From the NCBI GenBank assembly GCA_965223665.1, contig OZ245011.1, positions 2,912,001 to 2,976,000 on the forward strand: 64,000 bases of DNA, given 5' to 3'. The position numbers and the translations under genes are program-made. The notes beneath the pieces were generated by a model, which did no database searches, was not told the origin of the DNA, and worked only from the letters and a program-made list of their open reading frames with translations. This DNA comes from Nitrospinaceae bacterium (lineage in GTDB: Bacteria > Nitrospinota > Nitrospinia > Nitrospinales > Nitrospinaceae). Below are positions 1 through 64,000 of the stretch, piece after piece; the first letter of the stretch is position 1, and each line of letters begins with the position of its first letter.

Positions 1-79
1 CTCTTTAGTTATCCTTTTCCAAAAAAAGAGTTAATTTTTTCAATATAACTTCCTTATTTTTACCAAAAATTAAAAAATT

Positions 80-117
80 TGTATAAATTTCTATATTTAA
101 ATTTATAGATATGTATA
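80..117. promoter_or_regulatory. Putative CarH/LitR-type operator (tandem TNTATA repeats, ~11-bp period)
   Basis: TGTATA(80), TCTATA(90), TTTATA(102), TGTATA(112) upstream of a CarH-like regulator; the region is AT-rich, so chance is possible. Confidence 0.35.
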
Positions 118-283
118 GAATATGATATTGTTTATTTTTAAAGATATTTTAAAAAAAAAATTTAGTAAGTACATTTAAATTTGAACGACTAAATCGTTTT
201 GGAGATAAATTTTTTATCCTTAATTTTTATTCCCTTTGGATTTCCTTTTTTTTATGAACACCCAGCAAAGTAAATCGATTTAA

Positions 284-1219
284 ATGGAAAATTTCAAAAA
301 TCCTACAAAAAATTTGACCATAGGAGAATTATCTCGCCTTACTGGAATCACAACGCATACTTTACGCATGTGGGAAAAGCGTTATGGATCTCCAGAATCT
401 TTACGCTTACCTTCAGGACACCGTCGTTACCCTAGAGAAGAAGTTCCCAGGCTTCGTGCAGTAGCAAAGGCTTTAGAATCTGGATATCGGGCCAGTCGTG
501 TCGTTCGTGGAACTTTAGAAGAATTACAAAGCCTTCTAGGATTGAACATGACACTCAATTCGCGTTCTTCGGCATTAGGGAAACAAGATCCAGAAGGAAT
601 GGTACAGGCTGAACAGGTTATGATTCAGAAATGGATCGAGGCAGTTCACAAGTATGATGATCAAGTACTGAGCCAAGGTTTCCACGAATTATGGGGAAAA
701 CACGGTCCTTTAAAATTTGTTACAAAGTTTGCCATACCATTTATTCAGCAAGTAGGCTTATCCTGGGAAACGGGAGAATTAAATGTTTCCCAAGAACACT
801 TTGGTTCTGAAAGATTGTCAGATTTTTTAAGCACTAAATGGCGACAATTAAATGACCGAAAGGATGGAAAATCCATTATCCTTACGACCCTTCCCGAGGA
901 ACCACACCGTATTGGAATTCAAATGTGTGCTGTGGTTACTGCAATTACAAAATTTAAGGTCATTTACCTGGGGCCAGACACTCCCATTCCTGATATGGTA
1001 TCTGCAGTTAAAGCCAGTAAAGCCAAAATTCTTTCTATAAGTGTATCTTCGTCAATGAGTATTTTCCCTATTGAAGAAAATCTTTACCGAATTCGCAGCA
1101 GTTTACCTAAAGAAGTATTGATTGCCGTGGGCGGAGAGGGAGCCCCAAGAAATATTGCAGGCTTAAATTGTTTTGAAGATTTTTCCAGATACCATCAATG
1201 GTTGTTAGAAATGGAGTAA
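284..1219 (+). CDS. MerR-family regulator with cobalamin-binding domain (CarH/LitR-like)
   Basis: MerR HTH (IGELSRLTGI..TLRMWEKRYG), W-x9-EH (WETGELNVSQEH), ExHxxG (EPHRIG), SVS and VGG motifs. Confidence 0.88.
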   Translation: MENFKNPTKNLTIGELSRLTGITTHTLRMWEKRYGSPESLRLPSGHRRYPREEVPRLRAVAKALESGYRASRVVRGTLEELQSLLGLNMTLNSRSSALGKQDPEGMVQAEQVMIQKWIEAVHKYDDQVLSQGFHELWGKHGPLKFVTKFAIPFIQQVGLSWETGELNVSQEHFGSERLSDFLSTKWRQLNDRKDGKSIILTTLPEEPHRIGIQMCAVVTAITKFKVIYLGPDTPIPDMVSAVKASKAKILSISVSSSMSIFPIEENLYRIRSSLPKEVLIAVGGEGAPRNIAGLNCFEDFSRYHQWLLEME

Positions 1220-1248
1220 AACCAACAAATAATAACCCCATTGATTAC

Positions 1249-1287
1249 AAAAAAACCCGTCCTTCCAGTTAGAAGGACGGGTTTTTT
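1249..1287. terminator. Bidirectional intrinsic terminator
   Basis: A-tract-CCCGTCCTTC-loop-GAAGGACGGG-T-tract between convergent genes. Confidence 0.85.
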
Positions 1288-1293
1288 AATATA

Positions 1294-1368
1294 TGGCTCC
1301 GGAGACAGGACTCGAACCTGTAACCCAGCGGTTAACAGCCGCTTGCGCTACCATTGCGCTACTCCGGA
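1294..1368 (-). tRNA. tRNA-Asn(GTT)
   Basis: Cloverleaf TCCGGAG...CTGTTAA anticodon loop...GGTTCGAGTCC...CTCCGGAGCCA. Confidence 0.96.
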
Positions 1369-1488
1369 ATGGTATATAAGAAATTTGGGTTTTGTGATCT
1401 AAAATGCTTAATTTAAGCAATTTATCTTGATGGGTCAAGCAAAATTCAAGGTAATTTCCAATAGCTTCAAATAATTATGTCATCAATA

Positions 1489-2091
1489 TCAACTGGAAAT
1501 TTCAGTTCTACCTTCAAGGGATTTTTGCAGGGTGACTGGATCTGCATATTCGATGTCACTACCTACAGGCAAGCCCCTGGCAATTCTCGAAACCTTTACT
1601 GGAAGGGATTTAAGCATCCTTGCAATATAAATCGCGGTGGACTCTCCTTCCATATCCGGGTTGGTAGCTAGAATAACTTCTTTTACCTGCTGTTTTTCAA
1701 TCTTTTCTTTTAACTCGCCCATAGTCAAATCTTGTGGACCGATCCCATCCAATGGGGAAATTACCCCCATTAGCACATGATACTCACCTTTATATTCCCC
1801 CATATTTTCTAAAACATAAACATCATAAGGTTCTTCAACAACACAAATGAGATGATGATCGCGCCGAGAGTCTGAGCAAATATCGCAAGGATCTTTTTCG
1901 GTAATGCCATGACAATTTGAACACAAAACAATTTTTTCTTTTATATTTTCTATAGAGCGAGCCAATTTCTGTACATTTTCCTTAGATCCGCGCATAAGAA
2001 AGAAAGATAATCTCTCAGCAGTCTTTTGCCCGATTCCAGGCAGACGCTTTAACTCTTGGATTAAATCTGTAACTGCTGCAGGTCGCTTCAT
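1489..2091 (-). CDS. recR: Recombination protein RecR
   Basis: LPGIGQKTAERL, C4 zinc finger, YHVLMGVISPLDGIGP, ATNPDMEGE; dnaX-ybaB-recR synteny. Confidence 0.97.
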   Translation of the reverse strand: MKRPAAVTDLIQELKRLPGIGQKTAERLSFFLMRGSKENVQKLARSIENIKEKIVLCSNCHGITEKDPCDICSDSRRDHHLICVVEEPYDVYVLENMGEYKGEYHVLMGVISPLDGIGPQDLTMGELKEKIEKQQVKEVILATNPDMEGESTAIYIARMLKSLPVKVSRIARGLPVGSDIEYADPVTLQKSLEGRTEISS

Positions 2092-2171
2092 TTATAGGAA
2101 TTAAATTAATAAATTCAAGGAGAGTCTTCTGTATGACTAGTCAAAAACAAAATTTAAATTCTGGATTCAGT

Positions 2172-2492
2172 CTAGGTAAATAATCCAGGAATTTTAAGAC
2201 CCCCGGTAACTTTGGATAACTGTTCCTGGGCTAAATCTTTAACTTTCCGGCGAACTTCGTTCATGGCACTGGTAACAAGATCTTCAAGTATTTCACGATC
2301 TTGCATATTTATTAGATCTTCTTCGATTTGAACTGAAAGAATTTCACCCGTGCCGTTGGCAACCACTTTAACCATTCCACCTCCGGTGGATACCTCTATT
2401 TTTTCTTTACTCAATTCTTCCTGGATTTCAGCCATTTTCGACTGCATTTCCTGAGCTTGCTTAAAAATATTACCAATACCTTTATTAAACAT
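2172..2492 (-). CDS. ybaB: YbaB/EbfC nucleoid-associated protein
   Basis: KQAQEMQ, GGGMVKV, LEDLV motifs; synteny. Confidence 0.95.
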   Translation of the reverse strand: MFNKGIGNIFKQAQEMQSKMAEIQEELSKEKIEVSTGGGMVKVVANGTGEILSVQIEEDLINMQDREILEDLVTSAMNEVRRKVKDLAQEQLSKVTGGLKIPGLFT

Positions 2493-2514
2493 TTTTAATT
2501 CCTAAATATAAAGA

Positions 2515-4152
2515 TTAGCGGATGATCATTCCACCAAAAATATCCATAGCATCTTTCAATATCTCATCTTCTGAAGGACTGGTTTCTTTATCATAACTTT
2601 TTGAAGAAACATTTTCTTCTTTATTTGTTTGGGAAGATTCAGGGGTATATTTTGTCTTCCCATGGTCCAATTTAACATTTATCAATCCTACTCCGCATAA
2701 TTCCTGGACCACTTCTTGAATTATTGAAAGATTTTCCTCCTTTTCCATTAATCCCAAGGTATAAGGATCAGCAAAACGTAAATGAACTTCTGAGTCATCA
2801 ATTTTTATCAGTTCACAATTTGCCAGAAAATGGTCAAAGGCACGTTTGCGAGAAACTGCTCTTTCTCTTATTTTAGACCAAAGTTTTTCGGCCGAAGATA
2901 AATTCTGATTAGGTTCATTGAAACTCTCTTGAACTAGGGAAGATTGTGTTTCTTTAGTTTCAGAAAGGTTTTTTTTTAAAGGAACTCCTTCCGGTAGACT
3001 GGAATTTGAGTTTTCGGGTTCCATCGAATTAATTCTTTCTATCAAGTGATCGATTTCTTGAAAAGGACGGATTTCCAACAATTGTAAAACTGCCATTTCA
3101 AATATGATTTTCGGTTGGGAACTACGTTTCATATCCCATTCCGTTTTGACCAATACGTTAAACATTTGTTGCAATTGATCCTTGTCCAATTGCTTTGCCT
3201 GTTCGATTAAGGGATCCAATTCAAAGGTAAATTGTTCTAATAATTTTGCCGAATTGGATGTAAGCTTTACTACCATTAAACTGCGCAAATACTCCAAAAG
3301 ATCGCGGCAAAAATATCCTAGATCTTTTCCACTCTCAATAATCCGTTGAACCTGTTCTAATAAATTAACTGCATTTTTTTGAACCACATAATCTATAAAT
3401 AATGTCAGTTCCTTCTGGCCCACCACTCCAAGAATAGATTCGACGGAACCAGGGTCCACTTCTTTTCCGCAAAATGCAATGACCTGGTCGAGCAAACTCT
3501 GCGAATCTCTCATACTTCCTGCCCCATTTTTGGCAATTTCTTCTAAACTCAATTTATCGATTTTAATTTTTTCTTGTTTAGTGATTAACTCCAATTGCTC
3601 AACAATTTGCATTTGGGACAACGCTTTAAACTCAAAACATTGACACCGCGATAAAATAGTTTCCGGAATTTTTATCAATTCTGTTGTTGCAAAAATAAAT
3701 ACGACCTGAGGAGGGGGTTCTTCCAAAGTTTTTAAGAGGGCATTAAAAGCGCTTTTGGAAAGCATATGCACTTCGTCAATGATATAAACCTTATATCGGC
3801 AACTGGTAGTACTGTACTGAACATTTTCAATGAGGTCGCGTACTTCAGCCACACCGGTATTGGAAGCACCATCTATTTCCAATACATCCAAATTACGACC
3901 TTCACGAATCTCAATACACTTTGGACATTGATCACAAGGGTCAATGGTTGGACCCTTTTCACAATTGAGAGCTTTAGCCAGGATACGGGCCGTAGTTGTT
4001 TTTCCTACCCCCCGTGTTCCCGAAAACAAATAGGCATGAGCAATACGATTTAATTCAATTGCATTACGGAGAGTTTGGACAATGTGTTCTTGCCCAATGA
4101 GTTCAGTAAATTTCTGGGGACGCCATTTTCGTGCCGAAACCTGGAATTTCAT
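2515..4152 (-). CDS. dnaX: DNA polymerase III subunit gamma/tau
   Basis: ARKWRPQKF, GTRGVGKTT, IIDEVHML, NALLKTLEEPP, SRC. Confidence 0.97.
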   Translation of the reverse strand: MKFQVSARKWRPQKFTELIGQEHIVQTLRNAIELNRIAHAYLFSGTRGVGKTTTARILAKALNCEKGPTIDPCDQCPKCIEIREGRNLDVLEIDGASNTGVAEVRDLIENVQYSTTSCRYKVYIIDEVHMLSKSAFNALLKTLEEPPPQVVFIFATTELIKIPETILSRCQCFEFKALSQMQIVEQLELITKQEKIKIDKLSLEEIAKNGAGSMRDSQSLLDQVIAFCGKEVDPGSVESILGVVGQKELTLFIDYVVQKNAVNLLEQVQRIIESGKDLGYFCRDLLEYLRSLMVVKLTSNSAKLLEQFTFELDPLIEQAKQLDKDQLQQMFNVLVKTEWDMKRSSQPKIIFEMAVLQLLEIRPFQEIDHLIERINSMEPENSNSSLPEGVPLKKNLSETKETQSSLVQESFNEPNQNLSSAEKLWSKIRERAVSRKRAFDHFLANCELIKIDDSEVHLRFADPYTLGLMEKEENLSIIQEVVQELCGVGLINVKLDHGKTKYTPESSQTNKEENVSSKSYDKETSPSEDEILKDAMDIFGGMIIR

Positions 4153-4169
4153 GGCTCATAAAAGTTAAA

Positions 4170-4280
4170 GGCAGAGTTGCTGGGGATCTCACAGCACCCA
4201 GAGTAACTTGTTACCGCTGCTTCCTTCCGGACCTGACGGGGTTCACAAGGCCCTGTTGCGTGAGGCCCAACAAAACTGCC
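4170..4280 (-). ncRNA. ffs: Signal recognition particle RNA (small bacterial type)
   Basis: Minus strand has TCAGGTCCGGAAGGAAGCAGC within a long hairpin closed by GGCAG/CTGCC, directly upstream of dnaX. Confidence 0.93.
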
Positions 4281-4311
4281 AATTCGTAATTTAATTATTG
4301 TTAACTAATCT

Positions 4312-4746
4312 TCAGGATTTTTTTTCTATACTTTTAGTCGTCAAAGAAGAACCTTCTTTTTCCATTCCTCTTAAATCATCACTTTTAAAACCAATTCGTT
4401 TTGCCTGTTTATGCCCTGGGCGTTTTTTTAATGCAGTCAGTAAAACATTGGTTTGGGAAATATGCTGCATTACCTTAATCGGGTCCCCTTTGTCAGAATT
4501 CCCATAAAATATGATCATATCATTCCCATGGTAACCGATTCCGGTAATATAAATCGACCTATTTCCAAACGTTACAAAAGTACCTCCCACTTCCTGATCC
4601 GGTTGTAAATGTTGCTCAAAATCAGCAATATGCGCCATCAACTTCTTGAACATACATTCTGCTTCACCCGGAAATTCCACCGACGTGGCAACTTCGGCAG
4701 AAGGTGGGGTGCCGGCAGGAACTAATGGTTTTTGGTTTTCATCCAT
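4312..4746 (-). CDS. Hypothetical protein, DUF6173-like
   Basis: IADFEQHL..DQEVG..FG...IGY..DMIIFYG...QHISQTNVLL..KRIGF pattern recalled for this family. Confidence 0.7.
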   Translation of the reverse strand: MDENQKPLVPAGTPPSAEVATSVEFPGEAECMFKKLMAHIADFEQHLQPDQEVGGTFVTFGNRSIYITGIGYHGNDMIIFYGNSDKGDPIKVMQHISQTNVLLTALKKRPGHKQAKRIGFKSDDLRGMEKEGSSLTTKSIEKKS

Positions 4747-4882
4747 TGCAATTTCTTTATCACAAATCCAGAAACTTTTATTTCCCGAAATCCCTGCTTA
4801 TCAATCATTGGATTTTGTAACCATCCCAATGTTTGAATTGTTAGTCAATTTATTTATTTAAACTTGGTATTAATGAGCATAC

Positions 4883-4971
4883 TGGCGGAGAGGGTGGGAT
4901 TCGAACCCACGTTAGGGGTCACCTAAACACGCTTTCCAAGCGTGCGCCTTCAGCCACTCGGCCACCTCTCC
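4883..4971 (-). tRNA. tRNA-Ser(GGA)
   Basis: GGAGAGG acceptor, TTGGAAA loop, long variable arm, GGTTCGAATCC, CCA. Confidence 0.96.
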
Positions 4972-5117
4972 AAAATACCTGTTTTAAATCACAATTAGGT
5001 AAATACCTCTTCAATATCAATAATTTAAAGAGGGTCGTGTTTAATATTCCCCTAAACCCATGATTTTAATGGATTATAACACAAATGCCCTGACAGAAAA
5101 TATCCAAGGAAAATAAT

Positions 5118-6005
5118 CTAAATAGAGAGTTTAAATTTTTCCATTAAATCAATGGCAACTGGATTAGGAATTTTTCGAACGCTGGAAAGAAGCCAGAAAT
5201 CTTCATTTATTTGGGGAAGAGTTCCAATTTTGATCAATTTTTTTTCATCCACCAATTCTTTCCCTGCAAAGTCTGGAAGAGGAACTAATCCCATTCCTTC
5301 AGTTCCTAATAATTTCTGAACACTGGTATCCTGGGATTCAATTGTTATGTCTACCGAAATATTATTGGAACGAAAAAAGTGATCTAAATCATGTCGCAAT
5401 TTACTGTGTAGAGTGGGAAGGATGAAGGGTTGATTGGTAAGAGATTTGGGAAAATTTTCCTTTAAATGTCGGTATTGTCCAGTTCCAAAAATGGAAATGG
5501 GAACACTTCCAAGTAATTGGGAATTGAATTGTTCATCCAGATTAACGTTAGGTGGATAATTGGTTAAAAATAAATCAATTCTATGGCCTGAAAGTTCTCT
5601 TAATAAATAATCTCCATCACCTTCTAAAATAGTGGTAGAACAATTTCGGTTGGACCTTGCAAAACTCACCAATTGATGAATTAACCGTTTGGGAAGGCTT
5701 TCAAGGACTCCAAGGTGCAAATGAGTTCTTTTATTATAGTTTCCTTTTCGAACTACTTCTTGTAATTCGTCTCCCATAGCAAATATTTCGTTTGCATATT
5801 CAAGAACCATTCTCCCTTCTTCTGTAAGGATCAATTTCTTATTTTTTCGATCAAAAAGTTTAATTTTAAGGGAATTTTCAAGACACTTCAGCTGTGTACT
5901 TAGTGTGGGTTGACCCAACCGTAATTTTTGGGAAGCTTTGGAAATACTTCCTTCATTTGCGATAGTTTGGAAGTAGAACAAGTGATGATAATTCAACCAT
6001 GCCAT
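5118..6005 (-). CDS. LysR-family regulator (NhaR-like)
   Basis: LNYHHLFYF..IA.EGSISKAS..L.LGQPTLSTQLK N-terminal HTH. Confidence 0.9.
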   Translation of the reverse strand: MAWLNYHHLFYFQTIANEGSISKASQKLRLGQPTLSTQLKCLENSLKIKLFDRKNKKLILTEEGRMVLEYANEIFAMGDELQEVVRKGNYNKRTHLHLGVLESLPKRLIHQLVSFARSNRNCSTTILEGDGDYLLRELSGHRIDLFLTNYPPNVNLDEQFNSQLLGSVPISIFGTGQYRHLKENFPKSLTNQPFILPTLHSKLRHDLDHFFRSNNISVDITIESQDTSVQKLLGTEGMGLVPLPDFAGKELVDEKKLIKIGTLPQINEDFWLLSSVRKIPNPVAIDLMEKFKLSI

Positions 6006-6348
6006 AGTTTTATTAGTTTGTTTTTAACAAATCTAAAATTAAATTTTATTGAAATTTTAAAATCTAACTGAAAATATTCGCTTTAAACAAACTTTTCCCA
6101 TATTTTAATTATTAAAAACAACTTAAACTATATAGATACTATTCAGAAATTAATTATTCCAAATATTTGTTTATTTAATATTTTTATTGATCTAATAATT
6201 AGGCGCTTAGTTTTATCAAATTCTGAAATTTTATTTGTTTTTTTAGAATAAATCAATAAAAACCATTGAATTTATTAATGTTAATAATTTTTGGTGGTTT
6301 TTTCCAAGAAATGATCTATTACAAAAGGATAAAACTGAGAAAAAAATT

Positions 6349-6385
6349 AAAATGGCTCACAGGGAATTTATTGTGAGCCATTTTT
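6349..6385. terminator. Intrinsic terminator downstream of tRNA-Arg
   Basis: AAAATGGCTCACA...TGTGAGCCATTTT inverted repeat. Confidence 0.8.
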
Positions 6386-6388
6386 AAA

Positions 6389-6465
6389 TGGTACGCCCAA
6401 GAGGACTCGAACCTCCGACCTACGGTACCGCAAACCGTCGCTCTATCCAGCTGAGCTATGGGCGC
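6389..6465 (-). tRNA. tRNA-Arg(GCG)
   Basis: GCGCCCATAGCTCAGCTGGATAGAGC, anticodon arm ACGGT-TTGCGGT-ACCGT, GGTTCGAGTCC, CCA. Confidence 0.94.
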
Positions 6466-6490
6466 ATTTTTTTTAAATATTCAATGGATG

Positions 6491-7120
6491 TCAACTGATT
6501 GAAGCGGGTACTGAATCCATCAGCTGTAATCCAAATTGTTCGTGTTCAAACGCGTAAAGGGTAGGGTAATTCTTAAAAATCCAACCCTTATATAATTCTT
6601 TTCCTTTTTCTTCAATAACCAAATAAATAGCCGGATTTCCTAATTCATTATCGACAGAGGTAATTGTGGTTTCATCCATCATAAAATTAGGAAAAAACGG
6701 ACCCACTTTCACCCTGATCTCACTATTAGGTAATGAAAAAGTGGAACCTAATGAAACCAATTCCATTGCATTGTTTTCTTCATCTGCCTTATCGCGGATC
6801 AGTATTTTAACGGCTTTCCATTTTCCTTCAACACTTTTTGGTACAACCGTTTTTCGTTCTTTAGCTGATTGCGATTTTGCAATTGACTGATGATTTTCCA
6901 AGTCGGTTTTAGACCCCTCCGCTAGCTGGTTATCCGAAAGTGGTGGTGCTACCTTGGTTGCCGAGCCCTCAGGTTTATCAAAATTCTTTATCCCACTTTG
7001 GGAAACATCAATAGCTCCCTCAATAGGCTTTGGATCAGGCTCCGCTCCACAACCAAAAAGTAAAAATAACGCAAAAAATCCTAGCAAATTTACCCGATTT
7101 TTTCGGAAAATGGTGTTCAT
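6491..7120 (-). CDS. Putative lipoprotein with DUF2155-like C-terminal domain
   Basis: Start taken at MNTIFRK (7120); lipobox-like LFGC; C-terminal NPA...GWIF...YAFEH. Confidence 0.6.
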   Translation of the reverse strand: MNTIFRKNRVNLLGFFALFLLFGCGAEPDPKPIEGAIDVSQSGIKNFDKPEGSATKVAPPLSDNQLAEGSKTDLENHQSIAKSQSAKERKTVVPKSVEGKWKAVKILIRDKADEENNAMELVSLGSTFSLPNSEIRVKVGPFFPNFMMDETTITSVDNELGNPAIYLVIEEKGKELYKGWIFKNYPTLYAFEHEQFGLQLMDSVPASIS

Positions 7121-7248
7121 ATATAGTTTTTGACCTTTTTTATTATGAAGGAATATTATCAAGGTTAAGCGAGATTGGCTACAAAATTTATTTGCCCTTA
7201 TTTTTATTAGAATCCAAAAGAATAAGGGTTTATAGGCAAATTGCTAAA

Positions 7249-8094
7249 TTATTTTTTGGCAAGGATGATGATATTAGAGAGGTAATTGAACAAAAAGGAA
7301 TTTCCTATTTTATCGCCCAATTTTTTAGGGACCATAGTGACGATCTTTTCCAGTAAAATTTTTATAAACCAGGGAACAGAAACATAGTTTCCTTTTACCG
7401 AGATAAACGCCTCAAATTTCTTAAATCCAACAGATTTTAAAGATTTTTCTAATTCCTGAAACGTCCATTCCTTAAGATGAAAGCCTGTTGCCACATCATC
7501 AAAATATCTGGAAACGTCGTGTGGACCTGATAAACGATTGGGTGTCAGAAAAAAGTATCTACCCTTTTCTTTCAAAATTTTATAAATACCCTCAAAGTGA
7601 TGGATGCAATCCTCTGGGTGCAAATGCTCAATCAACTGGTCGCTGAAAGCTATATCCACCGAATTGTCTGGCAATGGAATAAACGCTCCATCAGCAATTA
7701 CAATTTCAACATTCTCGGGTAAATTTTCTTTGTTAATAATGACGTCCGTAACATCAAGCGCATAAACTTTTTTAACAAATTTGGACAGAAGAATTGATAA
7801 GGCACCGTCTCCGGTTCCCACTTCTAAAAATGTATCCTCAGGTCTGATAAACTTTTTTAGCCCCTTTAATTTCTTTTCTATTCGAAGACGCTGGACTTCA
7901 GGATCTTTCGAAACCTTTAAACGGGGATGATGAGGAATTTTTTCAAACAATTCGTCATACAAACTTGACAGCATATTTGTCCGATCTTCTCTTTTACAAT
8001 CCACAAATCTCCGGGCAAGTTCTTTCTCTAAAAGATAATGCTCCCTAATTTTTTGGGCTTTTTCAGGAGAATCAGGCAGTGGAATTTTGGGCAT
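7249..8094 (-). CDS. Class I SAM-dependent methyltransferase
   Basis: FLEVGTGDG, YALDV, LPDNSVD, IEHL motifs. Confidence 0.88.
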   Translation of the reverse strand: MPKIPLPDSPEKAQKIREHYLLEKELARRFVDCKREDRTNMLSSLYDELFEKIPHHPRLKVSKDPEVQRLRIEKKLKGLKKFIRPEDTFLEVGTGDGALSILLSKFVKKVYALDVTDVIINKENLPENVEIVIADGAFIPLPDNSVDIAFSDQLIEHLHPEDCIHHFEGIYKILKEKGRYFFLTPNRLSGPHDVSRYFDDVATGFHLKEWTFQELEKSLKSVGFKKFEAFISVKGNYVSVPWFIKILLEKIVTMVPKKLGDKIGNSFLFNYLSNIIILAKK

Positions 8095-8264
8095 AATATT
8101 GGTTTTTTAAAATGATAATGGTTTTAACATTATATAGTTGTTCTTTAATCCCCACAATAATTTAGTAAAGAAACTCTATTTCTGGGCTTTTTTCAATGAA
8201 AGGGCAATCGGTTTTCATGGAAGAACAAAGTTGGAAGTAAGATTTCAAAAGTTTATTTTTACTT

Positions 8265-8936
8265 TTATCCCCAAGCAACTCCAGAAGTTAATTCAAAGTC
8301 ACAATACTCAATGAGCAATACTCGCCTCTGTGAAGGAAAGGTGGCCTTACTGGAAGAATGTAACACAAGAGGGTGCATGGTTATCAATGAACCTGCATTT
8401 GCATGACAAACATAAGGAATATTTACCCTATCTTTAGTATATTTCTGAATCATCTCTTTTGACATGATTCCTCCGAAATGGCTCCCGGGAAAAACTTTTA
8501 AACAACCATTCTCTTCGTCTGCACCATCTAGATGAATGCGAAAAATTATCATTTGGTTGAGCACCTCAACAGGAGGTTGAACATGATGAATTCCCTCTTT
8601 CAAACTCCAGGGACCCCATCCGGTTAAATTAAACTTTTTTGAAACTGCAACCGTTCGGTCCTGGTGCCAGGGGACTAGCCAATTATTTGTTTCTGTTTTA
8701 TTAAAAAGGATAACCCTTACTAGCTGAGGATTTCTTTTTAGGTATTCTTTAGCAGACTTCACAAGCAGGTTAGAGGAAACCAAATTTTTGATTGTAAAAA
8801 GTTTTTTTTCTGCGCACCTAATTCCTCCCTTACCCATGGGTAAATCGACCTCTTCAATTTCGCTTATTATAGATTCAATTTTAGGAGGTTTTAAATAGTC
8901 ATTAATTATTTTGAATCCATAATTAAAGAAATTCAT
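8265..8936 (-). CDS. Phytanoyl-CoA dioxygenase family (2OG-Fe(II)) protein
   Basis: WHQD (HxD), RIHLD, ENGCLKVFPGSH, distal LHSS..RRVL. Confidence 0.85.
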   Translation of the reverse strand: MNFFNYGFKIINDYLKPPKIESIISEIEEVDLPMGKGGIRCAEKKLFTIKNLVSSNLLVKSAKEYLKRNPQLVRVILFNKTETNNWLVPWHQDRTVAVSKKFNLTGWGPWSLKEGIHHVQPPVEVLNQMIIFRIHLDGADEENGCLKVFPGSHFGGIMSKEMIQKYTKDRVNIPYVCHANAGSLITMHPLVLHSSSKATFPSQRRVLLIEYCDFELTSGVAWG

Positions 8937-8990
8937 TCTTGTTTAATTCTTAAGGGGGAAAAATAAAAAAGGAAAAAATATGAGGGTAAA

Positions 8991-9082
<92 letters not shown>

Positions 9083-9101
9083 AATTTGAAAATTACAATT
9101 T

Positions 9102-9716
9102 TTAAAAATTTTTCTCTTGAACTGCTACAGCAAAGTCTTTGTCCACCACAATGGTAGATGAACCGCCCATTCCACCTGTGATATAACCTAAAGCCATATG
9201 CCTAAATTTTTTCTGGTGAGCGGTAAATTCTATTTCTACCGAACCTTCACCTCCGGGATGAAACGTTTCTATAACTGTTTCACCAGTAGCAACATCCGGA
9301 AACGCATACTTTTCATTACGAGGTCCAAATATTTTAATTTCTTCAAGAATTGCTGGGCTTTGGTTAACAATCTTGATTTCTACTTCGTTAGCAATCCACA
9401 AGCCAGCATAAAAACAAAAACCTGCAATCGGATAATTAAGAACCAGTAAAAAAATAACCCCCAGGTATTGCTTTTTAAGAGAGCGATCCCTAAATATTTT
9501 TTTGAGAGTTTTAGAAATATACCTTGAAACTAATACTATCAGCGAAACTAAATTTAGTGGAACCGCTATATAAAGCAATGCGATTCCTGTAAACGGTACC
9601 CAGGTAATTCGGGTAACATACCAAACCCACAATATGAAAATTCCTATCACCATTGGGGTTAACGCGATGACATAAAAATTTTTACTCAACCGATCGGGAT
9701 TGCTCACAGTATCCAT
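9102..9716 (-). CDS. Hypothetical membrane protein (about 3 TM plus beta-rich C-terminal domain)
   Basis: Three hydrophobic segments, then a soluble domain; no family recognised. Confidence 0.65.
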   Translation of the reverse strand: MDTVSNPDRLSKNFYVIALTPMVIGIFILWVWYVTRITWVPFTGIALLYIAVPLNLVSLIVLVSRYISKTLKKIFRDRSLKKQYLGVIFLLVLNYPIAGFCFYAGLWIANEVEIKIVNQSPAILEEIKIFGPRNEKYAFPDVATGETVIETFHPGGEGSVEIEFTAHQKKFRHMALGYITGGMGGSSTIVVDKDFAVAVQEKNF

Positions 9717-9774
9717 TTAATTAGGATACCGAGATACTTATCTATTAGCAATAATCGGGTAACAACCAAAGGAG

Positions 9775-9857
9775 CGGAGGGAGTAGGATTCGAACCCACG
9801 GAACTTTCGTTCAACGGTTTTCAAGACCGCCGCCTTAAACCACTCGGCCATCCCTCC
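9775..9857 (-). tRNA. tRNA-Ser(TGA), CCA not encoded
   Basis: GGAGGGA acceptor, TTTGAAA-type loop (CTTGAAA), variable arm, GGTTCGAATCC. Confidence 0.95.
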
Positions 9858-9944
9858 TTGTATTTTGCCATTACTAGTTGCCAGTATTCTTTAGACGGTA
9901 TTCTAGCAAGGAAAAAATATTCAGCAACCCCAAAAAATCCAGGA

Positions 9945-11228
9945 TTATTTAACAGAAATAGATGTCAATCCATTCATATAGGGGCGAATGACTTCAGGAA
10001 TTTCAATACTGCCATCTGCTTTTTGGTAATTTTCCAGAACTGCAACAAATAAACGGCCCGCGGCCAATCCCGAACCATTTAAGGTATGGACCAATTCAGG
10101 TTTTCCACCTGTTTTTCTCTTAAATCTTATTTTTGCTCGCCGGGCCTGGTAGTCGGTAAAATTGCTGCATGATGAAATTTCTCTATAAGCATTTTGACTG
10201 GGTATCCAAACTTCCAGATCAAAAGTTTTTGCCGCAGAGAACCCCAGGTCCCCAGTACACAAATTGGCTACCCGGTAGGGCAGCTTAAGTTTCTCTAGAA
10301 TCGATTCCGCATCTTTAACTAATTTATCCAGTTCTTCATAGGATCTTTCAGGAGAAACAAATTTCACCAGTTCCACCTTGTCAAATTGATGCTGACGAAT
10401 AATACCCTGAGTATCTTTTCCATGAGAACCGGCCTCCCTTCGAAAACAGAGAGTATACGCCGCATAGGCAACAGGCAATTCTTCTTCTTTTAAAACTTCA
10501 TCGCGATGATAATTTGTCACAGGTACTTCCGCAGTAGGGATTAGATAAAAAGGATCTTCATTGAGTTTAAATAAATCCTCTTCGAACTTAGGAAGTTGCC
10601 CCGTTCCTTCTAATGTTTGTGCCTTTACAAGAACCGGAGGATAAATTTCCTGATAACCATTTTCCCGAGTTTGAATATCCAACATGAATTGGATTAATGC
10701 TCTTAATAATGTAGCGCCTTTTCCTTTAAACACCGCGAAGCGAGCCCCAGAAATTTTTGCAGCTCGTTTCAAATCTAATATATCTAACCCTTCTCCAAGC
10801 TCCAGATGATTTTTTATTTTAAAATCAAATTCCGGTTTTTCTCCCCAATATCTTAGAATTTCATTCTGTGATTCATCTTGACCTACAGGTACAGAAGGAT
10901 TGGGTAAGTTTGGAATTTTTAACAGAATCGAACGTATTTGATTTTCTGAGTCTCGGGTAACCTCTTCGAGATTTTTTATTTCAAGATTCATTTTCTTGAC
11001 CTGTTCCATCTGTTCAGAAGCATCTTTTCCTTCCCGTTTTAAATTGCCCACTTCTGCGGAAAGTTTATTTTTTTGATTTTTTAGAGTTTCCATTTGCTTT
11101 TGCTTATCCCGATGCTCCCCATCTTTTTGAATTAAACCATCCAGGTCCGCAGAAGTGCTTGCACCTCTTTGGTTGAGTTGATCTTTTATGGATTGAGAAT
11201 TTTCACGAATGTGTTTTATATCGAGCAT
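9945..11228 (-). CDS. serS: Seryl-tRNA synthetase
   Basis: [39 protein letters not shown]. Confidence 0.98.
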
Positions 11229-12094
11229 TAGCGTCTGGACCTTTTTCTACTTCGTCTTTTATATCTGGGTATTTTCTTTTTAGAACGCCCACCCTTTTTG
11301 ATGCGTTTATTAATTCCCTCTAATTTCATTTTGATCAGGGCAGGATAGGGATAACTGTTTTCCATACTTTTGAATCGATTATAAGCCAGTTTCAATTTTC
11401 CTTCATCTTCTAAACAAGATGCCATGATAAATTCCATTTCATGGTTGAATCGACTTCCTGGATATTCAACTTTAAAATTAGAATATTGATCACGGGCATC
11501 TGGACAACGTTTTAACGAATAAAGTATTTCTGTGATCCTGTAATAAGTTTCTTCACTCCAGGGGTTGTGCGGATATTGCTCCAACAACATTTCTAATTCG
11601 ACCAGTGCCTGTTCATAATTATTTTTTTTGAGATAAATAATAGCAATTCGGAATTGGTGCTCCGGTTTAACCTCGGCATTATCAAAATTGTTAATTAATT
11701 TTTGATATTCAATAATTGCCTGGTCTAAATCCTCAAAAGAGTTTTCTACAATATCTGCAATATTTTTTTGAGCTTCATAAGCAAATTTGCCTGGAGGAAT
11801 CATTTCCACTACTTCCTGGAAATAACTGATGGCTTGTTCAGCCTCTCCCAATCCAAAATAATATATTTCACCCAGTCTATATAATGCTTCTTCTGCAAAA
11901 GGTCCGGAAGGTTTAATTTTTAATATTGATTTGAAAATTTCTACAGCACTATGGTTTCTACCTTCGACCCATTCTATATTGGCCTTTGTAAGTAATTCTT
12001 TTACTCGGGAATCTTCACAGCTCATGAAAAATAAAGCTACAAAAATAAGACCCATGAATCGCAAAGCCCAATTTCGGTATGAAATTAATTGCAT
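11228..12094 (-). CDS. TPR lipoprotein (BamD/CpoB-like repeats)
   Basis: Lipobox-like FMSC, multiple TPRs, basic C-terminal tail; stop overlaps serS start (TAATG). Confidence 0.75.
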
Positions 12095-12134
12095 AAAAAA
12101 ATTTTCGGAAGTTTAAGAATATGAAAACAAACTA

Positions 12135-12173
12135 AAAAACCAAACGCCCCACAGTTTTTTTTAACTGGGGGCG
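12135..12173 (-). terminator. Intrinsic terminator after gyrA
   Basis: CGCCCC...GGGGCG stem with T-rich tail on the minus strand. Confidence 0.6.
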
Positions 12174-12244
12174 GAAATCCTCATTAAAAACATCTTTATG
12201 AATATACTTAGAAAAAACTTTTCTTATTCTTTAATATAAAAAGA

Positions 12245-14662
12245 TTATTCGACAAATTTTTCTACTGCCATTACACGATTGTCGTCTTCAATACGAGTAA
12301 GACGCACTCCCTGGGTATTGCGACCCATGGTGGAAATTTCATTCACCATCATTCGAATAATATTTCCTTTGGAGGTTACAATTAAAAGTTCGTCATTTTC
12401 ATTTACCTGTTCAACAGCAACTACAGAACCAATTTTCTCATTACATTTGATTGTAATAACTCCAAGACCACCACGCCCTTGTACTGGGTAATCATCCAAA
12501 GGAGTTCGTTTTCCATAACCCTTTTCTGTAACGGTCAAGATAGAGTTTCCAGGTTCAACAATATCTGCACCTACAACATAATCATCGCCCCGAAATCGAA
12601 TTCCCTGCACCCCTCGTCCTGTACGACCAATAGCTCGAACATCAGATTCATTAAAGCGAATGGACATACCCTCTTTAGTGACCAGCAACACATCTTTGGA
12701 ACCATCACTTAATTTAGCCGCAATCACACGATCACCAGCATCAACCGTTAACCCTATGATTCCGCCCTGTCGAACATTGCTATAAGCCATAAGAGATGTT
12801 TTTTTAACAACACCTCCCCTTGTGATGCAAATCACGAATTTATCTTTTTCAAATGTTTTCACCGATAAAATACTGGCGATTTTTTCATCGGGCTGTAAAT
12901 TGATTAAATTGGCAATTGATTTACCTTTCGCCGTTCGGCCTGCCTCAGGGAGGTTATACACTTTTAGCCAATGAATTTTTCCAATACTCGTAAAAATTAA
13001 TAGATAATCCAGGGTCGAAGCAACAAACAACTGATGGACCACATCCAGTTCAACAACCCCCATCCCTTTAACGCCTTTTCCACCCCTCTTTTGTGATCGG
13101 TAGTTTGCTATATTCTGTCGCTTAATATAACCACTTCGAGAATAGGTCACCACAACATCCTCATCTGCAATCATATCTTCGATGTGAATTTCAGCTTCAT
13201 CCGTTTCAATTATTTCTGTACGACGGTCATCACCATACTTATCTTTGATTTCCGTCAACTCGTCTCGAATAATTTTTAATTTTACATCTTCATTCGCCAA
13301 AATATTTTCAAATTTTGCTATCTCCTTTCGGGTCGCTTCCAACTCATCCACAATCTTTTGCCGTTCCAACCCGGTCAATCTCTGCAAACGCATATCCAAA
13401 ATAGCTTTTGCTTGAATTTCAGAGAGTTCAAACTGGTTCATTAAACCAGTTTTTGCCTCACTAGGGTCAGCTGCTTGACGAATTAGCTTCACCACTGCAT
13501 CCATGTTATCGATGGCTATTTTCAGACCTTCAAAAATGTGCTCTTTTTCCCGTGCTTTTTTGAGATCAAATTCAGTCCGACGAGTAACAATCTCTTGACG
13601 AAAAATAATAAACTGATGCAACATTTCCTTCAGGTTTAGGACCTTGGGTTCTTTTCTTACCAAAGCAAGCATAATAATCCCAAAGGTCTCCTGCATCTGC
13701 GTGTTTTTATAAAGCGTATTCAGCACCACCTGGGAGTTGATACCTTTTTTAAGTTCAATAACGACCCGAATTCCATCACGATCCGATTCATCCCTTAAAT
13801 CAGAAATTCCTTCCAGACGTTTATCTCGAACCAGTTGTGCAATTTTTTCCATTAATCGAGCTTTATTAACTTGATAGGGTAATTCGCGGACAATAATATA
13901 TTCACGGTCGCCTTTAGCATTATTTTCAATTTCAACCCGGGCTCGTACTTTTATTTGTCCCCGACCTGTGTGATAAGCAGATCGAATTCCTGAGGTACCA
14001 AATATCAAACCCTGAGTTGGAAAATCTGGTCCAGGAACAATTTGAATAAGATCTTCAATTGTACTATCCGGTTCATTTATCAAATGAATAGTGGCATTAA
14101 CTACTTCTCTTAAATTATGGGGAGGAATATTTGTGGCCATTCCTACTGCAATACCAGAAGCACCGTTTACCAATAATTGAGGGAAAGCAGCAGGTAAAAC
14201 TGTCGGTTCTGTCAATGATTCGTCATAATTTGGAACATATTGAACCGTATCCTTCTCCAGATCCCGCAGCATTTCCTGGGTAATTTGTTCCATCCGAATT
14301 TCTGTATACCGCATTGCAGCTGCAGAATCCCCATCCACCGATCCAAAATTTCCCTGGCCATCTACCAAGGGATATCGCAGGGAAAAAGGTTGTGCCATTC
14401 GTACGATCGTGTCATAAACAGCCATTTCTCCATGGGGATGATATTTACCTATAACATCACCAACAATACGGGCTGACTTTTTGTAGGGTCTATTAAAGGT
14501 ATTGCTTTGCTCATGCATTGCAAAAAGCGTTCGCCGATGAACCGGTTTTAAACCATCTCGAATATCAGGTAATGCCCTGCCAATAATAACGCTCATGGCA
14601 TAGTCGAGATAAGCACTACGCATTTCATCTTCAATATTTATTTTCTCAATTATTTCGCCCAT
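12245..14662 (-). CDS. gyrA: DNA gyrase subunit A
   Basis: [21 protein letters not shown], GyrA box QKRGGKG. Confidence 0.98.
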
Positions 14663-14818
14663 AAATTTTTAAACAGATTTAAGTTTTGATGATTAGCTCG
14701 CCTTTTGTTAAGGAGCTCTTTCAGGAGGACTTTTTCATTCTTAATGTTCCGTGGAATTTGCTTTCTTGAAAAAATCTAAATTTTTTTTTAAAAATCAGAG
14801 AATATGTATGACGGAAAA

Positions 14819-17422
<2,604 letters not shown>

Positions 17423-17660
17423 TTACTAGTATTAATCTAAAAAATAGTTAAAGAATAAAAACTTTTAGTAGAAGTTGTAGGGGCTGTGAGTAAGTGGGAA
17501 AATACCGTAATTATTGAATTTTAAAGGAAAATATTAAAGAATAATTTCTGAAATACTCGAGTCACTCCAGCACCGGGTGGGGAAAAATCCTTTCCTTATA
17601 TATTATACTCTATTTTAAGCAATTATATTCACAAAATTTTGACCGTTTTTCCACAATTTT
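17423..17660. other. oriC: Probable oriC unwinding region (AT-rich DUE, DnaA-trios, DnaA boxes)
   Basis: TAG TAG AAG TTG TAG (17466-17480), GGGC, TGTGAGTAA (17485-17493); further boxes TGGGGAAAA (17578), ATATTCACA (17625), TTTTCCACA (17647). Confidence 0.8.
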
Positions 17661-18998
17661 CTAACTTTCCAGAGACTTGATAATTTGCTGAACGGTCTTG
17701 GATAACTCATTGTTTTCTTTCAAAATACCGGTAATTTTTTTATGGGAAAATATGACGGTGGTATGATCTTTACCCCCAAACTGTTTTCCAATTTCCGGTA
17801 AGGAAGATTGAGTGTATTCGCGGCAAATATACATGGCAATTTGCCGTGGGATGGAGATGTCTCGAGAGCGTTTTTTGGACTTCAAATCGGTTACTTTAAT
17901 TTGAAAATATTGGGCAACCGTTTTTTGAATATTATGGATGGTAAAGTTGCGATTTTTGTCTACAGTAAAATCTTTCAGAACTTCCTTGGCTAATTCTAAA
18001 TTAAGATCTCTTTTCGTGAAAGAGGCATAAGCGATCACCCTTAAGAGTAATCCTTCTAATTCTCGAATATTGGATTTGATATTGTTTGCTAAAAACATCG
18101 CTACATCTTGAGGGATTTTCTTTTTATGGGTCTCCGCTTTTTGAAATAAAATAGCCATTTTTGTTTCTAAATCGGGCGGCATGATATCTGCGATCAACCC
18201 ACTTTCGAAACGGGACCGGAGACGCTCCTCTATTTTTTGCATATCTTTCGGATATCGATCACTGGATATTACAATTTGCTTATGATATTCGTAAAGTGAA
18301 TTAAAGGTATAAAAAAACTCTTCTTGTGTTCTTTCTTTTCCTGCAATAAATTGAACATCATCCACCAATAAAACGTCTAAGGGGCGATATCTTTCCCTGA
18401 ACTGAGGCATTCTGTCTTTTTTGATGGATTCAATTAAATCAATGGTAAAACTTTCCGCAGAAATGTAACGTACTCGAATGTTCGGATTATTTTTGACGAT
18501 TTCATTTCCAATGGCATGGAGCAAATGAGTTTTCCCTAAACCCACGGCCCCATAAATAAACAATGGATTGTAATTTTGAGCGGGGTTTTGAACTACAGCC
18601 TGACAAGCGGCGTGAGCAAATTGGTTATTGGGTCCAATGACAAAATTTTCAAAAGTATATTTTATATTTAAAAAGGTTAAATTTGTTGGAGATTTGAACT
18701 CATTAATATCTTCTTTTTTTTTCGTTTTATTTTTTAAGGTAATTTCTTCAGAACTTTGAGGCTCTCCCACCAAAAATTGAACTTTTAAATCTTTTTTGGA
18801 TACATTGTTGAGAGTTTTTTGAATTAGATCAAGGTAGTTTTCTGTTAAACAACGTTCGAAAAATTGGTTGGGGACAGCTAAGGTAAAGTTCCCATCTTCC
18901 TGATTGCAGGGATAGATAGGTGTAAACCAAGTTAAAAAATTTTCTGGAAGAATTTTTTTTTCTATTTCATCAAGACAGTTTTTCCAAAGAATTTCCAT
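17661..18998 (-). CDS. dnaA: Chromosomal replication initiator DnaA
   Basis: YNPLFIYGAVGLGKTHL, LLVDDVQF, SRFESGL, FGGKDHTTV. Confidence 0.98.
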   Translation of the reverse strand: MEILWKNCLDEIEKKILPENFLTWFTPIYPCNQEDGNFTLAVPNQFFERCLTENYLDLIQKTLNNVSKKDLKVQFLVGEPQSSEEITLKNKTKKKEDINEFKSPTNLTFLNIKYTFENFVIGPNNQFAHAACQAVVQNPAQNYNPLFIYGAVGLGKTHLLHAIGNEIVKNNPNIRVRYISAESFTIDLIESIKKDRMPQFRERYRPLDVLLVDDVQFIAGKERTQEEFFYTFNSLYEYHKQIVISSDRYPKDMQKIEERLRSRFESGLIADIMPPDLETKMAILFQKAETHKKKIPQDVAMFLANNIKSNIRELEGLLLRVIAYASFTKRDLNLELAKEVLKDFTVDKNRNFTIHNIQKTVAQYFQIKVTDLKSKKRSRDISIPRQIAMYICREYTQSSLPEIGKQFGGKDHTTVIFSHKKITGILKENNELSKTVQQIIKSLES

Positions 18999-19425
18999 AA
19001 GGCACTTTAAGAAAAGTTTTTGGGTGGGGAGTTAGGAATATATAAGACGAGATTTAGGAAATCAATAGGAAAAAAAACGAAAATGGATTTTTATTCGCTA
19101 AGTGTTTTGAAATAGAAGTTTTTCAGGAAAAATTTTTTTTAAAAAATTATTTTTTTCCGCCCACAATTTTAACCTTTCAAGGTATTACCTGTTGGGTCTA
19201 TTTTTTATTCATTTGAATCTAAATAAGTTAATCGCTTTTATTAAGAATTAAGGTTTTAATTGGGCGGGTACCGAGTAATAGAAATTGTTTCAATAATGTC
19301 ATAATTTTTAGGACAGACCAAGTTAAGATATTGTTTTTGTAATATTCACGATTAAAATTTTAATTGAAATGGAGTTTAAAATTTATTTAAAACAAATAAA
19401 AAATTGAGTTGTAATTTTTATTTCT

Positions 19426-20991
19426 TTAAACTTTATTGACTTGAAGAGATAATTTTTTATTGAAAGAATAATTTGATAAGTCTTGCTCCCTTATTTGAGG
19501 AAACGAAATTTTTACCAAGGTTCCTTTTCCCAAATTACTTGTAACATCAAGTTGGCCATTGAGCTTGCCAATTAAGTTTCTAATTATGCTATAACCTAAG
19601 CCGGTCCCTGCTTCTCCCTCAGTGCCTAGATCAGATGTTCTAGAGAAAGGTTGAAAAATAGAATTTAACTTTTCTTTAGACATTCCCACTCCATTATCCC
19701 GAATTGCTAATTCCAATCGGTCATTTTCGACCTCCTGAAGTAATAATTCGATTCGACCTTCTTTTGGAGTGAACTTGATTGAATTGGTAATTATATTGGT
19801 CACAATTCTTTGTAGAGCTGTATGGTTTCCCAGGATCCAATCAGTTTGGCTTTTGGTTCTGGACTCAATGGTAATATTTTTGCTTTTTGCCATAGGATTA
19901 AGAGTTGAAAGAGTATCCTCTATCGATTCCTGAATAGAAATCGGATAAGTTTCCAATGGCTGATCTTCAGTTTGAATTTGACTAAGACTTAGCAAATCAT
20001 TGACTAGGGATATTAAAAACTCTGAAGAAGAAAATATTTGTTTTGCGTAATTTTTCGTAGTTTGATCATCCACGGTTTGGGAGGACATTATTTCCGCGTA
20101 ACCTTTTATTGAAGTTATGGGACTTTTTAAATCATGTGAGCAAATTGCTAAGAAATTGTCTTTTAGTTTGTTTAATTTTTTTAGTTCTTCAATATTTTTT
20201 TTAAGATTTTTATTTAAAATTACCACGTTGAGATGAACATGAAGTCGGGCCAAAAATTCTTCTTTTGTAAAAGGTTTGGATAAATAGTCTGTACCCCCAG
20301 CTCGGAACATTTTTAATATATAAGACTGTTCATTTAATGAGCTAAGGAAAAAGATAGGAATATTTTCATTTTTCATTCCATACCTGATTTTTTTGCAAAG
20401 TTCCTCTCCAGACATTTGAGGCATAATTACATCAGTGACAATGAGATCAATTTTTGATTGATTTTGTTTATAAATTTCTAGGGCTTCATAACCATTTTCT
20501 GCCTCTAGGACATCGATTCCTTCTGCGGTTAAAATATCTTTCAAAAGAAAACGCACTACTTTAGAATCTTCTGCCACCAAGGCTGTCAGACCATTGAAAA
20601 TAGTTTTTGGGTTTAATATTTTTTGAATTCTGTTAACCAATTCACCTTTTAAAATGGGTTTTGATAAAAATTCAATGGCTCCATGGTTAAACCCTTTAAT
20701 TCTTTCTTCAAATGTATCTTGTTCTGTAATAAAAATGACCGGAGGGGGGAGAAAGTCTTTTAATTTTAAACTTTTTTTCCATTCGGATGATCTTAATCTT
20801 TTATAGGTTTCAAAACCGTTTAGATTGGGCATTTCCACATCCATGGTAATTAAATCCACGGATGTGGAAAGTAATATATCCAAGGCATCGAATCCGTTTG
20901 AAGCTTCAAAAACCTGGAAACCGTGGTTTTCCAATTCTATTTTGATATTTTTTCTAATTGATTTATTGTCGTCGACGACGAGAATTCTCAT
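19426..20991 (-). CDS. Hybrid histidine kinase (REC-REC-HisKA-HATPase)
   Basis: Two receiver domains (DVEMP, DVIMP), SHDLKSP H-box, NSIKFT, GTGLG. Confidence 0.9.
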   Translation of the reverse strand: MRILVVDDNKSIRKNIKIELENHGFQVFEASNGFDALDILLSTSVDLITMDVEMPNLNGFETYKRLRSSEWKKSLKLKDFLPPPVIFITEQDTFEERIKGFNHGAIEFLSKPILKGELVNRIQKILNPKTIFNGLTALVAEDSKVVRFLLKDILTAEGIDVLEAENGYEALEIYKQNQSKIDLIVTDVIMPQMSGEELCKKIRYGMKNENIPIFFLSSLNEQSYILKMFRAGGTDYLSKPFTKEEFLARLHVHLNVVILNKNLKKNIEELKKLNKLKDNFLAICSHDLKSPITSIKGYAEIMSSQTVDDQTTKNYAKQIFSSSEFLISLVNDLLSLSQIQTEDQPLETYPISIQESIEDTLSTLNPMAKSKNITIESRTKSQTDWILGNHTALQRIVTNIITNSIKFTPKEGRIELLLQEVENDRLELAIRDNGVGMSKEKLNSIFQPFSRTSDLGTEGEAGTGLGYSIIRNLIGKLNGQLDVTSNLGKGTLVKISFPQIREQDLSNYSFNKKLSLQVNKV

Positions 20992-21326
20992 ACTACCCTT
21001 TTTTAGCTAATTCTTATATTAGCCAGAGTAATGGCAAAAACGGTTTTTTACAACTCATTACAATCAAGAAATTAATTGATGAAGAAAAAAAAAATTAATA
21101 ATAAATTTCGGTAACAGGAAAATTTTGGAAGAATTAAAATTTTAAATTTTTGAATAAAAAATAGGATTGATTGTTTCTAAAATTAATAATTATTTTGAAA
21201 AGTCAAAAGATATTTTAATGGATTGGTGGGAATTCAAATTTTGTAAATAAAAAAATCTTTGTTTTTAATACGAATTTATTGGAATAAGAGAAATTAAAAA
21301 CAAAAATATTAGAGGGGGTTCCCAAA

Positions 21327-22880
21327 TTAACCTGGAAAAGTAAGGGAAGGGGGATTTTTAGGGTTCTCTAAATTTTTTTTATAAAAATTATTTAAAATAG
21401 CGTTCCCTTTTTCATTTTTTTTAACAAATAATTTACTCATGGGATCCTGATATATTTTTTCCCAATTTTTCAAATTTTCCATTTTTTTGCTGAAGGGACT
21501 TTTCAGAGCTGTTACCACATACTGAGTTGGAAATTTTTCCAATAAAATGTTGTTGTTATCGGATTGTATTCTTAAGGCTTCATTTAATTTTATTAGTTTT
21601 TCTGGATATACTGTTCGGAACCTTCCATCAATGGCAACCTTGGAAAGAGGAAAATGCCAAATGAAAAACTCTCCCCAATCGAAAGGAACCAAAAGGTTTC
21701 CTTGAATATTATTCGCTTTCATAAATTGTGCTAAATAAGTTGGATAAACCTGCGGTTCTACCATTATCTTAAACTTGGATCCAGAATAATTATTGAATAA
21801 AAAATACGATTGGCAAAGGAAGAATATGACTAAACAAGCATTGGTTACGGACCGAAAATCATTTGATAATTTTGAAAATACTTGTTTAAAATTGATTTGT
21901 TCTGTCCATTGAGTTACTTGAAATGGTAGATAGGTTGCTAAAAGAATTACTGCCAGTACGGTGTGGCGTTGATGTTTATATCCATAAAAAATTGCAAATA
22001 ACAGGACTAATAATTCCCATGGCCGTTTATTTTTTGTAGTAAATATGCTTAACACAAATAATAAGGAAAGTATTTTATACTGCCAAAAATCCCAACCTCT
22101 CCATGGGACAGGAGCCCACTCGGAAATGTTTCTGGGAAGTCCTAATGATTGGATAAAAAATAACCATAGCTTATAGCCATAAGGGTTTATTAATACTGCG
22201 ACACAGGAAAGCATAAAACACTGCAATAAAATTTTTGGAAAGGGCTCTTTAGTTATTAACTTTTGAATTATTTCAACAAAAGTTATAACCCCAAAAATTC
22301 CTAATCCTGCTACCACCCCACCATGACAATTGACCCACGCTAAAAAAATTACCGGAACCCAATATAATGATTTTTGTGCTCCATCAAAATGTTTTTGTAT
22401 TTGCAGAATAAGGAGTGTAAGAAAAAATAGGGTAAGTAAATGAGGTCGAGTCATAAAGGCTGGACCCATGACACTTGTGATTAGAGGAAAGGTAACGAAA
22501 TAAGCTGTATAGTTATTGGAACGTGAAAAATAATAGTTCGATAATAAATGAATCACTGCAAATCCAAGTAGTAACTTAAAGGCAAGTAGACCTGTGGAAT
22601 CGAAAAACCGGAAAATTAGAAAAAATCCAACTTCAGTCAACCATTCATGGTTTATCCAGGTTTCACCAAATGCGGTATAGGAATATGGATCCGTGACATG
22701 GACTTTTCCTTCTCGCCAAATATCCTCACCAAATTTAATATGACCCCAAAGATCTGGATCGGCAGTTACATAAGAAAATTGGATTAATGCAATAGAATAG
22801 ACAAGTAATCGGGCCAATATGTGAAAGACTTTGTTGGAAAAATAGGAATGGGAAAACGGTTTTATTGGTGAAGTATCCAT
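21327..22880 (-). CDS. Polytopic membrane protein, possible GT-C-fold glycosyltransferase
   Basis: About 11 TM segments; DPDLWGH, WINHEW, RPH, WVNCHGG, EW, IDGR motifs. Confidence 0.55.
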   Translation of the reverse strand: MDTSPIKPFSHSYFSNKVFHILARLLVYSIALIQFSYVTADPDLWGHIKFGEDIWREGKVHVTDPYSYTAFGETWINHEWLTEVGFFLIFRFFDSTGLLAFKLLLGFAVIHLLSNYYFSRSNNYTAYFVTFPLITSVMGPAFMTRPHLLTLFFLTLLILQIQKHFDGAQKSLYWVPVIFLAWVNCHGGVVAGLGIFGVITFVEIIQKLITKEPFPKILLQCFMLSCVAVLINPYGYKLWLFFIQSLGLPRNISEWAPVPWRGWDFWQYKILSLLFVLSIFTTKNKRPWELLVLLFAIFYGYKHQRHTVLAVILLATYLPFQVTQWTEQINFKQVFSKLSNDFRSVTNACLVIFFLCQSYFLFNNYSGSKFKIMVEPQVYPTYLAQFMKANNIQGNLLVPFDWGEFFIWHFPLSKVAIDGRFRTVYPEKLIKLNEALRIQSDNNNILLEKFPTQYVVTALKSPFSKKMENLKNWEKIYQDPMSKLFVKKNEKGNAILNNFYKKNLENPKNPPSLTFPG

Positions 22881-23052
22881 TCTTAATAATTTAAGGGGTA
22901 GATTCCTTTGACCTCAAGAAAAAAATGAGGGTTTTGAATAATCAGATAAATTTAGAATTCTATTTTTTTATAAAGTTCCATGTTTGAAATCCCAAATAAG
23001 AGTGCCATAATAAAGAAAAATTGAATTATGCAGTTTTATTTAGGAGAGTGGT

Positions 23053-23841
23053 TTGAAAATCATTGTATGTATAAAACAGGTTGTTGATACAGGTGCTAGC
23101 CTTGAAATTAAAGATGGTAGGGTAAATTTTGAGGGGAGTCCGCGAGTATTGAATCCTTATGATGAATTTGCCGTAGAAGAAGCAGTTAGAATTCGTGAAA
23201 ATCAACCTGAGGCCGAAATAACCTTAATTACACTTGGACCAGATAACTATAAAGATACCCTGCGTAAAGGACTTGCTATGGGGGCCGACCAAGCTGTACA
23301 TTTGTTGGACCCTTCCTTTGAAAATTTGGATTCTTTAGGAATAGCACGAGCATTGTCCATGGCCATAAAAACTATGAGCTACGATTTGGTATTGTGCGGC
23401 CGACAAGCGGTTGATGATGACATGGCTCAGGTGGGGCCTTGTTTGGCCACTTTGTTAAAGATTCCCTGTGTAACAGTTATTACTGAGCTTACATTTTTTG
23501 AAGATTTTTCAAAGGCCACGGTAACCAGGCAAATTGAAGGAGGTTCGGAAATTATTGAAACTTCCTTGCCGGCCTTGTTTACCTGTCAAAAAGGGTTAAA
23601 TGAACCAAGGTTACCTTCTTTAAAAGGAATTATGGCTGCAAAAAAGAAAAAAGTGACCACCCTCAGTGCCGCTGATATTGGGTTCGACTCAGCTACAATG
23701 GGTGTGGGGGTTAATAAAACAGAGCAAATCGAATTATCCCTGCCACCCTCTAGGAAAAAGGGAGTGATTCTTGAAGGATCGGTAGCTGAAGTAAGTGCTG
23801 AATTAGCCTCTACCTTACGTAATGAGGTAAAGGTAATCTAA
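23053..23841 (+). CDS. etfB: Electron transfer flavoprotein beta subunit
   Basis: IVCIKQV, NPYDEFAVEEA, AMGAD, CGRQAVDDD, NEPRLPSLKGIM; TTG start with AGGAG RBS. Confidence 0.95.
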   Translation: MKIIVCIKQVVDTGASLEIKDGRVNFEGSPRVLNPYDEFAVEEAVRIRENQPEAEITLITLGPDNYKDTLRKGLAMGADQAVHLLDPSFENLDSLGIARALSMAIKTMSYDLVLCGRQAVDDDMAQVGPCLATLLKIPCVTVITELTFFEDFSKATVTRQIEGGSEIIETSLPALFTCQKGLNEPRLPSLKGIMAAKKKKVTTLSAADIGFDSATMGVGVNKTEQIELSLPPSRKKGVILEGSVAEVSAELASTLRNEVKVI

Positions 23842-23908
23842 TATTATTCCGTTAGGTTTTTTAGCATTACTCATTAATTAAGTTCCAGACTCTTATTGAG
23901 AAATTATT

Positions 23909-24070
23909 TTGGAAACTACTGCTAAAATTTTTTGGGAAAAAAATAAAGCTCGAATTGGAATCGGTTTTTTAGTGACTTATGTTTTTCTCCTGGGATTAGG
24001 TACGGTGGGAGAGTTGTGGGACATTGAATGGATTCTGGACCTTCCTCTTTTTCGCCCTCCAGGAAAGTAG
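23909..24070 (+). CDS. Small membrane protein, 53 aa (not in ORF track)
   Basis: TTG start; METTAKIFWEKNKARIGIGFLVTYVFLLGLGTVGELWDIEWILDLPLFRPPGK, one TM helix preceded by basic residues. Confidence 0.65.
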   Translation: METTAKIFWEKNKARIGIGFLVTYVFLLGLGTVGELWDIEWILDLPLFRPPGK

Positions 24071-24295
24071 TTTTTCTACCAGCTTGAATTTAATGTGGGT
24101 TCTATTTCCCGTTTTTACAATGATTTTTGTCAACTCGTGCATTTAAAACTCCACTAAATTATTCTAATCTTCTTTTTAGAAGTTCTGATAATTCTTTTAA
24201 TAAAAAAGGCTTTTCAGTGGATTGACCTGGGGTAAGGTTTCGCGATAGTCTTGTTAAGATAATAAAGATTTTTGCCTGCGGGCGGAGGAGGTTTT

Positions 24296-24862
24296 ATGGC
24301 GACTGCAAATCATGCCGGAAACCCAATTAACGACGGCGCGACTCCAAAAATGGCGGATGAAATTCTTCAATTTTCAGAAAAGTTAAAAAGATTCTTTCTT
24401 GAAGTTCTGGAAGCTTTTCGTTATTTGCTGGAACAGGGTATACGCAAAAGTTGGAACCGAGTGAAGGAAGAAGTGGCTTTTCTTTGGAAACGTTTTACCG
24501 CCTTTGATTTTGTTTGTGGCAACTTAAGTCTGGCGGCTTTGGGTGCTAGCATTTTAGTATTTTTTTCGGGATTTGGTGTCCTCGGTTACCAAATCTTTTT
24601 ATGGCTAAAAGATGGAGTTTGGACCGAATTTCCTTTAATGAAAGCTTTCAATTATTTTTTTGAAAACACGGCGCTACAGGAATGGGTACAAAATCCAAGT
24701 TCCTGGTTGGGCCTCCACCAATTGGTGGAATGGAATTTGATAAATATTCCTATTTCGTTGGTGTTAATTGTTAATGGAATTGGTGGAATCGGGTTTATGA
24801 TTTTTGTTATTTCTTCAGCACTTCTGATTCGACGATTTCAATTCAAACATCGCGAAGCCTAA
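24296..24862 (+). CDS. Hypothetical membrane protein
   Basis: ATG 24296 preceded by GGAGGAGG; two TM regions. Confidence 0.7.
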   Translation: MATANHAGNPINDGATPKMADEILQFSEKLKRFFLEVLEAFRYLLEQGIRKSWNRVKEEVAFLWKRFTAFDFVCGNLSLAALGASILVFFSGFGVLGYQIFLWLKDGVWTEFPLMKAFNYFFENTALQEWVQNPSSWLGLHQLVEWNLINIPISLVLIVNGIGGIGFMIFVISSALLIRRFQFKHREA

Positions 24863-24890
24863 ATTTTTAAAAAATTGCAATTAATTTTTG

Positions 24891-24928
24891 CCCTCAATAA
24901 AAATTCACTTTTTTACTGAGGGTTTTTT
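24891..24928 (+). terminator. Intrinsic terminator
   Basis: CCCTCAATAAAAA...TTTTTACTGAGGG followed by T6. Confidence 0.6.
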
Positions 24929-24971
24929 ATTTAATTGGGTACCCCAGCTTTCCTTGAAAATTAATATAAGT

Positions 24972-25342
24972 TTAATTGACTGGGAGATGTGGAGACTTTG
25001 GATTTATAAAGTAGTTAAAAATCCGTTTATATATTTCTATAATTATCCAGACAGGCAGGGAAGCTAAAAAAATCCAGCTCCAATCCATTAGTTTAATGGG
25101 AACAGTTTGGAAGTATACATTTAAGGGGCTATAGATTAATAAGAAATGCAACAGGATTGATATCCACACGGCCATTAATATTTTTAGATTCGAAAAGAAA
25201 CCAATTTCAAAAACAGATTTAGTGGCAGAACGGCAATTTATGGCATTGAACATTTGTTCAAAATCATGATGGAAAAGGCTACCGACTGAGAATAAGTGAA
25301 ATCATGATTGTTTAAATACAATGAGTGTCAGGTTAAGGTACC
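24972..25342 (-). pseudogene. Remnant of cation-transporting P-type ATPase C-terminus
   Basis: FNAINCRS...FFSN..L...IY.PLNVYFQTVP..W; upstream GTL..*..YSQSVAFSIMI lies in another frame (frameshift ~25260, internal stop). Confidence 0.8.
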
Positions 25343-25381
25343 TAAGTCTGAATCGAGAGAAGATGACTTTAAATCTAATAA

Positions 25382-26815
25382 TTAATTCTTTTTTGAAAGA
25401 TATTCATGAATTCCAATGGCAGCTTTTTTACCTGCTCCCATAGCCGAAATTACCGTTGCGGCTCCTGTTACAATATCTCCACCCGCAAAAACTCCCGGTT
25501 TTGAGGTTTGTTGAGTGGGTAAATCTGCTACTTCAATATGTCCTTCTGAATCTGTTTCTAAGTCAGATGTACTTCTGGAAATTAACGGATTAACCCCGCT
25601 TCCAAGTGCGATGATCACGGCATCCGCCGATAGAGAAAACTCACTTCCTTTGATTGGAACAGGACGTCTTCTGCCAGAATCATCTGGTTCCCCCAATTGC
25701 ATTTTGGTGCATTTCATATTGGAGATCCATCCGTCCTGGCCTTTTAATTCAAGGGGAGAAACTAAGAAATGAAACTCTATTCCCTCTTCTTTTGCGTGCT
25801 TGATTTCTTCATTTCTGGCAGGCATTTCCTCTTGAGTTCTTCTATAGATCAGCATTACTTTTTCTGTGGTCGGTAGTCTCAAAGCGGTGCGGGCCGCATC
25901 CAGGGCGGTGTTGCCTCCTCCTATTACCGCAAAAATTTTATGGGGATGAATTGGAGTATCAAAGGAAGGAAATTCCCAAGCATGCATTAAATTGATTCGC
26001 GTTAAAAACTCATTGGCGGAATAAACGCCATTCAGATTTTCTCCGGGAATTCCCAGAAAGTAAGGTAATCCGGCCCCTGTACCTATAAATACTGCATGAA
26101 ATCCATCTTCTTTCATTAATTCATCAAGTGATTTTATTTTTCCGATGACATAATTTAATTTTATCTCCACTCCCAATTGTTGGAGGTATTTTAATTCACT
26201 TTCTAAAATTTCTTTAGGCAGGCGAAATTGAGGTATGCCATAAAACAGCACTCCACCGGGTTTGTGCAGAGCCTCGAAGATGACTACCTCGTAACCCCAC
26301 TGTGCTAAATCTGCGGCTGCTGCTAAGCTTGCCGGGCCTGCTCCAATGATGGCTACTTTTTTTCCATTGGAGGGAGGTTTTGAAAGCGGTTTATTTTCTC
26401 GTTGGGTTCGCTCGTAATCTGCGACAAATCGTTCCAATTTTCCAATTGCTAAAGGCTCTCCTTTAATGCCGATGACACAATGTTTTTCGCATTGGTCTTC
26501 TTGGGGACAGACACGACCCGTAATGGCAGGAAGCGGGTTTGATTCTTTTATGACTTTGGCGGCTTCTAAAAAATTTCCTTCAGCAACTAATTGGATAAAA
26601 TCGGGAATATGTACTCGAACTGGACACCCCAAAACACATTTAGGCTTTTTGCATTGGATACAGCGGGAAGCTTCAAGTCGTGCCATAGCGGGTGTATACC
26701 CGAGATCAACTTCCTGGAAATTCTTTTTGCGGGTTTCCGGGTTCTGTTCACGGGTTGGGGTCCGAGGAATTTTATTGCCCTTTTTTTTTGTTTTATCTTT
26801 GTCCATTTGTATCAC
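25382..26815 (-). CDS. NADH-dependent reduced ferredoxin:NADP+ oxidoreductase large subunit (SudA/GltD-like)
   Basis: RCIQCKKPKCVLGCPV, GRVCPQEDQCE, GAGPAS, GGGNTALD, GGDIVTGAATVISAMGAG. Confidence 0.9.
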   Translation of the reverse strand: MIQMDKDKTKKKGNKIPRTPTREQNPETRKKNFQEVDLGYTPAMARLEASRCIQCKKPKCVLGCPVRVHIPDFIQLVAEGNFLEAAKVIKESNPLPAITGRVCPQEDQCEKHCVIGIKGEPLAIGKLERFVADYERTQRENKPLSKPPSNGKKVAIIGAGPASLAAAADLAQWGYEVVIFEALHKPGGVLFYGIPQFRLPKEILESELKYLQQLGVEIKLNYVIGKIKSLDELMKEDGFHAVFIGTGAGLPYFLGIPGENLNGVYSANEFLTRINLMHAWEFPSFDTPIHPHKIFAVIGGGNTALDAARTALRLPTTEKVMLIYRRTQEEMPARNEEIKHAKEEGIEFHFLVSPLELKGQDGWISNMKCTKMQLGEPDDSGRRRPVPIKGSEFSLSADAVIIALGSGVNPLISRSTSDLETDSEGHIEVADLPTQQTSKPGVFAGGDIVTGAATVISAMGAGKKAAIGIHEYLSKKN

Positions 26816-26830
26816 ATTATAATCAATAAT

Positions 26831-27694
26831 TTACGGTTGGATTACTTCATCCAAACCACAAACTGCTTGCGTGTCATTTAGGTATTTTTCCTTTGATTGA
26901 ATTTCTTCCGGAAGATAGGATTTTAATCTTTGAAGTAATCCGGAAAAATCCACTTCGTGTCCGTCAAATTCAGGACCATCTACACATGCAAATTTCATTT
27001 CATTACTAACCATAACTCGACAAGCGCCACACATTCCCGTTCCATCAATCATGATTGGGTTTAGGCTGACCACTGTTTTTATATGATAGGGTCGGGTCAA
27101 TTCCGAAACGGCTTGCATCATTAGGAGAGGTCCAATTGCCATCACTCGATCTATTTGGATTTCTTGTTCTAATAAATTTTTAAGACAATCGGTAACGAAT
27201 CCTTTATCTCCTGAACTTCCGTCATTGGTAACGACAAAAACCTGTTTAGACACTTTGTGCATTTCGTCTTCCAGTAAAATGAGTTCCTGAGTGCGTGCCC
27301 CAAGAATCGATATGGTGTTGTTCCCTGCTAAAGTCATTTCACGGGCAATAGGATAAAGAGCTGCAATACCAAAGCCTCCGCCCACCAAAACCACGTTTCC
27401 AAAGTTTTCTATTTCTGTAGGATTTCCCAATGGACCGGCTACGTCTAAAATAAAATCTCCTGTTTTCAGGGCACTCATTTCAATAGAAGTTTTACCCACG
27501 GCTTGAACAAAAAAAGTAAGGGTTCCTTTTTCTCGATCAAAATCTGCAATGGTAATGGGAATACGTTCTCCTGTTTCATCTAAACGAATGATGACAAAAT
27601 TTCCGGGTTTTGCTTTACCGGCAATGTCCGAAGCCCTCACTACATAACGATACACTTGGGGGGCAAGATGATTTTTTTCTAAAATTTCGTACAT
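26831..27694 (-). CDS. Nfn small subunit (SudB/PyrK-like, FAD and [2Fe-2S])
   Basis: ERIPITIAD, GPLGNP, GGGFGIA, MIDGTGMCGACRV, FACVDGPEFD. Confidence 0.92.
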   Translation of the reverse strand: MYEILEKNHLAPQVYRYVVRASDIAGKAKPGNFVIIRLDETGERIPITIADFDREKGTLTFFVQAVGKTSIEMSALKTGDFILDVAGPLGNPTEIENFGNVVLVGGGFGIAALYPIAREMTLAGNNTISILGARTQELILLEDEMHKVSKQVFVVTNDGSSGDKGFVTDCLKNLLEQEIQIDRVMAIGPLLMMQAVSELTRPYHIKTVVSLNPIMIDGTGMCGACRVMVSNEMKFACVDGPEFDGHEVDFSGLLQRLKSYLPEEIQSKEKYLNDTQAVCGLDEVIQP

Positions 27695-27925
27695 AGAATT
27701 AAACTGTTCCCCTATTGTTATACTTGGTTTTATTAATAGGGAATTTTGTAATCACTTTATTCCATCAAAATTTGAATTGCGTTAGTAAGGAATATTTTCC
27801 TGTTCCTATATATCTTATTATATAAAGAATAAAGTAAGAGAGGAAAGGTTTGTTGCGGTCTAAAGGTTGTGATAATTTACTAATCAGATGTTCTAATCGA
27901 AAATTTTTATTAAGAATAAAAAATC

Positions 27926-29086
27926 ATGAACCCGCAAACCACTATTGATCCTCAAGGGTTAAACCAACTCATTGAAAGCTTGATTAAAACTGGCTATCAG
28001 GTTATGGGGCCTACGCTGCGTGACGGTGCCATTATTTACGACACCATTTCTAAAGTGGAGGAACTGCCTCAAGGGTGGACGGACGAACAAGATGGAGGTT
28101 TATATCGGCTAAAAAGACGATCCGATCAAGCCTTTTTTGGTTATGTGGTTGGACCTCATTCCTGGAAAAAATTTCTCCATACTCCCCATAAACGATTGTG
28201 GCGAGCAGAGAAAAAAGATGAGACTTTTCAAATAATTCCGGATAACCGTGAAACCAAAAAACTGGCTTTTATAGGAGTCCGTTCTTGTGAACTTCACGCC
28301 ATTGCTATTCAGGACAAAGTTTTCTTACAAGGTGAATATGTTGACGCGTCCTACCAGGACGCAAGAAAAGACTTGTTAGTGATTGCGGTTAATTGTGGGC
28401 AAGCAGGGGGAACTTGTTTTTGTGCTTCCATGAATACCGGCCCTAAGGCAAGCTCTGGTTATGATTTGGTTTTGACAGAAGTTATAAATACTGACCAACA
28501 TTATTTTGTTGTAGAGGAGGGAAGTGAGAAGGGAACTTCTTTACTAAAGAAAATTCAGCATAAGGTGGCTGAGAATAGTGAAATAGAATTAGCAGAAACA
28601 ATTCATAAAAAAGCGGCGCAACAAATGGGACGAACTTTAGATACCACAAATATCAAAACATTGCTATATAACAATCCTGATCATCCCCGATGGGATAATT
28701 TGGCCGAACGTTGTTTGTCCTGTGCCAACTGTACCATGGCTTGTCCCACTTGTTTTTGTTCAACCGTAGAAGATGTGACCGATGTTACCGGGAACCATGC
28801 TGAGCGCTGGCAACGATGGGATTCATGTTTCACCATGGATTTTTCCTACCTACATGGGGGAAATGTCAGATCCTCTACAAAATCCCGGTATCGTCAATGG
28901 ATGACCCATAAACTGGCCAGTTGGATGGACCAGTTTGATTCATCCGGTTGTGTCGGCTGTGGCCGCTGTATCACCTGGTGTCCGGTGGGGATTGATTTCA
29001 CAGAGGAAGTTCGAGTCATCCGCGAAACATCAATTACCAAAAACAATAAATCTTCGGACAATGAGGCATCCCATGAGAAACCTTGA
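27926..29086 (+). CDS. Group 3b [NiFe]-hydrogenase (sulfhydrogenase) beta subunit
   Basis: GVRSCEL, CFCASM, CLSCANCTMACPTCFC, GCVGCGRCITWCP. Confidence 0.92.
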   Translation: MNPQTTIDPQGLNQLIESLIKTGYQVMGPTLRDGAIIYDTISKVEELPQGWTDEQDGGLYRLKRRSDQAFFGYVVGPHSWKKFLHTPHKRLWRAEKKDETFQIIPDNRETKKLAFIGVRSCELHAIAIQDKVFLQGEYVDASYQDARKDLLVIAVNCGQAGGTCFCASMNTGPKASSGYDLVLTEVINTDQHYFVVEEGSEKGTSLLKKIQHKVAENSEIELAETIHKKAAQQMGRTLDTTNIKTLLYNNPDHPRWDNLAERCLSCANCTMACPTCFCSTVEDVTDVTGNHAERWQRWDSCFTMDFSYLHGGNVRSSTKSRYRQWMTHKLASWMDQFDSSGCVGCGRCITWCPVGIDFTEEVRVIRETSITKNNKSSDNEASHEKP

Positions 29087-29534
29087 ATCAATAATTGCAA
29101 CCCATCCCTTTTTTGAAAATTTGGAAAACAAATATTTGAATCAGGTCACAGGATGTGCCTCAAATGTAAGATTTGAAGCGGGTAATTTCATTCACCGTTA
29201 TCGGGAGGAAGCCAACAGTTTTTACATCATTCGCCAGGGAAAAGTAGCTTTAGATATTTGCCCTCCCGGGAAAAAACCAGTCACAGTTCTCACACTAAGC
29301 GAAGGGGAAATTTTAGGATGGGCCTGGATGGTTCCACCCTATCAATGGCATTTTGACGTGCAAGCTTTAGAACTTACAAGAGCTATTGCATTTGATGGAA
29401 AGTGTTTAAGAAATAAATGTCAAAAGGACCATGGATTAGGGTATGAATTACTGAGCCGCCTTGTTCCCATCATGGGCCGTGCTATGGATGCCGCCCAATT
29501 ACAGCTTATGGATGTTTACGGAAAAAATAATTAA
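29073..29534 (+). CDS. Cyclic nucleotide-binding domain protein (no HTH)
   Basis: Start at MRNLES (29073); cNMP beta-roll (FYIIRQGKV, GEILGW). Confidence 0.85.
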   Translation: MRNLESIIATHPFFENLENKYLNQVTGCASNVRFEAGNFIHRYREEANSFYIIRQGKVALDICPPGKKPVTVLTLSEGEILGWAWMVPPYQWHFDVQALELTRAIAFDGKCLRNKCQKDHGLGYELLSRLVPIMGRAMDAAQLQLMDVYGKNN

Positions 29535-29544
29535 GGTGCAAGTA

Positions 29545-30384
29545 ATGGACTCATTAGTCCTAAATCCGATGGTTCCGGAACTTTATCAGGTAAACGAGAA
29601 ACTTGCTGAAACTTACGACACCTTTACTCTGTCTTTAAGTTCCGAAAGTTCTTCCAATGATTTTATTTATCTTCCCGGACAATTTAATATGCTCTATGCG
29701 TTTGGCGTTGGAGAAGTGCCTATTTCGATCAGCGGCGATCCTCGGGAATCCAAGCATTTGCTTCACACGATTCGTGATGTGGGAATGGTAACTCATGCTC
29801 TTCATAAATTAGAGCCGGGCCAATCCGTTGGGTTGAGGGGACCGTTTGGAAGTTCCTGGCCGATTGAAAAAGCCAAAGGAAACGATGTAGTCATAATAGC
29901 AGGTGGAATCGGGTTGGCGCCATTGCGACCTGCGCTTTATGCAATGCTTTCCAAACGAGACCAATATGGCGATATTGCTCTTCTTTATGGAGCCCGTCGC
30001 CCGGAAGACTTACTATATACGAACGAATTTGAAACTTGGAGAGGTAGATATGGAATCCAGGTTAAAGTTACAGTGGATTCCTCAGAACGTGAATGGCGTG
30101 GCAACGTGGGGGTAGTGACTACTCTAGTCCCAAGGGTCACATTCGACCCCGCAAATACTGTTGCTATGATCTGTGGACCGGAGGTGATGATGCAATTTGC
30201 ATCTTTAGAATTACAACATTGTGGAATTTCGGACGAAAATATTTTTCTCACAATGGAGCGAAACATGAAATGCGCCATTGGATTTTGTGGGCATTGTCAA
30301 TATGGACCTGCATTTATTTGTAAAGACGGTCCGGTATTTTCATTGGATCGTGTTCAACACCTTTTGGAAATTCGCGAGATTTGA
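29545..30384 (+). CDS. Group 3b hydrogenase gamma subunit (FAD/NAD(P), [2Fe-2S])
   Basis: [43 protein letters not shown]; start at MDSLV. Confidence 0.92.
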
Positions 30385-30386
30385 TT

Positions 30387-31172
30387 ATGACCCGTAAATC
30401 AAAACCAAAATTAGCGGTTTGGAAATTTGCCTCGTGTGATGGTTGTCAATTAAGTTTATTGGATTGCGAAGATGAATTGTTATCGGTGGCGGGCGAGATT
30501 GATATTGCTAATTTTCCCGAGGCTTCCCGTGCCATATCCCCGGGTCCTTACGATTTATCCCTGGTGGAAGGATCAATTACAACTCCACATGATAAAGAAC
30601 GTATTCATGAAGTCCGAAAAATTTCGAAATATTTAATTACTATTGGAGCTTGTGCTACAGCAGGTGGAATTCAGGCACTTCGAAATTTTAAGGATGTTAA
30701 TGAATTTATTTCCGTCGTTTATGCTACGCCACACTATATAAAAACATTAGATCAATCCACCGCAATTTCTGAACATGTCCAAGTTGATTTTGAATTAAGG
30801 GGGTGTCCTATAAATAAAATGCAATTGGTGGAAGTCATTAGTGCATTTTTACATGAGCGCAAACCCGTTACGCCACCCCACAGTACATGCATAGAATGTA
30901 AATTGCGGGGAACCGTTTGTGTGATGGTGGCACAGGGAAAAATGTGTTTGGGCCCGGTAACTCACGCGGGATGTAACGCCATTTGCCCTGCCTACAATAG
31001 AGGGTGCTATGGTTGTTTTGGCCCCAAGGAATCTCCAAACCCAAGTTCATTGAGTCATTGGGAAATAGAAAAAGGAACCACCAGTGATGAGATTATGAGA
31101 GTCTTCCGGGGTTTTAATGCTTATGCAGAACCCTTTCGCGTGGAAAGTGAGCGCCATGACAAAGAAAAGTAA
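30387..31172 (+). CDS. Group 3b hydrogenase small (delta) subunit
   Basis: [37 protein letters not shown]. Confidence 0.93.
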
Positions 31173-32451
31173 GATCATTAAGGTGGACTACCTGGCCCGG
31201 GTGGAAGGCGAAGGATCTCTTTTTATTAAAATTAATGAAGATACTATTGAGGATGTCCAATTGAAAATATTCGAACCTCCGCGATTTTTTGAAGCATTTT
31301 TAAGAGACAGGAATTTTTTAGAAGTTTCCGATATCAATGCGCGGATTTGTGGCATTTGTCCTGTTGCTTACCAAATGAGTACCGTCCATGCCATGGAAGA
31401 TATTCTTGGGATTCAACTTGAAGGTCCTCTGCGGGAATTACGCCGATTATTATATTGTGGCGAATGGATTGAAAGCCATGTGTTACATATTTTTATGCTT
31501 CATGCTCCAGATTTTTTGGGATATGAAGATTCTATTCGGATGGCAGAGGACCATAAAGAAATTGTTGAGCGTGGATTAAGAATGAAAAAAGCGGGCAATA
31601 GCATTGTAGCCTTGTTGGGAGGACGTGAAATTCATCCGATAAATGTGCGGGTGGGCGGTTTTTATAAAGTGTTTACCAAAAAAGAACTTCAAATTCTAGC
31701 TGAAGAATTAAAATGGGCACGGGATGCTGCTTTGGAGACTGTTCGATGGGCCAGTCAATTAACGTTTCCTGATTTTGAAAAAGATTACGAGTTTGTCGCG
31801 TTACATCATCCAGAGGAATATCCATTTAACGAAGGAAAATTAATTTCCAACAAAGGGTTAAATATTGAAGTTTCCGAATATGAGAACCATTTTGAAGAAG
31901 AACATGTTGAACGATCGACGGCTTTACATTCAATCCTTAAGGAACGCGGGGCTTATTTTGTCGGACCTATGGCGAGATTTAATCTGAACTTTGATCAACT
32001 TTCTCCTATTGCAAAACAAGTGGCAGAGGAAGTAGGAATTCAAAAGCAATGCAAAAACCCATTTAAAAGTATTGTTATCCGGAGCATAGAAGTTTTATAT
32101 GCTTTTGATGAAGCGCTTAGAATTATCGACTCTTATGTTATGCCGGAAAAACCTTATATTGAAGCATTCCCAAAAGCGGGAATCGGCCATTCATGTACCG
32201 AAGCTCCTAGGGGAGCTTTATACCACCGTTATAAAATCGATGATGACGGAAAAGTAAAAGAAGCCAAAATTGTTCCTCCCACTTCCCAAAATCAAAAAAC
32301 GATCGAAAATGATTTATGGCAATTTGTTGAGAAGTATATTCAATTACCAAAGGACAAATTGACATGGCAATGTGAACAAGCGATTCGTAATTACGATCCC
32401 TGCATCAGTTGCTCCACTCATTTTTTAAAACTGGAAATTGAAAGAACTTAA
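31156..32451 (+). CDS. Group 3b [NiFe]-hydrogenase large (alpha) subunit
   Basis: ARVEGEG, L1 RICGICP, EAPRG, L2 DPCISCSTH plus short cleavable tail. Confidence 0.95.
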
Positions 32452-32466
32452 AATATAAAGTCAAAA

Positions 32467-32937
32467 TTGGCTGTGAACCCAGATAAAAATCCATCCACAA
32501 TAGTCATAGGAGTTGGCAATTTGTTCAGAAGTGATGATTCCGTTGGAATCCTTGTGGTCCGAGAATTGAAGAAGTATCAAAAGGATAATCTAACAATCAT
32601 GGAACATAGCGGTGAAGGAATTTCTTTAATGGATATTTTCAAGAATGAAAAACAGATTATTTTAGTAGACGCTGTTTCTTCCAAAGAAAAACCCGGAACC
32701 ATTCATTTGATTGATCCTCATAAACAAGTTTTACCTAAAAAAATGTTCTCCTGCTCGACTCATAACTTTGGTGTTGCAGAAGCTGTGGAAATGTCCCGGT
32801 CTTTAAACCAACTGCCGGAGCAATTATTGATTTTTGGAATCGAAGGAAAAAATTTCCATCCCGGAGAAGACCTGTCCCCGGAAGTAGAACATGCAAAAAA
32901 AAAGGTCATTCAGGAAATCGTAAAAAAGACTGGTTAG
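32467..32937 (+). CDS. Hydrogenase maturation protease
   Basis: IGVGNLFRSDDSVG, LVDA, STH. Confidence 0.92.
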   Translation: MAVNPDKNPSTIVIGVGNLFRSDDSVGILVVRELKKYQKDNLTIMEHSGEGISLMDIFKNEKQIILVDAVSSKEKPGTIHLIDPHKQVLPKKMFSCSTHNFGVAEAVEMSRSLNQLPEQLLIFGIEGKNFHPGEDLSPEVEHAKKKVIQEIVKKTG

Positions 32938-33006
32938 TCCAAAATAATTGATTCGTTAAGTATTTTCCCACCTTTTAAAAATAAGAACCTTTGTAAACTT
33001 TAATTT

Positions 33007-33069
33007 TGCCGTATTTTTACTACAAGAATTACTAAGAAAATGCGGCTTTATTTTGGCAATTCCCACGAT
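33007..33069. promoter_or_regulatory. Putative NarL/GacA-type operator array (copy A)
   Basis: TGCCGTATTTTTACTACA palindrome plus AATTCCCACGAT; similar to 62937-62998. Confidence 0.5.
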
Positions 33070-33183
33070 ATTTATTCTTCCCGGTAATTCATATAATCAA
33101 TTCGGAAATTGAGATTTCCAAATTAAAAAATTATTTATTCAATTCTTTAAATAGGTTGTTATTTTCAAACCAAGGAGGAAATT

Positions 33184-33579
33184 ATGGCGAAGAGCAAAAT
33201 TATGATCGTTGATGATGAGCAGGATATTCGTGAAGTAATAAAACTTCATTTGGGAGAGGACACATTCCAAATTTTAGAAGCCGGGGATGGTGGGGAGGCC
33301 ATACGGATACTTAAGAGCGAAGACAATTTAGTAAGTGTGGGCTTGATTCTATGTGACATTCGTATGCCTAATGTCGATGGGGTGGAGTGTATAGATTACC
33401 TCAAACAAAATGCTCCGGGGATTCCCATTGTGGTTATAACCGCTTTTCCTGATCCTGAACTTGCAGCTTCTTTGATTAAGCGGGGAATAAAAGATTATTT
33501 AGTAAAACCGCTTGAAAAAGAAAAATTAAGAAAAACGGTCGATACTATTTTGGCCGCAGGGAAAGATTTTGATTATTAA
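33184..33579 (+). CDS. Single-domain response regulator
   Basis: IVDDE, CDIRMP, ITA, KP; AGGAGG RBS. Confidence 0.92.
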   Translation: MAKSKIMIVDDEQDIREVIKLHLGEDTFQILEAGDGGEAIRILKSEDNLVSVGLILCDIRMPNVDGVECIDYLKQNAPGIPIVVITAFPDPELAASLIKRGIKDYLVKPLEKEKLRKTVDTILAAGKDFDY

Positions 33580-33695
33580 CATTGAAGAACTGACCTGTTA
33601 TTCCTCTTCCTCTCCTCTAACACTACCTTATTTCGAATGAGGGATAGCAGGTCCTCTTAGATTTTTGAACGAATTTTATTTGAGGGATTTATCCA

Positions 33696-34985
33696 ATGGA
33701 TACTTGTCTAAATGAAAGTCAGAACAATAAAGAAAATATCTCTAAGGAAGAAGAGATTCGGCAAAGGACAGATGAATATAAAGTTCTACATCAAGTTGCG
33801 AAAATTCTCCACAATTCCAAAGATACGAAGGAAATGTTAGAGGGTGCATTGACGGCTCTAACTCGCTTTGAGGAATTGGAAGTAGAAAACAAGGCCGGTA
33901 TTTTTTTGGCGGATGAAGAAAATAAAAAATTAAAACTCTTTAGCACAATTGGGGATTTTTCTGAAGAGTTTTTGACCAAGGAGAAGGAAATACCTTATGG
34001 AAATTGTTTGTGTGGCCGAGCGGCGGTATCTAAAGAGATGATTGTTAGCAACAATTGTTTTTCTGATAAACGACATGACAATGTTTTCGAAGATATGACC
34101 GCCCATGGACACTATATTGTGCCTTTATTAAGTCAAGGAACTTTAGTTGGTGTTCTTTTTCTTTACACAGATGAAAATCCCCCCTGGTATGTACGAAGTA
34201 AAGAGATTTTGCTTTCAATTGGAGGTCTCATAGCCGATGCCATCGTTTCACGCCAAAGGGAGGAACAAATTTTCCATAAAAACCTACAGTTGGAAGAGCT
34301 TAATAATTTAAAAAATAAATTTTTAGGAATTGCCAGTCATGATTTAAGAAATCCTCTTTATTTGATTCGAACCTTTAGTGAGGTTATGAAAGAGGGTTCG
34401 GTGGGCCAGGTTAATACTAAACAAAAAGAGCTTCTTACAAAAATATTTAATTCTAGCAATTTTATGAAATCGCTTTTGGAAAATTTGTTAGACATTTCCA
34501 AAATTGAAAGTGGAAAAATTGATTTAAATAAAAAAGTCAATGATTTTAATTCCATAGTTAAACAACAAGTGGAAATTATGGAACTGACCGCTAAAAATAA
34601 AAATATTTCCATAGAACTTTGTTTAGGCAAGGTTCCTTCTTTTGCCTTTGATGAAAACGCTGTTGTTCAGGCAGTCGCAAATTTTTTGAGTAACGCAATA
34701 AAGTTTTCTCCCAACGACACAAAGGTTATCGTTCAAACCTCAAAAGAAAATGATGCCATTCGTTTTTCAGTGAAAGATGAAGGACCCGGATTGAAAGATG
34801 AAGACCAAAGGTTATTGTTTAAAGAATTTCAAACTTTAAGCAGTAAACCAACAGGAGGAGAGAAATCCACGGGACTGGGGTTAGCGATTGTGAAAAAACT
34901 GATTCATTTACACGAAGGTCAAGTGGGAGTATTCAGTCAATTTGGAAAAGGCAGTACCTTTTATTTTACTTTGCCTACAGATTAA
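33696..34985 (+). CDS. GAF-domain sensor histidine kinase (HisKA)
   Basis: GAF with CLCG/NC/HGHY, SHDLRNPL, NAIKFS, GLGL. Confidence 0.92.
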   Translation: MDTCLNESQNNKENISKEEEIRQRTDEYKVLHQVAKILHNSKDTKEMLEGALTALTRFEELEVENKAGIFLADEENKKLKLFSTIGDFSEEFLTKEKEIPYGNCLCGRAAVSKEMIVSNNCFSDKRHDNVFEDMTAHGHYIVPLLSQGTLVGVLFLYTDENPPWYVRSKEILLSIGGLIADAIVSRQREEQIFHKNLQLEELNNLKNKFLGIASHDLRNPLYLIRTFSEVMKEGSVGQVNTKQKELLTKIFNSSNFMKSLLENLLDISKIESGKIDLNKKVNDFNSIVKQQVEIMELTAKNKNISIELCLGKVPSFAFDENAVVQAVANFLSNAIKFSPNDTKVIVQTSKENDAIRFSVKDEGPGLKDEDQRLLFKEFQTLSSKPTGGEKSTGLGLAIVKKLIHLHEGQVGVFSQFGKGSTFYFTLPTD

Positions 34986-35000
34986 AAGGAAAGGGTTGGG

Positions 35001-36117
35001 TTTGGAAAACTTATTTTGTGCAATTTTATCAAAGATTCCCCATTGCATTGTGGTGGTTGATTCTGATCTGAAAATTCATTTTGCCAACCCGGCTTTTGGG
35101 ATTTTGATGGAGAGGCGTGTGGAAGATTTTATTGGTCACTGTTTTAAAGAAATGATGACAGGTTTAGGTGAACCGGGCAATTTGATGCTAAACGAATTTA
35201 GTAAGTGTTTTAAAAATGCCATGGATACAACCGATGCAAAATCAAGAAGAGAAAAACTTTTGACCTATGAAGCTCGAGATCCTTTATTCCCGATGAATGG
35301 AAATTCCAAACAACAATTTTCGAAGACCATAACATTGAAGGGTAGAGTTTTTTCTTATTGGTTGTTTGATCCCAGTGTCGATGGAAACAACTTAAGGGGA
35401 ATGGTTCTAATTGACTTGACTGAGACGAAGGAATTCCTGGAGCGCATGTCAGAAACTGAGAACATGGCATCTTTAAAAATTCTTGCAGCGGGGATTGCGC
35501 ATGAAATGAATAATCCACTTTATTCACTAACTGGATTTTCAGAAATTATTTTAAAAGAAAATGATATTAGAAAGATTAAGATTTATGCCTCAAAGATAAA
35601 AAATAATTGTGACCGGCTGTCGCAAGCTATTTCCAAATTCACGAGTTATGTTCATGATAAAAAAAGTGGGGTTGTTGAAGAAACCAATATTGTCAATCAA
35701 ATCGAAGCGGCCATTGATTTTGCTTCTCTTCCTTACAGAGATAAGAAAATCGAATTTGAAAAAGATTTTTCATATAAACCTTTTCTTCGTGGAGACCCCG
35801 AAGAAATCAGGCAGATATTTATTAATATTATTAATAATTCAGTACAGGCTATTGACCCTGGTGGAAAAATTAAAATTACCATAAAAAAAATAGAAGAACG
35901 TTTTCGGGTGAGTATTGAGGACAATGGTCCCGGAATTTCACCGGAAAACTTACAAAGAATATTTAATCCATTTTTTACTACTAAAAAACAAGGTGAGGGG
36001 ACCGGTTTGGGTTTGAGCATTGCTCAAAGATTAATCGAAAAATATAAAGGAAACATAGAGGTGAAATCCCAGGAAGGAGTAGGGACTACGGTGAATTTAA
36101 TGTTTTCTAATCAATAA
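35001..36117 (+). CDS. PAS-domain sensor histidine kinase (NtrB-like)
   Basis: PAS-like N-terminus, AHEMNNPL, DNGPG, FNPFFTTK, GTGLGL; start uncertain. Confidence 0.85.
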
Positions 36118-36227
36118 AATAAGAAAAATAAAACAGTAAGGCATTCTCGATTTCAATTTGCTGAACCTAGTAAGTCTCTTGTGCAGCCTTGCTCTTGATT
36201 TTGAAGGCTTTATTAAATTAAGGAGGC

Positions 36228-36806
36228 GTGATTATGTTTTTTAAATCCATTAAAAAAATTATAGGTATCACCATTTTTGTTTTATTTATTCCATTCGTTT
36301 CTATGGTTCAAGCAGAGGAAGTTGTGGCTTCGGCAGAAATTTTAGGCTGTACCGACAAAAGTATTACCGGAAAGGGTATGTTGGTAGAGCGTGAGTCTGA
36401 TGAAGGAATAAAACAAGTCGATGTGGCGTTATTTATCCGAGGATTGAAAGATGGAAAGCATGCAGTTCATGTGCATGAAACCGGAATGTGTACTCCTTGT
36501 AAAGCAGCAAAAGGGCACCATGATCCTGGTCCTAACAGTAATTCCAAACCCGATGCTCCAAATTTTAACCATCCTTTTCACATGGGAGACTTGGTAAATA
36601 TAGACGTAAAGGGTGGAATCGGTTTTATGCAAACTACGACTAATCGGTTTACCCTTTCAGATGGAAGGCTGAGTATCTTTGATAAGGATGGTGCATCCTT
36701 TATTATTCATTCTATGGAAGATAAATATTGTGACCATGAAGACGAGTTAAAAAAAGGGTGTGCCGGTGGAGCTAGAGATGCTTGCGGAATTATCAAGCGT
36801 CACTAA
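36228..36806 (+). CDS. sodC: Periplasmic Cu/Zn superoxide dismutase
   Basis: Signal peptide, HAVHVH, GHHDP, HMGDLVN, IIH, GGARDACG. Confidence 0.88.
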   Translation: MIMFFKSIKKIIGITIFVLFIPFVSMVQAEEVVASAEILGCTDKSITGKGMLVERESDEGIKQVDVALFIRGLKDGKHAVHVHETGMCTPCKAAKGHHDPGPNSNSKPDAPNFNHPFHMGDLVNIDVKGGIGFMQTTTNRFTLSDGRLSIFDKDGASFIIHSMEDKYCDHEDELKKGCAGGARDACGIIKRH

Positions 36807-36825
36807 AAATTTTGTTGATTGGCTC

Positions 36826-36865
36826 AAAAAGGAGCCGATTTGAAAATATCAATCGGTTCCTTTTT
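36826..36865. terminator. Intrinsic terminator after sodC
   Basis: AAAAAGGAGCCGATT...AATCGGTTCCTTTTT. Confidence 0.8.
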
Positions 36866-36918
36866 AATAAAATGGGTATTAAAAATAAGTTAATCATTAG
36901 TTTTGGAAAGCGTTACAT

Positions 36919-38346
36919 ATGAAAATACCTATAGATATAAAAACCAATCCAAATTTTATTTATCTATTGACGATTTTCCTTTTTCTCTTTCATTCAACTC
37001 CAATTTTTGCAGCAGATTTTCAAATTGGTAAACAATTGATAAAAGACAAGTGTTCCTCTTGTCATCGATTTATGGGAAATTCTCATTCTCGATTTAAGCT
37101 TAAAGCTCCTGATCTCATGTGGGGAGGCAGTAAGTTTCAAAGAGATTGGTTGGTGAGCTATCTTTTGGGGAAGAAACCTCCTGTTTATCAAAAGGGTTAT
37201 CGGTGGGATTTAGTCCGAAAACCTGTCCAACATATGATTTTGACCAAAAAAGAAGCTGAAGCTATTGCAGATTATTTTTTTGAAGAATTAAAAGATTCCA
37301 GGGTTAAAAAAAATTCTCTTAACCTTGCGTTTTTTACTGAAATGGAAGCCGCATTAGGAAAAAAGATTTTCGAAAACCATTCTTGTATTGCTTGTCACCA
37401 AATTCAGGAAGATGGGAAATCAATAGGAGGTTCGCAAAGTACTTCGTTACATGATGCGGGAAAACGACTTAATGTGGATTGGGTTTACCGCTTTAACTCA
37501 GATCCCCCGGACTTTGTTCCGCATAGCGGTGAGTTTGTTGCGGATGTTAGTGAGTTAGGACTTCGCTACGTTACCGGATTTATTATGACCTTGGGAGTGA
37601 AAGATTTTAAATTTTATGAACCCTGGAAAGATAAAATTTTTAAAAATGCCAGCGTAAAACGCGGTGAAAATTTTTATAAAGAATATTGTGCACAATGCCA
37701 TGGATTAACCGGAAACGGAGATGGCCCAGCCGCAAAAGATCTCAATCCAAAACCTGCAATTCATTCCCAAATGGCGATTGATAAAGAGCCGATCGATTAT
37801 TTGTTCAATGTAATTTATTACGGGGGGAAGAATGTTGGCAAGTCTTCACTTATGCCTTATTGGGGTCTGACCCTTAAACCCCAAGGAGTTGCGGACGTAA
37901 TGGCTTATATGAGAAAAGAATTCCGTGGAGACACGACAAAAAATAAAGTTTCAATGGAGGGAGTAGCCGTAACTAAATTAGGAACTTGCCCTCAGGTTCG
38001 AAATACGGTGCAAGCCCCAAGTAATATTCATGACATGAAGAATCCTTTGAAACAAACTGCAAAAAACCTTAAAAAAGGAAAGGTTTTATTTCAAAGCAGA
38101 GCAAAACCCTTGGCTTGTAAACATTGCCATGGTATGCAGGGTGATGGAAAGGGCTATAAGGCCCTTAATATGGTTCCTCCGCCTAGAAATTTTACTTGTG
38201 CAGAAACAATGAAAAAAATTACAGATGGTCAAATGTATTGGATAATAAAAAACGGATCTAAGGGTACAGAAATGCAAGCTTATGACAAACTGAAGGAAAA
38301 TCAAATTTGGCAATTGATCATTTATTTAAGGCAGTTTGCTGGATAA
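36919..38346 (+). CDS. Secreted multidomain cytochrome c (4 hemes)
   Basis: Signal peptide; CSSCH, CIACH, CAQCH, CKHCH. Confidence 0.9.
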   Translation: MKIPIDIKTNPNFIYLLTIFLFLFHSTPIFAADFQIGKQLIKDKCSSCHRFMGNSHSRFKLKAPDLMWGGSKFQRDWLVSYLLGKKPPVYQKGYRWDLVRKPVQHMILTKKEAEAIADYFFEELKDSRVKKNSLNLAFFTEMEAALGKKIFENHSCIACHQIQEDGKSIGGSQSTSLHDAGKRLNVDWVYRFNSDPPDFVPHSGEFVADVSELGLRYVTGFIMTLGVKDFKFYEPWKDKIFKNASVKRGENFYKEYCAQCHGLTGNGDGPAAKDLNPKPAIHSQMAIDKEPIDYLFNVIYYGGKNVGKSSLMPYWGLTLKPQGVADVMAYMRKEFRGDTTKNKVSMEGVAVTKLGTCPQVRNTVQAPSNIHDMKNPLKQTAKNLKKGKVLFQSRAKPLACKHCHGMQGDGKGYKALNMVPPPRNFTCAETMKKITDGQMYWIIKNGSKGTEMQAYDKLKENQIWQLIIYLRQFAG

Positions 38347-38361
38347 AAAATAATACGAAAC

Positions 38362-40053
38362 ATGTTTGAGATAATGGATAAGAAAAAAATAGTAATTGTG
38401 GGTGGTGTGGCCGGAGGTGCTACGGCAGCGGCACATGCACGACGAATTTCTGAAGAAGCAGAGATTATAATTTTTGAACGGGGTGAACATGTTTCTTTCG
38501 ACAATTGTGGACTACCTTATTTTCTTGGTGGAGAAATACCTGAAAAAGAAAGTTTGTTAGTACAAACTCCCATAGGGCTAAAAGAAAGGTTTAATCTGGA
38601 TGTCAGGATTAAATCTGAGGTTGTTCAAGTTGAACCTACCCATAAAAAAATAAAAATTCGTGATTTAAAAAACGAAAAGGATTATTGGGAAATTTATGAT
38701 GACCTGATTCTATCCACAGGTGCTTATCCGTTAAAACCCCCCATTCCGGGGATTGACCGCCCCGGTCATTTTACTGTGCGGAACATTCCGGATGTTGACC
38801 AGATCAACCAGTGGATTTCTAAGAACCAAATAAATCGAGTTGCAATCATTGGCGGAGGATTTATTGGGTTGGAATTGGCGGAGCAGTTTTATCGAAGGGG
38901 TTTTAATATCAGCTTAATTGAAGCATCGCCTCAGGTCATGCCGCCCTTAGACCAAGATATGGCAGCGTGGCTTCATAAAGAAATAGGTAGAAACGAAATA
39001 AATCTTTATTTAAGTGATGCTGTGGTGGAATTTAAATCTCCCAACAGTCCTGAAGAATGTTCAGCATCAATTGTAAGGCTTAAAAGTGGAGTGCAAATTG
39101 CGGCTGATTTAGTGATTCTTGGATTAGGAGTTCGACCGGAATCAGGATTAGCAAAAATGGCAGGTTTAAAAATAGGGGAAAAGGGGGGAATTCGAGTAGA
39201 TAATAAATTACAAACCAGCGAAAAAAATATTTGGGCCATTGGCGATGCTATTGAAGTACGTGACCTTGTAACAAATGAATGGACTTTAATTCCCCTTGCA
39301 GGTCCTGCCAACCGTCAAGGGAGAATAGTTGCAGAAAATATTTTTGGTGGATCCCTTAATTACCCTGGAACTCTGGGAACAGCAATATTGCGGTTTTTTG
39401 ATCTTACAGTGGCTTGTACAGGGGCTAATGAAAAAACTCTTAGTAAGTTAAAGATCCCTTTTAAAGTGGTTCATTTGCATCCTCACTCCAATGCTAATTA
39501 TTATCCAGGGGGGCATCGTCTTGCTATGAAAGTGATTTTTAAACCCGAAAATGGCAAACTTTTGGGTGCCCAAATTGTTGGAAAAGAAGGTGTGGATAAA
39601 AGGATAGATGTTTTGGCCACTGCTCTAAAAGCAAACTTGTCCGTTCATGACCTTGAGGACTTGGAATTGGCTTATGCACCCCCCTTTGGTTCTGCCAAAG
39701 ATCCTGTGAACCTTGCAGGGATGGTGGCACAACATTCCGTTCATCAAGATATTAAAGTAGCGCAATGGTATGAAATTGAAAACTTAGATAAAGAAAAAAC
39801 TATATTGCTGGATGTAAGAGACGAGGAAGAAATAAAAGAAGGTGACATTCCGGGTGCATGCCATATACCGTTACCTCAGTTACGGGGACGTATGCAAGAG
39901 CTGCCTAAAGACCACGAAATAATTGTTTATTGTCAAACCGGACAGCGCTCTTACTTTGCTTGCAGATTGTTAAAACAAAATGGATTTCAGGTGCGTAATC
40001 TTTCCGGGGCTTATCGGACCTGGAAAGTAGCTACTAGTGGTAAAAATAGTTAA
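38362..40053 (+). CDS. CoA-disulfide/persulfide reductase with C-terminal rhodanese domain
   Basis: GGVAGG, SFDNCGLPY, GGGFIG, LAYAPPF, rhodanese YCQTGQRS. Confidence 0.9.
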   Translation: MFEIMDKKKIVIVGGVAGGATAAAHARRISEEAEIIIFERGEHVSFDNCGLPYFLGGEIPEKESLLVQTPIGLKERFNLDVRIKSEVVQVEPTHKKIKIRDLKNEKDYWEIYDDLILSTGAYPLKPPIPGIDRPGHFTVRNIPDVDQINQWISKNQINRVAIIGGGFIGLELAEQFYRRGFNISLIEASPQVMPPLDQDMAAWLHKEIGRNEINLYLSDAVVEFKSPNSPEECSASIVRLKSGVQIAADLVILGLGVRPESGLAKMAGLKIGEKGGIRVDNKLQTSEKNIWAIGDAIEVRDLVTNEWTLIPLAGPANRQGRIVAENIFGGSLNYPGTLGTAILRFFDLTVACTGANEKTLSKLKIPFKVVHLHPHSNANYYPGGHRLAMKVIFKPENGKLLGAQIVGKEGVDKRIDVLATALKANLSVHDLEDLELAYAPPFGSAKDPVNLAGMVAQHSVHQDIKVAQWYEIENLDKEKTILLDVRDEEEIKEGDIPGACHIPLPQLRGRMQELPKDHEIIVYCQTGQRSYFACRLLKQNGFQVRNLSGAYRTWKVATSGKNS

Positions 40054-40067
40054 ATAAGTTTTTAAGA

Positions 40068-41534
40068 TTAACGCTTTTTGAGAAAAGATCCTAACAGTCC
40101 GCGAACTAATTGTCTTCCTACTACACGCCCTATGGTACGAATCATTGATTTGATACCTGCTTCTACAAATCCCTGCCGCTTTCTTCCAGGTGATTTTTTT
40201 GAAGATTCTAATTTTTCCTTTTGGTTGGCTTCTTCAGTTTTTTCTACTCTTTCCAAAAGAATTTCATATGCGGATTTTCTATCTACCAATTGATTATAAA
40301 CACCTTCGAAATCACTTTGGGCGATAATATATTTTCTTTCACCAGATGTTATGGGTCCCATCCTGGATGAAGGGGGGCGAATTAAAGTTCTTTCGACAAT
40401 AGTCGGTTTGCCTTTTAAATCTAAAGTGGAAACTAAGGCCTCTCCTATTCCTAATTGCGTAATTACATCAGCAGCCCGAAATTTAGAATTGGGACGAAAA
40501 GTATCTCCCACTGCACGCACAACTTTTTTGTCTTTGGGAGTAAACGCTCTTAAGGCATGTTGAATTCTATTTCCTAATTGACCTAAAATATCTTCCGGAA
40601 TATCCAAAGGACTTTGGGTTACAAAATAAACTCCAACTCCTTTGGAACGAATAAGTCGAACCACTTGCTCTACCTTATCCAATAGTGCCTTGGGTGCATC
40701 TTCAAATAAAAGATGGGCTTCATCGAAGAAAAAAACTAATTTGGGTCGATCCGGATCTCCCACTTCTGGAAGTTCTTCAAATAATTCAGATAATAACCAG
40801 AGTAAGAAAGTAGAATACAATTTTGGATTTTGCATGAGTTTATCCGCTGCCAATATATTTATCATTCCCTGGCCATCACCATCCGAACGAATAAAATCAT
40901 GGAGTTTTAAAGACGGTTCTCCAAAAAACTTTTTTCCACCCTGTTGTTCCAAAGTTAACAAGCGTCTTAAAATAGCCCCGACAGAAGCTTTGGTCACATA
41001 TCCATATTTTGTTGTAAAATCGGAAGCGTTATCCCCAACAAAATTGAGAAGAGCCCGCAAATCTTTTAAATCAAGAAGTAATAGCCCTTCTTCGTCAGCA
41101 ACTGAAAAGACAATACTCATTACCCCTTCTTGGGTTTCGTTAAGACCCAGCAACCGGGATAATAACACTGGGCCCATTTCGGAAACTGTAGTTCGAACAG
41201 GATGACCTTTTTTCCCAAACAGATCCCAAAATACAGTTGAAAAATTTCTAAAACTGTAATCAGCAAGTTGAATAGTTTTGGCACGCTCTAATAATTTTTC
41301 AGAGGGTTTCCCTGATTGGCTAATTCCTGCAAGGTCACCTTTGACATCGGCAAGGAACACTGGAACTCCCTCTTTGGAAAATGCTTCCGCCATGATTTGT
41401 AGCGTTACAGTTTTTCCGGTTCCTGTTGCCCCTGAAATTAAACCATGACGATTGGCATTCTTTAGCAGGAGTTGCTGCGGTTTATTTCCACTTCCTAAAA
41501 AAATGGATGTAGCTTTTTGATCCTTTTTACCCAT
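40068..41534 (-). CDS. DUF853/YjgR HerA-like ATPase
   Basis: NRHGLISGATGTGKT, FFFDEAHLLF, RSKGVG, QHALRAFTP. Confidence 0.92.
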   Translation of the reverse strand: MGKKDQKATSIFLGSGNKPQQLLLKNANRHGLISGATGTGKTVTLQIMAEAFSKEGVPVFLADVKGDLAGISQSGKPSEKLLERAKTIQLADYSFRNFSTVFWDLFGKKGHPVRTTVSEMGPVLLSRLLGLNETQEGVMSIVFSVADEEGLLLLDLKDLRALLNFVGDNASDFTTKYGYVTKASVGAILRRLLTLEQQGGKKFFGEPSLKLHDFIRSDGDGQGMINILAADKLMQNPKLYSTFLLWLLSELFEELPEVGDPDRPKLVFFFDEAHLLFEDAPKALLDKVEQVVRLIRSKGVGVYFVTQSPLDIPEDILGQLGNRIQHALRAFTPKDKKVVRAVGDTFRPNSKFRAADVITQLGIGEALVSTLDLKGKPTIVERTLIRPPSSRMGPITSGERKYIIAQSDFEGVYNQLVDRKSAYEILLERVEKTEEANQKEKLESSKKSPGRKRQGFVEAGIKSMIRTIGRVVGRQLVRGLLGSFLKKR

Positions 41535-42033
41535 GTATCCTCTCTTAACTCAGCCTTAACCATAGAAGATTGTAATAAGTTTTTTCTCTGGAAAATCTGA
41601 GGGCCAATTATCGCATAAAAAGGAATAATCCTGAGAGATAATTCCCTATTTTTCTAATACTTTGAAATTAATAGGATTTACCAATGGATTATTTTCTATC
41701 GCTTAAGTTCCTAAATCCTAAAAGTAAGATCTTTTAAAAAAAACCATTTTCAGATTCAAATAAAAATTATACCTTTGGGAAAAATTAGGTATTTAAAATA
41801 TTTTTTATGGCACTAATTTTTATAACCCATTGATTTTTATATTTAATCTTCTATAAGATTGACTGTAATGTTGCATCCCCTAATTAAACAGCAAGATCAT
41901 TTTTAACAAAATTGTAACAAAAACTTCTTTTAATTTTTGTTTAAATGGGTTTATCTGGATTTATAGATACTTTCTCACCGGTATTTTTAATTTTGGTTGT
42001 TTTTCTTTAATAAAAACAAAAAAGATAATATTT

Positions 42034-42966
42034 ATGCCTAATCCCACCAAGTCACAATATAAAGTTTTGATAGTGGATGATACGAAAACTAATGTAGAAG
42101 TCTTAGTAGGAATTTTAGAATTTGAAGGATTTCAAACATATACTTCGTTTAATGGAAAACATGCACTGGAAATTTTAGATGAAATTCAACCTGATATCAT
42201 CCTTTTGGATATCATGATGCCAGGAATGAATGGGTTGGAAGTTTGTAAAAAATTAAAAGAGAATCCTATTTGGAAATACATTCCAGTAATTTTTATTACC
42301 GCTCTTTGTTCTCCACAAGATATTTCTAAAGCTTATGAGGCCGGTGGTGTGGATTATATTACAAAGCCCATTTGTCGGGAAGAAGTGATACATCGAATTA
42401 AAACTCAATTAGAATATGTGAGTTTATTTGAAAAGCAGCGAGAATTAATTGAAAAACTGGATACTATTGCTAAAACTGATCAACTAACCGGGTTACCTAA
42501 CCGGCGGCAGATGATCGAAAATATTAAGTATGAAGTAATTCGGTTTCAAAGAGGGGGGAAACCGTTTTCCATTGCAATTGGTGATATTGATGATTTTAAG
42601 AAAATAAATGATACCTATGGACATGCAGGCGGAGATTTTGTGTTAATAAAGGTGGCCGAATTTTTAAGAAAGGGATGTCGTGATCAAGATCTTGTTTGTC
42701 GCTGGGGAGGGGAAGAATTCTTATTATTGCTCCCTGAAACCGATGCCGCCGGGGCCTTTACTTTAGCGGAGAAACAAAGGGAAACCATTGCTAATGTTGA
42801 TTTGGAATTTGAGGGTAAACATCTGAATGTCACAATCTGCTTTGGAATAAGTACATTTAATCAAAAAGATCAGACCTATGAAGAATGTATAAGATTAGCG
42901 GATGATAGTCTTTATGCCGCAAAAGAAGGACAAAAAAATAAAGTTGTTGTTCACCAGCCTGTTTAA
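42034..42966 (+). CDS. REC-GGDEF diguanylate cyclase
   Basis: Receiver domain, DQLTGLPNRR, RxxD (RDQD) I-site, RWGGEEF. Confidence 0.93.
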   Translation: MPNPTKSQYKVLIVDDTKTNVEVLVGILEFEGFQTYTSFNGKHALEILDEIQPDIILLDIMMPGMNGLEVCKKLKENPIWKYIPVIFITALCSPQDISKAYEAGGVDYITKPICREEVIHRIKTQLEYVSLFEKQRELIEKLDTIAKTDQLTGLPNRRQMIENIKYEVIRFQRGGKPFSIAIGDIDDFKKINDTYGHAGGDFVLIKVAEFLRKGCRDQDLVCRWGGEEFLLLLPETDAAGAFTLAEKQRETIANVDLEFEGKHLNVTICFGISTFNQKDQTYEECIRLADDSLYAAKEGQKNKVVVHQPV

Positions 42967-42978
42967 ATAAAGCCTACA

Positions 42979-44073
42979 TCAATCAATAAAGTTTTTAAAA
43001 CCCGCCCCTGATGAAATTAAATTTTGTTGAGGAAGTACGATTTCTTTTTGTTGGCTTTCTTCTACATACCCAATACCATGACAGGAAATTTCATAATTTT
43101 TACAAATTTCCTGAACCTTCTGAGCTTCATTGGCATGGCTAACAATTACCACAAAACCAACTCCCATATTAAATACCTCATACATCTCGGCATCACTGAC
43201 TGCACTATTTTGTTGAATCTTTTGAAATACCGGTGGAACATCAAGTGGAGAATCGACAACGAAACGGATAGATTCACTTTTCACACGTAGTAAATTTTCC
43301 AATCCCCCACCGGTAATGTGGACCATGGCTTTTAAATTTATATTTTCATTTAACATTTCAAGGATAGGTTGAACATAAATGCGAGTTGGCTCTAACAATT
43401 CTGCGCCCAAGGTTCTATTAAATGTGGGTTCAAATTGATTGATATTAGATTTTTGTTCTTCCAGTGAGGTTCCCAAAAGAGACTGTCGAGCCAAAGTAAG
43501 TCCATTAGAATGAATTCCGCTGGATGCTAAACCTAGAATAAGATCCCCAGTTTGGATGTTTTGACCCGTATTAATTTTTTCTAATTCTATGTGACCTATA
43601 GCAGCAGCTGTTAAATCAATTCCCTGTATGATTTCTCGAATTTGAGAAATTTCTCCTCCGGAAATACTAATATTTGCCTGCCGAGCGCCTTCGGCCAACC
43701 CTTGCCCCAGTTCTTCGAATACCTTAGGATCAGTGTGTGAACACGCAATATAATCCACCATACTCACAGGTTGAGCACCAAGACAAATTAAATCATTTAC
43801 ATTCATTGCCACACAATCGATTCCAATTGTGTCATATTGATTCATCATTTCTGCCACTATCATTTTTGTTCCCACTCCATCGGTACAAAATGCAACTCCT
43901 CGGCCGTTTCCAAATTCAATGACGTTTGCAAAATAACCAATGTCTGCTTTCACTGGAAATTGTTTATTAAATTGATGAGTGGGTAAAATATTTTTTAACA
44001 AACCAGAGAGTGCCTTTTCAGCACCTGTTCCGCTTACACCACTTTCTTCATATTGTGAAGATGATTTTGACAT
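42979..44073 (-). CDS. purM: Phosphoribosylformylglycinamidine cyclo-ligase
   Basis: YEESGV, TDGVGTK, VAMNVND, SSGIHSNG, HITGGG, FNMGVG. Confidence 0.95.
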   Translation of the reverse strand: MSKSSSQYEESGVSGTGAEKALSGLLKNILPTHQFNKQFPVKADIGYFANVIEFGNGRGVAFCTDGVGTKMIVAEMMNQYDTIGIDCVAMNVNDLICLGAQPVSMVDYIACSHTDPKVFEELGQGLAEGARQANISISGGEISQIREIIQGIDLTAAAIGHIELEKINTGQNIQTGDLILGLASSGIHSNGLTLARQSLLGTSLEEQKSNINQFEPTFNRTLGAELLEPTRIYVQPILEMLNENINLKAMVHITGGGLENLLRVKSESIRFVVDSPLDVPPVFQKIQQNSAVSDAEMYEVFNMGVGFVVIVSHANEAQKVQEICKNYEISCHGIGYVEESQQKEIVLPQQNLISSGAGFKNFID

Positions 44074-44130
44074 GAATTTCTCTATAGGTTTTATGGAAAT
44101 TAAAAGCCGAATTAAAAATATACTATAGCA

Positions 44131-45654
44131 TTACTTGGCTAACGGTTGAATGTTTTTAGGACTATAAATTATTCCAAAAAAGCAGATTAATAAATTGACC
44201 CCTAAACTCAGTACCCCGGAATGAAATCCCCAAACCTTGTTATAGTTTTTTTCCATTATCCCTAAATCACCGGAAAAACTAAGTAGTAGAGTAATTAAAG
44301 TTCCAACTATTAAGCCAAGGAATATAGTTTTTGAAGAAAGCCTGGGAAAATGAACCCCCAGGTAAAATGCGGGAACGCATTGTAATAAAATATCAAATTT
44401 AATTTTTAAAAGTTGAATCAGAGTTCCCTCATAATTAATGGCTATCAAAACAATGGGGGCCATTAAAATCCAGGTCACAAATTTGCCTATTTTTGTAAGA
44501 TGTTTTTGATCTGCGTCCGGACGAAAATATTCCCCGTAAATGTCTTTGGTGATCATAGAGCTTATACTTAACATTGCAGAATCTGCAGTGGACATGACGG
44601 CTGCTAATATGGCAGAAAATATAATAACCACTAACCAATAACCTAATTCGGAAGATTTCATTACCTTTAAACACATGAGGGCTAAAACTGTTTCTGAAGG
44701 GACTACAGCAGATTTTCCTAAAGCAAGTGTACTCCCTAAGTCTGGCTCTTCGGCTGCCATTAAAATACCTACGGCCACTGCCACCAGTGTTGTGGTAAGA
44801 GGTAAAAACCCCATTATTGCTAGTGATTTCTTTAATGCCATACTATTTTTGGACGCATAAATCCGTTGAATCGCTTGAGGATAAAGCGTTGCACCTAGAC
44901 CCACCATTAAAATAAAACTGAACCATGTTCTTAGCCCATCTCCCTCGGGAACTAGAATTTTATGTTTTGTATTGGGATCGGAAGCTAGTTTCTCAATGGC
45001 GCTGGGTAAATCTCCCAATTCTATAAAGGCCACTATAATAAGCAGAATAAATCCGATCATTAAAATTCCACCTTGCAAAACGTCTGTCCAAGCGACACTG
45101 CGCATTCCCCCCAGGGATTCATATATAAGCATAATTAAAGCTAGACCAACCACCCCAACCCATAAAGGAATTCGCCCATGTGACAAACCGGAAAATACTG
45201 TGCCCAAGGCCTTCATTTGACTCAATGTAAAATTACAAAGAACATAAATCATGATCACTGTAATCACTAATCGAAGACCTTTGCTTTGAAAACGATAGTA
45301 AATAAAATCACCGGGAGTGATGAATTTTTGTTCCCGACTTAAACGAAACAATCTCGGTGCCAGAATCAAATATCCCACCACAATGGCAGTCATGAATTGT
45401 GTACAAACTAAAAATCCTAAACCATTCCGATAAGCGGCTCCACTAAACCCAAACAAAGTATTTCCACTGTACTGAGTGGCATAAAGCGTTAGTAAAAGAA
45501 CACCGACTCCAAACTCGCGACCCCCAAGAAAAAAATCAGTTAAACTGGTTTCCTTTCTTTTATAGTATGCGTAACCACCTACGCCTAATAGGGAAAAGAT
45601 ATATATACACATCACGAATAAAGCACCCGGACCAAAGGGGAGATCAGTTGGCAT
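44131..45654 (-). CDS. Sodium:solute symporter (PanF/PutP-like)
   Basis: FFLGGR, GGMRSVAWTD, AAVMSTADS, about 13 TM; start placed at MPTDLP. Confidence 0.88.
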   Translation of the reverse strand: MPTDLPFGPGALFVMCIYIFSLLGVGGYAYYKRKETSLTDFFLGGREFGVGVLLLTLYATQYSGNTLFGFSGAAYRNGLGFLVCTQFMTAIVVGYLILAPRLFRLSREQKFITPGDFIYYRFQSKGLRLVITVIMIYVLCNFTLSQMKALGTVFSGLSHGRIPLWVGVVGLALIMLIYESLGGMRSVAWTDVLQGGILMIGFILLIIVAFIELGDLPSAIEKLASDPNTKHKILVPEGDGLRTWFSFILMVGLGATLYPQAIQRIYASKNSMALKKSLAIMGFLPLTTTLVAVAVGILMAAEEPDLGSTLALGKSAVVPSETVLALMCLKVMKSSELGYWLVVIIFSAILAAVMSTADSAMLSISSMITKDIYGEYFRPDADQKHLTKIGKFVTWILMAPIVLIAINYEGTLIQLLKIKFDILLQCVPAFYLGVHFPRLSSKTIFLGLIVGTLITLLLSFSGDLGIMEKNYNKVWGFHSGVLSLGVNLLICFFGIIYSPKNIQPLAK

Positions 45655-45931
45655 CGTTGACATCCGAGGAAATGGTGGAGTCCTCCGGATCTTTCCAAAC
45701 TCGGAGAAACACATAGGCAATAAATATACTGACAATAAAACTGATACAGACTGCAAAAACAGCCCAGGTGGGAATTCCAATGATCAATCCGGAAAATGGC
45801 CAAACAGGTAACATAAAGAAAAAAAGAAAAATAAGCCCTAACCCCACCCACACCTTGCGGATAGGATCTACAAAGTTAGGAGAATCAGAATCTATATTTT
45901 GATTGGATTCATTAGAAGGAGAGTTTTTCAT
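45644..45931 (-). CDS. Small 2-TM partner of SSS transporter (DUF997/DUF3311-like)
   Basis: LPVWP..IIGIPTWAVF; overlaps the symporter start, as is typical for this pair. Confidence 0.7.
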   Translation of the reverse strand: MKNSPSNESNQNIDSDSPNFVDPIRKVWVGLGLIFLFFFMLPVWPFSGLIIGIPTWAVFAVCISFIVSIFIAYVFLRVWKDPEDSTISSDVNDAN

Positions 45932-46321
45932 AATAGAAAAAAATATAACTACTTTACGTATGCAAAAAGTTGAAATAGAGTTTACCAATTTGCATCCTGT
46001 AGGTCAGCTTTTAAAATTTACTTTGGGTATTAAATATATTTGTGAGAAATGATGAAAAGTTTTTTTTGCAAGTTTTTGATGGGACGAAGTACTGGTGCAA
46101 AAATTGAGTTGCGAATTTGGTCAATAAATGTGATCAAATTGTTGACAAGTTTGGAATTCCTGGTTTTTTTGATGTGGAAAAAAATTTCCAGAATTCAAAC
46201 TTTATAATTGGTTTGATGAACCGGAAACCTTGGATTTGATGGTACGTATTTTCAAGAATTCCTTTAGAACACCAATCTGGTATGTGTTACTAGTGAAGAA
46301 TGGTTCCGATAAATTGATGAA

Positions 46322-47746
46322 TTAAGGATAAACTCCTAATTCTTGATAGCTGGTGGCTACTTTATCAATGGCCAGAGCCATAGCTGCAATTCGGTACGAA
46401 TCGATTTTATCATTAGCCCAATAAAGCTCGCGCATATGTTGAAACGCCTCGCGCATGGAATCATCCAACCCCGACCGCACCAAATCAATTTCACTGGAAC
46501 CTTTCAATAATTTATTCGAGAGATCGTTACTAATATTGTTTCCATTTTTTTCTAAAGCATCAATCAACAATTGATTTTGCCCTTCTTCATAACGACGTGT
46601 CATTCGACCGAAACGAATGTGGGATAAATTTTTAATCCACTCAAAATATGAAACAATAACACCCCCGGCATTTAAATAAATATCGGGAATCATCACAATA
46701 CCTTTTTGTTTAAGAATCGCTTCTGCATCAAAGGTTACCGGACCGTTAGCAGCTTCAGCAATTAATTTTGCTTTCACTCGGGCTGCATTTTCTTGATGGA
46801 TCACTCCTTCCATTGCGGCAGGGATAAATATATCGCACTCTTCTTCTAATAATTTTTTGCCATCTTCAATGTATTGAGCGTCTGGGTATCCTTTTATCCC
46901 GCCATGCTCAGCTTTATATTCCATGATCTTTGGAATATTCAATCCATTAGGATTGTATAAAGCTCCATCGAATTCAATGATGCCGACGATTTTTGCCTTA
47001 TCCTCTTCGAACAAAATTTTGGCAGCATGCGATCCTACATTACCCAGTCCTTGTACGATCACTGATTTCCCTTCCAAGGTTCCGGTTAGATTGGATTTTT
47101 TAACGTCTTCAGGGTGCCGAAAAAATTCCCGAAGTCCAAAAACGACTCCTCTTCCTGTTGCCTCGGTACGTCCTCGAATTCCACCCTGGCTCACAGGTTT
47201 TCCTGTAACACAACCCAGGTGGTCAATATCTTGAGGACGATGGGCTGTATAGGTGCTTGCAATCCATGCCATTTCCCTTGCACCTGTTCCCATATCAGGA
47301 GCCGGAACATTGGTAGCAGGATTTATATAATCTTTTTTAATCAACTCGAAGGCAAAGCGTCGTGTAATCCTTTCCATGGTTTCTTCATCATATTGTTTTG
47401 GATCAATAACTAAACCACCTTTGGAACCTCCAAAAGGAACATTCACTAAGGCACATTTATAAGTCATTAAAGACGCTAAAGCTTCTACTTCGTCTTGATT
47501 CACCATGGGTGAAAAACGAATTCCCCCTTTGACCGGTAATCTGTGGTCGCTATGTGCGGCTCGCCAACCAATAAAACTTTCTACCTTTCCTTTTATTTTG
47601 ACTGGAAATCGAACCTGGTACACATTATTCACTCCCTTAATGTAATATGCTAAGCCTTGAGGAATGTCTAAGGATGCTGCAGCTATATCAAAAGTTAAAT
47701 TGACGTTGTCACGAAACGTTTTTTCATGAGGAATGGTAGTTTGCAT
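46322..47746 (-). CDS. gdhA: Glutamate dehydrogenase (Glu/Leu/Phe/Val family)
   Basis: KGGIRF, PFGGSKGG, VPAPDMGT, QGLGNVG, EAANGP, SYFEW. Confidence 0.93.
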   Translation of the reverse strand: MQTTIPHEKTFRDNVNLTFDIAAASLDIPQGLAYYIKGVNNVYQVRFPVKIKGKVESFIGWRAAHSDHRLPVKGGIRFSPMVNQDEVEALASLMTYKCALVNVPFGGSKGGLVIDPKQYDEETMERITRRFAFELIKKDYINPATNVPAPDMGTGAREMAWIASTYTAHRPQDIDHLGCVTGKPVSQGGIRGRTEATGRGVVFGLREFFRHPEDVKKSNLTGTLEGKSVIVQGLGNVGSHAAKILFEEDKAKIVGIIEFDGALYNPNGLNIPKIMEYKAEHGGIKGYPDAQYIEDGKKLLEEECDIFIPAAMEGVIHQENAARVKAKLIAEAANGPVTFDAEAILKQKGIVMIPDIYLNAGGVIVSYFEWIKNLSHIRFGRMTRRYEEGQNQLLIDALEKNGNNISNDLSNKLLKGSSEIDLVRSGLDDSMREAFQHMRELYWANDKIDSYRIAAMALAIDKVATSYQELGVYP

Positions 47747-48029
47747 TTATAACTCCAAAAGGGTCAAATTTCACCCAGGTTAGAAATTTTGTCTATAATA
47801 TTGATTTTAAAGGAAGATATCCCAATTGGGAACATTTTGTTTAGGTTGATTTTTTATTTTTACAATTCATATAAGAAGTGGATTTGCACTAGACCACAAT
47901 GTGTGTGGAAGTGAGGATATAATTGGTCCGACCTTAGAGGGTATGTGATTTAGAATAATTTCTTTATAATTGGTTTAAATACATTAAAATTCCCTTACTT
48001 AAAAAATATTTTTAAAAAGAAGGAAATTA

Positions 48030-48449
48030 ATGAAACAAGCAACACATCAATTATCTTTTAAAACCACTGGACGGGGATTGGTTAATATCAATAACGAGAT
48101 AATTCAATGGGTAAACCAACAATCATTCAAAAATGGCTTGTTAACAATATTTATTCGTCATACTTCGGCTTCTTTAGTTATTCAAGAAAATGCAGACCCA
48201 GATGTTTTATTTGATTTAAGCTCCTTTTTGGACCGACTGGTCCCAGATGGAGACTCTTCATTTTTACATTCCGCAGAAGGACCGGATGACATGCCTGCAC
48301 ATATACGATCCGCTTTAACTCAAACACAACTATCTATTCCTCTTATAGATGGTCGGCTGGCATTGGGTACCTGGCAAGACGTTTATTTGTTTGAACACCG
48401 TACTCACCCGCATCATAGAACTATTGCCCTTCATTTGCTTGGAGAGTGA
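48030..48449 (+). CDS. yjbQ: YjbQ/UPF0047 family protein
   Basis: HTSASLVIQENADPDV, EGPDDMPAH, LGTWQ. Confidence 0.92.
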   Translation: MKQATHQLSFKTTGRGLVNINNEIIQWVNQQSFKNGLLTIFIRHTSASLVIQENADPDVLFDLSSFLDRLVPDGDSSFLHSAEGPDDMPAHIRSALTQTQLSIPLIDGRLALGTWQDVYLFEHRTHPHHRTIALHLLGE

Positions 48450-48577
48450 ATTTAAATAATTCTCCTTTCTCATCTTTTCTTAAAATATAGAAGCTTGCTG
48501 GGTAGACTTTACAATTGGCAAGGAGCCTTTTAGACTAATTTGTAACGACTAATCCTAAAAATTTAAGTATTGAATCA

Positions 48578-49501
48578 ATGACCGAAGTCGCAGAAGAAGA
48601 AACTCAAGAAGTTTCCGAAGAAGTTCAGGAAGTTTCCAATGAAGTAAAAGAAGAAACCGAACCAGTTTCGAAAAAACCTTCAAAAAAATTGCTCATTATT
48701 GGAATTGTGGTTTTAGTTTTAATTTTGGGTACCTCTGTTTTCTTTTTATTTTCTTCTTCGGAAGATTCTACAGATTCTAACGAGGCCAATTCAGTTCAAG
48801 AAGACGAATATGTGACTCAAACAAAAGAATTCATTGCAGCGAAAGATTTAGAAAATGCTTTAAACGTTATCAAAACTCAACGCAAAGCTTCTCCCAAGAA
48901 CGTTGATTATGTTTATTGGGAGGGTTATGTAAATTATTTGTTTGATAGAAGGAAAGAAGCGTTTAGGCTGGCTCAAAATGCTGTGGAATTGGATGAAAAG
49001 AGGGGAGACGCACAGGCCCTGCTTGGCGCAAGTTTTCTTCTCTATGCAGATTATGAAAATGCATTGAAACATTCTCGCAAGGCGCTCCAACTTGATCCCA
49101 ACATTGCAATGGGCTATTTGACCATGGGCGATATTTATTTAAAGCGCGGGTATTCTAAAAAAGGGTTAACCATCTTAAAAGCTGCAGGGCGGTTAGATCC
49201 TAAAAATCCTAAAATTTGGGTTTTGCTCGGTTCGGCTTTTTTAAAATTGGGTAACCTGGAAAACGCGTTGGAAGCGGCAAAAACTGCCGTGAAATTAGAT
49301 CCTAAGTCTGCAGGAGCTCATTTTAATTTGGGAATGGTTTATTTAAAAAAAGAAGACGCTTCGCGCGCCCTGTACCATGTTCAAACTGCTGAAATCCTTT
49401 TTACAGAAGCTGAAAATACCGCTTGGGTTGCCAAAGCTCGCCATAATAAAGATTTTATTTTAAAAAAATATAAATTGCGGGCTGAAGATATTTTTCAGTA
49501 A
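48578..49501 (+). CDS. Membrane-anchored TPR protein
   Basis: Acidic N-terminus, one TM, about 5 TPRs. Confidence 0.8.
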   Translation: MTEVAEEETQEVSEEVQEVSNEVKEETEPVSKKPSKKLLIIGIVVLVLILGTSVFFLFSSSEDSTDSNEANSVQEDEYVTQTKEFIAAKDLENALNVIKTQRKASPKNVDYVYWEGYVNYLFDRRKEAFRLAQNAVELDEKRGDAQALLGASFLLYADYENALKHSRKALQLDPNIAMGYLTMGDIYLKRGYSKKGLTILKAAGRLDPKNPKIWVLLGSAFLKLGNLENALEAAKTAVKLDPKSAGAHFNLGMVYLKKEDASRALYHVQTAEILFTEAENTAWVAKARHNKDFILKKYKLRAEDIFQ

Positions 49502-49561
49502 CCTCTTTCCAGGTAACTGGGTTAAAATTCTATTTTTACGAATACTAATGGAATCCACCCA

Positions 49562-49900
49562 GTGACTGAAAATAACCAACCGAATAAATTTCAGGTAAAA
49601 CCTCCACCCACCGACCCGGCTGAAATTCATTTTAAAAATGCCTGGCAACATCGTAAAAATAAACAATTTGCTGAAGCAGTAGAGGAATTTTTAAAATCGT
49701 TGCAATACCAACCGGATAAAGCCGCCACCCATTTTAATTTAGGAATTGTCTATGATGAACTGGGAAAGGGGGTTGAAGCGGTTCAACATGCTACAAAGGC
49801 CGAAGTTTTATTTTTTAAGGAAGGTAAAGAATCAAATATTAAAACGGCCACTAAATTCTTAAAAAAACTAAAAAGAAAATATTCAAATACTAGCGATTAA
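49562..49900 (+). CDS. Small TPR protein
   Basis: HFKNA..AVEEF..P..A.THFNLGIVY. Confidence 0.75.
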   Translation: MTENNQPNKFQVKPPPTDPAEIHFKNAWQHRKNKQFAEAVEEFLKSLQYQPDKAATHFNLGIVYDELGKGVEAVQHATKAEVLFFKEGKESNIKTATKFLKKLKRKYSNTSD

Positions 49901-51304
49901 CTATTTAGTTTTAGAGCGCCACTCTTTTAAAGAACGCGTGATTTGAGCCAGGACTTGTTTTTTAGCCGTACCCCCATAGACGTTTTTTCTTTGAACAGAA
50001 TTTTCCAAGGAAATGTAATTAAAAATATCTTTATCAAACTTATTGGAAATGGTTTGTAGTTCTTTTAACGTCAAATCTTCTAATGTACGTTTTTGGTTAA
50101 TGCAATAAGCGACAGTTTTTCCCGTAATTTCGTGGGCGTTGCGAAAGGGAATATTTTTTAGAACCAAATAGTCTGCCAAATCCGTTGCCGTTAAAAACCC
50201 GCTATTAATTAAATCTGCTTTGGGAATTTTTTTGAATACTGCGGTACTTAACATTCCAGCGAACACTTCCAAAGATATTTTAACTGTATCGACCATATCG
50301 AATAAGGGTTCCTTGTCTTCCTGCAAATCTTTGTTGTAGGCCAGAGGTTGTCCTTTCATCAAGGTCAAAAGTCCCATTAAATGTCCATAGACACGACCGG
50401 TTTTACCTCGGATCAGTTCGGCGGCATCGGGATTTTTCTTTTGCGGCATAATACTGGAACCTGTTGTGAAAGCATCCGACAATTCTAGAAATGCGAACTC
50501 GCTGGTACACCACAGGACAATTTCCTCACAAAATCGGCTTAAATGCATCATAAGTAAGGAAGCGGCAGAACCAAACTCTACAATAAAATCCCGGTCACTG
50601 ACGGAATCCAAACTGTTGTGCGTCACTTTAGGGAATTTTAGCAATTTTGCGGTGTGCTTTCGGTCGATGGGGAAATTAGTTCCCGCTAAAGCCGCAGCTC
50701 CTAAAGGCAAAACATTGACCCGGTTCAAAACATCATTCAAGCGGTCACGATCACGCGCCAGCATTTCAACATAAGCCATTAAATGATGAGCCAGCAAGAT
50801 GGGCTGCGCCCGTTGTAAATGGGTATAACCGGGAATGATGTGATTGATATTTTTTTTCGCCAGTTGTATTAGTATGTTTGCCAACTCTTTGAGTAATTTT
50901 TGAATTTCTTTGATTTGATCTCGAAGGTACAACCGGATATCCAGTGCAACCTGGTCGTTACGACTTCTTCCGGTATGCAATTTACCGCCAACGGGTCCAA
51001 CTAATTGGATCAATCGGTTTTCGATATTCATATGAATATCTTCTAAATCTTCTCGAATTTGAAAACTTCCTTCTTCGAATTCTTTTAAGATTTTCTTTAA
51101 ACCTTGGGAAATCTTTTTTGCTTCCGCCGGTTTTATAATTTTACATTTTGCCAATGTTTGACAATGGGCCAGGCTCCCCTGAATATCATAGGCATACAAC
51201 CGACGATCAAAGAATATAGAAGCAGAAAACCGGATCATTAAATCATCAGTACTTTCCTGGAACCGACCGCTCCAGGGTTTTTTAGTTTTTGTTTTTTTTG
51301 CCAT
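49901..51304 (-). CDS. argH: Argininosuccinate lyase
   Basis: [36 protein letters not shown]. Confidence 0.97.
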
Positions 51305-51405
51305 GAATCAAAAGAAGTTAAATAATTAATTAGAGTGGATTGTACTTCGGGTTGGATACAAACAACAACCAGAAATTATCAAAAGGTCTTTATTTAATGA
51401 TAATT

Positions 51406-52530
51406 TTAGGAGCTTTTCCGCCATTTGTCTTTAGGAACAATATTAACATGAACTTTTTCAGGAAGAACATGTGCTAAAAAATCAAGGTACCAGGCTTGAA
51501 TATTGGGGCAACCCGCACTGCCATTACGCCAATCAAAGTTTTTTTTCACAAATTCATTTGATTTGGAAACATTGACCCCATGGATTCCATAGCTTCCTCT
51601 TATAGGAGCCCCTAATTTTTTCAATCCTAACCACCAGTAACCTATTTCATGATCCGGATCGCCAAATGGGATGACACGTACTTTAACTCGACCCTCCACC
51701 CTTTCTTTTTTATACCAGGTAGGTTTATAAATTTTATTTTTTATTTCATATTCTCCAATAGGGGTTTCTTCCCCTTTGCGCCCAAATATAGTTTCAATTT
51801 CCATTAAATGTTCATTATTGTAGTAAATGTTAAGCATTCCCGTTTCCAGAATACCTACCAAATACCAAAGGTCGGGATTTTGGGAATACTCTCCAATTTT
51901 TCTTCCGTCGTAAATCAGCTGTATGGTAGATTCCGTATTATAATAACTGGTACGGGGGTCATTATAAATTTGTTTCACAATGTATTTTAAGTTTTTAGTT
52001 AATTCATTATTTTTTATAAGACGATCCACCATTTGCACTAATTCTTTATATTCCTTTTTCGTTTTCTTTAAACTTTTCTGAGTTTTTGCTAAGTGCTGTT
52101 GAATGGAATCGACTTTTTCCTGGGAAACCCAACCTAATTCCCTTAAACCCTCGTAATAAACCAGATCTATTTCAGTGCGCATTCCTTCCGTAATAAAAAA
52201 TTTGTAAGTAACAAAACCCCCAAAAATTAAAGTTCCGAGAACTAATGCAGAAGCCTTCAGGGTATTTTTCATTTTGTTAGAAATTTTATACCGGGCCACT
52301 TCAAGCTTTACTTTTTTTCCTTTTTCTTCCAGGGCCGAAAACTTGGCGTAACGAAATTTTTTGAAAAGTTTAGTTTCTAATCTGGAAAGAAAGGTATGGG
52401 ATTGTTCCAATTTGTTGATCACTGCATATAAATTCTCACGGGTTCGGCGGTCGTAACTTCCCTGAGGATCTTTGTTGGCAATTAGATTATATTCAGTGAC
52501 ACTGAGGACTTTAAGTTTTTTGGCATCCAT
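51406..52530 (-). CDS. Single-pass L,D-transpeptidase (YkuD) with novel N-terminal domain and coiled coil
   Basis: TPIGEY, KPTW, YGIHG...GSAGCP catalytic motif; TM at aa ~93-113; aa 1-64 shared with the upstream bactofilin. Confidence 0.85.
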   Translation of the reverse strand: MDAKKLKVLSVTEYNLIANKDPQGSYDRRTRENLYAVINKLEQSHTFLSRLETKLFKKFRYAKFSALEEKGKKVKLEVARYKISNKMKNTLKASALVLGTLIFGGFVTYKFFITEGMRTEIDLVYYEGLRELGWVSQEKVDSIQQHLAKTQKSLKKTKKEYKELVQMVDRLIKNNELTKNLKYIVKQIYNDPRTSYYNTESTIQLIYDGRKIGEYSQNPDLWYLVGILETGMLNIYYNNEHLMEIETIFGRKGEETPIGEYEIKNKIYKPTWYKKERVEGRVKVRVIPFGDPDHEIGYWWLGLKKLGAPIRGSYGIHGVNVSKSNEFVKKNFDWRNGSAGCPNIQAWYLDFLAHVLPEKVHVNIVPKDKWRKSS

Positions 52531-52708
52531 GTAAACTTACTAACACCTATTTTGCGTGGAGACCTTCGTTAAATAATTTAATGGGATAGCTTTTTTTAAA
52601 AAGACAAATCAACTTTAAAGAAATAAATTGAATTTATTTCTAAATTATTCCCTGAGAATAAGAGCTAAAATATTAGTGGAATATTTGTATAGTTTAGCGC
52701 AATTAAAT

Positions 52709-53272
52709 TTAGCCTACACTAAATAATTGGCTGACCAGGCTCTTCCTGGGTTTGGGAACTTCCGGGATAAATTTGGGACGAAATTTACATTGCCCCTGGA
52801 ACAAGGCTCCCGGTTCGATTTTTATGGAAGGGGCTTTTAAATCACCCATTAACATTCCCGTAGGATATACTTTTACTTTATGACTTGCCTCAACATCGCC
52901 AACAATTTTTCCTTTGCAATAAAGGGACTTTGCATAGACATTGCCTCTTAAATTTCCGGGTTCGGTCAAAATAAATATTCCATTTACGGTAATATCTCCT
53001 TCATGTCGACCTTCCAGGCAAACATTGCAATTGAATTTTAAGGATCCCTCGCTTTGATGCTCTATAGGCAGCAATAAACCAAAATCTGCATTTTGGAACT
53101 TTTTATAAAGGCGGTTTTCTTTCCAACAAGTACCTTTTTTATAAGTCTCTAATTTTCTGATAATTCTAAATAATTTTTCACGAACACTTCTTTCGAAAAA
53201 TCCTTGAGGATCTTTATCAATCAAAAATTCATATTCTGAATGGGTGAGAACATTTAATTTTATTTTTTTCAT
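52709..53272 (-). CDS. Bactofilin (DUF583) fused to novel N-terminal domain
   Basis: Beta-helix repeats GSLKF..EGDI..GNV.A..GKIVGDV..GDL.APSIKIEPGALFQGQC. Confidence 0.88.
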   Translation of the reverse strand: MKKIKLNVLTHSEYEFLIDKDPQGFFERSVREKLFRIIRKLETYKKGTCWKENRLYKKFQNADFGLLLPIEHQSEGSLKFNCNVCLEGRHEGDITVNGIFILTEPGNLRGNVYAKSLYCKGKIVGDVEASHKVKVYPTGMLMGDLKAPSIKIEPGALFQGQCKFRPKFIPEVPKPRKSLVSQLFSVG

Positions 53273-53280
53273 AGGGGCTC

Positions 53281-54597
53281 TCAGCTAAAGTTGGTGGCAA
53301 TTTGGGAAATTTTTCCCATTAGGGGAGGTTTTTTGGCTGCCGTCAAATATTCCATGATAGTTTTTTCACCACTTTCCAGCGTGGGGCAGGTCTTATAATC
53401 AGATAGGATGGCCCGAGCCACCATATCCATACAACCACTTAAACCGGGATCCATTTTGTAAAATAGAGTCCCATGGTTGTTGGTTATATTAATGACTTTA
53501 TGGTTAGGTAAAGAGCTTAAAATATGAATACGTTTTTTTAACTGCTGATACTTATCTAAAGTTTCTAAATAATCCTTCAACATGTTTAAGGCATTGGGAA
53601 TTTCTGATGGATTTTGTCCTCGGTTAAAAATTATTCCCAGTTTTTTATTCTTTAAGGATTGAACAATAGCATTATGACCCTTTTGGGCTGTCAATTGGGT
53701 GACATAATTTTTGTCCAACCCGGTTAGCTTCCCTGTCTGAAAGTCGGCCAAAAACTCTTCATAATAATCAATGAAAGAATGTAGTGCATCAATACTTCCA
53801 TTAATGGCAATATTGTTACTCAAATCAAAAACAAATATTACCTGATCGATTACATTCATTAATGAAGATAAATGGTTGATGCCTCCCGCAGGAGTGTCTA
53901 AAACCACATATCGGAATCTATCAAATACAGAATTCAAAAATTCTAGAAACAGTAGTAAATACTCCGGTTCATTGATCCGTTTGCGATGTCCTCGTTTTCC
54001 TAAAACAGGAACTTCCCCGCCAATGATAGAGAAATCGTATTCTTCAATAAAATTAATATATTCTTGAACCATAGGGCGGGAATTGTGTTCTGCCTGTTTA
54101 AGGATTTTTCGTAAAGCCGGCAGGTCAATATTTTTCAGAAGGGGTTTCAGTTTTTTGATTTCCGGAATACTGTGTATGTTTCCTCGACTCAGAAACAATT
54201 CATAAGCGGCTAAACCTTCCTTATATTCCATATGTTGGAACAATTCAGTTTTTAATGTTTTGAATAAAACAAAAGCCTTCTGTAATTTTTTATTGCGACC
54301 TTGAATTTCTCCCTCTAAATAGGCATTGAACCAGGTAACGATTTGATAAAGATTCCGCAAAAAATCGATTTGATAGGTTTTGTTTGCCAGAGTCTCAAAT
54401 AAATTATAAAAAGTTTTTCGTGGATGGCAGTCCAATAAACTTGTAATGGTGGGCAATCGCAAATCTAAATCCACTAAACAAATTTGTTTTTTAGGTGTTT
54501 TTTTTCCTAATAGTTGAGTGAGTGCGGCGGTGGTATTGATGGAAAGAGTGGTTTTTCCAATTCCTCCCTTGGGACCTACAATAGAAATAATTGGCAT
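53281..54597 (-). CDS. Enlarged MinD/ParA-family ATPase
   Basis: Deviant Walker A GPKGGIGKTT, LVDLD, VLDTPAG, IFNR; 438 aa with large insertions. Confidence 0.85.
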   Translation of the reverse strand: MPIISIVGPKGGIGKTTLSINTTAALTQLLGKKTPKKQICLVDLDLRLPTITSLLDCHPRKTFYNLFETLANKTYQIDFLRNLYQIVTWFNAYLEGEIQGRNKKLQKAFVLFKTLKTELFQHMEYKEGLAAYELFLSRGNIHSIPEIKKLKPLLKNIDLPALRKILKQAEHNSRPMVQEYINFIEEYDFSIIGGEVPVLGKRGHRKRINEPEYLLLFLEFLNSVFDRFRYVVLDTPAGGINHLSSLMNVIDQVIFVFDLSNNIAINGSIDALHSFIDYYEEFLADFQTGKLTGLDKNYVTQLTAQKGHNAIVQSLKNKKLGIIFNRGQNPSEIPNALNMLKDYLETLDKYQQLKKRIHILSSLPNHKVINITNNHGTLFYKMDPGLSGCMDMVARAILSDYKTCPTLESGEKTIMEYLTAAKKPPLMGKISQIATNFS

Positions 54598-55305
54598 TTA
54601 ATTTGACCCCTCTGACTTGATTTTTGTAGCCCCTGCAATGACCAAAGTAATTTCCCCTTTCCATTTTTTAGATTTAGTTTGTTGAATGACTTCTTGCACC
54701 GATCCTCGAATCACTTCTTCATGCATTTTGGTTAATTCACGGGTAACGGCAATTTGTCGTTCTCCAAAAACTTCTGCAATTTCTTCTAGAGTTTTTTGAA
54801 TCCGTTGAGGGGATTCAAAAAGCACGACCGAAGCGGAATGTTGAGCTAAGGTTTCCATTGTTTTTCTTCGTCGTTTTTTTCTCGGCAGAAAACCGGCAAA
54901 AACAAATCGGTCAACCGGAAGACCTGAAACAATCAATGATGCCAAAACCGCTGATGGTCCTGGCAACGGGTAAACCGGAATCCCGTTATTAATTGCTAAT
55001 TGAACTAATTGATATAGTGGATCTGATACCCCGGGTGTACCTGCGTCTGAAACTAAGGCAACATTTTGCCCCTCTAGCAAATTGCGAATTATTACAGGTC
55101 CTTTTTTTATTTGGTTATAACTATTATAACTGGAAAGGGGCGTGGAAATATCATAATGGTTTAATAGAATTCGAGTGCGCCTCGTATCTTCCGCTGCAAT
55201 TAGTTGCACTTCCCTTAAAGTTTCCACGGCGCGATAAGTGATGTCTCCCAGGTTGCCAATGGGAGTACTCACAATAAAAAGCGAGCCCTTTTCATTTTTT
55301 AGCAT
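54598..55305 (-). CDS. rsmI: 16S rRNA C1402 2'-O-methyltransferase
   Basis: TPIGNLGDIT, AEDTR, SDAGTPGVSDP, FESP, RELTKMHEE. Confidence 0.96.
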   Translation of the reverse strand: MLKNEKGSLFIVSTPIGNLGDITYRAVETLREVQLIAAEDTRRTRILLNHYDISTPLSSYNSYNQIKKGPVIIRNLLEGQNVALVSDAGTPGVSDPLYQLVQLAINNGIPVYPLPGPSAVLASLIVSGLPVDRFVFAGFLPRKKRRRKTMETLAQHSASVVLFESPQRIQKTLEEIAEVFGERQIAVTRELTKMHEEVIRGSVQEVIQQTKSKKWKGEITLVIAGATKIKSEGSN

Positions 55306-55444
55306 ACAGGCTAATTTTACAGGGTCCCTGAGCTAAACTCAATAAATTATTGATATAATTAGCGTTATAATTTATTTCACAAAAAAAGGACCTTAAAGCC
55401 AATATCTGCTCGCCAGTCCCTTTTAGGTATTTATTCGATAATAT

Positions 55445-55858
55445 TTAGCCTAATGCTTCTTTTTCCGAGTCTCCCGATTCATCTTTCATCAAATTAATGA
55501 TCTTTTTTTCTTTTGGAACCATGTTACATTGGCCATCCAAAACGGCTCCCACCTCAACGAATAAAGAAGGGGTATTAACGTCACCAATGACTTCGCTATT
55601 AGAATAAATTTCAACACGTGTTGCGGCATTGATAGAACCTTTAATTTTTCCTTTACAAATTACAGTTCCCGCTGTGATATTGGCTTCTAGAACTCCCTTT
55701 TCTCCAACAATTAATGTGTCCTCCGTTTTAACTTCTCCCTCTAAGGTTCCGTCAACTCGAACTGCACCCGCAAAAGTGAGCGATCCTTTAAAAACCGCAT
55801 CTTCACCCATATAGGCTTTTATATCTTTAATATTTTCGTAATCTTTTTTGCTTCCCAT
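55445..55858 (-). CDS. Bactofilin (polymer-forming cytoskeletal protein)
   Basis: FKGSLTF.GAVRVDG..EGEV....IVGEKG..GDV.TPSL.VEVGAVLDGQC; start at MGSKK after a G-rich RBS. Confidence 0.93.
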   Translation of the reverse strand: MGSKKDYENIKDIKAYMGEDAVFKGSLTFAGAVRVDGTLEGEVKTEDTLIVGEKGVLEANITAGTVICKGKIKGSINAATRVEIYSNSEVIGDVNTPSLFVEVGAVLDGQCNMVPKEKKIINLMKDESGDSEKEALG

Positions 55859-55920
55859 AATAAAATTCCCCCCCGCCGACACATTCGGTAGAAAATTTGT
55901 TTCAAATTGTTTTTGGTTAT

Positions 55921-56784
55921 TTATTTACCCATTATAATATCACGAATTCTCGTTAAGTCATCATTAGAATAGTAAGAAATCAATAACTTACCTCCTTTTT
56001 TTGCTGGATGGATGGTTACTTTGGTTCCTACCTTCCTTTCCAATTCGGTTTCTAAAGATTTGATAAAAGCGTCTTTATGGGCAATTGGTGTGGCGGGTTT
56101 TTCCTTTTCGGGTCTCTTTAAGTTTTTTACTAAATTTTCTACCTGTCGCACGTTTAGTGACTGTTTAATTACAGCTAAACGGGCCTCTTCCATTTCTTTT
56201 TCTGTTTCTAAAGCCAAAATTGCCCTTGCATGTCCCATTGTTAATCGGCCGGAAACTAAATCTTCTTTAAAAGAATGAGAAAGTTTTAGTAACCGTAAAT
56301 AATTGGCGATGGTTGCTCGATTTTTTCCTACTTTTTTGGAAATGGCTTCCTGGGTGAGTCCAAATTCATGTGCCAGTTGATGATAGGCTTCTGCTTCTTC
56401 TATCGGATTTAAGTCTGCACGATGAATATTTTCTATAAGGGCTAATTGTAAAGACTCTGTGCTGCTGACTTCCCGAATCACAGCGGGTATTTTTTTTAAT
56501 CCCAGTTTTTTACAAGCACGCCATCGCCTTTCTCCACAAATCAACTCAAATTGGTTTTCTGCTTTTTGAACCACCACGGGTTGGATAATTCCATTTTCTT
56601 TAATGGAATCCACCAATTCCTGAAAAGGCTCATCTTCAAATTGTTTTCTGGGTTGATTGGGGTTGGGTGATATTTCATCGACCAATAATTCAGTAAGTCC
56701 CTCCTTGGCTTCGGTTTCTGTGATTCCCATTTCAAAATCAGGAATCAGGGCGTTGATCCCTTTTCCAAGTGCTTTTCGATTCAC
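55921..56784 (-). CDS. parB: Chromosome partition protein ParB
   Basis: RKALGKG, NPNQPRK, GERRWRA, ENIHRADLNPIEEA, HTH, GHARA. Confidence 0.96.
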   Translation of the reverse strand: MNRKALGKGINALIPDFEMGITETEAKEGLTELLVDEISPNPNQPRKQFEDEPFQELVDSIKENGIIQPVVVQKAENQFELICGERRWRACKKLGLKKIPAVIREVSSTESLQLALIENIHRADLNPIEEAEAYHQLAHEFGLTQEAISKKVGKNRATIANYLRLLKLSHSFKEDLVSGRLTMGHARAILALETEKEMEEARLAVIKQSLNVRQVENLVKNLKRPEKEKPATPIAHKDAFIKSLETELERKVGTKVTIHPAKKGGKLLISYYSNDDLTRIRDIIMGK

Positions 56785-57584
56785 GATGATTGATCCATTA
56801 TGGTTAAAGGTTTATTGAAGGGTTTGGAGCGGGCAATAATTTCTTTGGCTAATTCCACATAAGAGTCTGCTCCACTGGAACGATTGTCGTAAAGAATAAC
56901 CGGCTTTCCATGACTGGGTGCCTCGCTCAAACGAACGTTTCGAGGAATAACTGTTTCAAGAAGATTTTCTTTGAAATATTTTTTAACCTGTTCATGAACT
57001 TGAGCTGCCAAACTGGTACGCTTGTCATACATGGTTAATAGAATGCCTTCTATTTTTAAATCAGGATTGAAGGAATGTTTGACCAACTTGAGAGTTTTCA
57101 TCAAATGGCTCAACCCCTGAAGCGAGTAATATTCGCATTGCATAGGGATTAGTACCGAACGCGACACGTTTAAAGCATTTAAAGTTAGCAATCCTAAAGA
57201 GGGTGGGCAATCTATCATGACAAAGTCATAATAATTTTCTATGCCATTTAGGGCTAATTTTAATTGAGACTCCCGATTCTCCTGACTCACCAATTCAATT
57301 TCGGCTCCGGCCAAATCGACAGTTGCAGGAACCAGCTTCAGAGTTTCGACTTCCGTTTCATGGGTGACTTGATCCAAACTTGTTCTTCCCAAGAGCAAAT
57401 CATAGGTTCCCTTTCCTCCTTCTGGCAAACTCACTCCTAAACCACTGGTTGCGTTGCTTTGAGGGTCCATATCGATTAGAAGAACATTTTTTCCTGTTGT
57501 AGCTAGGCAAGCAGCAAGATTTATGGACGTAGTGGTCTTTCCGACGCCACCTTTTTGATTAGCCACACTAATGATTTTCGCCAT
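56781..57584 (-). CDS. parA: Chromosome partition ATPase ParA (Soj)
   Basis: NQKGGVGKTT, DMDPQSN, DCPPSLG, IPRNVRLSEAPS; start at MAKIIS. Confidence 0.96.
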   Translation of the reverse strand: MAKIISVANQKGGVGKTTTSINLAACLATTGKNVLLIDMDPQSNATSGLGVSLPEGGKGTYDLLLGRTSLDQVTHETEVETLKLVPATVDLAGAEIELVSQENRESQLKLALNGIENYYDFVMIDCPPSLGLLTLNALNVSRSVLIPMQCEYYSLQGLSHLMKTLKLVKHSFNPDLKIEGILLTMYDKRTSLAAQVHEQVKKYFKENLLETVIPRNVRLSEAPSHGKPVILYDNRSSGADSYVELAKEIIARSKPFNKPLTIMDQSS

Positions 57585-57836
57585 AGAATTAATTGGAAGG
57601 GTAAAATAAAAATAAATTATCACAAAAAATGGAACTTTCCAATTCAATTCCCACGGCCCGCGGCCGGTGGGAACTTTTTAGTACCGATGATCGGCAATAA
57701 ACGCCGAACCCTCAGAAACTTTTCCTGAGTTGAACTTGTCTCTAGAGGAAAAGTAAATAATAAGAGGCGATATGTCCCTCCTTATAGAAATTATGGAGCA
57801 AAAATCAATAGATACAAGAGGGAAAGCCGATGTTCG

Positions 57837-58075
57837 CCCTCTTTCCTAAAGAGGGTCGGGGTGATTCACCTTCTGGGATTTTCCATTTTTGTGGTTACGC
57901 AAAGGTCTCTTTCATGAAGGGGGCTGGGGGGATTTTACCTTCAGGAGCTTTATGTTATCTGACTTACGCAAATGTCTCCTTTTTAAAGAGAACCGGGGTG
58001 ATTGATCGCCTGGGGTTTTGAAATTTTTCCAATTATACAAAGGTCTCTTTGGGGATCGACCTTTAGGGTTTATGA
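57837..58075. repeat. Degenerate tandem repeat, 69-bp period, about 3.3 units
   Basis: TTA(C/T)(G/A)CAAA(G/T)GTCTC at 57895, 57964, 58033; each unit also has CTCTTT..AAAG..GGGG.GATT. Confidence 0.8.
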
Positions 58076-58170
58076 GTTAAGGGAAGAAAAATTTTCGAAA
58101 AATTTCAAATAATACCGTTTGCAAGCCAAAACATCTAAAATAAAATATTCCAACCGGCCGGGGGCCGGAT

Positions 58171-58186
58171 TGTTTCACGTGGAACA
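58171..58186. promoter_or_regulatory. parS: parS site
   Basis: TGTTTCACGTGGAACA matches the parS consensus, upstream of parAB. Confidence 0.93.
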
Positions 58187-58242
58187 TTAACTAATTAAAT
58201 TGTGACTGGAAAAGGAAAAATTTATAAAGTTCTTTATTTCAG

Positions 58243-58899
58243 CTACTTTTTTTCGAAAACCAACATAAGCGAGAGTTTGCCCCCTATGTCTTTTATTCGA
58301 TTTTGGCTTTTTAAATGATACTTAGAATGCAAAGAAGTATTTTTTCCTTCACTTTCGATGGATCCTTTTTTGACTACGATAGTTCCGGATGTTTTTAGAA
58401 ATGGATCGGCGAGTTGTAAACACTCTTCCAGTCTCCCTACGGCTCTAAATAATACGCAATCATATTGTCCCTGGTGTTCCGCCAGATTTTGCAATTCCTC
58501 GGATCTTCCTCCATATACATGGGCTTTTTCCATTTCTAATTCCTTAATTACCAATTTTAAGAAATTGACCCTTTTTCTGCGGCTTTCTACTAAAAGTATC
58601 TCAAGGCAGGGAGAAAATATCTTGACAGGAATTCCTGGAAACCCCGGGCCACTACCAATATCCATAACTTTAAAATTTTCCTTTATATAAGGAAGGTATT
58701 GCAAAGAGTCGAAAAAGTGCTTTTCTAAAATGGATTGAACTTCTTTTTCAGACGTTAAATTATAAGTTCGATTCCATTTGCATAAAAGCTCCAGGTATTT
58801 CTGGGTTTGATCAATTATGGATGGGGTTAGATCTATTGGGAGTGATAAATTGGGATGATTTAAAGTAGAAAAAATTTGATCCTTGATGGGGGTCCGCAT
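58243..58899 (-). CDS. rsmG: 16S rRNA m7G527 methyltransferase
   Basis: WNRTYNLT, HFFDSL, DIGSGPGFPGIP, VESRRKRVNFL, FRAV. Confidence 0.95.
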   Translation of the reverse strand: MRTPIKDQIFSTLNHPNLSLPIDLTPSIIDQTQKYLELLCKWNRTYNLTSEKEVQSILEKHFFDSLQYLPYIKENFKVMDIGSGPGFPGIPVKIFSPCLEILLVESRRKRVNFLKLVIKELEMEKAHVYGGRSEELQNLAEHQGQYDCVLFRAVGRLEECLQLADPFLKTSGTIVVKKGSIESEGKNTSLHSKYHLKSQNRIKDIGGKLSLMLVFEKK

Positions 58900-58914
58900 G
58901 GAGAGACGGCCTAT

Positions 58915-59910
58915 TTATTTTCCGATTATTTTTTTTATTTCTTGAGTAAGAGATGGCAAGACTTCTAAAACATCTCCAATAATACCATAATCGCAAACAT
59001 CAAAAATAGGTGCGTTGGAATCACTATTGATTGCAACAATACATCGGGAAGAAGACATGCCTGCCAAATGCTGCACCGCTCCAGAAATCCCACATGCAAT
59101 GTACAAATCTGGGCTAACGGTTCGGCCCGTTTGACCGACCTGGTTGGAATAGTTTCGCCATCCATTATCAACAACGGGACGGCTTGCTCCCACAGCGCCT
59201 CCCACCACTTCCGCTAATTCCTCTAGAAGTTTGAAATTTTCAGGACCCTGCATGCCCATTCCTCCGGAAACTATAATACGTGCTTCAGTGATATCTAATG
59301 TTTTACCCGTTTCCTTTCTGATTTCTTTTAAAATACCCCCCAATTGCGATTCTTGAATATGATCCACCTCAAACTTTTGGATATTAGGAGTAGATCCTGA
59401 GTCCATATCTTCAGTTCGGAAAATATTAGGACGTAGAGTTGCAATATAGGGTCCGTCTCCTTTAAAAACCAAAGTTGAAATGGCTTTTCCAGCATATATG
59501 GGTCGCTTAACTACAAGCCCCTTTGAATCATCATATCCTAATGAAATACAATCCGTCGCTAAACCACAATTTAATTCACCGGACAACCCGGCAGCAAGCT
59601 CTTTACCATGATTAGTGGCTCCCAATAAAATGGCGTATGGATTTCTTTCTTTTATTATTGGAGTAAGAGCAGCAAGGTAAGTTGAGTTGGTAAAAGACTG
59701 TAAGTTTTCATTTTTTAGCTGGATTACCTGGTCTACAGGAAGTTCAGATACTGCCTGATCCAAAGGAGTATCACTTCCACAACACACTACAGCCGTCAAA
59801 GTACTACCCAATTCAGATTTTAGTTTTAACGCTCCTTGAATCGATTCTTTGGAAATTGATTTAATTTCGGAATCACTGTGTTCGATAATGATCCAAATAT
59901 CTTTATTCAT
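58915..59910 (-). CDS. etfA: Electron transfer flavoprotein alpha subunit
   Basis: RPIYAG, IVSGGMG, VGASRPVVD, QVGQTG, GISGAVQHLAGM. Confidence 0.95.
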   Translation of the reverse strand: MNKDIWIIIEHSDSEIKSISKESIQGALKLKSELGSTLTAVVCCGSDTPLDQAVSELPVDQVIQLKNENLQSFTNSTYLAALTPIIKERNPYAILLGATNHGKELAAGLSGELNCGLATDCISLGYDDSKGLVVKRPIYAGKAISTLVFKGDGPYIATLRPNIFRTEDMDSGSTPNIQKFEVDHIQESQLGGILKEIRKETGKTLDITEARIIVSGGMGMQGPENFKLLEELAEVVGGAVGASRPVVDNGWRNYSNQVGQTGRTVSPDLYIACGISGAVQHLAGMSSSRCIVAINSDSNAPIFDVCDYGIIGDVLEVLPSLTQEIKKIIGK

Positions 59911-60019
59911 AGCTAATTTTGAAAGCTGCTTTAACGTTTCGGTTTTTAATTGAGTAGTATTACGCAGGTGAAAAGTTAAATAAAAAAATCTTCTTTTGGA
60001 AAGAATAATTCAATAAAAA

Positions 60020-60035
60020 AGTTCCACGTGGAACA
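60020..60035. promoter_or_regulatory. parS: parS site
   Basis: AGTTCCACGTGGAACA (one mismatch to consensus). Confidence 0.85.
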
Positions 60036-60077
60036 ATTCATATTTGATATAGAATTATCTTAAGGAAAAATTATGGC

Positions 60078-60102
60078 CAGACTGGAGGTAGCCTCCAGTC
60101 TG
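60078..60102 (-). terminator. Hairpin after osmC
   Basis: CAGACTGGAGG-TAG-CCTCCAGTCTG perfect 11-bp stem. Confidence 0.65.
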
Positions 60103-60118
60103 TTCATCAGAAGATTAA

Positions 60119-60547
60119 TTAATTTTTGAGAGTGGCCTTCAAAGAAATTTCAGGACCCGCTAATGCTTTAGAAACAGGGCAACCATTTTTTGCGCCTTCT
60201 GCTTGTTCCTGGAATTTAGCTTCATCTATATCTGGAATACTTGCTTCCATGACTAGATCAATTTTTGTAATGGCAAAACCTCCTTCAACTGCTTCTAAAT
60301 GAGCCGTTGCCGTAGTTTCTACCCAGTTGGGATTGAATCCCGCTTTGCCTAATCCCGCTGAAAACGCCATCGAATAACATCCGGCATGAGCAGCTGCAAT
60401 TAATTCCTCAGGATTCGTCCCGTCACCACTTTCAAATCTTGAAGGAAACGAGTAAGCGCCTTCATAGGCACCGCTTCCTAATTTCATTGTTCCTTTTCCC
60501 TCTTTTAAATTTCCTTCCCATCGAGCACTTGATGATCTTGCTGGCAT
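60119..60547 (-). CDS. osmC: OsmC peroxiredoxin
   Basis: WEGNLKEGKG, GTNPEELIAAAHAGC, CPVSKAL. Confidence 0.95.
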   Translation of the reverse strand: MPARSSSARWEGNLKEGKGTMKLGSGAYEGAYSFPSRFESGDGTNPEELIAAAHAGCYSMAFSAGLGKAGFNPNWVETTATAHLEAVEGGFAITKIDLVMEASIPDIDEAKFQEQAEGAKNGCPVSKALAGPEISLKATLKN

Positions 60548-60817
60548 TTTTTAATTTCCTTTCTATTAAAAATTAGAGAAGGGAATTGGCCCCCCGTCCC
60601 TTTGTTTGATTAATGCTGCTTTATTTAGATGAAAAAACCCGTAAACGGTAGCAAATTGTTTTATCGGTCTCAAGAATAAAGAAACAATATCCATGAAATA
60701 AATAAAGTGCCCATTTAGGCTTATTTTTAATATACGAAGGAATATTTTCTTTGAAAATCGAATATGATAAAGTCGTAAACGCTATTCATTATATAGTTAA
60801 CTCTTGAGTATGATTTT

Positions 60818-62089
60818 ATGAGCCATCAACCCATTATTCAAACTGAATCTGCAAGCCCTTCGCGCATGACTCAGGAGTATCAAGTGCTCCATGAAGTGGC
60901 GAAAACCCTTCAAACAACCGAAGACATAAAAACTATATTAATTAAAGTTCTTCGGGTGATCACTCAGTTTGATGAATTAAAAGTGGAACGCAAAGCAGGC
61001 ATTTTTTTAGCGGATAGAGAAAATAAGGTTCTTCGCCTTTACTGTACCATTGGTGATTTTACTGATGAGTTTTTGGAAAAGGAAAAAGTGATTCCCTTCG
61101 GAGATTGTTTATGCGGTCGGGTCGCAGAAACCGGTCAACTATTGTTGAGCGACAATTGTTTCTCCGACACAAGGCATGAAAGGCGTTTCAAAGAAATGAC
61201 GGCTCATGGACATTACATCATTCCTTTAAAAAGTGGAAATTCTTTAACGGGAGTGCTTTTTCTATATACTGATCCTTCTCCCAATTGGTATTTACACAGC
61301 CAGGAAGTTTTGCTTTCAATTGGTGGTCTGATTGGCAATGCCATTGAGCTGAAAAAATTTGAAACGGAACTCACCGAATACAAAAACCACCTCGAAGAAC
61401 TGGTAAAAAATAAAACTGAAAATTTAATGGAAGTGAATAGTCGATTGCGCAACTTGAGCCAACGGTTACAATCGATGCGAGAAGAAGAAAAAACCCGCAT
61501 TGCCCGAGAAGTGCATGACGAATTGGGTCAGTCTTTAACCACACTGCGGATGGACTTGTTATGTATGGAAAAAGAGTTTGCTCCGGAGCAGGATGCATTT
61601 AAAAAACGTATTCATTCTCAAGTGGAACTCATTGAAGGCACTATTAAATCAGTTCAGCGTATATGCACAGAATTGCGACCCCAAATTTTGGATGTCTTTG
61701 GGTTTTGTGATGCTTTGGCCTGGCAGGCCAAAGAATATGAAAAACGAACGAATCTTATTTTTGATTTAGCCTGTTTGGACAAACCTGTAGAATTGGACAG
61801 GGAACTGACCACTGCCTTGTTCCGGATTTTCCAGGAAACGATCACCAATGTGCTGCGTCACTCCAATGCAACTAAGGTGAACGTTTCTTTTGAGAACAAG
61901 GACAATCAACTCATTCTGAAAATCAAGGATAATGGCAAAGGTATTTCCCAGGAGAAAATCAATGACCCGGAATCCATTGGACTTTTAGGTATGCGTGAGC
62001 GAATTCAATTTTGGGATGGAAATGTTTCCATTCAGGGCGAACCGAATGTTGGAACTTCAGTAACCGTCACCATTCCCTGGACGATTTAA
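60818..62089 (+). CDS. GAF-domain sensor kinase (HisKA_3, NarX/UhpB type)
   Basis: GAF with CLCG/NC/HGHY; RIAREVHDELGQ, QETITNVLRHS, GLLGMRER. Confidence 0.92.
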   Translation: MSHQPIIQTESASPSRMTQEYQVLHEVAKTLQTTEDIKTILIKVLRVITQFDELKVERKAGIFLADRENKVLRLYCTIGDFTDEFLEKEKVIPFGDCLCGRVAETGQLLLSDNCFSDTRHERRFKEMTAHGHYIIPLKSGNSLTGVLFLYTDPSPNWYLHSQEVLLSIGGLIGNAIELKKFETELTEYKNHLEELVKNKTENLMEVNSRLRNLSQRLQSMREEEKTRIAREVHDELGQSLTTLRMDLLCMEKEFAPEQDAFKKRIHSQVELIEGTIKSVQRICTELRPQILDVFGFCDALAWQAKEYEKRTNLIFDLACLDKPVELDRELTTALFRIFQETITNVLRHSNATKVNVSFENKDNQLILKIKDNGKGISQEKINDPESIGLLGMRERIQFWDGNVSIQGEPNVGTSVTVTIPWTI

Positions 62090-62742
62090 TGACGAAATCA
62101 TCCGGAAAAATAAAAATACTCGTTGCCGATGATCATGCCATTGCCCGCCAGGGAGTACGCATGATTATTTCGCAAGCGTCAGATATGGAAATCGTTGGAG
62201 AAGCTGAAAACGGAAACGACGCGCTCAGGCAAATTCAAAAACTGAATGTCGATGTCTTGATCATGGATATTGAAATGCCGGAAAAAAGCGGATGGGATGC
62301 GCTCCTCGAAATAAAATCCATTAAACCCAAGTTACCCGTTCTGATTTTAAGTATTTTTCCTGAAGATCATTATGGCACCCGATTCCTCAAGGCGGGGGCA
62401 GCGGGATATCTTTCGAAAGCGAGTACTCCTGATGAAGTTGTTGAAGCGATCCGGCGCGTGCATCGTGGCGGAAAGTACGTCAGTCAAAACCTGGCCGAAA
62501 AATTAGTGACTGACCTCACCCATGATACCGACAAACCGTTGCATGAAACCCTGTCCGACCGCGAGTTCCAGGTGTTTCAATTGATCGCCTCTGGAAAAAA
62601 ACTTTCAGAAATTGCCGACCAATTGGCGTTGGGGGTGACCACGGTCAGTTCTTACCGCTCTCGCATTTTCGAAAAAATGAATTTCAAAACCAATACCGAC
62701 CTCATCCACTACGCCCTGCAAAATAAATTGATTTCTCATTAA
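62089..62742 (+). CDS. NarL/UvrY-family response regulator
   Basis: ADDHAIARQG, MDIEMP, LSDREFQV LuxR HTH; start overlaps the kinase stop (TAATG). Confidence 0.93.
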   Translation: MTKSSGKIKILVADDHAIARQGVRMIISQASDMEIVGEAENGNDALRQIQKLNVDVLIMDIEMPEKSGWDALLEIKSIKPKLPVLILSIFPEDHYGTRFLKAGAAGYLSKASTPDEVVEAIRRVHRGGKYVSQNLAEKLVTDLTHDTDKPLHETLSDREFQVFQLIASGKKLSEIADQLALGVTTVSSYRSRIFEKMNFKTNTDLIHYALQNKLISH

Positions 62743-62936
62743 ATCTCTTTTCTAGACCGAGCACTACCGAATAAACTGACTACCTACCGCTATTTTTTGC
62801 CATTTTCCACGGAAACTTAGGACACTCTTGAAAAGATTTTGTAAATTAAGCATCCTTACCCACTTGTTGAACGTTCATATTGCCCCATGTAGTGAGTGAG
62901 CCATCGCAAAATGAATTCTACCTCAGGCGGTTCACC

Positions 62937-62998
62937 TGTCGTAAAAATACGGCAAATGATTCAGGAAATTACGGCATAAAAATCCCAATTCCTACGAT
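62937..62998. promoter_or_regulatory. Putative NarL/GacA-type operator array (copy B)
   Basis: TGTCGTAAAAATACGGCA palindrome, second TACGGCA half-site, AATTCCTACGAT. Confidence 0.55.
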
Positions 62999-63083
62999 TT
63001 GATGGTTCTTTCTGTTTTTGTAATCTAGCTCTCGTAGACAAACAATTAAGGAAACTTATTAACTATATTAAATCGAGGGCACC

Positions 63084-63632
63084 ATGAAATTGACGAAATC
63101 ATTAATCACCACATTGGCATTTACATTTTTAATCTTAATTTCGGTTGGGCGAGCATTTGGGGATGAAACTCCGCCTCCCAATCCTCTAGCCGGTTACACG
63201 ATTCATGTAACGGCGCCACATATGTTGAACGGAGAAGTGTCTGGACCGCATCATCATTATTGTAAACCCATTAATGATGACATTATTCAGTGCGTTCTGT
63301 TTGACTCGACGGATCCCAATGCTCGTTTGACCGAGGTTGAATATTTTGTTTCGAAGGATTTAGTGAGAAAAGTGATTCCGAAGTGGTCTCATAAAAAAAA
63401 TTGGCACGACCATGCGGAAGAAATTGCAACGGGACGGGTAGCAATTTTGAATCCCATGGATGCGGAGTCACAAAAGAAATTGGCGGAATATGTTGGCAAA
63501 ACAGACGGTATTATTTTCCACTTGTGGCCGGATGGTGCCCCGATTCCGGACGGCACAGTGGACATTGCCCAATCTGTGGGTCATTGGGAAGCAACCCATG
63601 GCAAGGTGGAGACCGCCAACTCTGCTAAGTAA
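63084..63632 (+). CDS. Secreted DUF1264/OBAP-like protein
   Basis: Signal peptide; HHYC, QCVLFDS..PNARL..VEY, WHDH. Confidence 0.75.
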   Translation: MKLTKSLITTLAFTFLILISVGRAFGDETPPPNPLAGYTIHVTAPHMLNGEVSGPHHHYCKPINDDIIQCVLFDSTDPNARLTEVEYFVSKDLVRKVIPKWSHKKNWHDHAEEIATGRVAILNPMDAESQKKLAEYVGKTDGIIFHLWPDGAPIPDGTVDIAQSVGHWEATHGKVETANSAK

Positions 63633-63681
63633 ACCATGTTTTCCTCCCCCAATACCCTTTGGGTGATGGGGCTTAGCCCGT

Positions 63682-63757
63682 AGGTGATAGGTTAGTGCCA
63701 GGATGGAAAGTGAATTTATTCCCAGATTCTGGTGCTAACCTGTTGCCTGTTTTTTTT
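63682..63757 (+). terminator. Long RNA hairpin with U-tract
   Basis: 22-bp stem (63682-63703 with 63727-63748) followed by T8. Confidence 0.7.
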
Positions 63758-63819
63758 AGGAGATGAGTTGGTTGTAAGGAAAATGGAAGTGAAGATAAAA
63801 TTTTTTCCGGTTATGAAGC

Positions 63820-64000
63820 TTAATTCATCACCGGACCCATGAGGACAATGAATTCCTTCAAAATCTCAACATCAAAACTGGATCGAAATTCCTGGGTCAT
63901 CAAAGTAAAAGCTTCAATGGGAACCATTCCCTTACGGTGAGGCCGGGGTGAAGTCAGGGCATCATAAACGTCCATGATTTTCACGATTCTAGCTAAATAG
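63820..64000 (-). CDS. C-terminus of HD-GYP domain protein (partial, runs off window)
   Basis: Minus frame reads ARIVKIMDVYDALTSPRPHRKG...FD...F..L*. Confidence 0.85.
   Translation of the reverse strand, partial: YLARIVKIMDVYDALTSPRPHRKGMVPIEAFTLMTQEFRSSFDVEILKEFIVLMGPVMN

Follow-up and report, generated by a model that had tools for sequence, protein, structure and literature searches.

We have found a three-gene module in Nitrospina-type nitrite-oxidising bacteria that suggests a hitherto undescribed means of controlling cell wall chemistry from inside the cell. The module lies in the window, i.e. the whole 64,000-nt stretch of a Nitrospinaceae genome that was analysed, and encodes a MinD/FlhG-like ATPase, a bactofilin and a bitopic enzyme with a YkuD domain. 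The reading that we prefer, and in which we place middling confidence, is that of a Nitrospinales envelope module: the ATPase would dock the cytoplasmic tail of the YkuD enzyme, with the bactofilin as an accessory scaffold. The domain shared by the bactofilin and the enzyme is designated here N-dom. The features of the module and its surroundings, with positions counted from the first letter of the window, are as follows.

53281..54597, minus strand: MinD/FlhG-like ATPase with deviant Walker A motif, 438 aa (ORF listing, Pfam)
52709..53272, minus strand: bactofilin with N-terminal N-dom (NtBac), 187 aa (ORF listing, Pfam)
53072..53272, minus strand: N-dom copy, bactofilin residues 1-67 (BLASTP vs the YkuD protein; alignment A1)
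52784..53056, minus strand: Bactofilin (DUF583) domain, residues 73-163 (Pfam PF04519, E-value 2.6e-21)
51406..52530, minus strand: putative L,D-transpeptidase, bitopic, with YkuD domain, 374 aa (ORF listing, Pfam)
52330..52530, minus strand: N-dom copy, YkuD enzyme residues 1-67, predicted cytoplasmic (BLASTP; alignment A1; complex prediction)
52192..52254, minus strand: single transmembrane helix, YkuD enzyme residues ~93-113 (hydrophobicity, 21 orthologues)
51961..52131, minus strand: helical, probably coiled-coil stalk, YkuD enzyme residues ~134-190 (weak coiled-coil-type matches)
51448..51837, minus strand: YkuD catalytic domain, residues 232-361 (Pfam; invariant His317 and Cys341)
54598..55305, minus strand: rsmI (16S rRNA C1402 2'-O-methyltransferase), context (TIGR00096, 239.4 bits vs cut-off 167.9)
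55445..55882, minus strand: plain bactofilin adjoining parB, context (Pfam Bactofilin, 94.5 bits)
55921..57647, minus strand: parA-parB, context (ParB: TIGR00180, 191.2 bits vs cut-off 58.45)
49901..51304, minus strand: argH, context, bounding the module downstream (TIGR00838, 643.7 bits vs cut-off 279.5)

The genes follow one another as rsmI–ATPase–bactofilin–YkuD–argH, and the spacing is that given in the initial annotation. The start of the ATPase gene abuts the rsmI stop (the upstream ORF ends at 54598, the ATPase spans 53281-54597); gaps of 8 bp (53273-53280) and 178 bp (52531-52708) separate the ATPase gene from the bactofilin gene and the latter from the YkuD gene. The adjacency of rsmI and the ATPase gene is conserved in relatives. 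The ParA-type gene of the context has its best match to NF041546, below the cut-off of that model. Scans for promoters and terminators were uninformative on operon limits, with 28 promoter-like sites vs 23.9 ± 5.1 in shuffled sequences and nine terminator-like sites vs 9.3 ± 3.7.

The bactofilin and the YkuD enzyme begin with a common domain of ~67 residues (28 of 67 identical, ungapped, BLASTP E-value 4e-13), as had been seen in the first inspection of the locus, where it was put at ~64 aa. This likeness is not a matter of chance, since the domain is present in both proteins of every relative examined (38-sequence alignment A1). Positions L9, G24, R31 and E52 are invariant in this alignment, purifying selection acts on either copy of N-dom, and the AF2 model made from the alignment (with the bactofilin copy as first row) has three helices, with pLDDT 91.8.

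The description of N-dom as an unannotated domain holds: no relative was found among known families in Pfam, PDB-sequence or fold searches. Pfam yielded only weak matches to PF24243 (Phage_tail_C), in 8 of the 38 members, with a best E-value of 0.001; homology to phage tail proteins was rejected, the likeness being a short motif, LTxxEYxxLxxKDPxxxY, that is tandemly repeated in protein P0053 too. The best E-values were 0.052 against PDB sequences and, with Foldseek, 1.4 against PDB and 1.3 against BFVD, and the ESM Atlas search returned nothing usable. A word-indexed protein search with residues 1-67, whose index is too insensitive for N-dom, gave the query itself alone (one of three candidates). 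A profile search of 1.84 billion (1.84e9) representative proteins produced 50 matches at E-value <=1e-3; among the 17 of these that were read, 14 are bactofilin- or YkuD-type proteins or fragments and three are unrelated repeat proteins. The latter (P0017, P0049 and P0053) were rejected as N-dom proteins: they are long, with scores summed over many stretches. Among the representative proteins searched, N-dom is limited to two architectures, the bactofilin type and the YkuD type.

In the enzyme, the Pfam YkuD domain (PF03734) occupies residues 232-361, with 46.9 bits vs a cut-off of 23.4. The YkuD motif IHG...GSAGC is present as first reported, and all 21 orthologues keep both His317 (IHG) and Cys341 (GSAGCPN); the residue preceding Gly-Cys is Ala, a position held by His in many members of the YkuD family. 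Identity of the enzyme across the order is 53-59%. In the PDB sequence search the best match to a YkuD protein (YcbB) had an E-value of 0.71, and a relation to Csd6, Pgp2 or Bd1075 was not detected. On sequence, the reaction appears unassignable among 3-3 cross-linking, peptide trimming (L,D-carboxypeptidase) and protein tethering, because the domain is too divergent. The sole hydrophobic segment, at residues ~93-113, is found in 21 of 21 orthologues and is flanked by net charges of +4 to +6 on the N-side and −4 to +1 on the C-side; with a single helix and such flanks, the positive-inside rule places N-dom of the enzyme in the cytoplasm, in agreement with the initial annotation. The YkuD domain claimed there is backed by both Pfam and motif; the coiled-coil stalk proposed between helix and catalytic domain is a probable one, with weak coiled-coil-type matches over residues ~134-205.

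The ATPase belongs to the ParA/MinD superfamily by its deviant Walker A motif, its switch I and Walker B aspartates and its fold. Pfam matches (AAA_31/CbiA/ParA) are confined to the N-terminus. The Walker A sequence GPKGGIGKTT, including the signature Lys10 and Lys15, is the same in all 21 orthologues; in these, D43 of the switch I motif DLDLRLPT is invariant and D45 is >=90% conserved, and the Walker B sequence VVLDTPAG contains an invariant LDTPAG with D234. The AF2 model (pLDDT 80.7) has a MinD-type fold: the top Foldseek match is MinD 1hyq (E-value 7.1e-7, TMt 0.73), followed by FleN and FlhG (E-values about 1e-6), with TMt in the range 0.6-0.76. At the sequence level the match to MinD-type proteins covers residues 2-68 only, and against the MinD model TIGR01968 the protein scores 33 bits vs a cut-off of 212.9, with residues 3-74 alone aligned. 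A helical insertion of ~120 aa (residues ~63-180) matches no known family, the best Pfam match being DUF5891 (E-value 0.024, below cut-off). A C-terminal amphipathic membrane helix, considered as a candidate feature, is not clearly supported by the hydrophobic moment: the maximum in the tail, 0.49, equals the internal mean of the protein, and values of 0.6-0.74 are found in some orthologues.

The idea that N-dom is a docking module finds support in one of its two parts. In complex prediction, N-dom of the YkuD enzyme (residues 1-75) docked on the ATPase with ipSAE 0.59, 0.68 and 0.72 in separate runs (median 0.68), while the best of three controls was 0.00; the runs share >=75% of contacts, and partner pLDDT is >=80. 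The pass mark of the tool was met by 58 of 80 solved complexes and by 2 of 110 mismatched pairs, a calibration that is approximate here as our own alignments were used. The pass is not a product of memory, because no similar complex has been solved and N-dom has no PDB relative. The predicted N-dom site is a conserved patch of the ATPase just after switch I; the predicted contacts include Y14, Y26, D27 and T30 of N-dom and H58, E185, E186 and L199 of the ATPase. Residues conserved at >=90% make up 12 of the 22 predicted ATPase contacts vs 140 of the 416 other positions (Fisher p 0.04), and entropy at contacts is lower than elsewhere both in the ATPase (0.61 vs 1.13, p 0.005) and in N-dom of the enzyme (0.68 vs 1.35, p 0.012); ipSAE is, however, the model's own confidence, and with our own alignments conservation may drive both the prediction and the interface signal. 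The other part of the idea, an ATPase-positioned bactofilin as the core, is not supported in the form proposed.

The module is restricted to the order Nitrospinales within Nitrospinota. In 120 Nitrospinota genomes N-dom was found in 74 and the ATPase in 71, with both in 69 and neither in 44; none of the 18 genomes from other Nitrospinota families (f5-f9) had the module. Three apparent mismatches between the ATPase and N-dom of the enzyme all fall on short or fragmentary contigs (one, G078, was checked). The synteny of the three genes is kept across the whole order, and the gene order persists over four families at merely 53-62% protein identity. Loci were collected with the ATPase alignment as query, and states were counted on 53 non-redundant loci, with A for the ATPase, B for the bactofilin, L for the YkuD enzyme and a dash for a missing gene: 37 loci are ABL, ten are A-L, four are -B- and two have none of the three genes, while the states A--, --L, AB- and -BL do not occur among the 53. 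On these loci the ATPase and the YkuD enzyme are strictly kept or lost jointly; genomes of one order are kin, and neighbouring genes may vanish together trivially, a caveat that touches the loci with none of the three genes and not the -B- state. In two separate clades the arrangement is rsmI-NtBac-argH, with the ATPase and the enzyme gone, which requires two deletions, one on either side of the retained bactofilin gene. At one of 63 named loci (L075) unrelated genes follow the ATPase; it is a misjoin or a strain variant, because a second contig in the same bin joins the ATPase 3' end to the gene for the YkuD enzyme.

The bactofilin is less firmly attached. Its Pfam domain (PF04519, residues 73-163) scores 76.1 bits vs a cut-off of 27.9; N-dom stands in place of the usual short N-terminal membrane peptide, and the C-terminal tail is conserved and basic-hydrophobic. 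The initial annotation made an ATPase-positioned bactofilin polymer the core of the system. As worded, this is not supported: on at least five occasions the bactofilin disappeared and the ATPase and the YkuD enzyme stayed (the one named cultured record, Nitrospina sp. 32_T5, L081, is without it), it outlives both partners in two lineages, and in its N-dom the predicted ATPase interface shows no higher conservation than other positions (entropy 1.73 vs 1.46). Its tie to the ATPase is weaker than that of the YkuD enzyme, and, because two lineages retain it in the absence of both partners, N-dom must also serve a role independent of the ATPase. In one ATPase-less lineage (L109, L111) the bactofilin N-dom is intact; in the other (L110, L112) R31, invariant everywhere else, and the near-invariant E32 are gone. 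As to relaxed selection on this N-dom after ATPase loss, the picture is mixed: G076 and G077 score ~52 bits and are without R31 and E32, G089 and G090 are intact at ~90 bits, and G047, with the ATPase present, scores 41 bits.

The persistence of each N-dom protein alone (A-L at ten loci, -B- at four) would be allowed by homo-oligomerisation, and could mean that N-dom is a self-association domain by which the bactofilin pairs with the enzyme tail, N-dom to N-dom, forming homo-oligomers when the partner is absent, while the ATPase regulates or merely accompanies the pair. The two N-doms are paralogous with a common core, and direct contact of BacA with the LmdC tail, in the part of PMC10945521 available, offers a precedent by analogy. 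Nevertheless, we regard this explanation as unlikely, as it does not tell why the ATPase and the enzyme never separate, why conservation in N-dom of the enzyme peaks exactly at the predicted ATPase contact, or why the ATPase–N-dom prediction passed with controls at 0.00.

One can also suppose that the ATPase is a general regulator of positioning or division (Min-, MipZ- or FlhG-like), with the N-dom proteins as two among several clients or as mere neighbours in a conserved origin-proximal block. By fold the ATPase comes closest to MinD, FleN and FlhG, the cluster adjoins parAB, and the source genome (98.6% complete) has no match to MinE (PF03776) and no MinD above cut-off (best 109.8 bits vs 212.9). 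Still, the ATPase is absent from near-complete relatives (G021, G024, G036 and G039 with 98% completeness, G075 with 93%), so that these bacteria can do without it and it is no core division factor; whenever it is lost the YkuD enzyme is lost too, and deletion of the module leaves the parAB-bactofilin-rsmI block intact, including the plain bactofilin near parB. These observations make such a role quite improbable. The view that there is no functional link, the gene order being a frozen accident and the common domain a remnant of local duplication, can appeal to evidence that is wholly comparative or predicted, but has very little chance of being right given an order held across four families at the above identities, purifying selection on both N-dom copies, the joint loss, twice, of flanking genes around a kept middle gene and the passed complex prediction.

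We return to the envelope module. Its core pair would be the insertion-bearing ATPase of MinD/FlhG fold and an enzyme in which N-dom is joined by a single transmembrane helix and a helical stalk to a YkuD domain in the periplasm. Possibly associated with the membrane, the ATPase would bind N-dom of the enzyme at the conserved patch after switch I, and its nucleotide state would set where, when or in which oligomeric state the enzyme acts on peptidoglycan. The bactofilin, with a paralogous N-dom and encoded between both genes in most lineages, would most likely act as a static accessory scaffold, attached either to the same ATPase or to N-dom of the enzyme; an ATPase dimer, having two binding sites, could tether the enzyme to a bactofilin filament. 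A more far-reaching version, which we offer tentatively and think rather doubtful, is that a MinD-type ATPase serves one periplasmic wall enzyme, its ATP cycle switching or placing the YkuD enzyme across the membrane via a private docking domain; the N-dom bactofilin would compete or cooperate for the ATPase, and its presence or absence would help to set the shapes of Nitrospinota cells (long slender rods vs curved or helical cells). Cultured Nitrospinota strains do vary in cell shape, according to the part of PMC8026999 available.

Wall enzymes guided by bactofilins and cargo guided by ParA/MinD proteins are both already known; we know of no wall enzyme for which a dedicated, folded domain in the cytoplasm serves as the attachment to a MinD-type ATPase. 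If the predicted docking is real, the module would be an energy-dependent, switchable link from the cytoplasm to L,D-type peptidoglycan chemistry; N-dom would be a new docking domain between proteins, one whose predicted interface is open to mutation, and the module would offer a way to study morphogenesis in the main marine nitrite oxidisers, a group whose cell biology has hardly been explored. Strains can readily be compared along the natural series of losses, from all three genes through ATPase plus enzyme or bactofilin alone to none.

The enzymes Csd6, Pgp2 and Bd1075 have the YkuD fold, and in MinD-type ATPases the binding site for partner proteins lies close to the dimer interface, following switch I. 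The Nitrospinales ATPase resembles MinD, FlhG and FleN in its deviant Walker A motif and fold and in the predicted partner site just after switch I; unlike them, it has a ~120-residue helical insertion, no MinE in the genome and a predicted partner with a new domain. The literature searched, available in part for the papers cited here and below, agrees with the initial annotation in that no described system of this architecture was found, though the gene-neighbourhood tables of PMC10945521 may list bactofilin neighbours beyond M23 peptidases. Csd6 (Helicobacter), Pgp2 (Campylobacter) and Bd1075 (Bdellovibrio; PMC8938487) are YkuD-type wall enzymes too, which determine cell curvature by local editing of peptidoglycan, and the Helicobacter programme includes the bactofilin CcmA, but they are described as soluble periplasmic L,D-carboxypeptidases, without a cytoplasmic domain or an ATPase partner.

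The BacNOP-PadC-ParA system of Myxococcus xanthus (PMC5703909) likewise combines a bactofilin scaffold with a ParA/MinD-superfamily ATPase via an adaptor domain, in a partitioning-related cluster. There, as far as the available text goes, a ParB-like protein of its own acts as adaptor by binding the C-terminal tail of the bactofilin, and the chromosomal ParA is the ATPase. In Nitrospinales the ATPase is a distinct paralogue with an insertion, the bactofilin carries the candidate adaptor at its own N-terminus, and the wall enzyme bears the same adaptor.

BacA-LmdC of Hyphomonas neptunium and Rhodospirillum rubrum pairs a bactofilin with a bitopic M23 endopeptidase (PMC10945521, in part). In both systems the bactofilin gene adjoins the gene for a bitopic wall enzyme; the enzymes follow one plan of cytoplasmic N-terminal region, one transmembrane helix, coiled coil (here a probable one) and periplasmic catalytic domain, and the cytoplasmic tail is a recruitment handle, here a predicted one. 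The differences, within the portion of that paper available, are four: the Nitrospinales enzyme is YkuD-fold, without an M23 match in Pfam, while LmdC is an M23 peptidase; its tail is a folded domain, modelled with three helices, in place of a short beta-hairpin peptide that binds the bactofilin directly; this tail domain is also fused to the bactofilin; and the constant partner is a dedicated MinD-like ATPase, with the bactofilin dispensable in several lineages.

The initial annotation had read, from the sequence, a trio of a MinD-like ATPase, a bactofilin and a YkuD-type enzyme, the latter two with a common N-terminal domain (N-dom); this observation was confirmed by the ORFs, the Pfam matches and an alignment of the N-dom copies. 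The trio lies between rsmI and argH with spacings of 0, 8 and 178 bp, exactly as first reported. Names of the flanking genes were assigned by NCBIfam.

56781-57647 (-): ParA-type gene, ORF; top NCBIfam match NF041546, under its cut-off
55921-56784 (-): parB; TIGR00180, 191.2 bits, cut-off 58.45
55445-55882 (-): plain bactofilin without N-dom, 145 aa, ORF
54598-55305 (-): rsmI; TIGR00096, 239.4 bits, cut-off 167.9
53281-54597 (-): ATPase, 438 aa; Pfam AAA_31, CbiA and ParA, N-terminal P-loop matches only
52709-53272 (-): N-dom bactofilin, 187 aa; Pfam Bactofilin, residues 73-163
51406-52530 (-): YkuD protein, 374 aa; Pfam YkuD, residues 232-361
49901-51304 (-): argH; TIGR00838, 643.7 bits, cut-off 279.5

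The order parA-parB, plain bactofilin of ~130-150 aa and rsmI is constant (window 55445-57647 (-); relative loci L109-L115), and the block is unbroken in genomes where the module is partly or wholly lost; it is reminiscent of the bactofilin-ParABS link in Myxococcus. Elsewhere in the window's genome, G000, we found a third bactofilin domain, outside the window and within a 758-aa open frame (G000:C1:414109-414396), and a second YkuD gene (C1:1702651-1702989).

Residues 1-67 of the bactofilin and the YkuD protein align without gaps (28/67 identical, E 4e-13), and these are the only two N-dom copies in this 4.35-Mb genome, whose completeness is 98.6%. Aligning 38 copies from 21 genomes showed no variation at L9, G24, R31 and E52; conservation reaches 90% or more at another eight positions. 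AlphaFold2 run on this alignment, with the bactofilin copy as its first row, predicted a compact three-helix domain (pLDDT 91.8). The domain had been described as unannotated, and no relative was found in Pfam (PF24243 matched 8 of the 38 members weakly, best E 0.001), among PDB sequences (best E 0.052) or in the ESM Atlas; the fold likewise had no match in the PDB (best E 1.4; 0/173 at E≤0.001) or BFVD (best E 1.3). Against 1.84 billion representative proteins the N-dom profile gave only 50 matches at E≤1e-3; among the 17 inspected, 14 were proteins of the bactofilin or YkuD type, whole or in fragments; the other three were unrelated repeat proteins.

The first ~26 residues of N-dom (LxVLTxxEYxLIxxKDPxGxY; window 52450-52530 (-)) resemble a short tandem-repeat motif of phage-tail-like proteins. 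The likeness, seen in the weak PF24243 matches and in repeats of P0053, a protein from the profile search, was judged to reflect a short common motif and not homology.

The YkuD enzyme has a single hydrophobic segment with a strongly basic N-side flank in all 21 orthologues, and therefore N-dom is placed inside the cell, where the initial annotation had put it, and the YkuD domain outside. Neither His317 nor Cys341 varies. The YkuD domain is too divergent to match any PDB sequence; judged from its sequence, the putative enzyme may cross-link, trim or tether. At the C-terminus of the N-dom bactofilins is a short, conserved tail of basic and hydrophobic residues whose last residue is Gly (...LFSVG, ...LFRAG, ...LLSTG; window 52709-52760 (-)), which might be a membrane or partner peptide.

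All 21 ATPase orthologues conserve the deviant Walker A motif GPKGGIGKTT, the switch I sequence DLDLRLPT and the Walker B sequence LDTPAG. By sequence, residues 2-68 alone match solved proteins (best FleN, E 1.3e-6), and the score against the NCBIfam MinD family is 33 bits (cut-off 212.9). The AlphaFold2 model (pLDDT 80.7) resembles MinD, FleN and FlhG, with E about 1e-6 and TMt of 0.6-0.76; inserted at about residues 63-180 is a helical segment without a Pfam match. The window's own genome yielded no MinD over the curated cut-off (best 109.8 bits vs 212.9) and no MinE. Five relatives that are 93-98% complete do without this ATPase, which means that it is not essential for division.

Named records bearing the ATPase are all from Nitrospinota (Nitrospinaceae, Nitrospinales, Nitrospina, Ca. 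Nitromaritima), except three short contigs with another phylum label or none; the nearest, at 97% identity, comes from a Nitrospinaceae MAG. Left out of this count were 11 loci from other phyla that align to at most the first 78 residues of the ATPase. A word-indexed search gave 327 relatives, the best 120 of which are 57-69% identical and labelled at source only as ParA family protein, BcsQ, tyrosine-protein kinase family protein or AAA ATPase. Across 120 genomes of the phylum, N-dom is present in 74 and the ATPase (at E≤1e-40) in 71, all within four families of one order; the module is absent from the 18 genomes of the other five families.

Synteny was sampled in 20 of 35 ATPase-positive relatives: the YkuD gene comes after the ATPase in 20/20, with the N-dom bactofilin in between in 16/20. 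Among 63 named loci, 50 have ATPase and YkuD gene (42 of those also the bactofilin), 12 stop short of the YkuD position and one (L075:3797-10147) has unrelated genes after the ATPase. A second contig of the bin of L075 carries a 206-bp stretch (L119:7480-7685) that matches the ATPase 3' end at 94.7% identity and lies upstream of the YkuD gene and argH, at a distance of about 230 bp; on account of this contig we put L075 down to a misjoin or to a strain variant, with two strains sharing one bin. In one family (L022, L029, L030, L031) the ATPase ORF has ~18 extra codons, and its end runs ~40 bp into the bactofilin gene.

To follow losses of the module, we considered 94 loci and kept 53, dropping duplicates and loci with an incomplete rsmI or argH ORF (among those dropped, L114 has no argH nearby). 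All three genes are present in 37 loci, ATPase and enzyme without bactofilin in 10, bactofilin alone in four and none in two; ATPase alone, enzyme alone, or bactofilin with just one of them was seen in 0/53. A midpoint-rooted FastTree of RsmI plus ArgH suggests five separate losses of the bactofilin and one or two of the whole module; in two separate clades ATPase and enzyme have both gone and the bactofilin is retained. Loci of these clades have the order rsmI-bactofilin-argH, which takes two deletions, flanking the bactofilin on either side. In L115, a complete relative that lacks the module, rsmI is immediately followed by an ORF of 56 aa (5344-5514 (+)) sharing 54% identity with YkuD residues 336-372. 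It resembles a remnant left by deletion of the ATPase and bactofilin genes together with most of the YkuD gene.

Cross-tabulated over the 120 genomes, N-dom and this ATPase are both present in 69, neither in 44, N-dom only in five and ATPase only in two. Four of the N-dom-only genomes are those retaining the bactofilin alone; the fifth, G073, is a fragmented assembly with matches near a contig start. In the ATPase-only genomes, the contig ends about 100 bp past the gene (G078) or the gene lies at a contig start in a 57%-complete assembly (G071).

A complex of the ATPase with enzyme residues 1-75, both input as their own alignments, was predicted with scores of 0.59, 0.68 and 0.72 (best of three controls 0.00), with at least 75% of contacts agreeing between runs and partner pLDDT of at least 80. 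The mark used was reached by 58/80 solved complexes and 2/110 mismatched pairs, a calibration roughly valid here, where own alignments were used. Predicted contacts are residues 55-65, 182-187, 195-200 and 375-377 of the ATPase and 2-6, 11-20, 24-30, 33 and 66-70 of N-dom. In the model the ATPase patch directly follows switch I, which we take to be the place where partners of MinD bind. At least 90% conservation was found for 12/22 ATPase contacts vs 140/416 residues elsewhere (p 0.04); in the enzyme N-dom, contact entropy is 0.68 vs 1.35 elsewhere (p 0.012). The bactofilin N-dom is not more conserved at these positions (1.73 vs 1.46).

In our reading, ATPase and enzyme are the obligatory pair and the bactofilin is an add-on. 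The enzyme N-dom is most likely its handle for the ATPase. The interpretation in the initial annotation is partly supported: N-dom as a dock of the enzyme on the ATPase is, a central role of the bactofilin is not. If the bactofilin N-dom takes the same ATPase site, an ATPase dimer could bridge filament and enzyme; alternatively, the bactofilin would pair directly with the enzyme N-dom. Because the bactofilin persists without ATPase and enzyme, its N-dom also has an ATPase-independent use; in the two lineages concerned, the domain is intact in one and lacks R31 and E32 in the other. Every mechanistic step is a prediction.

No such module appears among the matches listed for literature on bactofilins with D-transpeptidases, MinD/ParA-like ATPases, LmdC or Nitrospina; what is added here is the predicted complex, the conservation statistics of its interface and the pattern of losses on both sides of the bactofilin. 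As BacP-PadC-ParA shows, a ParA-type ATPase can be held by a bactofilin via an adaptor (PMC5703909). The closest known system is BacA-LmdC (PMC10945521), where the bactofilin gene adjoins that of a bitopic enzyme; the tail of this enzyme, which lies in the cytoplasm and binds the bactofilin, is joined to a TM helix, a coiled coil and a catalytic domain. Compared with BacA-LmdC as described there, the module differs in the family of the enzyme, in the nature of its tail and in the presence of an ATPase.

What the first reader, a model, noticed from the sequence alone, without database searches (positions are those of the whole stretch)
52339..53272. The shared 'KDPQG' domain: 27 of 64 identical residues, ungapped, on unrelated proteins
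Seen: MDAKKLKVLSVTEYNLIANKDPQGSYDRRTRENLYAVINKLEQSHTFLSRLETKLFKKFRYAKF (52530-52339) versus MKKIKLNVLTHSEYEFLIDKDPQGFFERSVREKLFRIIRKLETYKKGTCWKENRLYKKFQNADF (53272-53081). Consensus: KLxVL-x3-EY-x5-KDPQG-x3-RxxRExL-x3-IxKLE-x9-ExxLxKKFxxAxF. Many other positions are conservative substitutions, implying an old duplication under protein-level selection. It is basic and probably helical, and I do not recognise it as a named domain.
Basis: seen in the sequence. Interest (0 to 1): 0.8.

Follow-up and report, generated by a model that had tools for sequence, protein, structure and literature searches.

The report
ATPase-docking domain on cell-wall enzyme
Two neighbouring genes of a marine nitrite-oxidising bacterium, a membrane-anchored cell-wall enzyme and a cytoskeletal bactofilin, begin with the same undescribed 65-residue domain, which is predicted to dock onto the MinD-like ATPase encoded just upstream and so would likely let that ATPase place cell-wall remodelling at particular spots in the cell.

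Summary
Observation confirmed: 27 of 64 identical, ungapped (shuffle maximum 16). The carriers are a bactofilin (52709-53272) and a single-pass YkuD/L,D-transpeptidase-family enzyme (51406-52530), directly downstream of a MinD-like ATPase. The domain folds as three helices and matches no family or solved fold searched. It was found only on these two protein types, essentially only in one order of Nitrospinota, and arose by one old duplication.

ATPase and enzyme are kept or lost together: 40 of 57 near-complete genomes have both, and none has just one intact. The bactofilin between them is lost or kept separately. Complex prediction docks the enzyme's copy across the ATPase dimer (ipSAE 0.71, best of 3 controls 0.00; mark met by 116/157 solved, 2/215 mismatched pairs), beside the residue aligned to MinD's MinE-contact E53.

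Best reading: an ATPase-docking module that positions a cell-wall enzyme. Against: the bactofilin copy was not tested, shows no interface conservation, and stays conserved in one ATPase-less lineage. No experiments exist. The scan noted this module before in other genomes, with no interaction shown.

The parts
52330..52530 (-). Shared domain, copy 1 (residues 1-67 of the YkuD enzyme); three predicted helices 11-18, 28-43, 50-60; predicted cytoplasmic
   Evidence: topology
52441..52461 (-). Residues 24-30 (G-S-Y-D-R-R-T), core of the predicted ATPase contact; G24, Y26, D27, T30 invariant in the enzyme copies
53072..53272 (-). Shared domain, copy 2 (residues 1-67 of the bactofilin), running straight into the first beta-helix strand; here Y26F, D27E, T30V relative to the enzyme copy
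51406..52530 (-). 374-aa single-pass YkuD/L,D-transpeptidase-family enzyme: shared domain, basic linker, TM helix, coiled-coil-like stalk, catalytic domain
52192..52248 (-). Predicted transmembrane helix, residues 95-113; more K/R before than after (N-terminus inside)
51448..51837 (-). YkuD domain, residues 232-361; H317, G318, C341 invariant; Cys+2 is Asn
52709..53272 (-). 187-aa bactofilin with the shared domain (BAC2); beta-helix about residues 65-164; basic C-terminal tail ending in Gly
53281..54597 (-). 438-aa MinD/FlhG-like ATPase: K-G-G-x-G-K-T with signature Lys10, D-x-D, D-T-P-A-G-G, a large insertion, basic amphipathic C-terminal helix; starts right after the rsmI stop and ends 8 bp before BAC2
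54415..54435 (-). ATPase residues 55-61, main predicted docking patch; H58 aligns with E. coli MinD E53
54598..55305 (-). rsmI-like methyltransferase gene, upstream flank (name from Pfam TP_methylase plus recall)
55445..55882 (-). Ordinary bactofilin without the domain (BAC1), directly after parA-parB
49901..51304 (-). argH-like gene, downstream flank (name recalled from the sequence)

Best explanation
The shared 65-residue, three-helix domain is likely a docking module for the MinD-like ATPase encoded upstream: it is predicted to bind across the ATPase dimer, and so would let the ATPase position the membrane-anchored cell-wall enzyme that carries it. Shown: the domain heads a single-pass YkuD enzyme and a bactofilin, the genes are adjacent, and ATPase and enzyme are kept and lost together. 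Predicted: binding through the G-x-Y-D-R-x-T segment and helix 1 to a site next to the ATPase switch region, where MinE binds MinD. Inferred from ParA/MinD biology: the ATP dimer sits on the membrane by its C-terminal helix, captures the enzyme's tail, is released when hydrolysis is triggered, and so confines peptidoglycan editing to zones. Least certain: the bactofilin's duplicated copy acts as an optional fixed landmark or competitor that biases where the ATPase, and hence the enzyme, collects, tuning cell shape.
For: (1) Complex model of ATPase(1-424) x2 + ATP/Mg + enzyme domain(1-70): ipSAE 0.71 (runs 0.71, 0.69, 0.74), best of 3 controls 0.00; the mark was reached by 116 of 157 solved and 2 of 215 mismatched pairs; contacts agree at least 90%; partner pLDDT 85. 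The counts hold only roughly because my alignments and ligands were used. (2) The interface uses both ATPase copies, and H58 aligns to E. coli MinD E53, the MinE R21 contact at the dimer edge near Motif 2 (PMC12462528, passage). (3) Interface residues are more conserved: ATPase 19 of 29 at >=90% versus 124 of 395 elsewhere; enzyme copy 0.83 versus 0.60. This is not independent, since the model saw the alignments. (4) Of 57 near-complete genomes, 40 have the ATPase and all 40 have the enzyme; the 41st enzyme hit (G080) is a deletion remnant. (5) In two lineages (G075/G076, G089/G090) both flanking genes are gone while the middle bactofilin stays, which needs separate deletions; 7 of the 40 lack BAC2 but keep a fully conserved enzyme copy. 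(6) In G075/G076 the orphaned domain diverges faster than its beta-helix (dN 0.32 versus 0.13 at dS about 1.5) and has lost Y26 and R31. (7) Known ParA/MinD ATPases bind an N-terminal region of a partner and use a C-terminal amphipathic helix for the membrane (PMC11407121, passages). MinC and MinE were not found in this genome.
Against: The bactofilin copy was not modelled with the ATPase. Its predicted interface positions are not more conserved than the rest (0.53 versus 0.57), and in this genome Y26, D27 and T30 are substituted. In G089/G090, with no ATPase or enzyme found, the domain is still under purifying selection (dN/dS about 0.11), so it has another use there or the loss is recent. 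MinD-MinE complexes are solved, so the site could partly be recalled by the model, although the partner shows no similarity to MinE. The module is absent from several near-complete genomes of the order, so it is not essential. Positioning, ATPase stimulation, membrane binding and the enzyme's chemistry are all untested.
Confidence: 0.6

Rival explanations
1. The domain binds the ATPase, but to switch the enzyme on or off rather than to move it: the ATP dimer clamps or dimerises the cytoplasmic tails and signals through the TM and coiled-coil stalk. The bactofilin copy titrates the ATPase.
For: Same complex model and co-occurrence; a coiled-coil-like stalk suits dimer signalling; the ATPase has a large conserved insertion absent from E. 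coli MinD.
Against: No direct evidence separates this from positioning; the reviewed ParA/MinD members are mostly positioners (PMC11407121, passages and Table 1); a linked cytoskeletal gene fits a spatial role.
Confidence: 0.2
2. The domain is a like-binds-like tag that ties the enzyme directly to bactofilin filaments, as the LmdC tail binds BacA; the ATPase is a bystander or binds elsewhere.
For: The same domain is on both proteins; the enzyme's layout matches LmdC (PMC10945521, passages); the domain stays conserved in bactofilin-only G089/G090; it sits at the filament-forming end of the beta-helix.
Against: The enzyme copy stays highly conserved in genomes that lack BAC2 (7 of 40 near-complete); the enzyme tracks the ATPase, not the bactofilin; the model places its invariant surface on the ATPase. 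Domain-domain binding itself was not modelled.
Confidence: 0.13
3. The domain is a basic membrane- or DNA-binding unit that replaces the usual short N-terminal membrane-targeting peptide of bactofilins.
For: pI about 9.8-9.9; mean net charge about +3; bactofilins usually bind membranes through the N-terminus (PMC12448750, abstract).
Against: The enzyme is already membrane-anchored; net charge ranges from -1 to +8; the invariant residues are N, G, Y, D, T, E rather than a basic face; BAC2 has a separate basic C-terminal tail.
Confidence: 0.07

Closest known systems
MinD-MinE and ParA/MinD ATPase-partner systems (PMC12462528 passage; PMC11407121 passages and Table 1)
   Same: Deviant Walker A ATPase with a C-terminal amphipathic helix; partner's N-terminal region predicted to bind the dimer edge beside the E53-equivalent residue.
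   Different: The partner is a folded three-helix domain with no similarity to MinE, fused to a single-pass peptidoglycan enzyme and to a bactofilin. No MinC or MinE was found. The ATPase is 438 aa with a large insertion and scores 33 bits against a MinD cut-off of 213. A cell-wall enzyme is not among the cargo columns of the 2024 review's table.
BacA-LmdC morphogenetic module of Hyphomonas neptunium and Rhodospirillum rubrum (PMC10945521, passages)
   Same: Bactofilin gene next to a single-pass peptidoglycan enzyme with cytoplasmic N-terminus, TM, coiled coil and C-terminal catalytic domain.
   Different: YkuD rather than M23 domain; a helical tail rather than a beta-hairpin; the tail is duplicated on the bactofilin; the enzyme co-occurs strictly with an ATPase and not with the bactofilin.
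BacNOP-PadC-ParA of Myxococcus xanthus (PMC5703909, passages)
   Same: A bactofilin scaffold recruits a ParA/MinD-family ATPase.
   Different: There the adaptor is a separate ParB-like protein and the cargo is the chromosome origin; here the putative adaptor is fused to the bactofilin and shared with a wall enzyme.
Shape-determining YkuD enzymes Bd1075, Csd6, Pgp2 (PMC8938487, passages)
   Same: YkuD catalytic domain with His-Gly-Cys; localised peptidoglycan editing makes curvature.
   Different: Those are LD-carboxypeptidases (Bd1075 is targeted by an NTF2 domain). Here the targeting element is cytoplasmic, and Cys+2 is Asn, not Arg (most LD-transpeptidases), Ala (Csd6, Pgp2) or Val (Bd1075).

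Membership tests
Any described protein domain (the shared domain) | Profile match over a curated cut-off | tested here: not met
   Pfam best 17 bits versus cut-off 27 (Vta1); NCBIfam none; PHROGs none for the window copy, one weak family in 2 of 68 rows; PDB sequences best E 0.06
Any described protein domain (the shared domain) | Shared fold with a solved structure | tested here: inconclusive
   Best Z 4.9, rmsd 4.3, 64 aligned; Foldseek PDB best E 6.3 and viral best E 1.5; a small helical bundle is hard to place
Bactofilin (BAC2) | Bactofilin beta-helix by sequence and fold | tested here: met
   PF04519 76 bits versus cut-off 27.9; 6RIB rmsd 1.0 over 100 columns, target TM 0.93
Bactofilin (BAC2) | Forms filaments | not testable with these tools
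   The N-terminal domain abuts the first strand and might block head-to-head assembly (inference)
YkuD / L,D-transpeptidase | YkuD domain with catalytic His and Cys | tested here: met
   PF03734 46.9 bits versus cut-off 23.4; HG...SxGC in 47 of 47 rows
YkuD / L,D-transpeptidase | Cross-linking rather than carboxypeptidase chemistry | tested here: inconclusive
   Cys+2 is invariant Asn, unlike the Arg or Ala described in PMC8938487; no NCBIfam LDT model reaches its cut-off
ParA/MinD ATPases | Deviant Walker A with signature Lys, D-x-D and Walker B | tested here: met
   K10, G11, G12, G14, K15, T16, D43, D234 invariant and D45 nearly invariant in 37 rows; aligned to E. coli K11, K16, D38, D40, D120
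ParA/MinD ATPases | C-terminal membrane-targeting amphipathic helix | tested here: inconclusive
   Basic tail with mean best-window hydrophobic moment 0.60 in 37 rows, no control computed; shortened in 4 rows
MinCDE system | MinD equivalog with minC and minE | tested here: not met
   33 bits versus cut-off 212.9; MinE and MinC_C not found in the 98.6% complete genome
MinCDE system | Partner binds the ATP dimer near E53 (works like MinE) | tested here: inconclusive
   Predicted only; ATPase stimulation untested
BacA-LmdC module | Bactofilin adjacent to a bitopic peptidoglycan enzyme | tested here: met
BacA-LmdC module | M23 endopeptidase domain | tested here: not met
   YkuD instead
BacA-LmdC module | Enzyme tail binds the bactofilin directly | not tested
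BacNOP-PadC-ParA | ParB-like adaptor linking bactofilin to ATPase | tested here: not met
   No ParB-like match for the domain or its carriers

The most novel reading that the evidence does not exclude
This is a new class of ParA/MinD positioning system whose cargo is a peptidoglycan-editing enzyme. One duplicated, undescribed domain plugs both the enzyme and a bactofilin scaffold into the same site on the ATPase dimer, giving a self-contained three-gene device that patterns cell-wall chemistry and sets curved or helical shape in the main marine nitrite oxidisers.
Probability: 0.35. Interest if true: 0.85.

Novelty: new variant of a known kind. Interest (0 to 1): 0.7.

Why it matters
How bacteria place wall-remodelling enzymes to make non-rod shapes is open, and the known routes use bactofilin or other scaffolds directly. 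A MinD-type ATPase that grips a wall enzyme's cytoplasmic tail would add a new cargo class to ParA/MinD systems and a new partner fold at the MinE site. The three genes are small and the predicted interface is defined to the residue, so the idea can be tested in vitro and in E. coli even though Nitrospinota have no genetics that I know of (recalled).

Tried and rejected
Named-domain searches found nothing: Pfam, NCBIfam, PHROGs and PDB sequences; ESM Atlas gave no usable hit, which shows neither novelty nor absence. Three fold searches gave no clear match.

Other fusion partners: of 38 library representatives, the 37 non-self hits all align best to the enzyme or BAC2; 1 carries YkuD, 15 bactofilin and 21 no family. 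Those 21 are 63-216 aa and mostly look truncated, so a rare third partner is not excluded. A second search gave 42 proteins: 25 YkuD, 13 bactofilin, 4 short with none. One weak hit outside the order (G005, E 0.0096) lies inside an unrelated 691-aa P-loop ORF and was rejected as chance. No relative of the enzyme was found in viral contigs.

Other rejected or empty lines: recent duplication or gene conversion was rejected. Similarity to MinE was rejected (probability 0.3%). The promoter and terminator scan was at chance level. No RNA holder was listed.

The alignment of the ATPase to E. coli MinD is reliable only for residues 1-66. The mapping of patches 266/270, 342-347 and 375-377 to E. coli 144/148, 198-203 and 223-225 is low-confidence, and that those are MinE/MinC contacts is recalled: the two primary papers were not available and a search for the mutant names found nothing.

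Literature searches listed no paper describing this domain or gene trio; I saw listings only for those, subscription papers are mostly not covered, and no supplements were read.

Full report
OBSERVATION. They share 27 of 64 residues without gaps, against a shuffle mean of 4.7 and maximum of 16 in 100,000 trials; BLASTP E is 4e-13. Third codon positions are the least alike (25 of 64, versus 39 and 42), and the genome holds no third copy. Similarity ends at residue 67.

CARRIERS. The 187-aa protein is a bactofilin (the model matches 6RIB at rmsd 1.0). The 374-aa protein has the domain, a basic linker, a hydrophobic helix (44 of 47 relatives reach KD 1.5; mean 6.4 K/R before versus 2.2 after, so the domain is predicted cytoplasmic), a coiled-coil-like stretch and a YkuD domain with the His/Cys motif in 47 of 47 rows. 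Upstream, 8 bp from the bactofilin start, lies a 438-aa ParA/MinD-family ATPase. Source names place the family in Nitrospinota; the ATPase's best Atlas cluster is commonest in that phylum too.

FOLD AND FAMILY. AlphaFold2 gives three helices (11-18, 28-43, 50-58/60) with a short extended loop at 25-26. pLDDT is 92-95 within the bactofilin model and 77.7 alone. No library or fold search names the domain. The conserved motif is K-[DN]-P-x-G-x-Y-D-x-x-T-R-E-x-L, not KDPQG. In a tree of 68 copies, all 37 enzyme copies form one side of a branch against 31 bactofilin copies (99/97; 64 columns, bootstrap not fully settled). That fits one duplication before the order diversified; the direction is unknown.

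RANGE. The domain was found in 74 of 120 phylum genomes, all in the window's order, and in 0 of the 18 genomes outside it. A deeper profile added only one chance-level hit. Among 1.84 billion representatives 38 matched, with no third carrier type recognised. A scan of all GTDB genomes for the enzyme gave 62 loci: 59 titled as Nitrospin- taxa, 1 titled Nitrospirae, 2 unnamed. Of these, 44 had ATPase-bactofilin-enzyme, 10 had ATPase-enzyme, 6 were cut off upstream, and 2 lacked the ATPase beside a partial enzyme; L142 is the deletion remnant and L141 was not examined further.

WHO NEEDS WHOM. Among 57 genomes at least 90% complete, 40 have the ATPase and the same 40 have the enzyme. The one extra enzyme hit, G080, is a deletion leaving ATPase N-terminal and enzyme C-terminal remnants side by side, and G074 keeps only an enzyme stub. 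Seven of the 40 lack the bactofilin, one with a weak remnant. Four genomes (G075, G076, G089, G090; two of them under 90% complete) keep only the bactofilin between rsmI and argH, having lost both neighbours. Kin are not independent, so this is about two such events and several bactofilin losses. In G075/G076 the orphaned domain is relaxed relative to its beta-helix and has lost Y26 and R31; in G089/G090 it is not relaxed. That second result is against my reading. Six genomes with no domain match that I read across have rsmI followed by argH with no intact module (G052, G053, G039, G071, G073, G074); in G072 the stretch did not reach argH, and G047 gave no rsmI match.

INTERACTION MODEL. I chose the ATPase as partner from the loss pattern, before seeing any model. 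Two ATPase copies (1-424) with ATP and Mg, plus the enzyme's domain (1-70), scored ipSAE 0.71 (0.71, 0.69, 0.74) against 0.00 for the best of 3 controls. The mark was reached by 116 of 157 solved and 2 of 215 mismatched pairs, counts that hold only roughly for this job. Contacts agree at least 90% and partner pLDDT is 85. Domain residues 11-20, 24-30 and 33-34 meet ATPase residues 55-61, 64-65, 182-186, 195-200 and 375-377 of one copy and 266, 270 and 342-348 of the other. H58 aligns to E. coli MinD E53, which contacts MinE R21 at the dimer edge near Motif 2, a region proposed as a general trigger site for hydrolysis (PMC12462528, passage). Interface positions are more conserved on the ATPase and on the enzyme copy, but not on the bactofilin copy, which keeps G24 and Y26 (96%) and mostly D27 and T30 but not N15, S25 or N33. 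The model supports binding; it does not show it, and solved MinD-MinE complexes may have guided it.

MECHANISM. Shown: gene anatomy, duplication, co-retention. Predicted: the enzyme's domain binds the ATPase dimer (I put this at about 0.75-0.8). Inferred: the ATPase uses its basic C-terminal helix to bind the membrane as an ATP dimer, and its cycle positions the enzyme, as for other ParA/MinD partners (PMC11407121, passages and table). Speculative: the bactofilin copy is a weaker, optional anchor that biases the pattern. An anecdote fits a shape role but proves little. Sources name domain-bearing bactofilins from Ca. Nitrohelix vancouverensis and Ca. Nitronauta litoralis, described as helical and slightly curved (PMC8026999, passages). 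A record titled Nitrospina sp. lacks the bactofilin (L123), and N. gracilis is described as a long slender rod; I did not check that strain's shape, and the paper warns that shape varies with growth. The enzyme's chemistry is open, because YkuD shape proteins can be carboxypeptidases (PMC8938487, passages).

COMPARISON AND NOVELTY. It works like a ParA/MinD-partner system and is laid out like BacA-LmdC (PMC10945521, passages), with an echo of BacNOP-PadC-ParA (PMC5703909, passages). It fails the membership tests for MinCDE, BacA-LmdC and PadC. The domain is undescribed in the libraries and papers searched. Four earlier notes of this scan describe the same module in other genomes; in the parts shown to me none reports a tested interaction. 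What this report adds is a controlled complex prediction, the mapping to the MinE site, and the split behaviour of the bactofilin copy.

VERDICT. Real, lineage-specific and undescribed; a new variant of a known kind of system; interest 0.7.

Noticed in passing
window 58171-58186: One near-perfect parS-type palindrome (1 mismatch to a recalled consensus; 0.01 expected by chance) between the rsmG-like gene and parA.
   Followed up: partly
window 55445-57647: parA-parB is followed directly by an ordinary bactofilin in most loci that reach that far, including genomes that lost the module; this recalls the bactofilin-ParAB link in Myxococcus.
   Followed up: partly
G000:C1:414094-416367 (outside the window): A third bactofilin: a 758-aa open frame with an N-terminal bactofilin domain, a hydrophobic helix and what looks by eye like many TPR repeats.
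   Followed up: no
window 52709-52780: BAC2 proteins end in a basic tail with a terminal Gly in 27 of 41 rows; possibly a membrane anchor or a binding motif.
   Followed up: no
L035-L038: The four genus-g3 genomes that lack BAC2 also have a shortened ATPase C-terminal helix; other BAC2-less genomes keep the full helix.
   Followed up: no
L043:6353-7126, L044:3360-4133: In two genomes the bactofilin's open frame has about 75 extra residues ahead of the shared domain; the true start was not established.
   Followed up: no
L065:5946-5987: Possible remnant of the enzyme's catalytic motif between BAC2 and argH in G090 (E 0.13, right place and strand), hinting at a fairly recent loss.
   Followed up: partly
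L032, L033, L043, L044, L068: Extra DNA or a gene is inserted between module genes in some genomes, for example a 361-aa ORF between BAC2 and the enzyme in G021.
   Followed up: no
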